DNA from: Mobula hypostoma | Taxonomy: Eukaryota | Length of the DNA stretch: 64,000 bases | Direction: 5' to 3' | Assembly: GCF_963921235.1 (NCBI RefSeq) | Contig: NC_086097.1 | Location: 155,498,001-155,562,000, forward strand | Part shown: in pieces, positions 1 through 64,000 of the stretch | How positions within the stretch are numbered: the stretch's first letter is position 1 | Layout of the letters: each line of letters opens with the position of its first letter | Program-made: the position numbers and the translations under genes | Notes under the pieces: generated by a model | Databases searched by the model: none | The model's input: the letters and a program-made list of their open reading frames with translations, nothing else | Told to the model about the DNA's origin: nothing

Positions 1-1306
1 TCTTTGATGACTGAGGCAGTCCCACATTTCTGATCAATGCCACCATCCCCAGTGAGGCAGCAAGGGACTGCTCTCCCGAAACCCACATTATTCATATTTC
101 TAATGGTGAGGGCAGAATCTGTGCACCAGCAAGCAATGCAATGCTTGTAATGGTGGAACAGCCAGCACAGCTCTGAGCCCATGTCCCAATGGAATGACAA
201 TAAAATGGGAAATGGAACGGGGTGTAAGGAAGGGAGAATTGGAGGTAAAAGTTCCAGTTCAAATTTATTCTCATCTGACTCTACATATATACTAGCAAAT
301 GAAACAATGTTCCTCTGGATCTTGGTGCACCCACAAAACGTATCAGACACACAGCACATAAACCTAAGTATTAACACAAATGAGTTAATAAAATATCGTT
401 CAAAATGCATGTACTGTGCGGCAAAAGGAAACAATAAACAGGAAATAGTTGAATGTCCTAAACCTGAAACCTCAGTGGAAGCAAGGTATTCATGAATTTC
501 TTAACCCGAGGGAAGAAGATGTTATCCAGTCCTGCAATTCTAGTCCTGATGTGTCTGTACTTCCTTCTTGACGGTAGTGGGCCTAAAAGATTGCGGAGTG
601 GGTGGTTGGGGTCCTCAACAATGTGTTAGGCCCTGTTGAGGGAGAAGTAAATTGGAGGGAGGGCTCGGAAAGAACTGGCAAGATCTTCAGAAGCACCGAA
701 CACAGAGCAAACTTAAGGTTAATAGCAGGATTCTTAACAGAGTCAAGAAACAGAGGGATATTGCGGGGGGGGGGGGTCCACATTCATAGATCTCTCAAAT
801 TTGCCACACAAGTTCACCCACCCTTCAGAACTCTTAAAAGCTTCCTCTGACATCCACCCTAGTTTCTTTCACTCACCTCAAATGGATGTGCTCTGGTAGA
901 GTTTTGTAACGCAGGTTAATTAAACCACAAGATGCAGTGTTTGAAAGCTCCACCTGCCGAGGGATGAAAAACGCACACAGGATTGCAAAAAAAAAGGAAA
1001 TAAAAAATAGCTAAGCTAGAAAGAGGGGCGGCTGACCCATGCATTAGGCAAGCGAGAGAAATGCAGCAGACGATAGAAACTAACAGCAGGTACAGTATGT
1101 GGAATTAGCAGTTGGTATCTCTGCTGGCTCGACTCGAGCGGCGGTTGGCGGCGCTGGTTTGAACGGTGTAGGGCCTGTTGGGAAACAGAGTAGGTTAACT
1201 TCAGAGAGGGGGGAAGCATCTGGAAAAGGAATCGCAAAGGGAGGGTTCGAGCAAGGGCCGGTTGGCAGGAGCAGGTTGGAATAAGATCTGGAAAACGGAG
1301 AGAAAC

Positions 1307-1533
1307 TGTGGTAAACCATGTATATATGTTGTAACTGGGTTACCTGTCTGGACACACCCCTCTGCTGACTGCCCCTGTGGCTCTTCCCACAGAGTCCTGT
1401 ATAAAGGTGTTCGCCTTGCCCCTCCCCCTCAGTCCGGGGGCAGACACTCACTGTGGAGGTCATATTGTACAGCGAATAAGAGTTTCAGTATTTTACCAAA
1501 CCTCAGTCTTTTGGAGTAATTGAAGGTGCTTCA
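1307..1533 (+). repeat. 5' LTR of Gypsy element
   Basis: TG...CA ends; TATAAA 1400-1405; Inr-like TCAGTC 1429-1434; AATAAG variant of the poly(A) signal. Confidence 0.95.
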
Positions 1534-1560
1534 ATTTTATTCGCTGTACGTTTTTAAAAC

Positions 1561-2943
1561 ATGGACCAGGCCCCGAGACCAGAAAAATTAGACCTCAATC
1601 CGCAGACACCTGAAGCTGGAAATGCTTTCGAACTCTGGCCGGCCTGCTTCAAAGCGTATCTAGAGGAGATTAAAGCGACCGACCCCGTAGCGAAGCGCAG
1701 AGTTCTACTCTCCAGGGTCAGTCCACGGGTTTATTCGCTGATCAGAGACCAGCCGAACTACGACGGCGCGATGAACACACTCAAAAGACAATACCTGCGG
1801 CCGATAAACAGCGTCTATGCTCGGCACCATTTAGCGACACGGCAACAACGTCCCGGGAAATTGAGTGCTGAGTTCGTCCAGGCCCTACGGACGCTCGTGC
1901 GGGCCTGCAATTGCCAGGAGCTGACGGCGGTGCAGCATGCAGAACTCCTAGTGAGGGACGCCTTCGTCACGGGGACCAGGTCAGTGTACGTGCGCCAGCG
2001 GCTGCTGGAAAAAGCCAATCTTACCCTAAGTTTGGCGATGGAGCTGGCTAATACGTTGGAGGCCGCTCTGCATAACTCCGAGGCTCTCCAGACACGCGAT
2101 CCCCCGATGGCCTCGTGGGTGCCGCAGACCCCGCAACCTGCCGGCGAATCGACCTCAGCTGCTGCCAGTCGTGAGTCCGCGAAGTGCTACTTCTGCGGAC
2201 TGGAGAAGCACCCCCGGAAACGCTGCCCGGCCCGACAAGCTACCTGCTCCAGCTGCGGAAAGAAGGGCCACTTCGCCAAGGTCTGTAAGTCAAAACCGCA
2301 AGCGGGATCGAGCAGCGCCGCATGCGCGACGTGGGGGTCGCCATCTTCCCTGCACACTGCCACCATGTGCGAGACATGGGGGCCACCATCTTCCCTGCCG
2401 CCATCTTCCCTGCACACTGCCACCACGTGCGAGACATGGGGGCCACCATCTTCCCTGCCGCCATCTTCCCTGCACACTGCCACCACGTGCGAGACATGGG
2501 GGCCACCATCTTCCCTGCTGCTATCTTCCCTGCACACTGCCACCACGTGCGAGACGTGGGGGTCGCCATCTTGCCTGCCGCCATCTTCCCTGCACGCCAC
2601 CACCACGTGCGAGACATGGGGGCGGCCATCTTGGTCGACGCCACCTCCCACCGCCTACGACCAATGGGTGCTCACGGGGCACCCCACCACGCCGGACCAA
2701 GACAGCGACCCCACCCTGGCTTCCGTGACCCTCGACCAAAGCGCTCCCCACCAGCTCGCAAGGTCAATGATGGACATCTTGGTGGAGGGGCACAGGACAA
2801 GCTGCCTGTTTGACACAGGCGGCACGGACAGTTTTATCCACCTGGCCACGGTGCAGCATTGTGGACTCATGATATGGCCGGTAAGTCGGAGGGTCACCAT
2901 GGCCTCCAGGTCGCATACAACAGACATCCGGGGGGTTGTGTAG
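1561..2943 (+). CDS. gag: Gypsy Gag (zinc knuckles) plus start of aspartic protease
   Basis: CYFCGLEKHPRKRC and CSSCGKKGHFAKVC knuckles; protease motif LFDTGG; frameshift in the G-run near 2929-2935. Confidence 0.9.
   Translation: MDQAPRPEKLDLNPQTPEAGNAFELWPACFKAYLEEIKATDPVAKRRVLLSRVSPRVYSLIRDQPNYDGAMNTLKRQYLRPINSVYARHHLATRQQRPGKLSAEFVQALRTLVRACNCQELTAVQHAELLVRDAFVTGTRSVYVRQRLLEKANLTLSLAMELANTLEAALHNSEALQTRDPPMASWVPQTPQPAGESTSAAASRESAKCYFCGLEKHPRKRCPARQATCSSCGKKGHFAKVCKSKPQAGSSSAACATWGSPSSLHTATMCETWGPPSSLPPSSLHTATTCETWGPPSSLPPSSLHTATTCETWGPPSSLLLSSLHTATTCETWGSPSCLPPSSLHATTTCETWGRPSWSTPPPTAYDQWVLTGHPTTPDQDSDPTLASVTLDQSAPHQLARSMMDILVEGHRTSCLFDTGGTDSFIHLATVQHCGLMIWPVSRRVTMASRSHTTDIRGVV
2320..2640 (+). 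repeat. 60-bp coding minisatellite in gag, about 5 units
   Basis: Sequence lines 2341-2640 align in 60-nt register; encodes TCETWGPPSSLPPSSLHTAT repeats. Confidence 0.95.
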
Positions 2944-5659
2944 CGACACTAGTGGTGCAGGGCACAGGATATCGGGACTTTACGTTACTGGTCTTGCTTC
3001 AACTGTGTGCCCCTGTGCTGTTGGGGTTGGACTTCCAGAGCCACCTGAAAAGCGTGACAATGAAGTATGATGGGCCCCTCCCGCCAATTACTGTCATAAA
3101 TCCCCTGTTTTGTAGAGATATGTCACGTACCCCGCTACTGACCACACACACACACCGACCCGCGCATCCCACCCAACATCATGCCAACTGCCACACTACC
3201 GACACCACTTGCGGCCTCTCCACCCTCAGGATCCCTCCCCCACCGCTGTTTGCCAACCTGACCCCCGACTATAAACCTGTGGCAACTAAAAGCAGGAGGT
3301 ACAGCGCGGGGGACAGAGCTTTCATTAAGTCGGAGGTGCAGCGGCTGCTCAGGGAGGGGGTCATTGAGACAAGCACAGGTCCTTGGAGGGTGCAGGTGGT
3401 GGTTGTTCGGAACGGGGAGAAGAATAGGATGGTCGTGGACTATAGCCAGACCATCAATAGTTCACGCAGCTCGACGCGTACCCTCTACCCCGCATCGCGG
3501 ATATGGTCAATCAGATAGCACAGTACAAGGTGTACTCGACCATAGACCTAAAATCCGCTTACCATCAGCTCCCCATCCGCCGGGAGGACCGCCCTTACAC
3601 TGCCTTCGAGACGGACGGCAGGCTTTATCAATTCCTGCGCGTCCCCTTTGGTGTCACGAATGGTGTATCTGTCTTCCAGAGGGCAATGGACCGGATGGTG
3701 GACCAGTGCCAACTGAAGGCCACGTTCCCATATCTGGATAACATCACCATCTGCGGTCACGACCAGCAGGATCACGACAACAACCTCCAAAAATTTCTCC
3801 AAGCGGCCAAATCTTTCAACCTCACCTATAACAAGGACAAGTGTGTATTTGGGACCACTGGACTTGCTATCCTTGGGTGTGTCGTGGAGAATAGAGTCAT
3901 TGGCCCTGACCCCAACCGTATGCGCCCCTTGTTGGAACTCCCTCTTCCCAATACCCTCAGAGCCCTCAAAAGGTGCCTGGGCTTCTTTTCATATTACGCC
4001 CAATGGGTCTCTAACTATGCAGACAAGGCCTGCCCCCTGGTCAAGTCCACCACATTCCCCCTCTCTGCCGAGGCCCACGCGGCCTTCAACCGCATAAAAG
4101 GGGACATTGCCAAAGCAGCAATGCATGCGGTGGATGAGGCCATTCCCTTCCAAGTAGAGAGTGACGCCTCCGACTTTGCGCTGGCTGCTACCCTCAACCA
4201 GGCAGGAAGACCAGTGGCGTTATTCTCCCGTACCCTTCAAGGCCCTGAAATTCGGCACTCTGCGGTAGAGAAAGAGGCCCAGGCCATAGTGGAAGCTATA
4301 AGGCACTGGAGGCACTATCTTGCCGGCAAAAGGTTCACCCTGCTAACTGACCAGCGCTCAGTCGCGTTCACATTTAATGATCAGCAGTGGAGCAAAATCA
4401 AAAATGATAAAATTCTGAGGTGGAGAATCGAACTCTCCACCTACAACTATGACATCAGGTACAGGCCTGGGAAGCTCAACGAGCCCTCCGATGCCCTATC
4501 CCGGGGAACATGCGCCAGCGCGCAGATCGACCGGCTATACGCCCTACATGTAGACCTTTGCCACCCGGGAGTCACCCGGCTTTTCCACTTCGTGAAAGCC
4601 CGGAACCTGCCTTACTCCCTTGAGGAGATCAGGATGATGACCAGGGACTGCCAAGTCTGCGCAGAGTGCAAACCGCACTTCTACCGACCCGAAAAGGCAC
4701 CACTCATCAAGGCCACCCGCCCCTTTGAGCGACTGAGTGTTGACTTTAAGGGCCCCCTTCCCTCCACTGACCGCAATGTGTACTTTCTTAACGTAATTGA
4801 TGAGTACTCGCGGTTCCCCTTCGCCATCCCCTGCCCCGACATCACTACCACGTCAGTTATAAAAGCCCTGCGCAAGCTCTTCACTCTGTTCGGATACCCA
4901 TGCTATATCCACAGTGACAGAGGGTCCTCGTTTATGAGTGACGAGCTGCGCCAATATCTACTGGCTAGGGGAATTGCAACCAGTAGGACCACGAGCTATA
5001 ATCCCCAGGGGAATGGACAGGTAGAGGAGGAGAATGGCACAGTGTGGAAAGCCACACTCTTAGCCCTCAGGTCAAAGGGACTGCCGGTCTCCCGCTGGCA
5101 GGAGGTCCTTCCCAAGGCACTCCACTCCATCCGCTCCCTGTTATGCACGGCCACCAATGCCGCCCCTCATGACCGAATCTTTTCTTTTCCCAGAAAGTCG
5201 ACCACTGGGACCACCCTACCAACTTGGCTGACGTCCCCGGGGCCAGTGCTGCTCCGGAAACATGCGAGGAGCAATAAATACTCCCCGATAGTCGAGAGGG
5301 TTCACTTACTTCATGCGAACCCCCAGTATGCCTATGTGGTTTTACCTGATGGGCGGGAGGACACGGTCTCCATCCGCGACCTGGCGCCCGCAGGAGCTCC
5401 GGACCCTTACCCTAAACACTCTGTGGTGACTATTGACCCCGTACCCACCAATGTATGTACCTACAAGACACGGTGCACCCCAAACCCTATACAGACACCA
5501 CACGACACTCCCGTACCGGGCGCGACACACACGCATGAGGGATTACCGACGCCTAATGTGCTGGCACCTGAAGTCAGGCTGGAGCCAGCACAACCGCCAT
5601 CGCCGGTGCTACGTAGATCACAGCGACGGACTCGACCGCCTGATAGACTTAACCTGTAA
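2935..5659 (+). CDS. pol: Gypsy Pol (protease C-terminus, RT, RNase H, integrase), frameshift near 3460
   Basis: RMVVDYSQTIN, IDLKSAYHQL, PFGVTNG, YLDN; RNase H VESDASDFA; integrase H-H-C-C finger, SVDFKGP, IHSDRGSSF, GNGQVE. Confidence 0.93.
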
Positions 5660-5729
5660 ATATACTTCTTGTAAATATTGTCAGTCACTTCACCCCGCGG
5701 GACTCTTTTTCAAAAAAAGGAGGGGTGAA

Positions 5730-5955
5730 TGTGGTAAACCATGTATATATGTTGTAACTGGGTTACCTGTCTGGACACACCCCTCTGCTGACTGCCCCTG
5801 TGGCTCCTCCCACAGAGTCCTGTATAAAGGTGTTCGCCTTGCCCCTCCCCCTCAGTCCGAGGGCAGACACTCACTGTGGAGGTCGTATGGTACAGCGAAT
5901 AAAAGCCTTTTAGTATTTTACCAAACAGTCTTTTGGAGTAATTGAAGGCGCTTCA
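5730..5955 (+). repeat. 3' LTR of Gypsy element
   Basis: Near-identical to 1307-1533; canonical AATAAA at 5898-5903. Confidence 0.95.
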
Positions 5956-5960
5956 GAAAC

Positions 5961-6320
5961 ATAATTTTGGAATGATTTCAAATGATGGAGCGGAAGGGCG
6001 GGATATTTTTAAAAGGGAAAGAGGACTTCAAAGTATTGTTTAAATTTGACCCGGAACAGCAGCCCGATATCAATCCCATTAAATTAACTATGGAGTTAAA
6101 ATCGGTCATAGGGAATAGTGCTCGTTCTTTAAGAGGTAGGAAGGTATTAATCGTTTGTAAGGATAAAAAGCAGCGTGAGCAGGCATTACGATTGAAGACT
6201 TTACTTGGCAAAAAGATAGAATCTATGTTGCCTAATGCAAATAGAGGTGTTATAACGGGTGTTCCGGTGGAGATTTCAATAGAAGGGGTTAAATCTCATT
6301 TACTGGGAGGCAGGGTTAAG
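5961..6320 (+). mobile_element. Nimb/I-clade non-LTR retrotransposon ORF1 fragment; its 5' part is probably about 1020-1306
   Basis: INPIKLTMELKS...VLIVCKDKKQREQALRLK...RGVITGVPVEIS resembles fish Nimb ORF1 (from memory). Confidence 0.6.
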
Positions 6321-7015
6321 GAGGTAACTGCCGGGAGGATAATTTTTTATGCCTCGGGTAAGGAGTACTGTTCCGCTATGTGTGTGTTCGTAATTGGTGT
6401 GAGCTCGAGAGAGGAGGGTAGATGAAACGCTGTGAGCGATTATCGGAGCAGTTGCTCCTGTGAAGCTGCATGGTGTTTGAACGAGAATAGCGGCTGCTAC
6501 CAGGCCCATGTGACTTACAGATGAATAGGCAATTAATGATTTTAGGTGTGTTTGTAATAAACAGGTGGGTCTGGTTATAATAATCCCTCAAAAGGCTCGG
6601 ATCAGGAATGGGAAAGCTATTTCTTTTGTGAGAGGGTTTAGTACAGCAGCAATTTGTATTATTCTGTAACCCGTTAGTTTTACAAAGATTGCAGCTAGAA
6701 TTATGGAGCCGGCGATCAGAGCTTCAACGTGAGCCCGAGGTAATCAGTGATGTACCCCATAAAGAGGTATCTTAACTAAGAAAGCAATTAGGCAAGCTGC
6801 TGATCAGAATTTATTTGCTCACGAGTTGATGAAATTGTAAAATTAATATTGAGAGTGAACCTAGGTCATAAGGAGAGCAATTAGAAGAAGCAGGGAGCCT
6901 ATGAGGGTGTAAAATAGGAAATGTGTTCTTGTGTTTAGGTGTTCAGTTTGGTTACCTCAGTGGGTAATAATGATAAGTATTGGGGTTAGGATTGCTTCAA
7001 ATATAATGTAGAATA

Positions 7016-9659
7016 GCTCCCAGCTCTCATCCGTGCCGGGTCTTTACCATCCCCTCCGACCTTCAACTGTCGGAGGCAGAACGCTCTGTTCTCAGTAAGG
7101 GCCTTACCTTTGTCCCCCTTCGCCCACACCTCAGTGAGTTCCGTGTTCGCCATGATGCGGAACTTTTCTTCCGCCGTCTCCGTCTCCGAGCCTACTTCTT
7201 CGGCAAGGACTCTTCCACCCCCACCGATGACCCCTTCTCCCGTCTTCAACCCTCCTCTTCTTCATGGACACCCCGCTCTGGTCTTCTGCCTGCTCTGGAT
7301 CTCTTTATCGCTAACTGCCGACGGGACATCAACCGTCTCGACTTCACCGCACCTTGTCCCCATTCCAACCTCACTCCTTCGGAACACTCTGCTTTCCACT
7401 CCCTCCGCACTAATCCTAACCTTATTATTAAACCCGCTGATAAGGGGGGTGCTGTTGTAGTCTGGCGTACTGACCTCTACCTTGCCGAGGCACAGCGACA
7501 ACTCGCGGATACCTCCTCTTATTTACCCCTCGATCGTGACCCCACTAAGGAGCACCAGGCCATTGTCTCCCACACCATCACCGACTTTATCCACTCAGGG
7601 GATCTCCCATCCACTGCTACCAACCTTATAGTTCCCACACCCCGCACTTCCCGTTTCTACCTCCTACCCAAGATCCACAAACCTGCCTGTCCTGGCCGAC
7701 CTATTGTCTCAGCTTGCTCCTGCCCCACCGAACTCGTTTCTGCATACCTTGACACTGTTTTATCACCCCTTGTTCAATCCCTTCCGACCTATGTTCGTGA
7801 CACTTCTCACGCTCTTAAACTTTTCGATGATTTTAAGTTCCCTGGCCCCCACCGCTTTATTTTCACCATGGATCTCCAGTCCTTATATACTTCCATCCCC
7901 CATCAGGAAGGTCTCAAAGCTCTACGCTTCTTTTTGGATTCCAGACCTAATCAGTTCCCCTCTACCACCACTCTGCTCCGTCTGGCGGAATTAGTCCTTA
8001 CTCTTAATAATTTCTCCTTTGGCTCCTCCCACTTCCTCCAAACTAAAGGTGTAGCTATGGGCACCCGTATGGGTCCTAGCTATGCCTGCCTTTTTGTTGG
8101 GTTTGTGGAACAATCTATGTTCCGTGCCTATTCTGGTACCTGTCCCCCACTTTTCCTTCGCTACATCGACGACTGCATTGGCGCTGCTTCCTGCACGAAT
8201 GCGAACTCGTTGACTTTATTAACTTTGCCTCCAACTTTCACCCAGCCCTCAAGTTTACCTGGTCCATTTCCGACACCTCCCTCCCCTTTCTAGATCTTTC
8301 TGTCTCTGTCTCTGGAGACAGCTTATCCACTGATGTCTACTATAAGCCTACTGACTCTCACAGCTATCTGGACTATTCCTCTTCTCACCCTGTCTCTTGC
8401 AAAAACGCCATCCCCTTCTCGCAATTCCTCCGTCTCCGCCGCATCTGCTCTCAGGATGAGGCTTTTCATTCCAGGACGAGGGAGATGTCTTCATTTTTTA
8501 AAGAAAGGGGCTTCCCTTCCTCCACTATCAACTCTGCTCTTAAACGCATCTCCCCCATTTCACGTACATCTGCTCTCACTCCATCCTCCCACCACCCCAC
8601 TAGGAATAGGGTTCCCCTGGTCCTCACCTACCACCCCACCAGCCTCCGGGTCCAACATATTATGCTCCGTAACTTCCGCCACCTCCAACGGGATCCCACC
8701 ACTAAGCACATCTTTCCCTCCCCCCCTCTCTCTGCATTCCGCAGGGATCGCTCCCTACACAACTCCCTTGTCCATTCGTCCCCCCCATCCCTCCCCACTG
8801 ATCTCCCTCCTGGCACTTATCCGTGTAAGTGGAACAAGTGCTACACATGCCCTTACACTTCCTCCCTTACCACCATTCAGGGCCCCAAACAGTCCTTCCA
8901 GGTGAGGCATCACTTCACCTGTGAGTCGACTGGGGTGATATACTGCGTCCCGTGCTCCCGATGTGGCCTTTTATATATTGGTGAGACCCGACGCAGACTG
9001 GGAGACCGCTTTGCTGAACATCTGCGCTCTGTCCGCCAGAGAAAGCAGGATCTCCCAGTGGCCACACATTTTAATTCCACATCCCATTCCCATTCTGACA
9101 TGTCTATCCACGGCCTCCTCTACTGTAAAGATGAAGCCACACTCAGGTTGGAGGAACAACACCTTATATTCCATCTGGGTAGCCTTCAACCTGATGGCAT
9201 TAACATTGACTTCTCTAACTTCCGCTAAGGCCCCACCTCCCCCTCGTACCCCATCTGTTACTCATTTTTATGCACACATTCTTTCTCTCACTCTCCTTTT
9301 TCTCCTTCTGTCCCTCTGAATATACCTCTTGCCCATCCTCTGGGTCACCCCCCCCCTTGTCTTTCTTCCCGGACCTCCTGTCCCATGATCCTCTCGTATC
9401 CCCTTTTGCCTATCACCTGTCCAGCTCTCGGCTCTATCCCTCCCCCTCCTGTCTTCTCCTATCATTTTGCATCTCCCCCTCCCCCTCCAGCTTTCAAATC
9501 CCTTACTCACTCTTCCTTCAGTTAGTCCTGACGAAGGGTCTCGGCCTGAAACGTCGACTGCGCCTCTTCCTATAGATGCTGCTTGGCCTGCTGCGTTCAC
9601 CAGCAACTTTGATGTATGTTGCTTGAATTTCCAGCATCTGCAGTATTCCTGTTGTTTAC
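7016..9659 (+). mobile_element. Penelope-like element (RT + GIY-YIG), 5'-truncated and frameshifted
   Basis: MDLQSLYTSIP, KGVAMGTRMGPSYA, LRYIDD; VIYCVPCSRCGLLYIGETRR; TSD TGTAGAATA at 7007-7015 and 9660-9668. Confidence 0.95.
9523..9560 (+). ncRNA. Minimal type I hammerhead ribozyme in the Penelope 3' region
   Basis: AGTC-CTGACGA-AGGGTCTCGGCCT-GAAA-CGTC-GACT: intact CUGANGA/GAAA core with stems I and II. Confidence 0.8.
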
Positions 9660-10044
9660 TGTAGAATAAGATTATTTCTGTGGTGCTGAAAGCTAAAATT
9701 AATAGTAGTTGTAAAGTGATGATGAGGTTGATGTAAATAAGTTGTTGGGTCCAGCTTTCATTAGTCAGATGGTTTTGGCTGGCAAGTTGTATGAGTGGAA
9801 GTTATCAGCTGGTTAGTGTGACTAAGGGAAATGATACAGGTTGGAGAATTCCCATCCCAATTCTATATCTCGTTTAAACCAGAGTAAGCTGATGAATGCA
9901 ATAAAGAGACTGAGAAATAGAGGTGGTTTCACAGTATTTTTTTTAGGTGATGTTCCTGAAATTGGGTCAAGTATGATTGTAAGGGTGATGATTTTTAGCA
10001 TTTGCAGGACTTTGAGATTTTTTAGTGTATCTAAGCCTTGAGTG

Positions 10045-10699
10045 TGGGGTCAAAGAAAGTTGTGTTGAGAATACGGTCCGTAAGGAGCATTGTAATCCCT
10101 TCTACAAGAACTGGAAGTGAGAGTATAAGGAGAAGAGCTGAATTAAGAATGGATCAAACAAAGAGAGGTGTTAAATATTGAGAGATTGCTGGTGGTTTTA
10201 TATTAATAATAATAGTAATGAAGTTAATGGATGCTAAAATAGAGGACACCCCAGCTAAATGTAAGGAGAAGATGGTTAAATCTCCTGCAGATCCAGCATT
10301 TGTGAGATTTCCAGTTAAGGGGGAATAAACTGTTCACCCTGTTCTGGCACCAGCTTCTACCCCTGCTGAGGCCAGGCATAGAACAAATGATGGGGGCGGG
10401 AGTTAGAAACTTAGTTATTCGTGGGAAGTCCATATCTGGGGTGCTGACCATTAAGGGCACCAGTCGGTTGCCGAATCCGCCAATTAGAATTGGCATTACT
10501 ATAAAGAAAATTATTACAAAGGTGTGGGTGGTGACGATGACAGTATAAATGTGGTTATCTCCCAGGAGAGCCCCAGGTTGGCACAGCTGAGTGCGGATTA
10601 AGAGGCTAAAGCCATTATTCCCACCCTTGCACCAAAGATTAGGGAAAGGGTGCTGATATCTTTGTGATTAGTAGAAAACAATCAGTGATTAACTGCCAC
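10045..10699 (-). pseudogene. COX1: NUMT COI 5' part
   Basis: GTG start at 10699; [22 protein letters not shown]...PDMDFPR; TTFFDP at the breakpoint. Confidence 0.92.
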
Positions 10700-10700
10700 A

Positions 10701-10770
10701 GGTAAAATGGCTGATGCTTAAGTGGCAGATTGCAGCTCTGTTAAGAGAGGTTCAAGTCCTCTTCTTGCCA
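10701..10770 (+). pseudogene. NUMT tRNA-Tyr
   Basis: GGTAAAATGGCTGA...GGTTCAAGTCCTCTTCTTGCCA next to the COI start; anticodon mutated. Confidence 0.8.
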
Positions 10771-10777
10771 TTCTCCC

Positions 10778-10832
10778 AGCTCTGTAGTATAAATTTACAC
10801 GGATTGCAAATTTTGAGAAGGAAAATAGGCTT
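10778..10832 (+). pseudogene. NUMT tRNA-Cys (partial)
   Basis: TTGCAAA anticodon loop, positioned between Tyr and OL. Confidence 0.6.
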
Positions 10833-10852
10833 CTCTAAACAGCGGGAGAAGC

Positions 10853-10918
10853 TAGATACAAGTTTGCTGGATTGAATACTTAGCTATTAACTAGTTTTTA
10901 TAGGATTGAGGCCTGTTC
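10853..10918 (+). pseudogene. NUMT tRNA-Asn next to an OL remnant
   Basis: TAGATA...TAGCTATTAACTAG...GAGGCCTG; OL arm GCGGGAGAAGC at 10842-10852. Confidence 0.7.
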
Positions 10919-10959
10919 AGCTTCTCCCGCTGTTTAATTAGGCTTTAGCCTAATTAAAG

Positions 10960-11357
10960 TGCGAATTGTGCAAGTTTTTGTCATGTAGGCAGAATGACCT
11001 GTAATTGGGTTGAATCTTTGAAGGACTTCTGGTAGTCAAAAATGAAGAGGTGCCAATTGAATTTTCAATGCTAATGCAATGGAGAGAATATGGCAGAGGC
11101 TGGATTTATGACCTCAGAGAAATCTCACTGGCCTGTAAATCAGGCATTTGTTGTTCCAGCAACTAAGAGGAGTGGCTTGTGTAAGAAAATATCTTAGCGG
11201 TTGCATGTGGGTGATATTGATAAATATTAAGGGGAATAATGGCTATTGTGTTGTTTTCTCGAGCTACTCCGATTAAGAGTCAATGTGACCCAATGAATGT
11301 TATGTTAGTACCTAACCCGAGACTGAGGATTGAGATTGATAATATTGTGGGGTTCAT
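10960..11357 (-). pseudogene. ND2: NUMT ND2 5' part
   Basis: ATGAACCCC start; LAPLHFWLPEVLQ and WQKLA peptides (mitochondrial code). Confidence 0.85.
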
Positions 11358-11426
11358 TAGTAGAGAAGGGTTTTAACTGGTATGTTTGGTGTATGGACCC
11401 AAAAGCTTAGATTAGCTGACTTTACT
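11358..11426 (-). pseudogene. NUMT tRNA-Met
   Basis: AGTAAAGTCAGCTAA...GGGTCCATAC immediately before the ND2 ATG. Confidence 0.85.
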
Positions 11427-11498
11427 TAGGAAATAGTATAGCTGGAAGTACCAAGAGTTTTGATCTCTAGAGCATGGGTCTGAGTCCTATTTTTCCTC
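11427..11498 (+). pseudogene. NUMT tRNA-Gln
   Basis: TAGGAAATAGT...GAGTTTTGATCTC with TTG anticodon. Confidence 0.8.
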
Positions 11499-11508
11499 TC
11501 CTAAGCAT

Positions 11509-11583
11509 AGTTAAGGAGAAGAGTTGAACCTCTGAATCAAAGAGCTTTGGTCTTTTGCAATTAACAGGCTATGCCACCTGAAC
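11509..11583 (-). pseudogene. NUMT tRNA-Leu(UUR), followed only by the first bases of ND1
   Basis: GGTGGCATAGCCTGTTAATTGCAAAAGACC...AGAGGTTCAACTCTTCTCCTTAACT then ATG. Confidence 0.85.
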
Positions 11584-11584
11584 A

Positions 11585-12800
11585 AACTATCATCTTCGGT
11601 TTTAAAAAGTTACTCCCTTATAGGTGGGAAGGAAGCATACCTTGTGGTATTGGCTTCATTTTTCCAATCCTTACTGGGAAAAATATCATCATAGGTAGAA
11701 ACTGACCTCAATTACTTTGGTCTGAACTCAGATCACGTAGGACTATTAATCGTTGAACAAATGAACCCTGAATAGCGTCTACGCCATTAGGATGTCCTGA
11801 TCCAACATCGAGGTCGTAAACCCTTTCGGCGATGGGGACTCTAAGAAAGGATTGCGCTGTTATCCCTAGGGTAACTTGGTTCATTGATCAGGATAAGTTT
11901 CCTGGGTCATTGTTCGTTAGATTTTCTATTAACTAGAGATGTAACTCTAATTTTTAAGTGTAGTTATACACTGATTTGATAAGGTGGTTTTGTTTTTCCC
12001 CTTGGTCACCCCAACCGAAAACAAGTTAGGACGTTGATAGATGGTGTTTATGCTCTGAGGGTTTATGTTGTTAGGTTTCATGTAACGTCAGTGTTTAAAA
12101 CTCCATAGGGGCTTCTCGTCTTCTGGTGACATTCTCACTTTTATGCAAGAAGATCAATTTCATTGATTAGAAAATAGAGACAGGTTAACTCTTGTGATGC
12201 CTTTCATACTGGTCTTCAATTAAAAGGCAAGTGATTATGCTACAGTCAAGATACTGCTACCATTAAATAAATCACAGGGCAGCAGGACCTCTTATATTTG
12301 TGTTTGAAGCAAGAGCTGATATTTTTGGTAAACAGATGGTATTTTTGTTTGCCGAGTTCCTTTACTTTATTATAATCTTTACCAAAGATCACTCCTGTGT
12401 AGGATTAATGATAATTTGAATGGTGGTTTCTTGATTAATATCATTATAAAGCCTCAATGCTGGCATCTGTTAATTATCAGTGATTTAATTCTTTCAGACT
12501 TACACTAGTGTTACTGGGAGAGGAGTGACCTCTTATTACTCATTTTAGCATAAATTCTTTTATATATAAATAAAATCTAATAGATTATTGCAAAGAGTGT
12601 GAGTAGATGTTGCGAGTGATTGTTTCATGGAGGCTTGAGCTGACACTTGCTTTACAGGCGGCTGCTTTTCGACGCACTGAGACAAAATCCTTTTGGCATT
12701 GTAATCATTACCCATCCTGGAAAGTTGTTTCTTGATTCAGAAAAGCTGTACCTTTTTTGAATAATTGTTAATTTTTTCAAGAAAGCTTGGTTAAAATTTT
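11585..12800 (-). pseudogene. NUMT 16S rRNA, 3' portion
   Basis: Conserved blocks GGTCTGAACTCAGATCACGT, CCAACATCGAGGTCGTAAACCC, GCTGTTATCCCTAGGGTAAC, TTTTTGGTAAACAG. Confidence 0.93.
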
Positions 12801-12821
12801 TTTATTGTTCAGTTGAAAATT

Positions 12822-13140
12822 AATCAGAATCAGGTTTATTATCAATGACATGTGACATGAAATTTGTTAACTCAGCAGCAGCAATTGAATGCAATACATA
12901 ATATAGAAGAGGAAAAAAAATTAAATGAATAAATAAATGAGTACATCAATTACAGTACAGTATATGTACATTGAATAGTTTAAAACATGTGCAAATAACA
13001 AAAATGCTGTATATTTTTTTAAAAAGTGAGGTAGTGTCCAAGGGTTCAATGTCCATTTAGGAATCGAATGGCAGAGGGGAAGAAGCTGTTCCTGAATCGC
13101 TGAGTGTGTGCCTTCAGGCTTCTGCACCTCCTACCAAAGG
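12822..13140 (-). mobile_element. Rex1-type LINE 3' end; a related copy lies on + at about 55490-55795
   Basis: (TTCTGA)n-type tail and the CAGGAACAGCTTCTTCCCCTCTGC motif shared by both copies. Confidence 0.6.
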
Positions 13141-13370
13141 TATCAGACCATCCTAAATGCAGAGATCGCAGGGAATAGGAGGGTGAATGGAGTTGAAAGG
13201 GAATAATAAGTCAGCCATGATTGAAGAGCATAGTGGATCTGATGCACCAAATGACCTATTTCTACTTGTATATTTTATGGATTACACATTTAATCCCCTA
13301 AAATCCTGGAGACTCCAGGTCAGTCATAAAGAGTTTGCAACCCCTTCTTATCACAACTTTATCATAAATA

Positions 13371-13700
13371 GGAGGCACAGTAGCATAATGGTTAGCACAA
13401 TCACTTAACAGCGCCAGTGATCACAGATGGGGGTCAAATTCCAGCACTGTAAGGAATTTGTACATTCTCCCTATAACTGTGTGCATTTTCTCCAGGTGCT
13501 CAGGTATCCTCCCACATTCCAAACACATGGGTGTGGGTTAGTAAATTGTGAACATGCTGTGTTGGTACCAGAAACATGGGGAACTTGTGGGCAGCCCTCA
13601 GCACATTCTCAGATTATGCTGGTCACTGACCAAAAATAACACATTTCATTGCCTGTTTCTATATTTTGATGTACATGTGAAAAATAAAGCTAATCTTAAG
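13371..13700 (+). mobile_element. tRNA-derived SINE; related copies at about 18115-18420, 20935-21070 and 31425-31740
   Basis: tRNA-like head, TGTAAGGAGTTTGTA(C/T) and CCTCCCACATTCCAA core recur in each copy. Confidence 0.65.
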
Positions 13701-13766
13701 AATCATAATCTTAAATGCAGTGTAGATAATACATGAATGACATTAATAACATTGTCTTTTTGTTAG

Positions 13767-13968
13767 GGAAGCATGATTTCTTCATGACCAAGGATGGCTT
13801 TCTGTTCTTCCAGATGTCACCTGGAGGGGACATTTTCAACCAAGAACATGACAAGGTTTACCAAGACATGATGAAGCTACTCAATCAATATTACATTTCT
13901 TCCTCTCACAACACCTACCTGATTACGGATCAGCTGGAGGCTCCTGGTAGCACCAAGGCCTATATCAG
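13767..13968 (+). pseudogene. PLC-delta exon: EF-hand end and X-box start
   Basis: AG/GT flanked; MTKDGFL...VYQDM...YYISSSHNTYLITDQL...AYIR. Confidence 0.93.
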
Positions 13969-14006
13969 GTACTGGCGCCCCACTGAAGAAGGGGGCTTGG
14001 AATAAG

Positions 14007-14412
14007 TAATAATAATAAACAAGATAAACAAGCAATAAAAACTTATTTAATCAATATAGCCATTCCAATCACACACAACTTGAAGAAATCAGTAAGTGAA
14101 AAACACCAGAAATATACTGAATTAAAAGAGAAAATTGAAAGATTTTGGAACATGAAGAAGGTATACATTATCCCAATAATAATATCTACAACTGATGTCA
14201 TCTCTAAGGCACTACATAATAGCATCAAGCAATTTGGGCTACGCAGTAATAATTATGCAAATCTTCAGAAAGCCACAATACAAAACACCACTAGAATACT
14301 TCAAAAGCTCCTAGCAATTGACAAATGAGAGTGCTTGGCTATGCCTGTACCTCAGGTTTTACCAGCTTGAGCTGAGAAAAAATATGATGATGATAATAAT
14401 AATAATAATAAT
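14007..14412 (+). mobile_element. R4/Dong-type non-LTR element 3' fragment (restriction-like endonuclease)
   Basis: EKHQKYTELKEKIERFWNMKKVYIIPIIIS...LQKATIQNTTRILQKLL followed by a (TAA)n tail. Confidence 0.75.
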
Positions 14413-14634
14413 CCCTCTGGCCCAACAGGCCACATTGCCCAACAGTCCACTTGTTAAACACTACCTAATCACAGGACAATGACCAATTAACCTATCATCT
14501 GGTATGTTTTTGGACTGTGGGAGGAATCCAGACCAAACACAGCCACAAGGATAATGTACAAATTCCTTACATTTTCAGGCCCCATTCCCAAGGAGAGATG
14601 TGCTGGTACAGAGGAGGTTTGCAAGAACAATCCC

Positions 14635-16452
14635 AGGAAAAAAAGGCCTTGGCAAGTAGGGTAAAGGAAAACCCCAAGGCATTCTTCAATTATGTGAAGA
14701 AAAAAAGGATGACAGGAGTGAAGGTAGGACCGATTAGAGATAAAGGTGGGAAGATGTGCCTGGAGGCTGTGGAAGTGAGCGAGGTTCTCAGTGAATACTT
14801 CTCTTCGGTATTCACAAATGAGAGGGAACTTGATGATGAGGACAATATGAGTGAGGTTGATGTTCTGGAGCATGTTGATATTAAGGGAGAGGAGGTGTTG
14901 GGGTTGTTAAAATACATTAGGACGGATAAGTCCCCGGGGCCTGACGGAATATTCCCCAGGCTGCTCCACGAGGTGAGGGAAGAGATTGCTGAGCCTCTGG
15001 CTAGGATCTTTATGTCCTCGTTGTCCACGGGAATGGTACCGGAGGATTGGAGGGAGGCGAATGTTGTCCCCTTGTTCAAAAAAGTTGGTAGGGATAGTCC
15101 GGATAATTATGGACTAGTGAGCCTTGCGTCTGTAGTGGGAAAGGTGTTGGAAAAGACTATTAGAGATAGGATCTCTGGGCATTTAGAGAATCATGGTCTG
15201 ATCAGGAATAGTCAGCATGGCTTTGTGAAGGGCAGATTGTGTCTAACAAGCCTGATAGAGTTCTTTGAGGAGGTGACCAGGCATATAGATGAGGGTAGTG
15301 CAGTGGTTGTGATCTATATGGATTTTAGTAAGACATTTGACAAGGTTCCACACAGTAGGCTTATTCAGAAAGTCAGAAGGCATGGGATCCAGGGAAGTTT
15401 GGCCAGGTGGATTCAGAATTGACTTGCCTGCAGAAGGCAGAGGGTCGTGGTGGAGGGAGTACATTCAGATTGGAGGATTGTGACTAGTGGTGTCCCACAA
15501 GGATCTGTCTGGGACCTCTACTTTTCATGATTTTTATTAACGACCTGGATGTGGGGGTAGAAGGGTGGGTTGGCAAGTTTGCAGACGACACAAAGGTTGG
15601 TGGTGTTGTACATAGTGTAGAGGATTGTCAAAGATTGCAGAGAGACATTGATAGGATGCAGAAGTGGGCTGAGAAGTGGCAGGTGAAGTTCAACCAAGAG
15701 AAGTGTGAAGTGGTACACTTTGGAAGGACAAACTCCAAGGCAGAGTACAAAGTAAACAGCAGGATACTTGGTAGTGTGGAGGAGCAGAGGGATCTGGGGG
15801 TACATGTCCACAGATCCCTGAAAGTTGCCTCACAGGTGGATAGGGTAGTTAAGAAAGCTTATGGGGTGTTAGCTTCATAAGTCGAGGGACAGAGTTTAAG
15901 AGTCGCGATGTAATGATGCAGCTCTATAAAACTCTAGTTAGGCCACACTTGGAGTACTGTGTCCAGTTCTGGTTGCCTCACTATAGGAAGGATGTGGAAG
16001 CACTGGAAAGGGTACAAAGGAGATTTACCAGGACGCTGCCTGGTTTAGAGAGTATGCATTATGATCAGCGATTAAGGGAGCCAGGGCTTTACTTTTTGGA
16101 GAGAAGGAGGATGAGAGGAGACATGATAGAGGTGTACAAGATAATGAGAGGAATAGATAGAGTGGATAGCCAGCGCCTCTTCCCCAGGGCACCACTGCTC
16201 AGTACAAGAGGACATGGCTTTAAGGTAAGGGGTGGGAAGTTCAAGGGGGATATTAGAGGAAAGTTTTTTACTCAGAGAGTGGTTGGTGCGTGGAATGCAC
16301 TGCCTGAGTCAGTGGTGGAGGCAGATACACTAGTGAAGTTTAAGAGACTACTGGACAGGTACATGGAGTTGGGGGCTTATACGGGAAGCAGGGTTTGAGG
16401 GTCAGCACAACATTGTGGGCCGAAGGGCCTGTACTGTACTATTCTATGTTCT
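14635..16452 (+). mobile_element. CR1 LINE, 5'-truncated ORF2
   Basis: KSPGPDGIFPRLL, DFSKTFDKVPH, KFADDTK, LVRPHLEYCVQFW; TTCTATG tail. Confidence 0.95.
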
Positions 16453-16682
16453 ATTAATGTATGAGAAATGTTTGATGTCTCTGGGACTGTAGCTGATGGG
16501 ATTGAGAAGGATAAGCAGGAAGTGATGGAGAGGTAAATCTCACTGGACCTACTGGTTATTGAATGGTCTGGATGGAGTGAACATGGAAAGGATGTTTCTT
16601 ATGGGAGAGTTTGAATGGAAAGACATCCCTTTAGAACAGAGATTAGAAGAAATTTCTTCAGCCGGGTATGGTGAATCTATGG

Positions 16683-17670
16683 ATTTTTTTTCTTTTCAAA
16701 TCTTTTTATTGTTATATTATACAAAAGAAATAACACGAGTACATTGAAGTAACAACACTTACAATGTCTCAAAAAAGACATTATCTTAAAGATTGAAAAA
16801 AAATTGTGACAACAAAGAAAACCTACTAAGCAGAAAAAGTGAGGGGAAAAAACCCATTAGGTGTACAACCCCGGAGCCATGCGTCATACAAAAAGCTTCT
16901 AAAAATAAACATCAAACCGCCAGCAAAAAAAGAAAATATACCAAAAAATTTACACTTAGATCGTGGAAAAAAATCTATCAATTAGCTCAAATGATAATAA
17001 CGAGCAAATGAGCCCCATCTTTTCTCAAAATCAAATTAAGGTTCAAAGGTTCGACTTATAATTTTCTCCAAACTAAGACATAGCATCACTTGAGAGAAGT
17101 GACAAAATGGGAGCTGATGTATCCTTCCACTTCAACAAAATGGTCCTTCTAGCTATCAATGTAACAAATGCAATAACATGTTGGTCAGACACAGAAATAC
17201 CATGAATATTTTGAGGAATTATTCCAAAAAGCACAGTTAATTTATTAGGTTGTAGATTAATTTTAAGTGCTTTAGAAATTGTTGAAAAAACTGACTTCCA
17301 AAACTGTTCCAATATAGAACAAGACCAAAACATAGGTGTCAGTGTAGCTATCTCAGTTTTACATCTATCACAACAACTATCAACATTAGAAAAGATTTTA
17401 GAAAGCCTCTCCTTCATCAAATGATAACAATGTACAATTTTAAATTGAATCAATGAATAGCTAGCACAAACTGAAGAAGAGTTAACCAACTTCAAAATCC
17501 GCATCCAATCCTCGGTCATAAAAGTCAAATTGAGTTCCTTTTCCCAATCCTGTTTAACCTTAGATAAAGGACGCTTATCCCATTGTAATAATAAATTATA
17601 AATTCTTCCAATAGTACCCTTGATTGAAGGATTCATACTCATAATAGTATCTAACAGGTCTAATCCCATC
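16683..17670 (-). mobile_element. L1-type LINE 3' end
   Basis: C-terminal zinc finger region CDRCK...PMFWSC; AATAAA and A-rich tail at about 16683-16710 on the minus strand. Confidence 0.85.
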
Positions 17671-19249
17671 AGTGATCAAAGGGCGGGCGTTCGGTGCTGA
17701 ACCCTTGTTTGCCTTCCCTGTTCACCTTGTTGCTGTAATCTTCCTTGACGCTTTAATCCACAAATAATAGATGCTTTGATCAGTAAAATGAAGTCAAACT
17801 TTTGCTCATGACCTGTCTCGTAGTTTCTTTACCTCGCGGTCTTGAGGATTTGACCTTGAGTTTGTACTTACTTCGTGGAATCTTCCTAGTGGCAGCAAAG
17901 TGCTGGATCACTCGGTCAATCTCCAGATTGTAAATCCTAGGCTCTGACAGTTCCAGAAACATGTTTAAGATGAAAAACTGGCATAAAAGAAGCAAAATAA
18001 GCAGTTTCATGGCGTGAAAGATGTCAACCAAGGGTGCATTGTACTCTGGCACCATCTTGACACAATGCAGCTGGCATAAACATAAAACAACAAATATCAC
18101 AACATTTGGGAGGAAGGTGGCATGGTAGCACAGCGGCTAGCGTAGCACTGTTACAGTGCCGGAGATCAGGGTTTAATTCCTGCTGCTGTTTGTAAGGAGT
18201 TTGTATGTTCTCCCCATGACAAAGTGAATTTCCACTGGGTGCTGAGTTTCCTCCCACATTCCAACGATGTACAGGTTAATAGGTTGATAAGCTGAGGACT
18301 TGCTATGTTGGCGCCAGAAGTGTGGCAACATATGCAGGCTGCCTCTACCAGATCTTTGACACCAACGACACATTTCTCTGTGTCTTTTGATGTTGTAATG
18401 TAGATGTGACAAATAGAGCTAATTATTTAATCTTTAAAACCTGGGTAAGAATTACACAGTGAATGGTAGGACCCTCAGGTGTGTAGTAGCACCTTAGAAT
18501 ACAGATCCATAATTCCTTGAATACAGCATCACAGGTAGATAGAATTATAAAGAGAACTCTTGGAACATAAGAGATTCATAAATAGGGGGAGTGGAGTACT
18601 CAGTTAGGTACGGTTGGTATGGTCTTAACAAATCATAATGAGTACACCTTGCCAGATCAAAGCTTGTGCCATAATATAAACCTTTTACTTCATAATCCAT
18701 GTTCTTGTACTTTATTGCTTGCCTGCACTGTACTTCTCTGGGCCTTTACACTTTAGAACATAAAACATAGAACAGTACATCTCTGTTGAGGGTCTTCGGC
18801 CCGCAATGTTCTGACGACCTCTTAACCAACTTTAATATCAAACTAATGCTTCTCTCCCACACAGCCCTCTGTTTTCCTATCATTCATGTGTCCATCTATG
18901 AGGTTCTTAAGTGCACCTGCCTCTCCGGCCACCTGTGGCAATGCATGCCAGGCACTCACCCACCACTGTCTGTAAAAATGCTACCTCTGACACTCCCCCC
19001 ATGCAGTGCTTTCATCCAATCACCTTCAAATTATACCCCTTTGTATTAGCCATGACTGCTCTCAGGCTATTCACTCTATCAATATCTCTCATCTTATTCT
19101 GCATTGTTTTTTTTGGACATTGTTGTGTTTCAGTGCACAGTGTAATGATTTGAGCAGTATCCAAATCAAAGAGAAAACTTCTTTACTATCTCCTCACTGT
19201 AGACAGAAGCTTGGTCTCCATGCCATCATGGTGTGGTGTTTGATTCCAG

Positions 19250-19390
19250 GTCACTCCCTACCTTCTCATCCTCTTCCTGAAGACCCATTGCCACACAGAA
19301 CAGCAGAAGGTCATGGTGCAGCACATGAAAACCTTTGTGGGGGACAAGCTGCTGTACAGGAGCTTCAACAGGAAGGTGCCTTCACCTGAG
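19250..19390 (+). pseudogene. PLC-delta exon: X-box C-terminal part
   Basis: AG/GT; VTPYLLILFLKTHCHTEQQKVMVQHM...PSPE. Confidence 0.9.
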
Positions 19391-20448
19391 GTAAGGAGTA
19401 GACTGGGCTTTATTCAAACAACATCCACCAACCAGACAGGGCCCTGCTGAACTGCATATTTCTATGGACCTTGTGACATCTGCTGTCTCCCCATCCTCCG
19501 AGACCATGTTGTGTCTGGTTGGGAGTCCTGCGGATGTGTACCAGAGCTCTGCCGATGACAGTCTCCGTCTGACATATTTGCCTGGGCTGTTGAAGGTGGA
19601 GCACATCCCACCAACACCAGAATGACGCAGAAATACTACTCATTGCTCCTGAGATGGCAAGTCTATCTGTAGAAGGAAACATTTAACAGTGGGTGAATTC
19701 AGCAACAGTGCCATAACACCAGATTCTGATTCAGATTTACTTATCACACCTACATTGAAAGATTAAGTGAAATGCATTGTTTGTGTGAACAACCAACCTA
19801 CCCAAGGATGTGCCGGGGCTGCCTACAAGTGAGGGCACTCATTCCAGTGCCGTCATACCTGTAGTGTGCCCACAAACCTCAGCAAAACAACAGAAAACAA
19901 CAAAATAGAATAGACCAAGTTCCGAAACATCAACAGCAAAACAAACCCCTTCCCTCACTCTCTCCTTCAATATATATATACACACAGACTCTCTCACTCT
20001 CGCTTTCTCTCCTTCAACCCTCAGGACAGGCCTCCAGTGCGCTCAGACTTGTGAACATTGAGCTTCTGACTTCCTCAGGAAACTTGCTCTTGAGGTGTAG
20101 AAAATCATGATGGGTACTTAAAGGGTGAACTCGACACAGTTTCTTTTCCAAAGATCGAGGAATCAAGAACTACAGGGGAGAGGGTAAGAGATTTAATAGG
20201 AATCTAAGGGGAACATTTTTCACTCAGAGAGTCATTGTTACATGGAATGAGCTGTCAGGTGAGCAAGTGAGTATATGAACAACATTTAAAAGATACTTGG
20301 ACAAGTACCTGGGTTCAAAGATTTAGAGGTATACGGGCCAAACACTGGCAAGTGGGTCTAAATGGGAATCTTGTTCAGATGGATGAGATGGACTGAACAG
20401 CCTGTTGTCATGCTGTATGACTCTATGCTCACTCATTTGTTGCTTCTT

Positions 20449-20583
20449 GGAAAGATCCTAGTGAAGGTCAAGAGATTGAATTAGCTGGAAGACTATCAGA
20501 TCTCCGAGAATGACGAGGTCTCGGATGAAGATGAGGCTGTCAAATGCAGGAGGATGCAAGAAAGTGGAACTTTAAAAACAGAA
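20449..20583 (+). pseudogene. PLC-delta exon: X-box end and linker, disabled
   Basis: GKILVKVKRLN*...VSDEDEA; TAG at 20482-20484; acceptor lost; 1-nt deletion after EA. Confidence 0.85.
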
Positions 20584-22712
20584 GTGGGTCCCGTTTCCCT
20601 TCCTTCACTGGCCCTCACTGAATTTCTTGCCTCCATTCCTTGCCCACTCATTCCAGCTCTCTCTTCCTTGGTCCTTCATTCACCCAAGTATCCCATATTT
20701 TCTGTCTTGCTTGGTCAGCCCCTCCCTCACTCACTCACCCTCGCACAATCTCCCTCCTGCCCTCTCATATTCACATACTCCCACTTTCACTCCCTCATTC
20801 AACCTCTCCCTCTTCCGTACTCTTTCTCCTTTCATTTATTCCATCCCTCCTTCAGTCATTCAGTTTCAGATTCTTTTATTTACCACATGTACAGAGAACC
20901 ACGGAGTGAAATGTGTCACCTATGTTAACAACTAGGACACCATGGTATCAGAGTAGTTAGCAAAACATTATTAAAGTTCAGGGTGTTGGATTTTGGTATT
21001 CATTTCCTGCCATCTCTGTAAGGTGTCCCTATATGTCCTTACCGTGGAATGCGTGGGTTTTCTCTGGTCACATGTACAGAGAAAGTTACAGTGAAATGTG
21101 TCATTTGTGTTAACAACCAACAGACCCAAGGACGACTACAGATCATGCCCACAATTTTCAGCAGAACAAGACGGAAATGACCTTCTAGCAGTCTCGTGGA
21201 TTCGCAGATGTTCTGCCTTTGAATTCCCCAGTATACTCACAGAGCTGTCAGCAGGTTCTGGAGTGTGAGTTCTATGTTGGTAGGAGGAATAAATTCCAAT
21301 AACCTCCTGGGTTCCTGAATTGCTGAGAATGGAGTTTGATGCCCAATGTTCACCACTGCCAAGTCCAAGGTCCGAAAGCTTGTTGTTTGGTGATCGGCAA
21401 GCCCTTGGATCAATGCTATGGATCCAGTCCCAAGGAAGAATCAGGTTTCTGGAAGTTGAGGCCTGGAAAATGGAACATGTGCCAATACTTTGGGCCTCTC
21501 CTCAGCACATCCTGAGGACTCTTGGTTGTCAATGTAAACAATGCACTTTATTGTGGGTTTCAGTGTACATGTTACAAGTAAACTTGAATCTTGTTGAATT
21601 CTAAACTTCTGATCGAACTTCGTGCTTCATTCTGGATTTCACATGTCCTCTACACTTCCTCCTTCCATCTGTCCCTCACTTGCTTCTATCATTCTCGTCG
21701 ACTGATCTCTACGTGAAGCTCTGACTTTACTGATCTCTGACCCTCTCGTCTCTTGCTTCCCTCCCATTTGTCCCATCGTTTGATGGCTCTGGGCCTATAT
21801 TTACTGTAATTCAGAAGAATGAGAGATGACCTTATTGAAACCTATCGAATGTTGAAAGGCCTCAATAAAGTGGAAGTGGAAAGAATGTTTCCTATAGAGA
21901 GAAAGTCTTGGACCAGGGGCCAAAGCCACAGAATAGAGGGGAACCTTTCAGAACAGAGGTCAGGAGGAATTTCTTGGCCAGAGAATGGTGAATTTGTTGA
22001 ATTCATTGTAACAGGCAGCTGTGGAGGCCAAGTATTTACATATGGTTAAGGGAGAGGTTGATAGATTTTTGATTGTTCAGGACATGAAGGGATATGGGGA
22101 GAAGGCAGGAGATTGGGGGTAGAAGGATGAAATAATGGAATGGTAGGGCAGACATGATGGGTTAAAAAGCCTAATTCTGTTCCTACTTCTTATGGTGTTA
22201 TTGTCCTACATTATTAAACTAGAAAGAGTGCAGAAGAGATTTACCAGGATGCTTCTCAGACTTGGTGGCTGGAGTTATAATGACAGAGTGCATAAATAAA
22301 TTTTGTTTCCTGGAATATATGAGATAAAGGGGTGACCTGATAGAAGCGTTTAATATCATAAGGGGCGTGGACAGAATAAAACCACAGAGATTTTTTTCCC
22401 CACAGAGAGGGTGCTACGGCAAGAGGGCATAGATTTAAGACCAGAGCAGAGAGATTTATAAAGGACATCAAGGGCATCTTTTTCATTCAGTGAATGTTGT
22501 ATATTGAGAAAGAATTACAGGAGATAGTAGTTGAGGTGGGGGCATTAACGTTATTGAAAGGCATCTTGAAGAGTACATAGACAGGACAGGTTTAGAGGGC
22601 CATAGGCTAAGCATAGATAGGACCAGCTCGCTGGGCAATGCCATTGGCATGGACAAGATGGGCTGTTTCCTTGCTGCATGATTTTGTTCCCAGTAGTTAA
22701 ATGTTTGGCCAC

Positions 22713-22801
22713 AACTGGAGCTGTGCAGAGGTCCCAGGAAGATTGAGGAAGGCCTCCAGAAGAACTTATAACAGGTGGTTAAGGCTAAGCCCCTGAGATA
22801 A
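22713..22801 (+). pseudogene. Candidate extra X-Y linker exon (copy B counterpart at 54472-54559)
   Basis: 89 nt, phase 1 to phase 0; GT donor kept in A, AG acceptor kept in B. Confidence 0.5.
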
Positions 22802-23076
22802 GTACTCACTGGCACCCTTGATGAGCACTGAGCTGACCACAAGATTGATTTGCTAAGAATAGGAATCAACTTTATTATTACTGGGTGGCAGAGGTCCTTA
22901 ATAATGGATGCCACCTTCTTGAAACACTGCTGACCCCAAGGAGAGGGCTGGTGTGTGTGATCCCTCGACTTCCTCTTCCTGAAGTCCACCATCATTTCTT
23001 TGGTCTTGCTGACACTGAAGTTTGCTCAGTGAACTGTGGCAGGATAACCTGTATATCCGTGACATCTTCCTTCCAG

Positions 23077-23231
23077 GGTGCAAAGGTCCAGCTGTCCAAG
23101 GAGCTGCCCGACCTGCTCATCTGCATGATCTTCCACTTCAACAGGTTTGGATGTGCCATGAGCAACCAGGTCTTTTATAATATATTGTCCTTTTGTGGAA
23201 AACAAGTTCAGTAAACTGGTGTAGCATTCGG
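23077..23231 (+). pseudogene. PLC-delta exon: Y-box start, disabled
   Basis: LSKELPDLLIC...FYNILSF; +1 frameshift; TAG at 23222-23224; AG/GT. Confidence 0.88.
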
Positions 23232-23400
23232 GTACATGAAGAGTTGTAATATATCAAAGTTCAAAGACTTCACTCTGTCGATACAAAACCTGTTCCATAA
23301 AGTTTCTAAAGAAAAAGGGCCAATACCTACTGAGTAGTCTGACTGAAGTTGATAATTCGGTAATTTCTAGAAATAGAGATCCGGGATAGAATTCGCAGTT

Positions 23401-24031
23401 AGATTAGATTAGATTATGAGGACACGTAGTCCTCTTTTATTGTCATTTAGTAATGCATGCATTAAGAAGTGATACCATATTCCTCCGGTGTGATATCACA
23501 GAAACACAGGACAGACCAAGACTGAAAAACAGACAAAAACCACATAATTATAACATATAGTTACAACAGTGCAAGCAATACCATAACTTGATGAAGAACA
23601 GGCCATGAGCACGGTAAAAAAGTTCAAAGTCTCTCGGAAGTCCCACATCTCACGCAGACGGGAGAAGGAAGAAAACTCTCCCTGCCATACCCGACCAGAG
23701 TCCGACTCTAAGTTGTCCGAAAACTTCGAGCTCCGACCAGCCCTCTGACACCGAGCACCATCTCTGCTGAGTGCTTCGACCCCAGCCCCAGCTGCCAGCA
23801 GCAGGCAAAGCTGAGAATCTTGGGGCCTTCCCTCCAGAGATTCTCGATCGCACAGTAGCAGCGGCAGTGAACCGGGCATTTCAGAAGTTACTCCAGATGT
23901 TCCTCCGTGCTCTCGTGGCAGTCTCCATCAAATCAGAATTGTGCACGGTATCCTATTTAACAAATACGATATCATTTCACTGGAGAGGCTACGCGCGCTG
24001 CGTCGCGCCGCCATCTTCTCCTCCCGCCACC
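23401..24031 (-). mobile_element. Short non-autonomous retroposon with (AATCT)n tail
   Basis: GC-rich 5' end AAGATGGCGGCGCG; absent at the paralogous site in copy B (about 55137). Confidence 0.75.
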
Positions 24032-24579
24032 TGAATATGGAATCATGGGAGTAAACTGGTGTAAATTTGTTAAATTCAAACATTACAGAGAAATAACAGT
24101 AATGTTTGATGAGGGAAATGTAGTTTATGTGCAATATAAAGTAACAGGTGAATCAAGTCAAAGTAAATTTATAATCATGGTACAGTACATATACGCCCAT
24201 ATACGAGCTTAAGGTTCATTTTCTTGCAGGCATTTACAGGAAAATAAAGAAATGGAATAGAACTTACAAACAAAATGCATTAACAAGGCCTGGATAGTGA
24301 GAGTCTTTGATGATGGATGCTGCCTTCTTGTGGCAGCACTCCTTAGAAATGTCTCAGTGGTGTGCTCATTGGTATATTGATAAGTCAGGCAGCATCTGTG
24401 AGAAACTCAAAAATGCAAGCAAACTTTAAGCTGCAGGGAGAGTAGGAGGAAGACAGATAGGACAACGTATGAAGCTGTAGGAATCAGGGAAGTGCTGGAT
24501 GGGTGTTTCTTTAACTGGGAGTTTGTAATAAATAGTTTACCACAGGGTCTGGGCAGGAACCTTTGTTGTTTGTAATGTA

Positions 24580-25125
24580 TACCATTATGAGGGACTGAGG
24601 GTTCCTTCGGTCAAGGTCGGCCATGGATGTTGCGTCCTGTCTAGATATGCAGGCCTGGGCAGTACGATATGGAGAGCAAGCTGTGCCTATGAAGCAAGCA
24701 CCGCACATCTGCTGAGCACAAAGGAACGGCAGAGACTAATACAGTTTGCTACCAATATCATCATTGGAAATTGCCAGTCAGCATTGAACTTAACATTAGC
24801 CTGCTTTAGGGTCTCCAGCTCCGAATTTTTCCCTCGCTGTTTACTCCCAAAGCTTTCCCCTTGAGTGAGTATAGCCACCAGGCAGCAGAGGTTTGAGAGC
24901 AATTTTCCTTCTCCTTGATGAGCTACCAATCACAGCTGACAAGACTCATCTGCGACTGGTTTTAAGGTCCTTTACACCTTCTGTCAGTAAAAACTGTTCC
25001 GTCAGGCTTTGCAGTTAAGACACGTGAAGGCTGGGAGCTGGGCTTGGTTGTCAGAAGCTATTTGATGTGTATGCCATTGGGAGCATTTAATAGGCAGTGG
25101 AAGCTTGTCCCTATGACCATCCCTG
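24580..25125 (-). mobile_element. RTE-related short element (probable SINE)
   Basis: GCAGATGAGTCTTGTCAGC...GGAGAAGGAAAA resembles an RTE 5' UTR motif (from memory); absent from copy B. Confidence 0.45.
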
Positions 25126-25983
25126 TCTACAATAACCTTCAGGAACCATATCAATGTAAGTGATGTCACTCCTAAGTTTGCTTAAAACATAAACGGTGGT
25201 AGAATCAGAGGTAGTAAGAAAGATCATCCAAAGATGCAGAGGGATATAGGGTGGGTAGTGTGTAGAGCAGTGGGAGCATTTGATGGCTCTCGGACTGTAC
25301 TCACTGCAGTTTGGAAGAATAAGGAGAGATCTCATTAAAACCTATCGAATATTGAAAAGCTGAGATAGACTTAACTTGGAAAGGCTGTTTCCAATAGTGG
25401 GAGAGTCTTAGACCAGTTGGCACAGACACAGAAAAGAATAGTCCCTTTAGGAGGGAAATGCGAAGGAATTTTTTTGGCCTGCGATGGTGAATCTGTGGAA
25501 TCCATTGCCACAGACAGCTGTAAGAGGACAATCATTGGGTATATTTTAAACAGAGGTTGATAGGTACTTGATTAATAAGGCTGTCAGAAGTTACAGAGAG
25601 AAGGCAGGAGAATGGGGTTTGAAGAGACAATAAATTACCCATGATGGAATGCTGGAGCCGACTCAATGGGCTGAATGGCCTAATTCTGCTCCTGCTTTGT
25701 GTGGACATGTGTTCCATCCCAGCAGGAAGCCTTGAAGCCATCGTTTGGCAAGGGGAGCTGGCTCAAATTGCTCAGGGAACTCAGCAGATCAGGCAGCAGC
25801 TGCAGAAGGGAGTAAACAGTCAATGTTTCAGTTCGAGGCTCTTCATCAGGACTTTTAATTCCTCTCCTTTGATGCTGCCTGACCTGCTGAGTTCCTCAAG
25901 CATTTTTTGTGCACTATTTTGAATCTCCAGCATTTACAGAATCTCTTGTCTTTACATTCCAACAAACCATTTTCCTTTTGCAG

Positions 25984-26100
25984 GCTCCACATTCATCCAG
26001 AACAATGCTCAACAACTGAGCAGGATTTACCTGGTGGTCTGGAGGACAGACTCCTCTAACTATTCCGCTATTGACATGTGGAACGCCAACTGCCAGATAG
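25984..26100 (+). pseudogene. PLC-delta exon: Y-box core
   Basis: AG/GT; 117 nt; LSRIYLVVWRTDSSNYSAIDMWNANCQI. Confidence 0.93.
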
Positions 26101-27099
26101 GTAAACCTGCTGCCTTCATTTCCAGCTCATTCCTTTCGACATCTGACCCTTCCCTGCCTGTCATTGGTCAATTGAAGTGTCCATCTTGGGCTGCCCCACC
26201 TCCCTGCATCGTAAAGTAGGCTCTGATTAGATCACTCATGCTCGTCTGTCAAATGAATCAGCTGACTTCATCGAATGTAAATTTGTAAATATGTAAATTA
26301 TGTAAATTCAGATTAACATGTTGTATCAACAATAAGCATAATGATGTTAGCCCAAGAAGAGAAATATTGTCTGAGACAGAACAAAAGTTCATGAACCTGA
26401 TGGCAGTCAAAGATTATGGAGAAGGCAGGAGAAAGGGGTTGAGAGGAATAATAAATCAGCATGATGAAATATCGAACCACACTTAATGGGTCCTATGGCC
26501 GAATTCTGCTTCTATGTAATATGGCCATTTGGTCTCAGTGGGAAGAAGCTTCCAGAATATAGAAAGTACAACATGGCACAGTCCCTTGGCCCTGACATTG
26601 TTACAACCTTTTAATTAGTCTAAGGTCAACCTAATACTTCCCTCACACAGAGACTTCCAGTTTTCCATCATCCATGTATCTAAAAGTCTCTTAAATGTCC
26701 CTAATGCATCTGCCTCTACCACCTCCCCTAGAAGCACATTCCATGCACTCACCATTCTTTGTTCAGAAAAAAAAAGTGTCTGATATCACCTCTATGCATT
26801 CCTTCAATCATATAAACTGATGTCCCCCTGTTGTTGAACCAGGAGCTGTGCTGTCTTCTGGCTCGTTTACCCTCTGCCTTATGGCAGCATTGAGAAAAGG
26901 GAGTGGCCTGGATGGTGTGGATTTTGGTCCCTGATCTTGACCTTAAAAGGAGGGCTGGGAGTTCTCCCTTGGGGGTGCAAATTCAGCTGGTCATCACTGG
27001 GGTTAAGAGGTCAAAAGTATTCAGGATGGATACTTTTGGAGTCTTTTGGATCGGGACTACAGAGCGCCATGGGAGCTGAATTCTGAAGGAAGGCAGTTT

Positions 27100-29762
27100 T
27101 TTTAAAAACTTCTTCGAGTGCAAGAAGGATGAGACTGCACAGGTGCGTGATGTCAACAGGACAGCGCGGAGAGTTTAAAAAGGAGACCACCCTATACAGC
27201 GGGCAGCTGTCAGAGCGGGCAGCGGAGTGAGTGGGAGCAGAGTGTAGGGCTTTGGCTTCAACGGGCTTCGGCGGTAAACAGGAAGAGGCGAGAGCAAAGC
27301 ACCAACTCTTTTTTTTTCTCCCCCCCCGCTTCGCGAATCGGCCTGGACAGACAGGAACAGCAGGGCTCTCACAGCTAATGATTTAAAAAGTTCCTCTGTT
27401 TAGCGAGGTACGTGGGTGAGTAGACTTATTTTTCCTGTTTCATTCCTGTAGAATTAGATAGCATGCCTGCAGGGTTAGTGCTTTGTTCAGGGTGTCAGAT
27501 GTGGGAATCCTGGGAGACCTCCAGCCTCCCTGATGGCCACATCTGCACCAAGTGCACGGAGATGCAGCTCCTCAGAGACCGTGTTAGGGATCTGGAGCTG
27601 CAGCTTGATGACCTACTGCTTATCAGGGAAAGTGAAGAGGTGATAGACAGGAGCTACAGGGAGGTAGTCATCCCTAGGCTACAGGGGTCAGAAAACTGGG
27701 TCACTGTCAAGAGAGGGAAGGGAAATGCCTGGATAGTGGAGAGCACCCCTGTGACTGTCGCCCTCAGCAACAAATATCTTGTTCTGGATGCTGTTGAGGG
27801 GGATGATCTGATAGGGTATCTACAATGAGCCTGGCGCTGTTGTGCAGGAGGGAAGGAGGGAGAAGAGAAATGTGGTAGTCGTAGGGGATTCCATAGTCAG
27901 GGGAACAGACAGGAGATTCTGTGACACACATCAAAGTTGCTGGTGAACGCAGCAGGCCAGGCGGCATCTGTAGGAAGAGGTGCAGTCGACGTTTCAGGCC
28001 GAGACCCTTTGTCAGGACCCTTCGACAGATTCTGTGAGCCTGATAGAGATACCCACATGGTGTGTTGCCTCCCAGGTGCCAGGGTACGGGATGTCTCGGA
28101 TCGGGTCCTGAATATTCTGAAGGGGGAGGGTGAGCAGCCAATTACGACAGAGGAAGTACTCAGGAAGCTGAATAGTTTAAAGGTAGATAAATCTCCCGGA
28201 CCAGATGGAATGCACCCGCGTGTTTTGAAGGAAGTAGCTGTAGAGAATGCGGAGGTATTAGCGATGATCTTTCAAAAGTCGATAGATTCTGGCATGGTTC
28301 CGGAAGACTGGAAGATTGCAAATGTCACTCCGCTATTTAAGAAGGGGGCAAGGAAACAAAAAGGAAATTATAGACCTGTTAGCTTGACATCAGTGGTTGG
28401 GAAGTTGTTGGAGTCGATTGTCAAGGATGAGATTACAGAGTACCTGGAGGCATATGATAAGATCGGCAGAACTCAGCATGGATTCCTTCAAGGAAAATTC
28501 TGCCTGACAAACCTATTACAATTTTTTGAGGAAATTACCAGTAGGCTAGACAAGGGAGATGCAGTGGATGTTGTATATTTGGATTTTCAGAAGGCCTTTG
28601 ACAAGGTGCCACACATGAGGCTACTGAACAAGATAAGAGCCCATGGAATTACAGGAAAGTTACATACGTGGATAGAGCGTTGGCTGTTTGGCAGGAAACA
28701 GAGAGTGGGAATAAAGGGATCCTATTCTGGTTGGCTGCCGGTTACCAGTGGTGTTCCACAGGGGTCCGTGTTGGGGCCGCTTCTTTTTACATTGTCCATC
28801 AACGATTTGGATTATGGAATAGATGGCTTTGTGGCTAAGTTTGCTGACGATACGAAGATAGGCAGAGGAGCCGGTAGTGCTGAGGAAACGGAGGGTCTGC
28901 AGAGAGACTTGGATAGATTGGAAGAATGGGCAGAGAAGTGGCAAATGAAGTACAATGTTGGAAAGTGTATGGTTATGCACTTTGGCAGAAGAAATAAAGG
29001 GGAAGACTATTATTTAAATGGGGAAAGAATTCAAAGTTCAGAGATGCAACGGGACTTGGGAGTCCTCGTACAGGATACCCTTAAGGTTAACCTCCAGGTT
29101 GAGTCAGTAGTGAAGAAGGCAAATGCAATGTTGGCATTCATTTCTAGAAGAATAGAGCATAGGAGCAGGGATGTGATGTTGAGGCTCTATAAGGCGCTGG
29201 TGAGACCTCACTTGGAGTACTGTGGGCAGTTTTGGTCTCCTTATTTAAGAAAGGATGTGCTGACGTTGGAGAGGGTAGATTCAGGAGAATGATTCCGGGA
29301 ATGAGAGGGTTAACGTATGAGGAACGTTTGTCTGCTCTTAGACTGTATTCCTTGGAGTTTAGAAGAATGAGGGGAGACCTCATAGAAACATTTCGAATGC
29401 TGAAAGGCATGGACAGAGTGGATGTGGCAAAGTTGTTTCCCATAATGGGGGGGGTCCAGTACGAGAGGGCATGACTTAAGGATTGAAGGGCGCCCATTCA
29501 GAACAGAAATGCGAAGAAATTTTTTTAACCAGAGGATGGTGAATCTGTGGAATTTGTTGCCACAGGCAGCAGTGGAGGCCAAGTCATTGGGTGTATTAAG
29601 GCAGAGATTGATAGGTATCTGAGTAGCCAAGGCATCAAAGGTTATGGTGAGAAGGCGGGGGAGTGGGACTAAATGGGAGAATGGATCAGCTCATGATAAA
29701 ATGGCGGAGCAGACTCGATGGGCCAAATGGCCGACTTCTGCTCCTTTGTCTTATGGTCTTAT
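27100..29762 (+). mobile_element. CR1 LINE with 5' UTR and ORF1 (Zn finger, leucine zipper, SGNH esterase) joined directly to ORF2 RT
   Basis: CSGCQMWE...CTKC...LELQLDDL; VVGDSIVRG; CCLPGARV; then KSPGPDG...FADDTK from 28141. Confidence 0.9.
27925..28026 (-). mobile_element. 102-bp Penelope 3'-end insert carrying the hammerhead motif
   Basis: Matches about 9525-9620 reversed; TSD AGATTCTGTGA at 27914-27924 and 28027-28037. Confidence 0.85.
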
Positions 29763-29975
29763 GATTCCTCTCAGGCCTTTCTCAGTGATCCCTCCTATCT
29801 CGTGTACCCCATTGCCAAAGGGGACAGACAAATATGAGGTAATGCACTTTGGGAGCTCAAATTGTGGTTGAATTTACAGAGTAAATGGCACAGTCCTCAG
29901 GAGTGTTGACGTACAGAAGGACGTCAAGGTGCAAATCCAATGCTCCCCGACAGAAGTGGAGAGGGTGGTGAATAA

Positions 29976-30650
29976 TGAGTGTGTATCAAGCTTCAAATTC
30001 CTTGGTGTCCACATTTCTGAGGATCTCACCTGGTCCCTGAACTCTTCCATCCTGATCAAAAAGGCGCAACAGCACCTTTATTTCCTGCGGAGCGTGAAGA
30101 AAGCTCACCTCTGTCCCAGGATACTGACAGACTTTTACCGCTGTACCATTGAGAGCATACTCACCAACTGCATCTCAGTGTGGTATGGCAATTGTCCTGT
30201 ATCGGACCGCAAAGCACTCCAGCGTGTGGTGAAAACTGCCCAGCGGATTATCGGCACCCAATTGCCCACCATTGAGAACACCTACCATAAACACTGCCTG
30301 GACGGTGAAAGGCATTATCAGGGATTCATCTCACCCTAATCATGGACTTCTTACTCTCCTCCCATCAGGTAGGCGCTACAGGAGCCTCCGCTCCCCCACC
30401 AGCAGGCACAGGAAGAGCTTCTTCCCTGAGGCTGTGACACTGCTGAACCTCTCATCACAGCGCTAAGCAGTATTGCATCCATATTGTACTGTCTCAGTAC
30501 TTCTGTATTTGTGTACTGTAGCACTTTATTCGCAGTTATTTTGTAAACACTATTCTTTGCTTTTCTGGTCAGATACTAAATGCATTTCATTGGCTTTGTA
30601 TCTGTACTTGGCATAATGACAATAAAGTTGAATCTAATCTAATCTAATCT
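29976..30650 (+). mobile_element. Rex1/Babar LINE 3' fragment
   Basis: FKFLGVHISEDLTWS...FYRCTIESILT; (AATCT)n tail; possible TSD AATAA; empty site in copy B near 56260. Confidence 0.9.
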
Positions 30651-31209
30651 AATAAATCATTATGCTTGCCTTCATAGCCAAGGCATTGAGTGTAAATACT
30701 GACTGTCATGTTCCTGACTGGCTCTCCCACCACCTCACCCAGCATTCCTTTATCCCTTTAGGGCCACCTTCCCTCACTCCATCCTCCACCCGCTCAAAGC
30801 ACACACATGCATACATGCAGTCAACGCGCTCACACATATTCAGTCATGGATGCAACCTCTTACCCGAGTCTCTGACTCTCTTCCCTCTCCTCCTAGTTTT
30901 CATGCCTCCCAGAATCACTAACTCAGAGAAGGGAGACTTCTGTAAAGTATTAATGCCCCCCATTCGCTGGTTTTGGATGGGAATCTTAACCAGCCTTGGA
31001 TACTCACCCAGAGTTTGCCTGTAAATTCCCCATACCTCCCGAAACACCCTTGCCTAACACCAATGCATTTCCTGATCGGATTGCATCCACAATTTCAAAG
31101 AGCCTTTAATCGGGAGATTGTTCAGGCCCTAATTGATACTAACATCCTCGTTATCTGCGGATAGACAACAAATAAGAGGTGATAATAAGTTTGTAAATAT
31201 CTTGTCATT

Positions 31210-31210
31210 T

Positions 31211-31273
<63 letters not shown>

Positions 31274-31294
31274 CTCTCTCTCACTCTCACACAC
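31210..31294. repeat. (TC)n/(CA)n microsatellite
   Basis: Direct reading. Confidence 0.95.
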
Positions 31295-31879
31295 TTAAGG
31301 TGAGAGGCTTTTCGATAGGCACATGAATGTGCAGGGAATGGAAAGATATGGATGTTGTGCAGCCAGAAAGGATTAGTTTAGTTAGCATTAAATTTCTAGT
31401 TTAAATAATTAAAAAATGTTGTGCGGCACAGTGATGTAGCAGATAACGTAACACTTTTTAGCACAAGCTGTCAGGTTGCGGTCCATTTTCTGGCAATGTC
31501 TCTGACAACTTTGTACGTTCTTATCACCACATGGATTTCCTCCTGGTGCTCCAATTTCCCCCCACATTCCAAAGATGTTTGGCTTACGATTAGTAAATTG
31601 TGAGCATGCTAATTTGGCACCAGAAACATGGCACGCTCTAGACTGTCCTCGGACTGCTGGTTGTTGACACAAACAACGCATTTCTCTGTGTGTTTTGAAA
31701 TACATGTGACAAGTAATGCTCATCTTCTTTCTAACATCAGCACAGCATTGTGGGCTGAAACGCCTTTACTGTCCTGTACTCTTCCATGTTCCCTGATTGT
31801 TAATTTCAACCGGTCGTCAAATAACTGAAGTTACTGTTGGACCACTTGGCTCTCACATCATGTCCTTGACAATCCTCAG

Positions 31880-32015
31880 GTCATCTCTGCCCAGCAACTC
31901 CCTAAATCAAACATGGTGGAACACAGCTCAGTGGTGGACCTGCTTGTGAAGGTGCAGGTTTTTGGAGTTGGACAAGACAATGGGCAGAAAGTGACGTCAG
32001 ATGTTTCCAACAATG
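31880..32015 (+). pseudogene. PLC-delta exon: C2 domain, first part
   Basis: AG/GT; VISAQQLPK...VDLLVKVQVFGV...NNG. Confidence 0.93.
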
Positions 32016-32265
32016 GTAAGTATGGAGTCATTCCAGCATGGCGGGGGGTGGGGGTGAATGGTAGTTGGTGGGTCCAGGTCCAACTCCTTTCAGCACTGTG
32101 TAATGTGACCAGGTCTTTGTATTCAGAGTAGTTTTGGGCCGCATATCTATGAAATTATGTGCTGGCATTGGAGAGGATTCAGATAGGTGTAGATATACAG
32201 CTGAACCTTGACCTGAGGTGTTAGCCTTCCTACTTTGCGCCATCCGTTTGTGAAGTGAACAAAGA

Positions 32266-34489
32266 ACCTAGAATAGTACAGCACAGTACAGGCCCTTCGG
32301 CCCACAATGTTGTGTTGACCCTTAAACTCTGCCTCCCATATAACCCCCACCTTAAATTCCTCCATATACCTGTCTAGTCGTCTCTTAAATTTCACCACTG
32401 ACTCAGGCAGTGCATTCCACGCACCAACCACTCTCTGAGTAAAAAACCTTACTCTAATATCCCTGTGAACTTCCCACCCCTTACCTTAAAGCCATGTCCT
32501 CTTGTATTGAGCAGTGGTGCCCTGAGGAAGAGGCGCTGGCTGTCCACTCTATCTATTCCTCTTAATATCTTGTATACCTCTATCATGTCTCCTCTCATCC
32601 TCCTTCTCTCCAAAGAATAAAGTCCTAGCTCCCTTAATCTCTGATCATAATGCATATTCTCTAAACCAGGCAGCATCCTGATAAATCTCCTCTGTACCCT
32701 TTCCGATGCTTCCACATCCTTCCTATAGTGAGGTGACCAGAACTGGACACAGTACTCCAAGTGTGGCCTAACCAGAGTTTTATAGAGCCGCATCATTACC
32801 TCGCAATTCTTAAAATCTGTCCCTCGACTTATGAAAGCTAACACCCCATAAGCTTTCTTAACTACCCTATCCACCTGTGAGGCAACTTTCAGGGATCTGT
32901 GGACATGTACCCCCAGATCCCTCCGCTCCTCCACACTACCAAGTATCCTGCTGTTTACTTTGTACTCTGCCTTGGAGTTTGTCCTTCCAAAGTGTACCAC
33001 TTCACACTTCTCTTGGTTGAACTTCATCTGCCACTTCTCAGCCCACTTCTGCATCCTATCAATGTCTCTCTGCAATCTTTGACAATCCTCTATACTATCT
33101 ACAATACCACCAACCTTTGTGTCGTCTGCAAACTTGCCAACCTACCCTTCTACCCCCACATCCAGGTCATTTTATAAAAATCACGAAAAGTAGTGGTCCT
33201 AGAACCGATCCTTGTGGGACACCACTAGTCACAATCCTCCAATCCGAATGTACTCCCTCCACCACCATCCTCTGCCTTCTACAGGCAAGACAATTCTGAA
33301 TCCACCTGGCCAAACTTCCCTGGATCTCAGGCCTTCTGAATAAGCCTACTGTATGGAACCTTGTCAAATGCCTTACTAAAATCCATATAGATCACATCCA
33401 CTGAACTACCCTCATCTATGTGCCTGGTCACCTCCTCAAAGAACTCTGTCAGGCTTGTTAGGCCTGTCCCTGATTAGACCATGATTGTCTAAATGCCCAT
33501 AGATCCTATCTCTAAGAATCTTTTCCAACAGCTTTCCCACCACAGATGTAAGGCTCATGGTCTATAATTACCCGGACTATCCCTACTACCTTTTTTTTTG
33601 AACAAGGGGACAACAGTTGCCTCCCTCCAGTCCTCCGGAACCATTCCCATGGACAACAAGGACATAAAAATCCTAGCCAGAGGCTCAGCAACCTCTTCCC
33701 TCGCCTCGTGGAGCAGCCTGGGGAATATTCCGTCAGGCCCCGGGGACTTATACGTCCTAATGTATTTTAACAACTCCAACAACTCCTCTCCCTTAATATC
33801 AACATGCTCCAGAACATCAGCCTCACTCATATTGTCCTCACCATCATCAAGTTCCCTCTCATTGGTGAATACCGAAGTGAAGTATTCATTGAGGACCTCG
33901 CTCACTTCCACAGCCACCAGGCACATCTTCCCACGTTTATCTCTAGTTGGTCCTACCTTTACTCCTGTCATCCTTTTGTTCTTCACATAATTGAAGGATG
34001 CCTTGGGGTTTTCCTGTACACTACTCGCCAAGGCCTTCTCATGCCCTCTTCTTGCTCTCCTCAGCCCCTTCTTAAGCTCCTTTCTTGCTACCCTATATTC
34101 CTCAATAGACCCATCTGATCCTTGCTTCCTAAACCTCATATATGCTGCCTTCTTCCACCTGACTAGATTTTCCACCTCAGTTGTCACCCATGGTTCCTTC
34201 ACCCTACCATTCTTTATCTTCCTCACTGGGCCAAATTTATCCCTAACATCCTGCAAGAGATCCCTAAACATCGACCACATGTCCATAGTACATTTCCCTG
34301 CAAAAACATCATCCCAATTCACACCCGCAAGTTCTAGCCTTATAGCCTCATAATTTGCCCTTCCCCAATTAAAAGTTTTCCTGTCCTTTCTGATTTTATC
34401 CTTTTCCATGATAATGCTGAAGGCCAGAGAACGGTGGTCACCGTCCCCCAGATGCACATCCTTTGAGAGATCTGTGACCTGACCCGTTT
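32266..34489 (-). mobile_element. CR1 LINE ORF2 fragment, same subfamily as 14635-16452
   Basis: Peptides nearly identical to the + strand copy. Confidence 0.95.
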
Positions 34490-34694
34490 GCATATCTACT
34501 CTGAAGATAACAGTGTGTACATTTTGGACAGGGAAGACTGTTGGTTTGAAAGAGGAGTTAAAGAAGCCACCTTTGTCAAACTGGAAAACTCATCCCTGAT
34601 CCTAACTTCTCTACCCCGGCGTCTCCACAGCAGTTCACACCACCATTCATGCAAAGATTAGACAAATGACCCTCTCATTACCTCTAAGACTTTT

Positions 34695-35725
34695 AATAGA
34701 CAATAGACAATAGGTGCAGGAGTAGGCCATTCAGCCCTTCGTGCCAGCACCAGCATTCACTGTGATCATGGCTGATCATCCACAATCAGTATCCAGTTCC
34801 TGCCTTATCGTCATATCCCTTCACTCCGCTATGTTTAAGAGCTCTATCTAACTCTTTTTTGAAAGAATCCAGAGAATTGGCCTCCACTGCCTTCTGAGGC
34901 AGAGCATTCCACAGAACTGCAACCCTCTGTGTGAAAAAGTTTTTCGTCAACTCCGTTCTAAATTGTCTACCCCTTATTCTTAAACTGTGGCCTCTGGTTC
35001 TGGACTCCCCCAACATCAGAAACATGTTTCCTGCTCTAGCATGTCCAATCCTTTAATAATCTTATACATTTCAATCAGATCCCCTCTCATCCTTCTAAAT
35101 TCCAGTGTATACAATCCCAGTCACTCCAATCTTTCAACATATGATAGTCCCGCCATCCCAGGAATTAACCTTGTGAACCAACACTGTACTTCCTCAATAG
35201 CTAGAATGTCCTTCCTCAAATTTGGAGGCCAAAACTGCATACAATATTCCAGGTGTGGTCTCACCAGGGCCCTGTACAACTGCAGAAGGACCTCTTTGCT
35301 CTTATGCTCAATTCCCCTTGTTATGAAGGCCAGCATGCCATTAGCTTTCTTCACTGCCTGCTGTACCTGCATGCTTACTTTCAGTGACTGATGAACAAGG
35401 ACACCTAGATCTCGTTCTACTTTCCCTTTTCCTAACTTGACTCCATTCAGATAGTAATCTGCCTTCCTGTTCTTGCTACCAAAGTGGATAACCTCACCTT
35501 TATCTACATTAAACTGCATCTGTCATGCACCTGCCCACTCACCCAACCTATCCAAGTCACCTTGCATTCTCATAACATCCTCCTCACATTTCACACTGCC
35601 ACCCAGCTTTGTGTCATCTGCAAATTTGCTATTGTTACTTTTAATCCCTTCATCTAAATCATTAATGTATATTGTAAACAGCTGCTGTCCCAGCACCAAG
35701 CCTTGCAGTACCCCACTGGTCACTG
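34695..35725 (-). mobile_element. CR1 LINE 3' fragment
   Basis: KFADDTKLGG, LVRPHLEYC; (TTGTCTA)n tail. Confidence 0.92.
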
Positions 35726-36414
35726 ATGACCCTCATGTGATTGCTATACAGAGTTTATAAGCCAGAACACTACCCACCATGGATCAGAACTGAAGAAGCC
35801 CCTCAGATGAGTGGCAAAACAGTTTGAAGACAACATAGCAAGTCCAGTTGCCTTGATTTACTACGATGACCTGGATGACTGAATACCTTCATAGACATAT
35901 TACAAATTTATAAAAGTCTGGTTAGGCCACATTCTGAAGTATTGCATACAGTTCTAATTGGATAGGAAGGATATTGAGGCTTTGGAGAGGGTGCAGAAGA
36001 GGTTTACCAGGATGTTGCCTGGTTTAGAGGGCAAGAGGCTGGATTAATTTGCATAGTTTTTTTCTGGAGTGCTGGAGGCTGATGAGAGATCGGATAGAGG
36101 TTTACAAGATTATAAAAATCATAGGTAGAGTACGAAGAGATTATCTGTTTCCCATGATTGAAATGTTTAATACCAGCAGGGCATGCATTGAATGTAAGGG
36201 GGTAGAGAGTTGTGGATCCTGGAAAGGTAGCAGAGGTAAATATAGGTTTTTAAGAGATGTTTGGCTAGGGACATGGATTTAAAGAAGATGGAGAGGTATG
36301 GAGAAGGGATTAGTGTTTAGCCATTTTTGATTTGCTTTTTACCTCGTTTGACCCAACATTGTGGGTTGAATGGCTTGTCCCTATGTTGTTCTGTTCTATG
36401 TTCTGTGTTCTTCT

Positions 36415-37255
36415 GCTTTAATCTCCTTCCTAACGTTTATTCCTGCAAGCGGCCAAAGTGCTACACCTACCCATTCACCTCCATTCAGGTCCTGAAACAG
36501 TCCTTCCAGGTGAGGCAGCACTACCTGTGAACTTGTTCTGTTCACCTGCTGTTACTCGTGCTCTTAATGCAGCCTCTACATTGGTGGGATCCATCGTAGA
36601 TTGGGGAACTGTTTGGTCAAGTACCTCTGCTCCATCCACAAAAAGCAGAATTTATTAGTGGCCAACTATTTTAATTCCTACCGCCATTTCTGTTCTGACA
36701 TGTTGATCCCTGGCTTCCCTTTTCTGTCATGATTGGGACGCCATCTTCAGATTGGTGGAACAACACATCTTATTCTGTTTTGCTAGCCTCCAATATGATG
36801 TCACGAAGATCGATTTTCCATGTTCTGATAATGTTTTCCCTTCTTCCTTCCCTCTTCTTCAATTTCCCACTCTGGTCTTTTACCTCTTCTCACCTGCCAA
36901 TTATATCTCACCCCCCCACCCCCCCAAGTGCCCCTACTTCATCCTTTTTTCCCCCATGGTTCACTCCCACTCCGATCAGACTCCTTCTCCTCCAGCCCTT
37001 TGCCTTTTCCACCTATCGCTTCCCAGCTTCTTAATTTATCCCCATACCCCAACCACCTTTCTAATCCTATAGCTTGACCTTCTTCCCCTGCCATTACTTT
37101 ATTATTCTGGCATCTCCCCCCTTCTTTTGCAGTCCTGATAAAGGGTCTCGAATCGACCCGAAATACTGACTTTATTTATTTCCATGCCTGACCCGCTGAG
37201 TTCCTCCAGCATTTTGCATGTATTGCTCTGGATGTCAGTATCTACAGAAACTCTT
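36415..37255 (+). mobile_element. Degenerate Penelope 3' remnant related to 7016-9659
   Basis: KCYTYP...KQSFQVR; pyrimidine-rich UTR; decayed hammerhead at about 37130-37170. Confidence 0.75.
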
Positions 37256-37372
37256 GTATTTATATTTGCAATATTATATCTGAGCCAGTGTTGTCTGGAT
37301 TTGAACACACGTTATATTGGAGGTGTTAGTGTTATTGTTGTGTCTGATATGTCTTTCCCTTCACTGTTTCCG

Positions 37373-37522
37373 GCTTCAGCCCCGTGTGGAACACAACCTC
37401 CCAGTTCACTGTGTCCGTGCCTGAGCTGGCTTTTGCTCGCTTCCTGGTGCAGGACTATGACAGCTCCTCGAAGACTGACTTCATCGGACAGTTCACGCTG
37501 CCATTCACCAGCTTACAGCTAT
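37373..37522 (+). pseudogene. PLC-delta exon: C2 domain, second part
   Basis: FSPVWN...VPELAFARFLVQDYDSSSKTDFIGQFTLPFTSL; acceptor mutated AG>CG. Confidence 0.93.
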
Positions 37523-40464
37523 GTATTGTACGAAGACCCCACCCGTTTAAAACTGGGAGGAGTGGAGGAAAGAATGGGTAGTGGGAATGAGCAACTGGAG
37601 AGCAAACTCTCATTCTACAAGACACAGACTGTCACATGGAAGCTCGCTGAGACCTACCCCTTCCCCAAGGACAGAGCTGAGGAGGGTTTTTGTTAGCAGA
37701 AGGTGGTGAATCTGTGGAATTCATTGCCTTGGATAGCTGCAGAGGCCACCTTAGGGTTTTTTTGGAAGCAGAGGTTGATAAGTGTGTCAAAAGTTACAGG
37801 GAGATGGCAGGAGAATGGGGTTAAGGGAGATAATAAATCAGTCGTGATAGGATTGCAGAGGAGACGTGATGGACAAATGGCTCTGAGATCAACATGTAGT
37901 TTTGACAAGGGTGTCAATGTGTAGCTGGATTGTGATCCCACACCAGCAACCCCCCCCAAGGCCCCAAGGTTATTCTTGCCCTTGTGTGAGTGAGACGACC
38001 ACTAGTAGGACACTCAGCCCATTGTGGCTGTGCTGTCCCTGGGTGATGTGTTCTAACCCCATCTTGACCCCGCATGTGACTCCATTACCTCCCCAATTCC
38101 CTCTCTGGGTCCCACCAGCCCTGATCCAACAGCGCAGCAAAACAACTGCTCTTCCTCTCCCCGCTGCGTCCCACACCAACTCTTTCAGTGGTATCCCAAA
38201 CTCTTCCACCAGGATTTGGGGAACTGTCCCAGTGAGCAGAAGCATCCCCCATTTCGCCAAGGAGAAGAAGATGGGGACTGCCACATCTGGCCAAGGAGTA
38301 GAGTGTGGTAAACCCAACCTGGCTGCAGCTGAGAAGCAGGGCCACCACATCTAGCTGTGAAAGATGTGGGGTCATCTCATCTGTACAGGGAGGACCCAGG
38401 GCCACCATATAACATAGCTATTATAGCACGAGGCATCGGAGTTTGAAGTTCTGTTCCGGTGTTCTCTGTGAGAAAATATGAACAGTATGTTCTTTCTGGG
38501 TGTGCATGGGATTCCTCTGGGTTCTGCAGTGTCCTCTTCGAGTCCAAAGACACAGCAGATAGTAGGCTAATTTGACATGTGATTAACCTAAGGGTTAAAT
38601 CAGAGAGTTACTGAGCTGTGCAGCTTGGTGGGACAGAGGGGTCTTTTCCACACTGTATCTCCATTAAGAAATATTTGCCTGAGGGTATTGGTCTCGCGTC
38701 TAGCTGGTAAGGAGAGGGTGTGGCCTTCGCGTTTGGCTGAAGGTACCGGGAAGCACATCGGGCTTGGGAGGTGAGGATCGGGCCTTCACATCTCTCTGAG
38801 GGTATCAATCCCAAATCTGGCCAGGGAGGAGAAGATCAGGACCATCTTGCTGAGGAATTTTTCACAATCTGGCTGGGGAGGAGAGGATGCAAACTCAATA
38901 TCTGTCTTTAACTGCTGCATTCCCACATTTCTAATCAATGGCATCATCCCCAGCTAGGCGGCAAGGGACCGGTCTCCTGAAACCCATCCCTACACCCACA
39001 TTGCACATATTTCTACTGGTGACGGCAGCACCTGTGTACCTGCAAGCACTCCACACAGCTGTGTGATGCTTTTTGGTGGAGCAGCCGGCCCAGTTCTGAG
39101 TCCGTGTCCCGGTGGGATGAAGTAAAATTGGAAGGGGATCAGTGTGTAAGGAAGGGAGAATTGGAGGTAAAAATTCAAGTTTATTATCATCTGACTGGAC
39201 ATATAAAAAACTAAACAAAATAATTTTCCTCTGAACATAACCCAAACCAGTTAATAAAATATAATTCAAAATGGATGTAGTGTGCAGCACAAGTAAACAA
39301 TAAACAGTAAATAGGAAATAGTTCACTGCCCTAGGTCCCTCAAATATGCCACACAAGTTGATCTGTGAGGTTAAGGAGGCATCTGGCATGTTGGCCTTCA
39401 TGAGTCATAGGATTGAGTTCAAGCGTAGTAAGGTGATACTGCCGCTCTATAGAACTCTTGTTAAGACCATACTTGGAATATTGTGTTCAGTTCTGATCGC
39501 CTTGTTACAGGAAGGATGTGGAAGCTTTAGAGAGAAAGCAGAGAAGATTTATCGGGATGCTGCCTGGAATAGAGAAGATGACTTTTGAGGAAAGGTTGAG
39601 TGAGCGAGGGCACTTCTCTTTGGAGTGTAAAAGGATGAGGGTGTAGAAGATGTGAGGCATAGACAGAATGGGCAGCCACTGCCTTTTTTCCCCAGTGTGG
39701 AAATAGCTAATAGGAGAGGACATAATTATAAGGTAATTGGAGGAAAATATTGGGGTCATGTCAGAGGTAGTTTTTTTTTAACACATAGAAAGTGGTAAGT
39801 GTGTGGAACATGCTGCTAGAGGTGTTGGTAGGGGCAGATACTCTGCGTTCGGAGGATTTAAGAGACTCTTAGGCACATGGATGATAGAATAATAGAAGAA
39901 CAATTGGTTAGATTGATCTTAGAGTAGGGTAAAAGATCAGATCAACCTCATAGGTTGAAGGGCCTGTACTGTGTTGTACTATTCGGTGTTCTAAGTACAA
40001 ACTGATTACTGTGTTGCTATTGTGTGTGATTAGGGTTTTGCCAGTTCATTCAAAGACAAAAGGAAAGTAGCTGTTCTTGTGGGTCTTCAGGCTTCTGAAC
40101 TTCCTGCCCAAAGGTAGCTGCGTGAAGATGGCACGGGTTGGGGGGTGGGGACCTTTGGTGTATGTTGCCTTCTTGAGGTACATTCTAGTCAGTATATTGA
40201 AGACAGACTTATGGTTGGGAGTGTCTGTTGGGGGGGATTGTAGGGTGATGTGGTTGGAAGTGATTAGAATTGGAGAGAAGGCAAGAGATAAGGAAGCTGT
40301 GCTGGGGATGTGCAGACAGTGGTTGGAGAAGGGTGATGGATGTGGAAGGGATAGAGAGTTAAGGTGATTAGGCAGGGATGTTGTGGAGAGGATACTCAAA
40401 ACTCCAAGGGATGCTGGGTGTTTGAGTGACTACGTGATGGCCACTCTCTCTGTTCTAACCTCAG

Positions 40465-40547
40465 GATATCACCACGTCCATGTTCTGTCTGAAAGTGGTG
40501 ACCCCCTGTCCTCTGCCTCACTTTTCATCCACATCATGATCGAGTGA
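40465..40547 (+). pseudogene. PLC-delta last coding exon
   Basis: AG acceptor; YHHVHVLSESGDPLSSASLFIHIMIE* resembles the PLC-delta C-terminus. Confidence 0.9.
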
Positions 40548-41704
40548 ACTTTGTCGCTATCATCTCCTCCACCGGCAGCTGGTACAGGGCTCCCTTGAAC
40601 AGACATGGACAGTGGGACAGTTGGAATGGGTTGGGTAGATTGAAAGAAAGAGGAGGGAGAAGGGTGAAAGAGAGTGGGAGATGAGAGGGAAAGCAATTGG
40701 GGGTAGAGATTCGTACATAGATGAGGAAGAGGTCATTATATGTTTGTTTCTGGGGACTGGGGAGAAGAGTTTTCAATGCTGCTGCATGTCTTAGTCAAAT
40801 GTACTTCCTGACCTTTTTATTATCCACATGTATTCATGTTTAACACTGTTCAGAGGACAGAGGAGATCACTCACCAAGTCAGGAGCTGATCATGTCGTGG
40901 TTTCACAAATGACAAGGAAGCGCCGAAGATTCTTCAAGAAATGTTTAAACTTTAATTTGCAAAGTAAAGCTGAGACAGACAGTGGACCAGGCTGTGTAAG
41001 TCTGTCACTGACTGCCCATTTGTTGTTTTCACACAGCATTCTTTATAGCCCTTCTGGGTTAGCATACCTCTAAGTTTTTTCACTCTCACTAATAAATCAA
41101 TTGCTCTTATCTCTCTTACTTGGCTACATTCGTTCTTCTCCAGGGGTTAAAAGTACACAGGTTTCATTCAATGGTTACATCCTAAATACCATAGTAATCC
41201 CACGCACTCAGTAACAGACACTTAATGCATAGTAAAGGCATGGTCAACATCTGAATAAACACCTGATACGCAATAAAAGCACACTTAAAATAAACACTTA
41301 GAAAACAGAGTTAAAATGTTTTCCAATATAATCCTTCCTTTGAGACTTACCAAGTCTCACATAGAGAGAGGAAACTTTGAGTACACACACAAAAGCTCAA
41401 ATAAACTCCAGAATTTACTCCCAAATCTGGGTCAAACTATCATTTCTTGTGCTTAGAACTTGAAGTGTTCTCTCCCTACCTTCCTAGGCCACTGAACCAA
41501 ACACCTGCCCCTTCGTGTCTGAGACAGGAAAAAAGACTTGAGCCTTTACAGTCTACTCCCACATTATCATTTCCCTCCTGTACATCTTGCATGTCATGTA
41601 AGCTGTAACAGTACATCATCAGTGTTACTCTTTCCACTGGGCTTGATTCAGCAATTTCCAGGAGCATCGGAAAGCGTTTTGTTGTGGCCCGCACTATAAG
41701 AGAC

Positions 41705-42341
41705 TATAATTATTATAGCCTCTCCTCTTAGGTGCTGCCGGGTACATGTCCCCTCGTGCCATCTCTCCTCTAACTCCTTACTCTGAGTCTCGTCAAAAAT
41801 TACTGTGCAACGTAACTCAGACTTAGGTGCTTCCGCCGTGGGCAATATGGCCTGCACGCCCTTTTTCCATTTTTCCCAGGTTTCCCAGATCTGATCTTCT
41901 ATGTCTCCTATCCAGAAAACATTAGCTTTCTTGATTTCCCGCACTAGTAACTGAGTATTCGCTCTTTCCACACTCAACCCATTTCTAGTGCATTCTAATT
42001 TTAATTCTGGTTTTAATAGTGCATCTCTGCCTAGCAAATTAATTGGGGTTCCTTTGGACACTAATACTGGCAGAACTATTCTTTTACTGCCGATCCCCAA
42101 CTGTTCTGGAGCTGTATATTGTATTAACTGTTTTCTCCGAGAACCCTACAGTCTTAATAAATTTTCCTGACATGGGAAGGTGAAGGGCATACTGTGGCCG
42201 TACACAGGTATACGTGGCTCCAGTGTCTATCATCATGGGTGTCAATTGCCCTTCTAACATAACCTGAGCAATGGGTTCCTCTTCCGCCTCCCTTGTTATC
42301 ACTGGGTAATGTCCCTTCCCACCTGGGTTCTCTGGGCACCC
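41705..42341 (-). pseudogene. pro: Retroviral protease plus a downstream accessory domain
   Basis: MIDTGATYTCV and TPINLLGRDAL; one frameshift. Confidence 0.88.
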
Positions 42342-44516
42342 CTAGCATCTTGCATAGGGGTTCACGGGTCTGCTTGAGCCTGTGGGGGCTGGTCCTTGGC
42401 TAACCTGCGGTTCCCTTCTCATCGGCCCCTGTTGGTACGTGACGGGCCATAACCTGAGTGGACAGTCTCTTCTCATATGTCCTGGCTGGTTACACCCCCA
42501 ACACAGTCTCTCTATCTCTCTCTCCCCTTGTCTTCTCACTGGCCCTCTTTGTCCACAACCTCTCTGTCCCCCTGTTTGGGGTTTCTGGTCCTGTCTGGGC
42601 TGCTGTTTAAATTTACTGTGTTCTTGATAGGGCATTCGTGGGAATGCTCCTCCAAAGACATTTATTATTAGCATGGGGTTTTCTGGCCCCTGACTGACAG
42701 CGCCACCGGTTCCTCCATACAGTTGTGTTTCATCCATTTCAACGGTTGCACTCAAATCGGGTGCTACTGGCAGCATCTTTTTTCCCCTTCTTCCTTCTTT
42801 TCAAGTTCTTCAAGCTGCATTTGCATGAGCTTTCTTTGCACCTCTTCCTGCTGCTCAATCAGCTTCTGTTTGTCTTTCCGATATTTCTCAACCGCATGAA
42901 TTACGTGGTCTCTATATTCTTGTGAGTTCATTGACATCAGTCCGACCACTTCCTCCAAGTTAGATTTAACTTGCGGAGGCATTGCTTCCAAAACGGCAGT
43001 TCGGAACAGTATGGTCATAAACGAGTTGTCTTCCACTTCTTGCTCAGTCTCCAGCCTCCACCTTTTCAACTGATTTTCTACATAGGCTGCTGGATTCTCA
43101 GTGTCCCCCAGTGGATCCCCTTTCAAAGCTTTGGGGTCCACTTTGGGTGGGTAAAACTTACGGAGGGCCTGCCATACCCTCTGCCTCACTTGGTCAAAGC
43201 TGGTCCCGTCAGTCATTGGGCTGAACGCATTTAGTAGTCCAGCCGTTTCCATCAACTCTTTCAATTTGGAGGTTCCCATCAACCTTATCAGCAGTGCCTT
43301 CAAATCTCCCATAGCCAATAACCCTCCCGTAGTTCCTTCTTCAAAAGCTCTAACCCACTTCCCTGCTCCTTCATGTAAGCTAGGCAGGGTGTTTTTCAGC
43401 CCTTTCAGGTCCTGGGAGCCCCAGGGAACATACTGTACTTGTCCTGAACCTTTTACTAACAACGGCATCACTTTTTTTCCTTCTCTCCCCATATTCTGAT
43501 TTTCCACCTCATCCGACTCCTCGTCCCCTTCTGACCTCATTCTTACTGGCTGCCACACAAATCTCTACAGGGTTTGCTCTCTCCCTTGTTTTCCTATTTT
43601 CTCTTGACTTCTCCTTAGCGTCCTCTATTTCTGATTCAGGCTAGCATCTGCTCGGGTCCTCGCGAATTCCTCAAACTGTTGTTGGAAACCCAGTGGGAAA
43701 CCCAATTTCCGCTGTAATATCCTATACTCTTTCTCCGCTTCTCTCATCTCCCTTTCCACTCTTTTTCCCCTTCAAGGAACTCCTCTTCTATCCCCTATCT
43801 ACACTCTCTTATACCCTCATACTCATTACTTGACTCTTGTTCTTCTGATAAATCATCTTTTTCAGCCAGTTCAGTGTCGTGTTACTGTAACAGGAATTCC
43901 TCCTGATTTTTCCTCAGCCTCAATTCCTACATCTTTGATACGTTCTCTTATCATCTTACTTTCTCGTTCTACTTTATTCTTATCTTCCTGCATCTCCTTC
44001 CACAGTGCCCCTCTCTCCTCCTCATATTTCCTTCTTTCCTCCTCGGTCTCCCAGACTTTAAACTTTCCCTCCGGTTCTAGTTCTGTTAATACAGGGCACT
44101 GTTTAAGAGTCTCCTCCTTGTAATAAGGGGGAGGGGTTTCTACATTTCTCAGGTATAGAGTCGGCTCTTTATTTGGTTTCCCCTGTGATTTACCAAACTG
44201 CTTTTCTTGTTTTTCAGTGTCTTCTTTACTTGCTACTGACATTCGTCCTTTCTTTCTCAATCTTTCTCCCTCCATCCTAAAGACTTAACACTTCTATCTC
44301 CTATTTTCTTTTTTTTCTCCCTTTTTTTAGACTTATCTCTTGGTTTATAATTTTTAATCAGCGCCTCCATTTCCTCACATAAACTTACATCAAATGTTCC
44401 TTCTTTTGGCCACTTCGTGACCAGATTTTTGGTTCTTTATTCCCATTTTTCTGAAATTTCCGCAATCTTACCTTGACACACCAGGAATATTCTACTGCTG
44501 TTCCTTTCCCTGTCAT
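42342..44516 (-). pseudogene. gag: Retroviral gag (frameshifted)
   Basis: YVPWGSQDL...EGAGKWVRAFEE...GDLKALL; single knuckle CWGCNQPGHMRRDC; TAG at 42342-42344. Confidence 0.85.
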
Positions 44517-45649
44517 ACTGTTCTTCCACTTTTTAAGGTATTCTTGGTGTCTCACACCAAAGTAATACTATTTTCTGTAACCTATTTTCTATCTAGCCTT
44601 ATGGTTTCTTCTCACCCGCATCTAAATGATCTACTTAAGCTATCCTTATCTTCTATTCTGTTCTGCCCGTGCAGACCCCTTTCTCGGGCGGTATCCGCAG
44701 AACCTTCTTTTTGCACCTCGCCTATTCAGACCCTTAACTTTTCTTAAGGCGGTATTCACGAGGATTTTCTCTTTTCTTCCTTTCCCTGTCCGTTCAGACC
44801 TTCGTCTCGTACGAAGCAGTATCCACAGGGAGTTACCAACACCACGTGGAATTTTTCTCACTTAACTCCTTATTACCTTATTCATACTCACCCCCCCCCC
44901 ACTGCAGTGTTCTTGATTAATCCTCCGAGCCTCCTTTTAACCCTCAATTCTGCCAGATTCTTTGAATCGGAGAGACCTTTCGGCAGTTGTTTCACGCTTC
45001 TGAGTCCCCGGGATCTCCCAAAAAACCAACAGAATTCTTAGTCCAAATTGTCGCTAAAAGGCGCTTACCTTTGTTTGGGTGCACCCTGAATTCTGTTAGC
45101 TCTGTGGAGGTCCCCCAGGGACCGGGAAGCGCCCTCAATCTACCGTTTCCTTCTTCCATGGGTCTCTTCCCGATCCTGCCCGACCACGCCAGTTTTGTCG
45201 TGGTTTCACAAATGACAAGGAAGCGCCGAAGATTCTTCAAGAAATGTTTAAACTTTAATTTGCAAAGTAAAGCTGAGACAGACAGTGGACCAGGCCGTGT
45301 AAGTCTGTCACTGACTGCCCCTTTGTCGTTTTCACACGACATTCTTTATAGCCCTTCTGGGTTAGCATACCTCTGTAAGTTTTTTACTCTAACTAATAAA
45401 TCAATTACTCTTATCTCTCTTACTTGGCTACATCCGTTTTTCTCGAGGGGTTAAAAGTACACAGGTTTCATTCAATGGTTACATCCCAAATACCATAGTA
45501 ATCCCACGCACTCAGTAACAGACACTTAATGCATAGTAAAGGCATGGTCAACATCTGAATAAACACCTGATACGCAATAAAAGCACACTTGAAATAAACA
45601 CTTAGAAAACAGAGTTAAAATGTTTTCCAATAATCAATTGTAAACATTG

Positions 45650-47170
45650 TGAGATACTCTCTACATGAGATCACATCTTGTGTTACTAGCGGGATATAGT
45701 AGTGGTCCAGGCCAACCTGGATGAGGCCATGGGGAATTGATCTGTTGGCATTGGCTAGGTCTAATCACATGACTGTTTGGTCACCTTTCTTTTGCTTGGC
45801 CTCGTGAATCAATTGGCTGATTATTAAGGTGTGTTCAAGGCACCCAGAAAAAAAAACAGGATGCCACCTTTCTGGATGGCACTATATGTTGACATAGTGA
45901 TCTCTATTAAGTAAGAGGTCGGCCTTCTTGCAAGCACCAAGAATATCTTGCACCCCACGCTAAGGGAGGAGATTGTCCTAAATTGGGTGATTGTGAAGGA
46001 ATCTTCTTCCTTGGGAATAAAGCATCCTTCAGCCACTTTCCAGCTTGGTGGAATAGAGCATTTGGTCCAAATCTTCCTCGTTATCTTCCACAACCTCCTG
46101 GAGGAGTTTTGGACATTTCTTATACACCTTGTAGGCTATACCACTTGGTACTGGGGCCTCAGATGACTTTGCTCCCTGGACCTCCTGCCACATAGGCTCT
46201 GCCATGTTCAGCCCTGTTGCTGGGATTCTTGTTGAGGGAATTTTGGATTGAATTCTAGTCCTTGATTCCTACGGGGAACTCTGTGTGATTCCCACAGAAA
46301 TACTTCCACCTCCTGCTTTGAGCTGGTTAGGGTGCCAGATTTTCATTGGCTGAGAAGAGCCCTGGTGAACCTGAATGGTGTTTTTAACAAACTGCGCTCT
46401 CCTCTTTCTTCCTTCTTTGCTTTCACAGCTGCTCCATGCTCCTGAGCTTCTGCCACTGCTCCCGCAGTTTGCCAGTTAGATCTTTGGCACCTTCTTTCTC
46501 GTCAGGTGAACTGTTTCTTTGAATTTCTTGTTCAGGGCCTTTATCTTGCTTCTCAGGTGGCGAATTTCCCTTTCCCTCCTGTTTGGTTGCCGTGATGGTT
46601 TAAGATCCCCTTTCTTCTCCATTGGGCTGAATTGCTCTTTAGCAAATTTGAACACAATGGCTGTGAGGGAGTCCATTTTCTTTGAGATGGGTCCTGCAAC
46701 GTAGCTTCCAAGATGCAATCCAGGTAGTCATCAAACTGCATGTAAGATACATTGTCTTATAATCTGATCCTCTCTACCCTTGATGAATGGATTAGGGTGT
46801 CAGAGGGGGCACTTACTTGGTCTTGTCTTTGACACTGGGGCAATTCAGGTGCAGAGAGATCTTCAGCTCTGTGGGGTGCTTCCTGGCTGGAGTTCTCCAT
46901 CGTCTCACCAGATGTTGAATCCGTGCTTTGCACTTCAGCTACCTTCATTCCACAGCTGGATTTGCTTTGGTGTATGTTGAGGCCTTTGATTTTGCTGCAA
47001 TAGCACTTTGCAATGAATACCGCCCAGTCAGTGTTGTTTGCTTAACCCTTCTCATTGTAATATTTCCAGTCTTGGCCAATACTGTTATGTCTATCCTACT
47101 GAGTCTCTTATCCTCCCTCCCCACCCCGCCTTCTCGGGAGACTCTAGGGATATTGCGTATTTAGTTCATC
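45650..47170 (-). mobile_element. Hero (R2 group) non-LTR element, degenerate 5' half
   Basis: WKVAEGCFIPKEEDS...QFRTIS; NRREREIRHLRSKIKAL; zinc-finger remnant GLNIHQSK. Confidence 0.8.
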
Positions 47171-47949
47171 TGTAGCTTGTATGGTGCCCTCTTGCAAGTG
47201 CTGTACACTAAGTTGCTAGCTTTGTGTGCCTGTGACAGTCTTTCCTGAAGGTCAGCTATCTTTCCAGCATATACAACCTTTCTTGGTTGCCATTCAGTCT
47301 TTCCTGGAAGTCAGTGGCGAACCAGATGTCGTTTGTATCATACACTGGGGTGCTCTCTTCAGTTATCTGATGAGGTAACAGTAGCTTCTGGCCAGGAGCA
47401 GATGTCATCAGGTGGTGCCCAACCTTCACAGAGTGTTTGACCCTTAACCGCTACATTCTGCTTTAAATATAACTTAGCAATTTGGCCTAAACAACCATCT
47501 TTGGCACTGAATTCCACAGACTCACACCCTCTGGTTAAAGAAATTACACCTCATCTTTGTTCTAAAATGAAGTCTCTCTATTCTGAGGCTGTGCTCTCCA
47601 GTCATAGACTCCCCCACTATTGGAAACATTATCTCCACGATCACCCTAACCAGGCCTTTAAATATTTGATAGGTTTCAATATGAGATTCCCCTCATTCTT
47701 CTAAACTCCAGTCGGTACAGGCGCAGAATCACCAAAAACTCCTTTTGCATTAACCTCTCAATTCCCAGGATCATTTGTGTGAGCCTTCTCTGGACCCTCT
47801 CCGATACCAGGACATCGTTTTTTAGATATGGGGCTCAAAACTACTTAGAATCCTAAGATCTAGTAATATTACACAGTACTGAAAGGAGTTGGACCTGGAT
47901 CCACCAACTACCATTCACCCCCGCCATGCTGGAATGACTCCATACTTAC

Positions 47950-48083
47950 CATTGTTGGAAACGTGGCGTCACTTTCTGATCATTGTCTTGTTCAACTCCA
48001 AAAACCTGCACCTTCACAAGTGGGTCCACTGCTGAGCCGGATTTCGCCATGTTTGACTTGGGGAGTTGCTGGGCAGAGATGAC
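47950..48083 (-). pseudogene. Inverted PLC-delta C2 exon with its flanking introns
   Basis: VISAQQLPKSNMAKSGSAVDPLVKVQVFGVEQDN; 2-nt deletion; flanks match about 31620-32170. Confidence 0.92.
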
Positions 48084-48649
48084 CTGTGGAGAGGCAAAGA
48101 CATGATGTGAGAGCCGACTGGTGCAACAATAACTTGATTTATTTGACGACTGGATGAAATTAGCAATCGGGGAACACAGAGTACAGGACAGGCAAGTCTC
48201 TTCAGCCCACAATGATGTGCTGACCTTTTAAAAGAGGTGCTGTGCTACCCCAGTGTCAAAGACAAGACCAAATGAGTGCCCCCTCTGACACCCTAATCCA
48301 TTCATCAAGGGTAAAGAGGATCAGATTATAAGACAATGTATCTTGCATGCAGTTTGATGACTACCTGGATTGCATCTTGGAAGCTACATTGCAGGACCCG
48401 TCTAAAGGAAAACTGACTCCTTCACAGCCACTGTGTTCAACTTTTCTAAAGAGTGATTCAGCCCAATGGAGAAGAAAGGAGATCTTAAAAGGGCATTGAA
48501 TTTAGATGGTGGGATGTTATGTTAAAGATGATCTTTTTTGTCACATGTACATCAAAGCATACAATAAAATGGCATGTTTTTTGTCGAGTCGAACTAGCAA
48601 AGATTTTGCGGGGCAGACCACAAATGCTGTCACATTTCCAGTGCCAAGA

Positions 48650-50150
48650 TAATATTGAAAGGATAGGGAGGAAGGCGGACAGGGGCATCATTGCTCTGTT
48701 GGTAATAAATGAAATTAAATCATAAGAAAGTCATGATATAGGGTTGGAAGGTGTTGAATCACTGTGGATAAAGTGAAGGAACTGCAAGGGTGAAAAGATC
48801 CCGGTGGGACTTGTATACAGATACAAACTGTAGTAAGGCTGTTGCCTACAAATTACAACGGGAGATAGAAAATGCATGCCTAAAGGGCAAGTTACAATAG
48901 TCATGGGGGACGTCAATATGCAAGTAGATTGGGAAAATCAGGTTGCTGCTGGATTGCAGGAGGGGGGATCTCTAGAGTGCCAATGAGATGGCTTTTCAAA
49001 GCAGCTCATGGCTGAGCCCACTGAAGGATCAGCTATTCTGGATTGGGTGTTGTGCAATAAACTAGAATTGATTAGGGAGCTTAAAGTAAAAGAACCCTTT
49101 GGGACAAGTGTCATGATAGAATTCATCCTGAAATTCGAGAAGGAGAAGCCAAAGTCAGGTGTATCAGTATTACAGTGGAGTAAAGGGTATTACAGTGGAG
49201 TAAAGGGAATTACAGAAGCATGAGAGAGAAGCTAGCAACAACTGATTGGAAAAGAACTTTGGCAGGGATGATGGCAGAGCAGCAACAGCTGGAACTTCTG
49301 GAAGCAATTCGGAAGGCACAGGATATATACATCCCAAAAAGGAAGAAGTATTCTAAAGGAAATTTGACACAACCATGAATAACAAGAGAAGACATAGCCA
49401 ATATAAAAGCCAAAGAGAGGGCATATATTAGAGGAAAAATTAATGGAAAGTTGGAGGATTGGGAAACTTTTAAATACCAACAGAAGGCAACTAAAAAAGT
49501 CATTAAAGGATAAAGATGAAATACGAAAGTAAACTAGCCAATAATATTAAAGAGGACACCAAAACACCAAGACACTAGCAGTATGGTGTAAGTTCCAGGT
49601 GTCAGGGGATATGAAGTGTGTGAAGTTACCATTACTAGATAGAGATTTCTTGGGAAAGTGCATGGTAGAATGTCACTTGGACTAGATAGTATACACCCCA
49701 GAGTTTTGAAAGAGGTGGCTGAAGAGATCATGGAGGCAGTAGTAATGATCTTTCGAGAATCACTAGATTTTGGAATGGTTCCGGAAAACTGGATAATTGT
49801 ACATGTCATTCCACTCTTCAAGAAGGGAGACAGGAATAAAAAAAGAAACTATAGGCCAGTTAGTCAGACCTCAGTGGTTGGGAAGATGTTGGAGTCGATT
49901 ATTAAGGATGAGGTTTCAGGGTACAAGGAGGCACATGATAAAATAGGCCGTCGTCAGCATGGTTTCCTCAAGGGAAAATCTTGCCTGACAAATCTTTTGG
50001 AATTCTCTGAAGAAGTATCAAGCAGGGTAGACAAAACACAATTGGTTCATGTTGTGTACTTGGATTTTCAGAAGGCCTTTGACGAGGTGCTTCATATAGG
50101 CTGCTTAACAAGCTACGAGCCCATGGTAATACAGGAAATATTCTAGCCTG
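48650..50150 (+). mobile_element. CR1 LINE ORF2 fragment (endonuclease to RT)
   Basis: AILDWVLCN, IHPRVLKEVAEEI, YLDFQKAFD. Confidence 0.9.
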
Positions 50151-50312
50151 GATTCTAGGATTGAATGGCTTGTCATATGAAGAGTGTCAGATGGCTCTGT
50201 GTCTGTATTCACTGGAATTCAGAAGAATGAGGAGTGACCTCATTGAGACTTATTGAATGGTGAAAGGCCTTGATAGAGTGGAGTGACTAGGACAGGAGGA
50301 CACAGCTTCAGA

Positions 50313-50720
50313 ATAGAAACATAGAAACATAGAAAATAGGTGCAGGAGTAGGCCATTCGGCCCTTTGAGCCTGCACCGCCATTTATTATGATCATGGCTG
50401 ATCATCCAACTCAGAACCCAGCCTTCCCTCCATACCCCCTGACCCCTGTAGCCACAAGGTCCATATCTAACTTCCTTTTAAACATAGCTAATGAACTGGC
50501 CTCAACAGTTTGCTGTGGCAGAGAATTCCACAGATTCACCACTCTCTGTGTGAAGAAGTTTTTCCTAACCTCGGTCCTAAAAGGCTTCCCCTCTATCCTC
50601 AAACTGTGACCCCTCGTTCTAGACCTCCCCAACATCGGGAACAATCTTCCCGCATCTAGCCTGTCCAATCCCTTTAGGATCTTATACGTTTCAATCAGAT
50701 CCCCCCTCAATCTTCTAAAT
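50313..50720 (-). mobile_element. CR1 3' end nested inside another CR1 3' fragment (about 50160-50910, +)
   Basis: RGDLIETYKIL...FFTQRVVNLWNSLP; (TTTCTATG)n tail. Confidence 0.88.
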
Positions 50721-50959
50721 TAGAAGGGCAAACTTTTAGAGTAGAGGTGAGGAGGAATTTCTTTAGCCAGAGAGTGGTGAATCTGAGGAATTCATTACTG
50801 CAGGAGACTTTGGAGGCCAAGTCTTTGTGTATATTTAAGTCAGAGGTTTATAGATTCTTGATTGTTCAGGGCATGAAGGAATGCGGGGAGAAGGCAAGAG
50901 ATTGCGGTTAGAGGAGTGGAATGGAATGGAATGGATTTCTTACATCCTTCACATACATC

Positions 50960-51670
50960 ATAGTAATTTATAATGTCTGTCTGTCTAGGTACCAGATCCG
51001 ATGCGGACTTTGGTGACGATGGTTTTCCATATAGATCTATCCTTCCTTTTTTGGATGACTTCCATTTCCTTGATGTGTAGCCACCTGGCTATGCTTTTGA
51101 TGTACATAAGCCGAGATCTTCCTCTAGGTTTACTCCCCTCAATCTTTCCAGAGAGTATGAGTTTTTCTAGTTTATCTTTCCACATGATGTGTCCTAGGAA
51201 TCTGAGTTGTCTTTCTCTTATTGTTGGTATGAGTGATCGAACTGCTTGGGCTCTTCTGAGAACTTCTTCATTTGATGTGTGTGTGGTCCATGATATTTTT
51301 AACATTCTCCTGTAGAACCATAATTCAGCTGCTTCTAGTCTCTTTTCCATTGCTGGGGAAATGGTCCATCATTCATTTCCATAAGTCAGGATAGAATAAA
51401 TGTAGCACTGCAGTATTCTGTTTTTAGTGTACGTGCTCATCTTTCTGTCTGTTAATATGGTCTTCATTTTTTGGAAAGCTTCTTTCGCCATTGCTATTCT
51501 GTATTTGATAATCTGTGTTGCACCTGCCATTACTTGTTATTAGGCTGCCAAGATATCTGAATTTGTTGACTTGTTTGATGTTTGTATTTCTGATCTTGAT
51601 CACACATTGTGGGATGTTTGTCTTTCTGGAGATGACCATGCTTTCTGTCTTGGTGTTGATTGAGAGGCCT
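50960..51670 (-). mobile_element. RTE-clade LINE 3' fragment
   Basis: FRYLGSLIT; KRLEAAELWFYRRMLKISW...GKIEGSKPRGR. Confidence 0.88.
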
Positions 51671-51674
51671 TATT

Positions 51675-53800
51675 ATTATTCATAATAATTTATAATAAAT
51701 AGAATAGTCAATGTAATATAGAGTACACTCAAATCAGCGTGAGTTAATCAGTCTGATGGCCTGGTGGAAGAAACTGTCCTGGAACCTGTTGGCCCTGGCT
51801 TTTATGCTGCAGTACTGTTTCCTGGATGGTTGCAGCTGGAGTAGATTATGGTTGGGGTGGTCCCCAGTGATACTATGGGCCCATTTTACACACCTGTCCT
51901 TGTTAATGTCCTGAATCATGGGAAATTCACAATTGCAGATGCGCTGGGCTGTCTGCACCACTCTGCAGAGTGCTGTGATTAAGGGAGGTACAGTTCCCAT
52001 ATGAGGCAGTGATGCAGCCAGTCAGGATACACTCAATTGTGCCCCTGCAGGAAGTTCTTAGGATTTGGGGGCCCATTCCAAACTTCCTCACCTGTCTGAG
52101 GTGAATGAGGTGCTGATGTGCCTTTTTCACCACACAGTTGGTGTGTAAAAACCATGTGAAGTCCTCGGTGATGTGGATGCCGAGGAACTTAAAGCTGTTT
52201 TCCCCCTCAACCCCAGATTCATTGATGTCAATAGGGGTTAGCCCATCTCCATTCCTCCTGTAATCCACAACCAGCTCCCTTGTTTTTGCGACATTGAGGG
52301 AGAGGTTTTTTCTTGACACCACTCTGTCAGAGAGATGACTTCTTCCCTCTTGGCCACCTCGTTATTATTTGAGATAAGGCCAATCAATGTAGCGTCTTTG
52401 GCAAATTAGCAGGTTAGAGCTGTGGGTGGCGACACAGCCATGGGTATACAGGGAGTAAAGGAGGGGACTTAGTACACAGTCCTGAGGGGCTCATGTATTG
52501 AGATTCAGAGAGTTGGAGGTGAGGGAGCCCACTCTTAACACCTGCTGGTGATCTGACAAGAAGTCCAGGATCCAACGGCACAAGGCAGGGTCAAGGCTGA
52601 GGTCTATGAGCTTCCTGTGAAGTTACCATAACTAGATAGATACACATTCTCTAAGCCTAGATGGAATTATGGTGTTGAATGCTGAACTGTAGTCCAAGAA
52701 CAGCTTTCTCACAAAAGCATCCTTCTTTTCCGGATGCGTAAGGACAGTATGTAGAGCTGTGGCTATTGCGTCATCTGTTGAACGGTTGTGTCGGTAGTCA
52801 AATTGTAGGGGGTCCAGTTTGGGTGGTAGCAAGCAGCAGATGTAATCCTTGACCAGCCTCTAAAAACATTTGCTTATTATTGAGATGAGTACAACAGGAC
52901 GCCAGTTGTTTGGGCATGTTACCCTGGTCTTTTTTGGTACAAGGACAATGGTAGATATTTGAAGCAGGAGGACACTCTACACTGGGAGAGGGAGAGATTA
53001 AAAATGTCAGTAAACACACCTGCCAGTTGAGCTGCGCACATCCTGGTACTCGCCCTGGGATGCTGTCCGGTCCCGCAGCCTTGTGACTGTCCATTCGTTG
53101 GAAACACCTGCGTCCTTCAGCCTCAGAGATGACCAGGTTGCGGGTTGTAGCGGTGGCTTTCCTCGGAGGCTGAGAGTTAGCGACATCAAATTGAGCATAA
53201 AGGCGACTGAGCTCCTCTGAGAGAGAGGCCACCATGTTGGTGGCATCACTACATTTGGCTTTGAAGTCTGCAATGGTGTGCAGCCCTCGACACAAGTCAC
53301 GTGTGATATTCATTGTGAATCTTGGCTCAGTCTTGTCCCTGTATTGTTGTTTCACAGCCTTGGTAGTTTTGCGCAGATCATAGCTGCTTTTCTTGAGCTC
53401 TGACTGATCGCCAGCGATGTAAGCTCAATGTCGTGCTTGCACAGAACTATTGATCCAGGGTTTCTGATTCGGAAAGACCCTGACTGATTTCTGGGAGACA
53501 ACGTTATCAATGCACTTCTGGATGAAACACGTGACTCCATCAGTAAACTCGGAGACATCCTCATCATGGAAGACATTCCAGTCGACATCATCGAATCAGT
53601 CCTGCAGCTTGGAGGCCGATTGGTCAGACCAACAGTGGACGGTTTTAACTATGGCCGCCTCTTGTTTCAGCTTCTGCCTGTACATCAGCAAAAGACGGAT
53701 CGAAGAGTGATCTGATTTTCCAAAAGCTGGGCGAAGGAGAGCTTCGTAGGCATTGCAGAAGGAGGTGTATCTTATCTCCACGAGTGCTCACCTGGATGTG
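51675..53800 (-). mobile_element. Rex1/Babar LINE, degenerate
   Basis: [24 protein letters not shown]...[19 protein letters not shown]. Confidence 0.9.
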
Positions 53801-54830
53801 CTGACAAAACTGCAGAGAGACTACAGCCATACTGTAATGGTTGAGCAGAGTCGATGGGCCAAATGGCCTAATTCAGCTTCTATTTCTTATAGTCTTATAT
53901 TATTAAACTGGAAAGGGTACAGACGAGATTTATCAGGATGCTGCTTGGACTTAGGGGCCGGAGTTAGAATGAGAAATTGCAGAACTACATATTATTACCT
54001 GGAATGTATGAAATTAAAGGATAACCGAATAGAAGGGTTTTAGATCTTTAGGGCTGTAGACAAAGTAAAATAACATAGTTTTTTTCCCAAGGAGAGGGTG
54101 CTACAACAAAAGGGCAACGGTTAGATTTAAGATCAGGCCTCAGAGATTTATAAAGGATATCAGGGGCATCTGTTTCATGCAGTGAGTGGTGTGCATTCTG
54201 AATGAGCTGCCTGAGATAGTGGTTGAGGTGGGGTATTAGCATTCTTTAAAAGCATCTTGATAAGTACATCGACAAGCAAGGTTTAGAGGGCCATGGGCCA
54301 AATACAGATACAGCTATCTCACTGGGCAAATCCATTGGCCTGGACAAAATGGGCCAAATACAGATACAAACATCTCACTGGGCAAATCCATCAGCATGGA
54401 CAAAATGGGCCGAATGGCCTGTTTCCCTGCTGTACAACTCTTTTACAAGAATCACTTAAGTGCTTGGCCAGAACTGGAGGTGTATGGAGATCCTGAAAAG
54501 GTTGAGGAAGGGCTTCAGAAGACCTTGTAAAGGTGGTTAAGGATAAACCCCTGAGACAGGCACTCACCGGCCACCTTGTTCAGCACTGCTGGCCACAAAA
54601 TTGATTTGATCAGAATAGGAATCAGGTTTATTATCACTGGGTGACAGAGGTCCTTAATGATGGATGCTGCCTTCCTGAAACATTGCTGACCCCAATGAGA
54701 GGTCTGGTGTGTGTTCCCTCGTCTTCCCCTTCCTGTAGTCCACCATCATTTCTTTGGTCTTACTGATATTGAAGGTTGCTCAGTGAGCTGTGGCAGGATA
54801 ACCTGTATGTCCATGACCTCTTCATTCCAG

Positions 54831-54967
54831 GGTGCAAAGATCAAGCTGTCCGACCTGCTCATCTACTGCAAGACTGTCCGCTTCGACATGTTTGAAGGTG
54901 TCATGAGCAACCAGGTCTTCTATGAAATATTGTCCTTTGTGAAAAACAAGTTTAATGTAGGACTCAG
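54831..54967 (+). pseudogene. PLC-delta Y-box start exon, copy B
   Basis: LSDLLIYCKTVRF...FYEILSFVKNK; internal deletions; donor lost. Confidence 0.88.
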
Positions 54968-56398
54968 ATATGTGGAGACTGGAAATATATCCAAGCTCAA
55001 AGACTTCAGTCTGTCAATAAAAAAAAGCTGTTCCAAAAAGTTTCTCAGTAAAAGGGCTAATAACTACAGAGTAGTCTGAAAGAACTTGATAATTGGGTAA
55101 GTTCTGGAAATGGAGATCTGGGATGGAATTAGCAGTTACTTAGAAACATGGAATGATGGGAGTAAACCGGTGTAAATTTGTTGAAGCAAAAACACTACAG
55201 TGAAATGACAGCAAAGTTTGATAAGGGAAAAGTAGTTTATGTGCAATATAAACTAACAGGTGAATCAAGTCAAAGTCAAGGTAAATTTATTATCAAAGTA
55301 CATATAGGCCCACCATATACAACCTTAAGGTTCATTTTCTTGCAGACACTTACAGGAAAATGAAGAAATACAATAGAAGCCATAGGAATCAGGGTAGTGC
55401 TCAACAGGTGTTTCTCTAACTAGAAGTTTGTAACAAGTGGTGCACTGCAGGATCTGGTACTGGGACCTTTGTTGTTTGTAATACACAGTCTCACACTCAA
55501 TGATTCAGGAACAGCTTCTTCCCCTCTGCTATCCGATTTCTAAATGGACATTGAAGCTTTGGACGCTACCTAACTTTTTAAAAAATATACAGTAATTCTG
55601 TTTTTGCACATTTTAAAAAATCTATTCAATACATGTAATTGATTTACTTGTTTATTTATTATTATGTTTTATTTTATTTATTACTATTATTATTTTTTTC
55701 TCTCTCTGCTAGATTATGTATTGCGTTGAACTGCTGCTGCTAGGTTAACAAATTTCATGTCACATGCCGGTGATAACAAATCTGATTCTGATTCTTTCAA
55801 CGTACGTGATCTGATTTGTAAGTTTGCAGACAACAAAAAAGTTGGTAGAATCGCAGACTGCCAGGAAGGTCATCCCAGCATACTGAGGGACATAGATCTG
55901 CTGGTGGGTGCGCAGAGCAGTGGGTGAATTTGATGGCTCTAGGCTTGTACTCGCTGCAGTTTAGGAGAATGAGGGGAGATCTCATTGAAACCTATTGAAT
56001 ATTGAAAAGCCGAGATAGACTGAATGTGGAAGGAATGTTTCCAATGGTAGAAGAGTCTAGGACCAAAGGGCACAGCCTCAGAATAAAACAGTTCCTGTAG
56101 AAGAGCAATGCAAAGGAATGTCTTTAGCCTGAGGGATTTTGGGAGCTCAAATTGTGATAGAACTTACAAAGTAAATGGCACAGTCCTCAGGAGTGTTGAC
56201 GTAGAGGGACATCAAGGTGCAAGTCGAATGGTCACTGACACATGTGGAGAGGCTGGTGAAGAAGTCATTATGTTTGCCCTCACAGCCAAGGCATTGAGTG
56301 TAAATACTGGCCGTTATGTTCCTGACTGGCTCTGCTACCACCTCAACCAGCATTCCTTTCTCCCTGCAGGACCACCTTCCCTCATTCCATCCTCCACA

Positions 56399-56401
<3 letters not shown>

Positions 56402-56439
<38 letters not shown>

Positions 56440-56553
56440 AAGTGAGGGCGAGAGAGAGCAACGCACACACACACACACATACACACACACACAGACACAC
56501 ACAGACACACACACACATACACACACACACACACACACACATACACAGACACA

Positions 56554-56596
<43 letters not shown>
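56402..56596. repeat. (GA)n/(CA)n microsatellite, expanded relative to copy A (about 30800)
   Basis: Direct reading. Confidence 0.95.
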
Positions 56597-57470
56597 AGAG
56601 TAATGGATGTAACCTCTTATCTGAGTTCCTGATTCACCTCCCAATCCTCCCAGTTCTCACCCCCTCCCACTACTGCCAACTCACAGGAAAGAAAGACTTC
56701 AGTAAAGTATTAACACCCCAGTTTCTGGTTATTGTCAGGGCGCTAACCAGCCCCGATTCCCTGGATACCCACCCAGAGTTTGCCTCTACTTTCCCCATCC
56801 CTCCCCAACCACCCTTGCCTGATGCCAATGCAGTTCCAGATCGGAATGCATGTACAACTTCAAAGAGCCTTTAATTAGGCAGTTGTACAGGCCCAAACTG
56901 TGTCTGGTACCACACAGAACAGAACAGAAACCGTTTCAGTGCCTTGAAATCACCACAGATACTAACACCCTTATTACTTGTTGATAAGTAATGACGTACA
57001 CACCCTCTCCTTTCATTTCATTGTCCATCCTTCCTCTTCTTCTCCCACCCCCATCCAGAGTTTGCCTGTACATTCCTTATCCCTCCCCAGCCGCCCTTGC
57101 CTAATGCCAACGCAGTTCCTGATCAGTTCACACGTACAACTTCCAAGAGCTTTATTTGGGTGATTGCTCAGGCCCTAGCATGTCTGGTACCACACAAAAC
57201 AGTAACCCAGTTACCGTTTCATTGCCTTGTAATCACCTCAGATACTAACACCATCATTACTTGCTGATATTCAGTGCAGAAATAATAATGAAATGTTATA
57301 AAATATTTTCTCATTTGCACTCTCTCTCTCAATGACACATACACACCCTCTCCTTTCATTTCCCCGCCCAGCCTTCCTCTTCTTCTTCTCCCACTCCCAC
57401 TCCCTATCCTCTCTCTCACACTCCCGCTGGTTCTCCCCACCCTCCCTTTTCCCCCTGCCCTCTCTCCACA

Positions 57471-57640
57471 ATGCCTCTGGGTAGGAGATGGACATCTACC
57501 AGAGTAATATTCAAGACACTGGTTTCGCTGGTTATAACCTGAAGCCAAAGTACCTGAAGGAGAGAAAGACAAAATTTGACTCAAAGAACATCCAGACGGG
57601 ACCCTGGCTGAACCGAAAGTAACTGGTACAATCTCTGACA
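57471..57640 (+). pseudogene. PLC-delta Y-box end exon, found only in copy B
   Basis: G*EMDIYQSNIQDTGFAGYNLKPKYL...GPWLNRK*; stops at 57482 and 57620. Confidence 0.88.
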
Positions 57641-58194
57641 TGAGTATATGAAATTATGAGAGGCATAGATACTGTCATCACGGTGCAGACATGGCCCAGG
57701 TGCGGGGTGAGAGACACTGAAACAGGTCGATAGTTTGCAGACTTTAATGTGAACAGCGTTAAAGGGAAAAGAAAACAATAAACAGGCCAAACAGGGCCGT
57801 TAACTAAACCCCTCAAATGGAAAACGTAGACTACACAGTGACTGAAAAGAATAAAACGAATACTGCTAGTCTTCAGAGTCAGTTGACACAACAGTCCAAT
57901 TTCTCAGGAAGTGCTGAATGCAAGCAGGCAGCAAAGCATTGCTGTGTCCAAGTCTCGACAAATACCATGGCGGAATGAATGAAGTTAAATACTATCACAA
58001 TGAAATAATAATCAGCTGACACATGCATATTCACGAGCGTAATTGCTGAATCTGCTGTGCTTCCGAATCCATGGGTGTGACAGATACAGACAATATCTTT
58101 TTCCCAGATTCAAAATGTTTAATTCTAGAGGGCATACATTTAAGGCGAAAGGCTTTTCGATAGGCACATGAACATGAGAGAATGGAAAGATATG

Positions 58195-61100
58195 TGTAGT
58201 AACTTCTACTTTGAAAAAGGCACACTCGACAACTTCATGCCAAAGAAACAGCTTTATGTCAAACTTCAAAAGCGTTATGTATATACAGAAACTTTCACAA
58301 CCCGTACAGCATGGCAGGCACAGTATTTTCAAAGCCCACCGGAAGTAAACCACCACCCCCCCCGCCCCCCCAGTATCCTAATTAGTATTAACTTATTTTT
58401 GATAATGCTCACATTACAACACTTCTCCCCTTTTAAAATCCAACATTCCCCAAATATGACTAGGAAATAAAAACTGGTGTTATTAACTTGCGTACCCCTT
58501 AAAACTTGGACTAGTATCTCAGAACTGTTTATCAATACAAAACATCTGGAAAATGTGACAGATTCAACATTCAATCTAACAACACAAAAAGGAAATGTCC
58601 CATCAAAGATTCAGTCTGTCAGGAGGTTTACGTGTGCACTGTGATCTGCGCACTACCTCCGGTGTCCCAGCAGGCACCGTTGGTTAGGGTGTTTTGGGTG
58701 GATCTGGTTTTGGGGGCATGAGAATGTCCATCCTCCTCAGGGGACCCCGACCCTTCTGCCAGCGCCTCGCCCTCTGGCAAAGTCACTGGTGGACATGCTT
58801 CCACCATAGTCTGTCTCACTTTTGCCTTCATATCCACGCGCAGCAGGTCCAATCTTGACTTGGGCCAATGCCCCATCAGCATATCTGCTGGAGTGTGGGC
58901 ACTCATAGTCTGTGGCATGAGGTGGTATTTAAACAGGAAACGTGAAAGCTGAATGCTAAGAGAGTCCCCTGTTATCCGCATCAGGTCTTCCTTCACTGTC
59001 TGAACAGCCCGCTCAGCCAAACCATTGGAGTCTGGGTGGAAAGGGGCCGTCCGAATGTGATGAATGCCATTCTGTGGCATGAACTCACTGAACAGCTCAC
59101 TGGTGAACATCGGGCCATTATCAGTGACCAGAGTGTCAGGCAACCCGTGGACTACAAGCACTTGCCTGAGTTTGTCTATGGTTGAGGGGGCTGTGATGTT
59201 GCTTATGATGTGAGCTTCGATCTATTTAGAATGCACATCTACCATTACAAGAAACATCTGCCCCATAAAAGGGCCAGCAAAGTCCAAATGTAGCCTAGAC
59301 CAGGGGTGGTCTGGCCACTCCCATGGGTGTAAAGGAGCTGGTGGTGGCATATTCTGATTAGTTTGACATTGCGTGCATGATTTTACCTTGTTCTCCAGAT
59401 CCTGATCCATTCTTGACCACCAAACGTAGGCTCTTGCAAGGCTTTTCATTCGAGACACTCCTGGGTGAGTCTCATGAATTTCCTCCACAATCTGTGAATG
59501 GCCAGGGGAAGGCACGATGACCCTTGGCCCCCAGAAAATGCAGCCATCCTGCAGACTGAGTTCTGTTTTGCGTTTGACATAAGGTCTCAGTTCCTCTCCT
59601 TCCACGACTCTGGGCCAGCCTTGTAAAGAAAAAGTCTTGACTTGGGACAGGACTGGGTCCCTCTCTGTCCACTGCTGGATCTGGGTCACCTTTACAGGTG
59701 TCTCTGGTGTCGCATGCAAGGGTAATCTTCTTGTCTGGGTCATAGTGAACAAGCAGCTTCGCTGAGTGGAGGAGTTCTTTCACTTCCTTGAAAGCTTTCT
59801 CCTGCTCTTCACCCCACTGCCACTTAGTGTCATTGTGAAGCAGCTTATACAGTGGGGTAAAAACCCTTGAGAGGTCAGAAAGAAACTTGCCATAATAATT
59901 CACCATGTCCAAAAATGATCTGAGTTCCGTGATGGTCTTAGGGCTTGGGGCTTCCTTAATAGCTCTTACTTTATTCTCCACAGGGCAAAGCCCCTCAGCT
60001 GTGATCTTGTGTCCCAGGTAAGTCACACTGGATGCCAGGAATACACATTTTCCGCGTTTCAACTGCAGCCCTGCGTCTGAGAGCCTCTTCAGCACCCGTT
60101 CTAAATTAACCAGATGCTCCACCTCCGTAGCCCCCACGATCAAAGTATCATCAAGGTACACTGCTCCGTGCGGAATCCCCTGTAGCAAAGTGTCCATTGT
60201 CCTTTGGAAAATGGCAGGGCTGGAAGCCACTCCAAACACCAGGCGATTTTACTTGAATAATCCCCTGTACGTATTAATTGTGACGTACTCCTTTGAATTC
60301 TCATCGAGCAGCAGCTGTTTGTAGGTGTGGCTCATGTCCAGCTTTGTGAACAGCTTACCCCGTGACAGGGTCACAAACAGGTCATCCACCCGTGACAATG
60401 GGTACTCCTCCAGCCTAGAGACCTGATTCACTGTAAGCTTATAATCCCCACATATCCTCACCATTTTGTCTGCCTTCAAAACTGTAACAATGGAGCCACC
60501 CACCTTGAAAAGAGGACGGGCTCAATACTGCCCAGCCTCTGTAAACGTTCCAGCTCCTCCTCGACTTTGCCTTTCATGGCATAGGGTACCGACCTGGGCT
60601 TAAAAAAACATGGTGTAGCCTCAGGGTCGACATGGAGTTTCACTGTCACGCCCTTCAGTGTTCCCAGCTCGTCCTGAAAACGTCACTGTACCACTGCAGA
60701 ATGTCCTCCGTCGTGTGTGGATACTTAATTTCATGCCAGTTTAGCCAGATTTTGTGAAGCCAATCGCTACCCAAAAGACTGGGCCTCCTGCCCTTAGCTA
60801 TCACTAGCTTGGCTTCAGCCTTCTGACCTCCGGCTGAAATGTCCACATATAACACCCCTAAGTGAGGTATGGGCTGCCCCGTATCGGTCCTAAGTTTGAG
60901 CTTTGATGACCTGATGGAAGGCAGGTTGGACCCCCATGTCCTCCTGTAGGTCTCCTCATTAATGACCGATGCAGTAGCCCCGAATCAATCTCAAACATAA
61001 TGTCCTTTCCCCTGACAGTGACTGTGGCATAATACGGTTCAGGTGATTCCTCATCTGTTTCCACTGCAAACACGTTGTAGGCACACGCTGCCTCTTCATC

Positions 61101-62184
61101 TGCATCTTCTAGATGGTGTGTGGCTGCCTGAGCCTGTAGAGCTTTCCCCTGCCCAGGCTTAATCTTACCCTTTCAACTTCTGCTCTTTTTAGCTAAATGT
61201 CCCTTTTTGCTACAAGAATGACAGACAGTGTCTTTGAATTTGCAATCATTTGCATAGTTCTTCCCTCCACACTGGAAACATTCCACCCGCTTTGCCTGTT
61301 TACCAGTCTCCCTCCTGACTTGGTGCGACCCCCCATGTCCTTTCTGGATATCCTTGACATTATTAGCAGCCATCTCCAGGCCTTGGGCAATCTCTAAGGC
61401 TTTCTTGAAAGTCAACGGTGGGTTTTTCCCTAACTGGCAGTGTTGTACGCTGTCATTATTAATGCCGCATACCAATCTATCATGGAGCATGTTTTCCAAC
61501 ACCGATCCAAAATCACAATGCTCTGAACAGCTGCCAAAGCTCGGCCAGAAGATTGGCCACAGACTGACCTGGCTTCCTGAAACGGCTGTGAAACTTACAC
61601 CGTTGGACTATCACAGAAAGTTTTGGATTGTAGTGGTTCCCCACGAGCTTGACCAGTTCGTCATATGGAATGTCCCCCAGTTTCCGCGGTGTGGCTAAAT
61701 TCCTTATTAGCTTGTAAATCTTTGTCCCACACATACTCAGGAGAATAGAGCGCTTCTTAGCCTCCTCAGTAATTCCATTAGCACAGAGAAAGTGTCCCAA
61801 CCTTTCCTCATACTCCGGCCAGTCCTTGTTTCCTTCCAGAAATTCACTGGTTGTTCCAAACGTAGCTATCAGAAATGTGAAGCTCCCGTTCGAAAAACGT
61901 GCCGATACGTTCACAAAACCAGTTCACCTCATCACCAAAAATCTGTAGAAACTTCTACTTTGAAAAAGGTACACTCGACAACTTTATGCCAAAGAAATAG
62001 CTTTATGTCAAACTTCAAAACCATTATGCATATACAGAGGCTTCCACAACCCATACGGCATGGCAGGCAGAACGGAAATACACCGCTATATACAAAGCCC
62101 ACTGGAAATAAAAAGAACGGAAGTAAAACCCCCCATTATCCTAATTAGTATAAACTTACTTTTAATAATGCTCACATTACAACA
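58195..62184 (-). mobile_element. Mag-type Gypsy LTR retrotransposon, degenerate
   Basis: LTRs 61944-62184 and 58195-58421; PBS-like TGGTGATGAGG; PPT AAAAGGGGAGAAG; RICGDYK, YLDD, RLHLDFAGPF, VTDNG, SNGLAER; TSD GATATG/GATAGG. Confidence 0.93.
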
Positions 62185-63087
62185 GATAGGGATATTGCAG
62201 CCAGAAGAGATTAATTAGTTAGCATTTAATTTCTAGTTTAAATAATTAAGAGAGGTTGTACAGCACAGTGAGTTTGTGGATGATGCTAGGACTGGTGGAG
62301 TTGTGGATACTGTAGAAAACTGGAAAAGAGTACAGCATAATATACATTTGTAGATCAGTTGCAGATATGAGCTGAGAATAATGTCAAGGATAATATCAAG
62401 GCAGATGGAGTTTAACCCAGATTAATGTGAGGTGTTGCATCTTCCTAGGGCAAATGCAAGGAGACAGTACACTGTTAAGGGCAAGATCCTTAACAGTATT
62501 GCTGAGCAGAGAGATTTTGGAATCCAAGTTCATAGCTTGTTGAAAGTGGCTAAACAGTTCAGTAAGATGGTTAAGAAGGCTTATGGGATGCCTGCTTCGA
62601 AATTATTCGAAACACTGAGTTCAAATGTCAGGAGGTTATGTTGTAACTTTATAAAGCCCTGGTTAGGCCACTTCAGGAGTATTGCATACAGTTCTGGTCA
62701 CCTCACCATAGGAAGGATGATGAGGCTTCAGAGACTCTGCAGAAGAGGTTTTCCACAATGCTGACTGGTTTAGAGGGCATGTGCTATCATGAGAAGCTGG
62801 ATAAACTTGGATAGTGTTTTCTGGAGCGCCGGAGGCTGATAGCAGATCTGATAGAGGTTTACTTAATTATTTTAGTATCTTCCCATTTTCTTTCCAGTCC
62901 TGATAGACTGTCTAATCATTTTGATAGATGCTGCCTGACCTGCTGAGTTCCTCCAGCATTTTGTGTGTATTGCTCTGATATCCGCATCTATAGAAACTTT
63001 TGTGTTAACATTTCTCAGCCAGTGTTTCGATTTGAACCCATGTTACAGTTGAAGGTGTTAGTGTTGTCTTCCCCCTCACTGTCTCAG

Positions 63088-63137
63088 GTTTCAGCCCCAT
63101 GTGGAACATGCCCTTCCAGTTCAACATGTCTGTGCCC
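63088..63137 (+). pseudogene. Truncated PLC-delta C2 second exon, copy B
   Basis: AG acceptor; FSPMWNMPFQFNMSVP, then a deletion into intron sequence matching about 37535. Confidence 0.8.
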
Positions 63138-64000
63138 AAGACGTCACCCCTTTAAAACTAGGAGCAGAGGGAAGAGTGGGTGGTGGGGATGAATGGGTAG
63201 AATACCTGTTCTGCAAGACCCAGACCATCCCACAGAGGTTCACTGAGACCCACCTTTTGAGGTCATTGGAATGGTTCATTTGTTCTGTCACATCCTCTAC
63301 TCTCCCCGACCCAGGGAAGCTTGCTTTTAAAGCACAAGAGTACAACAGCAAAGATGTGATGCTGAGATCTTGTAAGGTATTTCTCAGACTATGCTTGGAG
63401 TATTGCGAGCAGTTTCGTGTACCCCTCCCCGTCCAAGAAAAATGTGCTGGCATTGGAGAGTGTCCAGACAAAGTTCATGAGAAAATTCCACAAGTTAAAT
63501 GGTTAACATATGAGGAACGTTTAAAGGCTCTGGGCCTGTACTTGCTGGAGTTTAGAAGAATGAGAAAAAAACCTTTTGAAATCTATTAAATATTGAAAGG
63601 ACTAGATGGAGTGGTTGTGGAAAGGGTATTTCCTAAAGTTGGATAGTCTAGCACTAGAGGAACAGAGCTGAGGAGGAATTTTGTCAGCCAAAGGGTGGTG
63701 CATCTGTGGAATTCATTGCTTTGGACAGCTGGGGAATCCAAATTATTAGGGTTATTTAAAGCAGAGTTTGGTAAGTTCTTGATTAATAACTGTTTCAAAT
63801 GTTACAGGGAAAAGTCAGGAGAATGGGATTGAGAGAGATAATAAATCTGCCATGATGGAAGAGCAGAGGTTACATGATAGGACAAATAGATATGACATCA
63901 ATACATGGTTCTGACAAGGTGTCAAAGTGAAGATGGACTGTGACACCATAAACCCTGCCACCAAGGCCACAAGGTTATTCTTGCTCTGGTGTAAGTGAGA

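Follow-up and report, generated by a model that had tools for sequence, protein, structure and literature searches.

A Ty3/Gypsy retrotransposon of Mobula hypostoma and its relatives probably prime reverse transcription with a stretch of their own LTR

Results

Architecture of the element

The window, as we call the whole 64,000-nucleotide stretch of the Mobula hypostoma genome that was analysed (contig NC_086097.1 of assembly GCF_963921235.1, positions 155,498,001 to 155,562,000 of the forward strand), carries close to its start an LTR retrotransposon that belongs to Ty3/Gypsy by its layout, having TG...CA LTRs, a target-site duplication (TSD), a polypurine tract and gag followed by protease, reverse transcriptase (RT), RNase H and integrase. 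Its best match in the PDB is the Ty3-G Gag-Pol (E 1e-48), and its features are the following:

1302..1306, + strand: 5′ TSD, GAAAC
1307..1533, + strand: 5′ LTR, TG...CA, 227 bp, identical to the 3′ LTR in 216 of 228 aligned columns
1400..1405, + strand: putative TATA-like box, TATAAA; AATAAA instead in subfamily B
1429..1433, + strand: Inr-like motif TCAGT, from which 1431 is a candidate transcription start
1467..1481, + strand: partner in the 5′ LTR, the predicted self-primer, its 3′ end overlapping the position of the poly(A) hexamer, which is AATAAG in the window copy
1482..1533, + strand: loop from the partner to the primer site, by its geometry the predicted template of a minus-strand strong-stop DNA of about 52 nt; the crossover of copy L172 lies at LTR positions 169-188
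1535..1549, + strand: predicted primer-binding position, the complement of the partner, beginning one base past the LTR end
1561..2943, + strand: gag with two CCHC-type knuckles and a 60-nt tandem repeat, continuing into the region of the protease; broken frame
2859..3518, + strand: middle piece of pol in another frame, from the end of the protease to the start of the RT; frameshifted in the window copy
3503..5659, + strand: RT, RNase H and integrase, with YLDN as the RT active-site motif and no chromodomain match
5715..5729, + strand: polypurine tract; relatives too have a purine tract 5′ of the 3′ LTR
5730..5955, + strand: 3′ LTR, 226 bp
5890..5904, + strand: copy of the partner in the 3′ LTR, containing the only AATAAA of that LTR (5898-5903)
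5956..5960, + strand: 3′ TSD, GAAAC

The leader is thus confined to the 27 nt at 1534-1560, the ATG of gag being at 1561. No chromodomain was matched in the window element, and PF00385 was absent from the 120 matches listed in each of two homolog searches; judged by the chromodomain test on the translated sequence, the element is not a chromovirus. The YLDN motif of its RT (3503-5659) is of the YxDN type found in 85 of 113 scored homologs, the other 28 having YxDD. The tandem repeat of 60-nt units at the end of gag occupies 2279-2698 and differs in length among copies. A second, old Gypsy element is located on the minus strand at 58192-62184, with a pol identity of 26% and LTRs that are 79% alike.

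Pairing of the leader with the LTR

TGG is absent from the whole leader (1534-1560), so that the lack of a TGG-starting primer-binding site (PBS) claimed in a sequence-only reading of the locus is borne out; as a control, the second Gypsy element of the window (58192-62184, minus strand) has a TGG-starting site six bases past its 5′ LTR. The other two observations of that reading hold as well. The leader segment 1535-1549 is, over 15 nt, the exact reverse complement of 5890-5904 in the 3′ LTR, a match whose length was attained by none of 20,000 shuffles of the leader (maximum 14) and by none of 19,134 27-mers of the window (maximum 13), and the copy in the 5′ LTR at 1467-1481 differs at one base, which gives a G-U pair with 1535-1549. 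The mismatch of the 5′ LTR is a minority variant among the copies in the genome. It is located at 1480, where AATAAA has become AATAAG with the G-U pair retained, and the same variant is present in the 5′ LTRs of copies L002 and L173. The predicted fold of 1431-1575 includes the leader-LTR helix and has an energy of -45.2 kcal/mol (z -3.3), and none of 200 shuffles was equally stable.

Copies in the Mobula hypostoma genome

A first look at the genome gave about 1,500 candidates for the family, and full-length copies were taken for 140 of 150 gag matches and for 39 of 40 matches to a subfamily B. Among the 140 copies, the 5′ LTR is present in 138 and both LTRs in 127, with a 5-bp TSD in 101 of the latter; L204 and L240, which have no 5′ LTR, were left out. 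A further copy, L308, was set aside for its mismatching TSDs. When G-U pairs are counted, all 15 positions are paired in 84 of the 138 copies and at least 13 positions in 131, most departures from full pairing fall at the CpG, and in most copies both LTRs match the leader equally well.

Partner positions 1, 5 and 8 are T in subfamily B, with complementary changes in its primer site. In a set of 177 copies, the counts of the partner base against its counterpart in the primer site are 126/1/4/41 for position 5 and 108/4/4/34 for position 8, while position 1 is obscured by alignment gaps; with regard to these counts, the split between subfamilies A and B is one or a few ancestral events and not 41 independent ones.

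In copy L172, both LTRs are of type B through the partner and of type A from LTR position 189 on, the primer site and the start of gag are of type A and the TSD is intact, which places the crossover within LTR positions 169-188. The first strand jump is the step that produces a mosaic common to both LTRs (PMC6894440), and the crossover is located where it would be expected from a strong-stop DNA ending at the partner. L172 is the sole element of this kind in a genome-wide pattern search and is a single event, and premature jumps occur too. This recombinant is a short, internally deleted single copy, and 3 of the 15 positions of its primer site are mismatched to its partner.

Other recombination patterns were also searched. 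An A-type TATA combined with a B-type partner gave 4 matches, too few to count, all of which are of B-type between TATA and partner, so that no crossover was found near the proposed transcription start. An A-type partner with B-type sequence downstream gave 5 matches, of which 4 resemble an intermediate subfamily and only L344 resembles a recombinant, its breakpoint having been preselected by the search pattern. Inherited variants, counted in 118 copies, occur at 2 of the 15 partner sites versus 3 of the 25 sites at LTR positions 176-200, and hence are not clearly rarer in the partner. A mapping of the crossover zone by linkage among LTR sites was discarded, linkage being too low everywhere. 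One further rearranged insertion, L007:1500-3212, has a TSD and reads from LTR, leader and gag to the protease region, followed by an inverted primer site with LTR, then the protease region again and finally only the part of an LTR from the partner to its end; both of its joints coincide with 7 nt in which protease gene and partner resemble each other, and therefore do not map the primer end.

The sequence-only reading had proposed a TATA/Inr pair for a start near 1431. TCAGT is retained in 249 of 265 LTRs of the main set and in 59 of 70 of subfamily B, but the TATAAA position reads AATAAA in 63 of the 70 subfamily-B LTRs; among 22 relatives inspected by eye, no TATA was found at a fixed distance. 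The motifs suggest that transcription starts at 1431, 36 nt upstream of the partner, and the placement of the partner at +37 to +51 depends on that predicted start. With such a start the partner would lie inside the transcript as an internal primer, but it may also be the RNA 5′ end, as in Tf1.

Relatives in other genomes

Protein homologs were found in rays, catsharks, a sea anemone, a coral, nematodes and a damselfly, and on many contigs without a named source. No relative was found in the viral contigs searched. Animal-type retrotransposons of this kind are also present on eight contigs filed under bacterial MAGs (L091-L098), which probably represent contamination from a host. When the LTR-gag DNA of one distant family was compared with the Mobula hypostoma genome, no match was obtained.

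Scans for relatives yielded 88 loci and 33 gag-start regions with sufficient upstream DNA, L022 having been dropped because it has too little. An arm pair of 10-17 nt that was reached by none of 100 shuffles is present in 27 of these 33 regions, the arm beginning 11-46 nt upstream of the predicted start of gag; the six that missed the shuffle cut-off are L023, L031 on the minus strand, L042, L058, L060 and L061, the last three being one family with, by eye, an imperfect helix. In 15 loci the LTR ends are fixed independently by the two LTRs, and 14 of them have an exact match of at least 10 nt to the 5′ LTR starting at about +2, while the fifteenth, L042, has a match to its 3′ LTR by eye.

Compensatory changes between leader and LTR, named in the sequence-only reading as the check on its proposal, are evident in an alignment of 22 relatives, in which 95.5% of the cells are paired and both sides have changed in 14 of the 15 pairs. 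The covariation score is 0.706 as against 0.168 ± 0.023 for shuffled alignments, none of 500 of which reached it, and in slid registers only 31-47% of the cells are paired. The rows were selected for carrying an arm pair and the alignment was anchored on it, so these numbers describe the helix and do not discover it; L038 and duplicate family members were left out. The pairing is specific to each family, with an average of 13.7 of 14 positions for the own LTR versus 8.5 of 14 over 506 cross-family pairs, and the primer sites of 23 representatives comprise 21 different 12-mers, none of which has TGG at the primer position. In the RT tree, built from the relatives and the one distant Gypsy of the window with L097 and L098 left out, the families with the helix are scattered at 49-66% identity, and L080 and L085, with nearly identical RTs, differ by one base in both arms.

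Across the relatives, the helix is 13-17 bp long, and the LTR arm's 3′ end, usually AAA, lies opposite the second base past the LTR, the place that a primer's 3′ terminus has to occupy. What stays constant is the +2 register, a partner mostly with AAA at its end and, immediately 3′ of the partner, a small hairpin motif (15 of the 22). The poly(A) hexamer is more variable: in 13 of the 22 relatives and in the window family, AATAAA or ATTAAA forms the end of the partner, whereas in the other 9 relatives the helix segment has neither, and 3 of those 9 have the hexamer in the loop. From its compensatory changes, the leader-LTR pairing is a real and clade-wide feature; covariation demonstrates a helix, and says nothing of its function.

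Discussion

To our knowledge, self-priming has been proven only for the fission-yeast Tf1 and has been inferred for its chromovirus kin and for some plant copia elements. The Tf1/sushi elements self-prime with the extreme 5′ end of their mRNA. From the sequence comparisons and the analogy to Tf1, we consider it probable that the window element and its clade likewise prime reverse transcription with the LTR's own 15-base stretch and not with a tRNA. The sequence-only reading had suggested tRNA-free priming, masking of the 5′ poly(A) site, or both; for the first, covariation at a constant primer register gives good support, while masking would be a second role at most.

The best reading, by analogy, is that elements lacking a chromodomain would here use the mechanism of Tf1, in which the 11 bases at the start are paired with the PBS and the cut by RNase H falls between base 11 and base 12 (PMC7175516). 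In the present clade, the RNA would be cut directly past the LTR arm, probably by the RNase H of the element and often at the junction with the small stacked hairpin, and the freed 3′ end of the LTR arm would prime the copying of U5. The resulting short strong-stop DNA, about 52 nt here, would then jump to the 3′ end of the RNA, the target being the few R bases between AATAAA and the poly(A) site. Since the jump would be made onto a short remaining R, the partner and all of U3 would be recopied from the 3′ LTR, and the primer site would be restored as the primer is copied during plus-strand synthesis, so that the two arms would stay coupled.

Several other explanations of the helix have to be weighed against self-priming. 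Hairpins hide the 5′ poly(A) signal in some retroviral leaders, and the helix might do only this while something else primes, to which the partners ending in AATAAA or ATTAAA in the window family and in 13 of 22 relatives would correspond. We regard this as decidedly unlikely, because the 9 of 22 relatives whose helix is without a canonical signal come from several tree branches and 3 of the 9 have the signal in the loop, the downstream arm need not start at +2 for masking, and no other primer site is present in leaders where the arm lies 11-46 nt before the predicted gag start. As the paired segment of 9 of 22 relatives has no canonical signal, masking appears not to be the core function and to be at most a second role, and with the +2 register and the AAA end being constant but the hexamer not, masking looks optional and the primer geometry does not. 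In cases where the arm is the hexamer, concealment of the 5′ poly(A) signal may be a by-product of the helix.

The primer might also be the copy of the partner in the 3′ LTR, with the 3′ end of the same or a second RNA being trimmed or cut after AAUAAAA and priming at the leader. The exact complement in the window copy does sit in the 3′ LTR, and this copy should be in the transcript if AATAAA is used; we nevertheless find it unlikely, as both LTRs match equally in most copies, the local 5′ helix is predicted at a probability of 0.88-0.99, and in L172 the partner came from the RNA that gave U3 and not from the one that gave U5, as would be consistent with a strong-stop DNA whose end is 3′ of the partner. 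Finally, the primer might be half of a tRNA or some other small RNA of the host, with the LTR match being secondary, since half-tRNA primers are known in some copia lineages (PMC6317226). Such a primer is highly improbable in view of the 21 different primer sites in 23 representatives, each matching its own LTR, and of the switch of both arms within one genome; moreover, the best match to tRNA was 6 nt, among only 13 distinct sequences of 5 types, mostly tRNA-Lys, and a search of Rfam with 1300-1700 of the window gave no match. Priming by the own LTR, with the arm at +2 as the primer site, accordingly remains our preferred explanation.

Self-priming by LTR complementarity has been described or predicted elsewhere. 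Tf1 and Tf2 of Schizosaccharomyces pombe, Tj1 of S. japonicus and the Tf1/sushi chromoviruses are likewise free of a tRNA site, with a primer site that complements a stretch of the 5′ LTR (PMC4600332, PMC5341516). In contrast to them, the window element has no chromodomain at the integrase C-terminus, and its clade is compact (4-4.7 kb, LTRs of about 150-230 bp, helix of 13-17 bp, YxDN in 85 of 113 homologs), has a partner that in most cases terminates with the poly(A) hexamer and may be internal to the transcript, and is known from sequence alone. For the Tcn1 clade and the plant TAR (Houba/Osr) copia elements, self-priming was predicted from at least 10 bp of complementarity between LTR and PBS, 0-5 bp past the LTR (PMC6317226), and the window element, with 15 bp from +2 past its 5′ LTR, falls within the same definition; those elements belong to other lineages and hosts, and an overlap with the poly(A) signal is not mentioned in the accessible part of that paper.

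Among animal Gypsy elements, the Mag A/B/C, CsRN1, Cigr-1, MolGy1-16, PolGy and Saci2 groups likewise lack a chromodomain. The main texts of PMC6238403 and PMC8556966 do not mention PBS or priming, the accessible part of PMC8220671 mentions the PBS only generically, and 5 files of the PMC6238403 supplement, searched for motifs, gave no match. For Saci2, tRNA primers and 4-bp TSDs are reported (PMC12471100), unlike in the window family. In the literature searched, which extended neither to Repbase Reports nor to the primary Tf1 papers, no account of priming in this clade was found. Repbase notes reportedly call some animal Gypsy families self-primed, and with that and with the scope of the search, a prior mention is quite possible. 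Beyond covariation across families, the present analysis adds the switch between subfamilies, the crossover in L172, the finding that the hexamer is separable, the instability of the TATA and a mismatch between LTRs that is biased towards U3.

If the proposal is true, a separate and abundant animal clade would imply that priming without a tRNA either originated another time or is an ancestral trait of wider distribution, and a self-priming ancestor has been proposed earlier (PMC3601003). Self-primed elements would then escape silencing by tRNA fragments, and would be missed by pipelines that require a tRNA PBS. A more far-reaching model, which is possible but rather doubtful, is that an animal-wide non-chromovirus Gypsy clade primes with an internal piece of R ending in the poly(A) hexamer, where a single helix would conceal the 5′ poly(A) signal and, after being cut, would give the primer, leaving only the bases from AAUAAA to the poly(A) site for the first jump, and where the two LTRs of one provirus would often draw U3 from different templates.

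Mismatch between the LTRs of single copies

In copies with intact TSDs (L129-L268 and L299-L337), shared U3 variants often differ between the two LTRs. Such U3-biased mismatch may stem from plus-strand transfer between molecules or from later gene conversion; it would bias LTR dating, and if it arises during copying, ages based on LTR identity would be too old for the clade. In 93 copies of family A, the counts for the 5′ versus the 3′ LTR are 58/18/4/4 at site 31 and 55/7/15/13 at site 52, and in 35 copies of subfamily B the agreement between the LTRs (phi) is 0.02-0.57 at sites 50-139, and 0.68 and 0.82 at the U5 sites 211 and 218.
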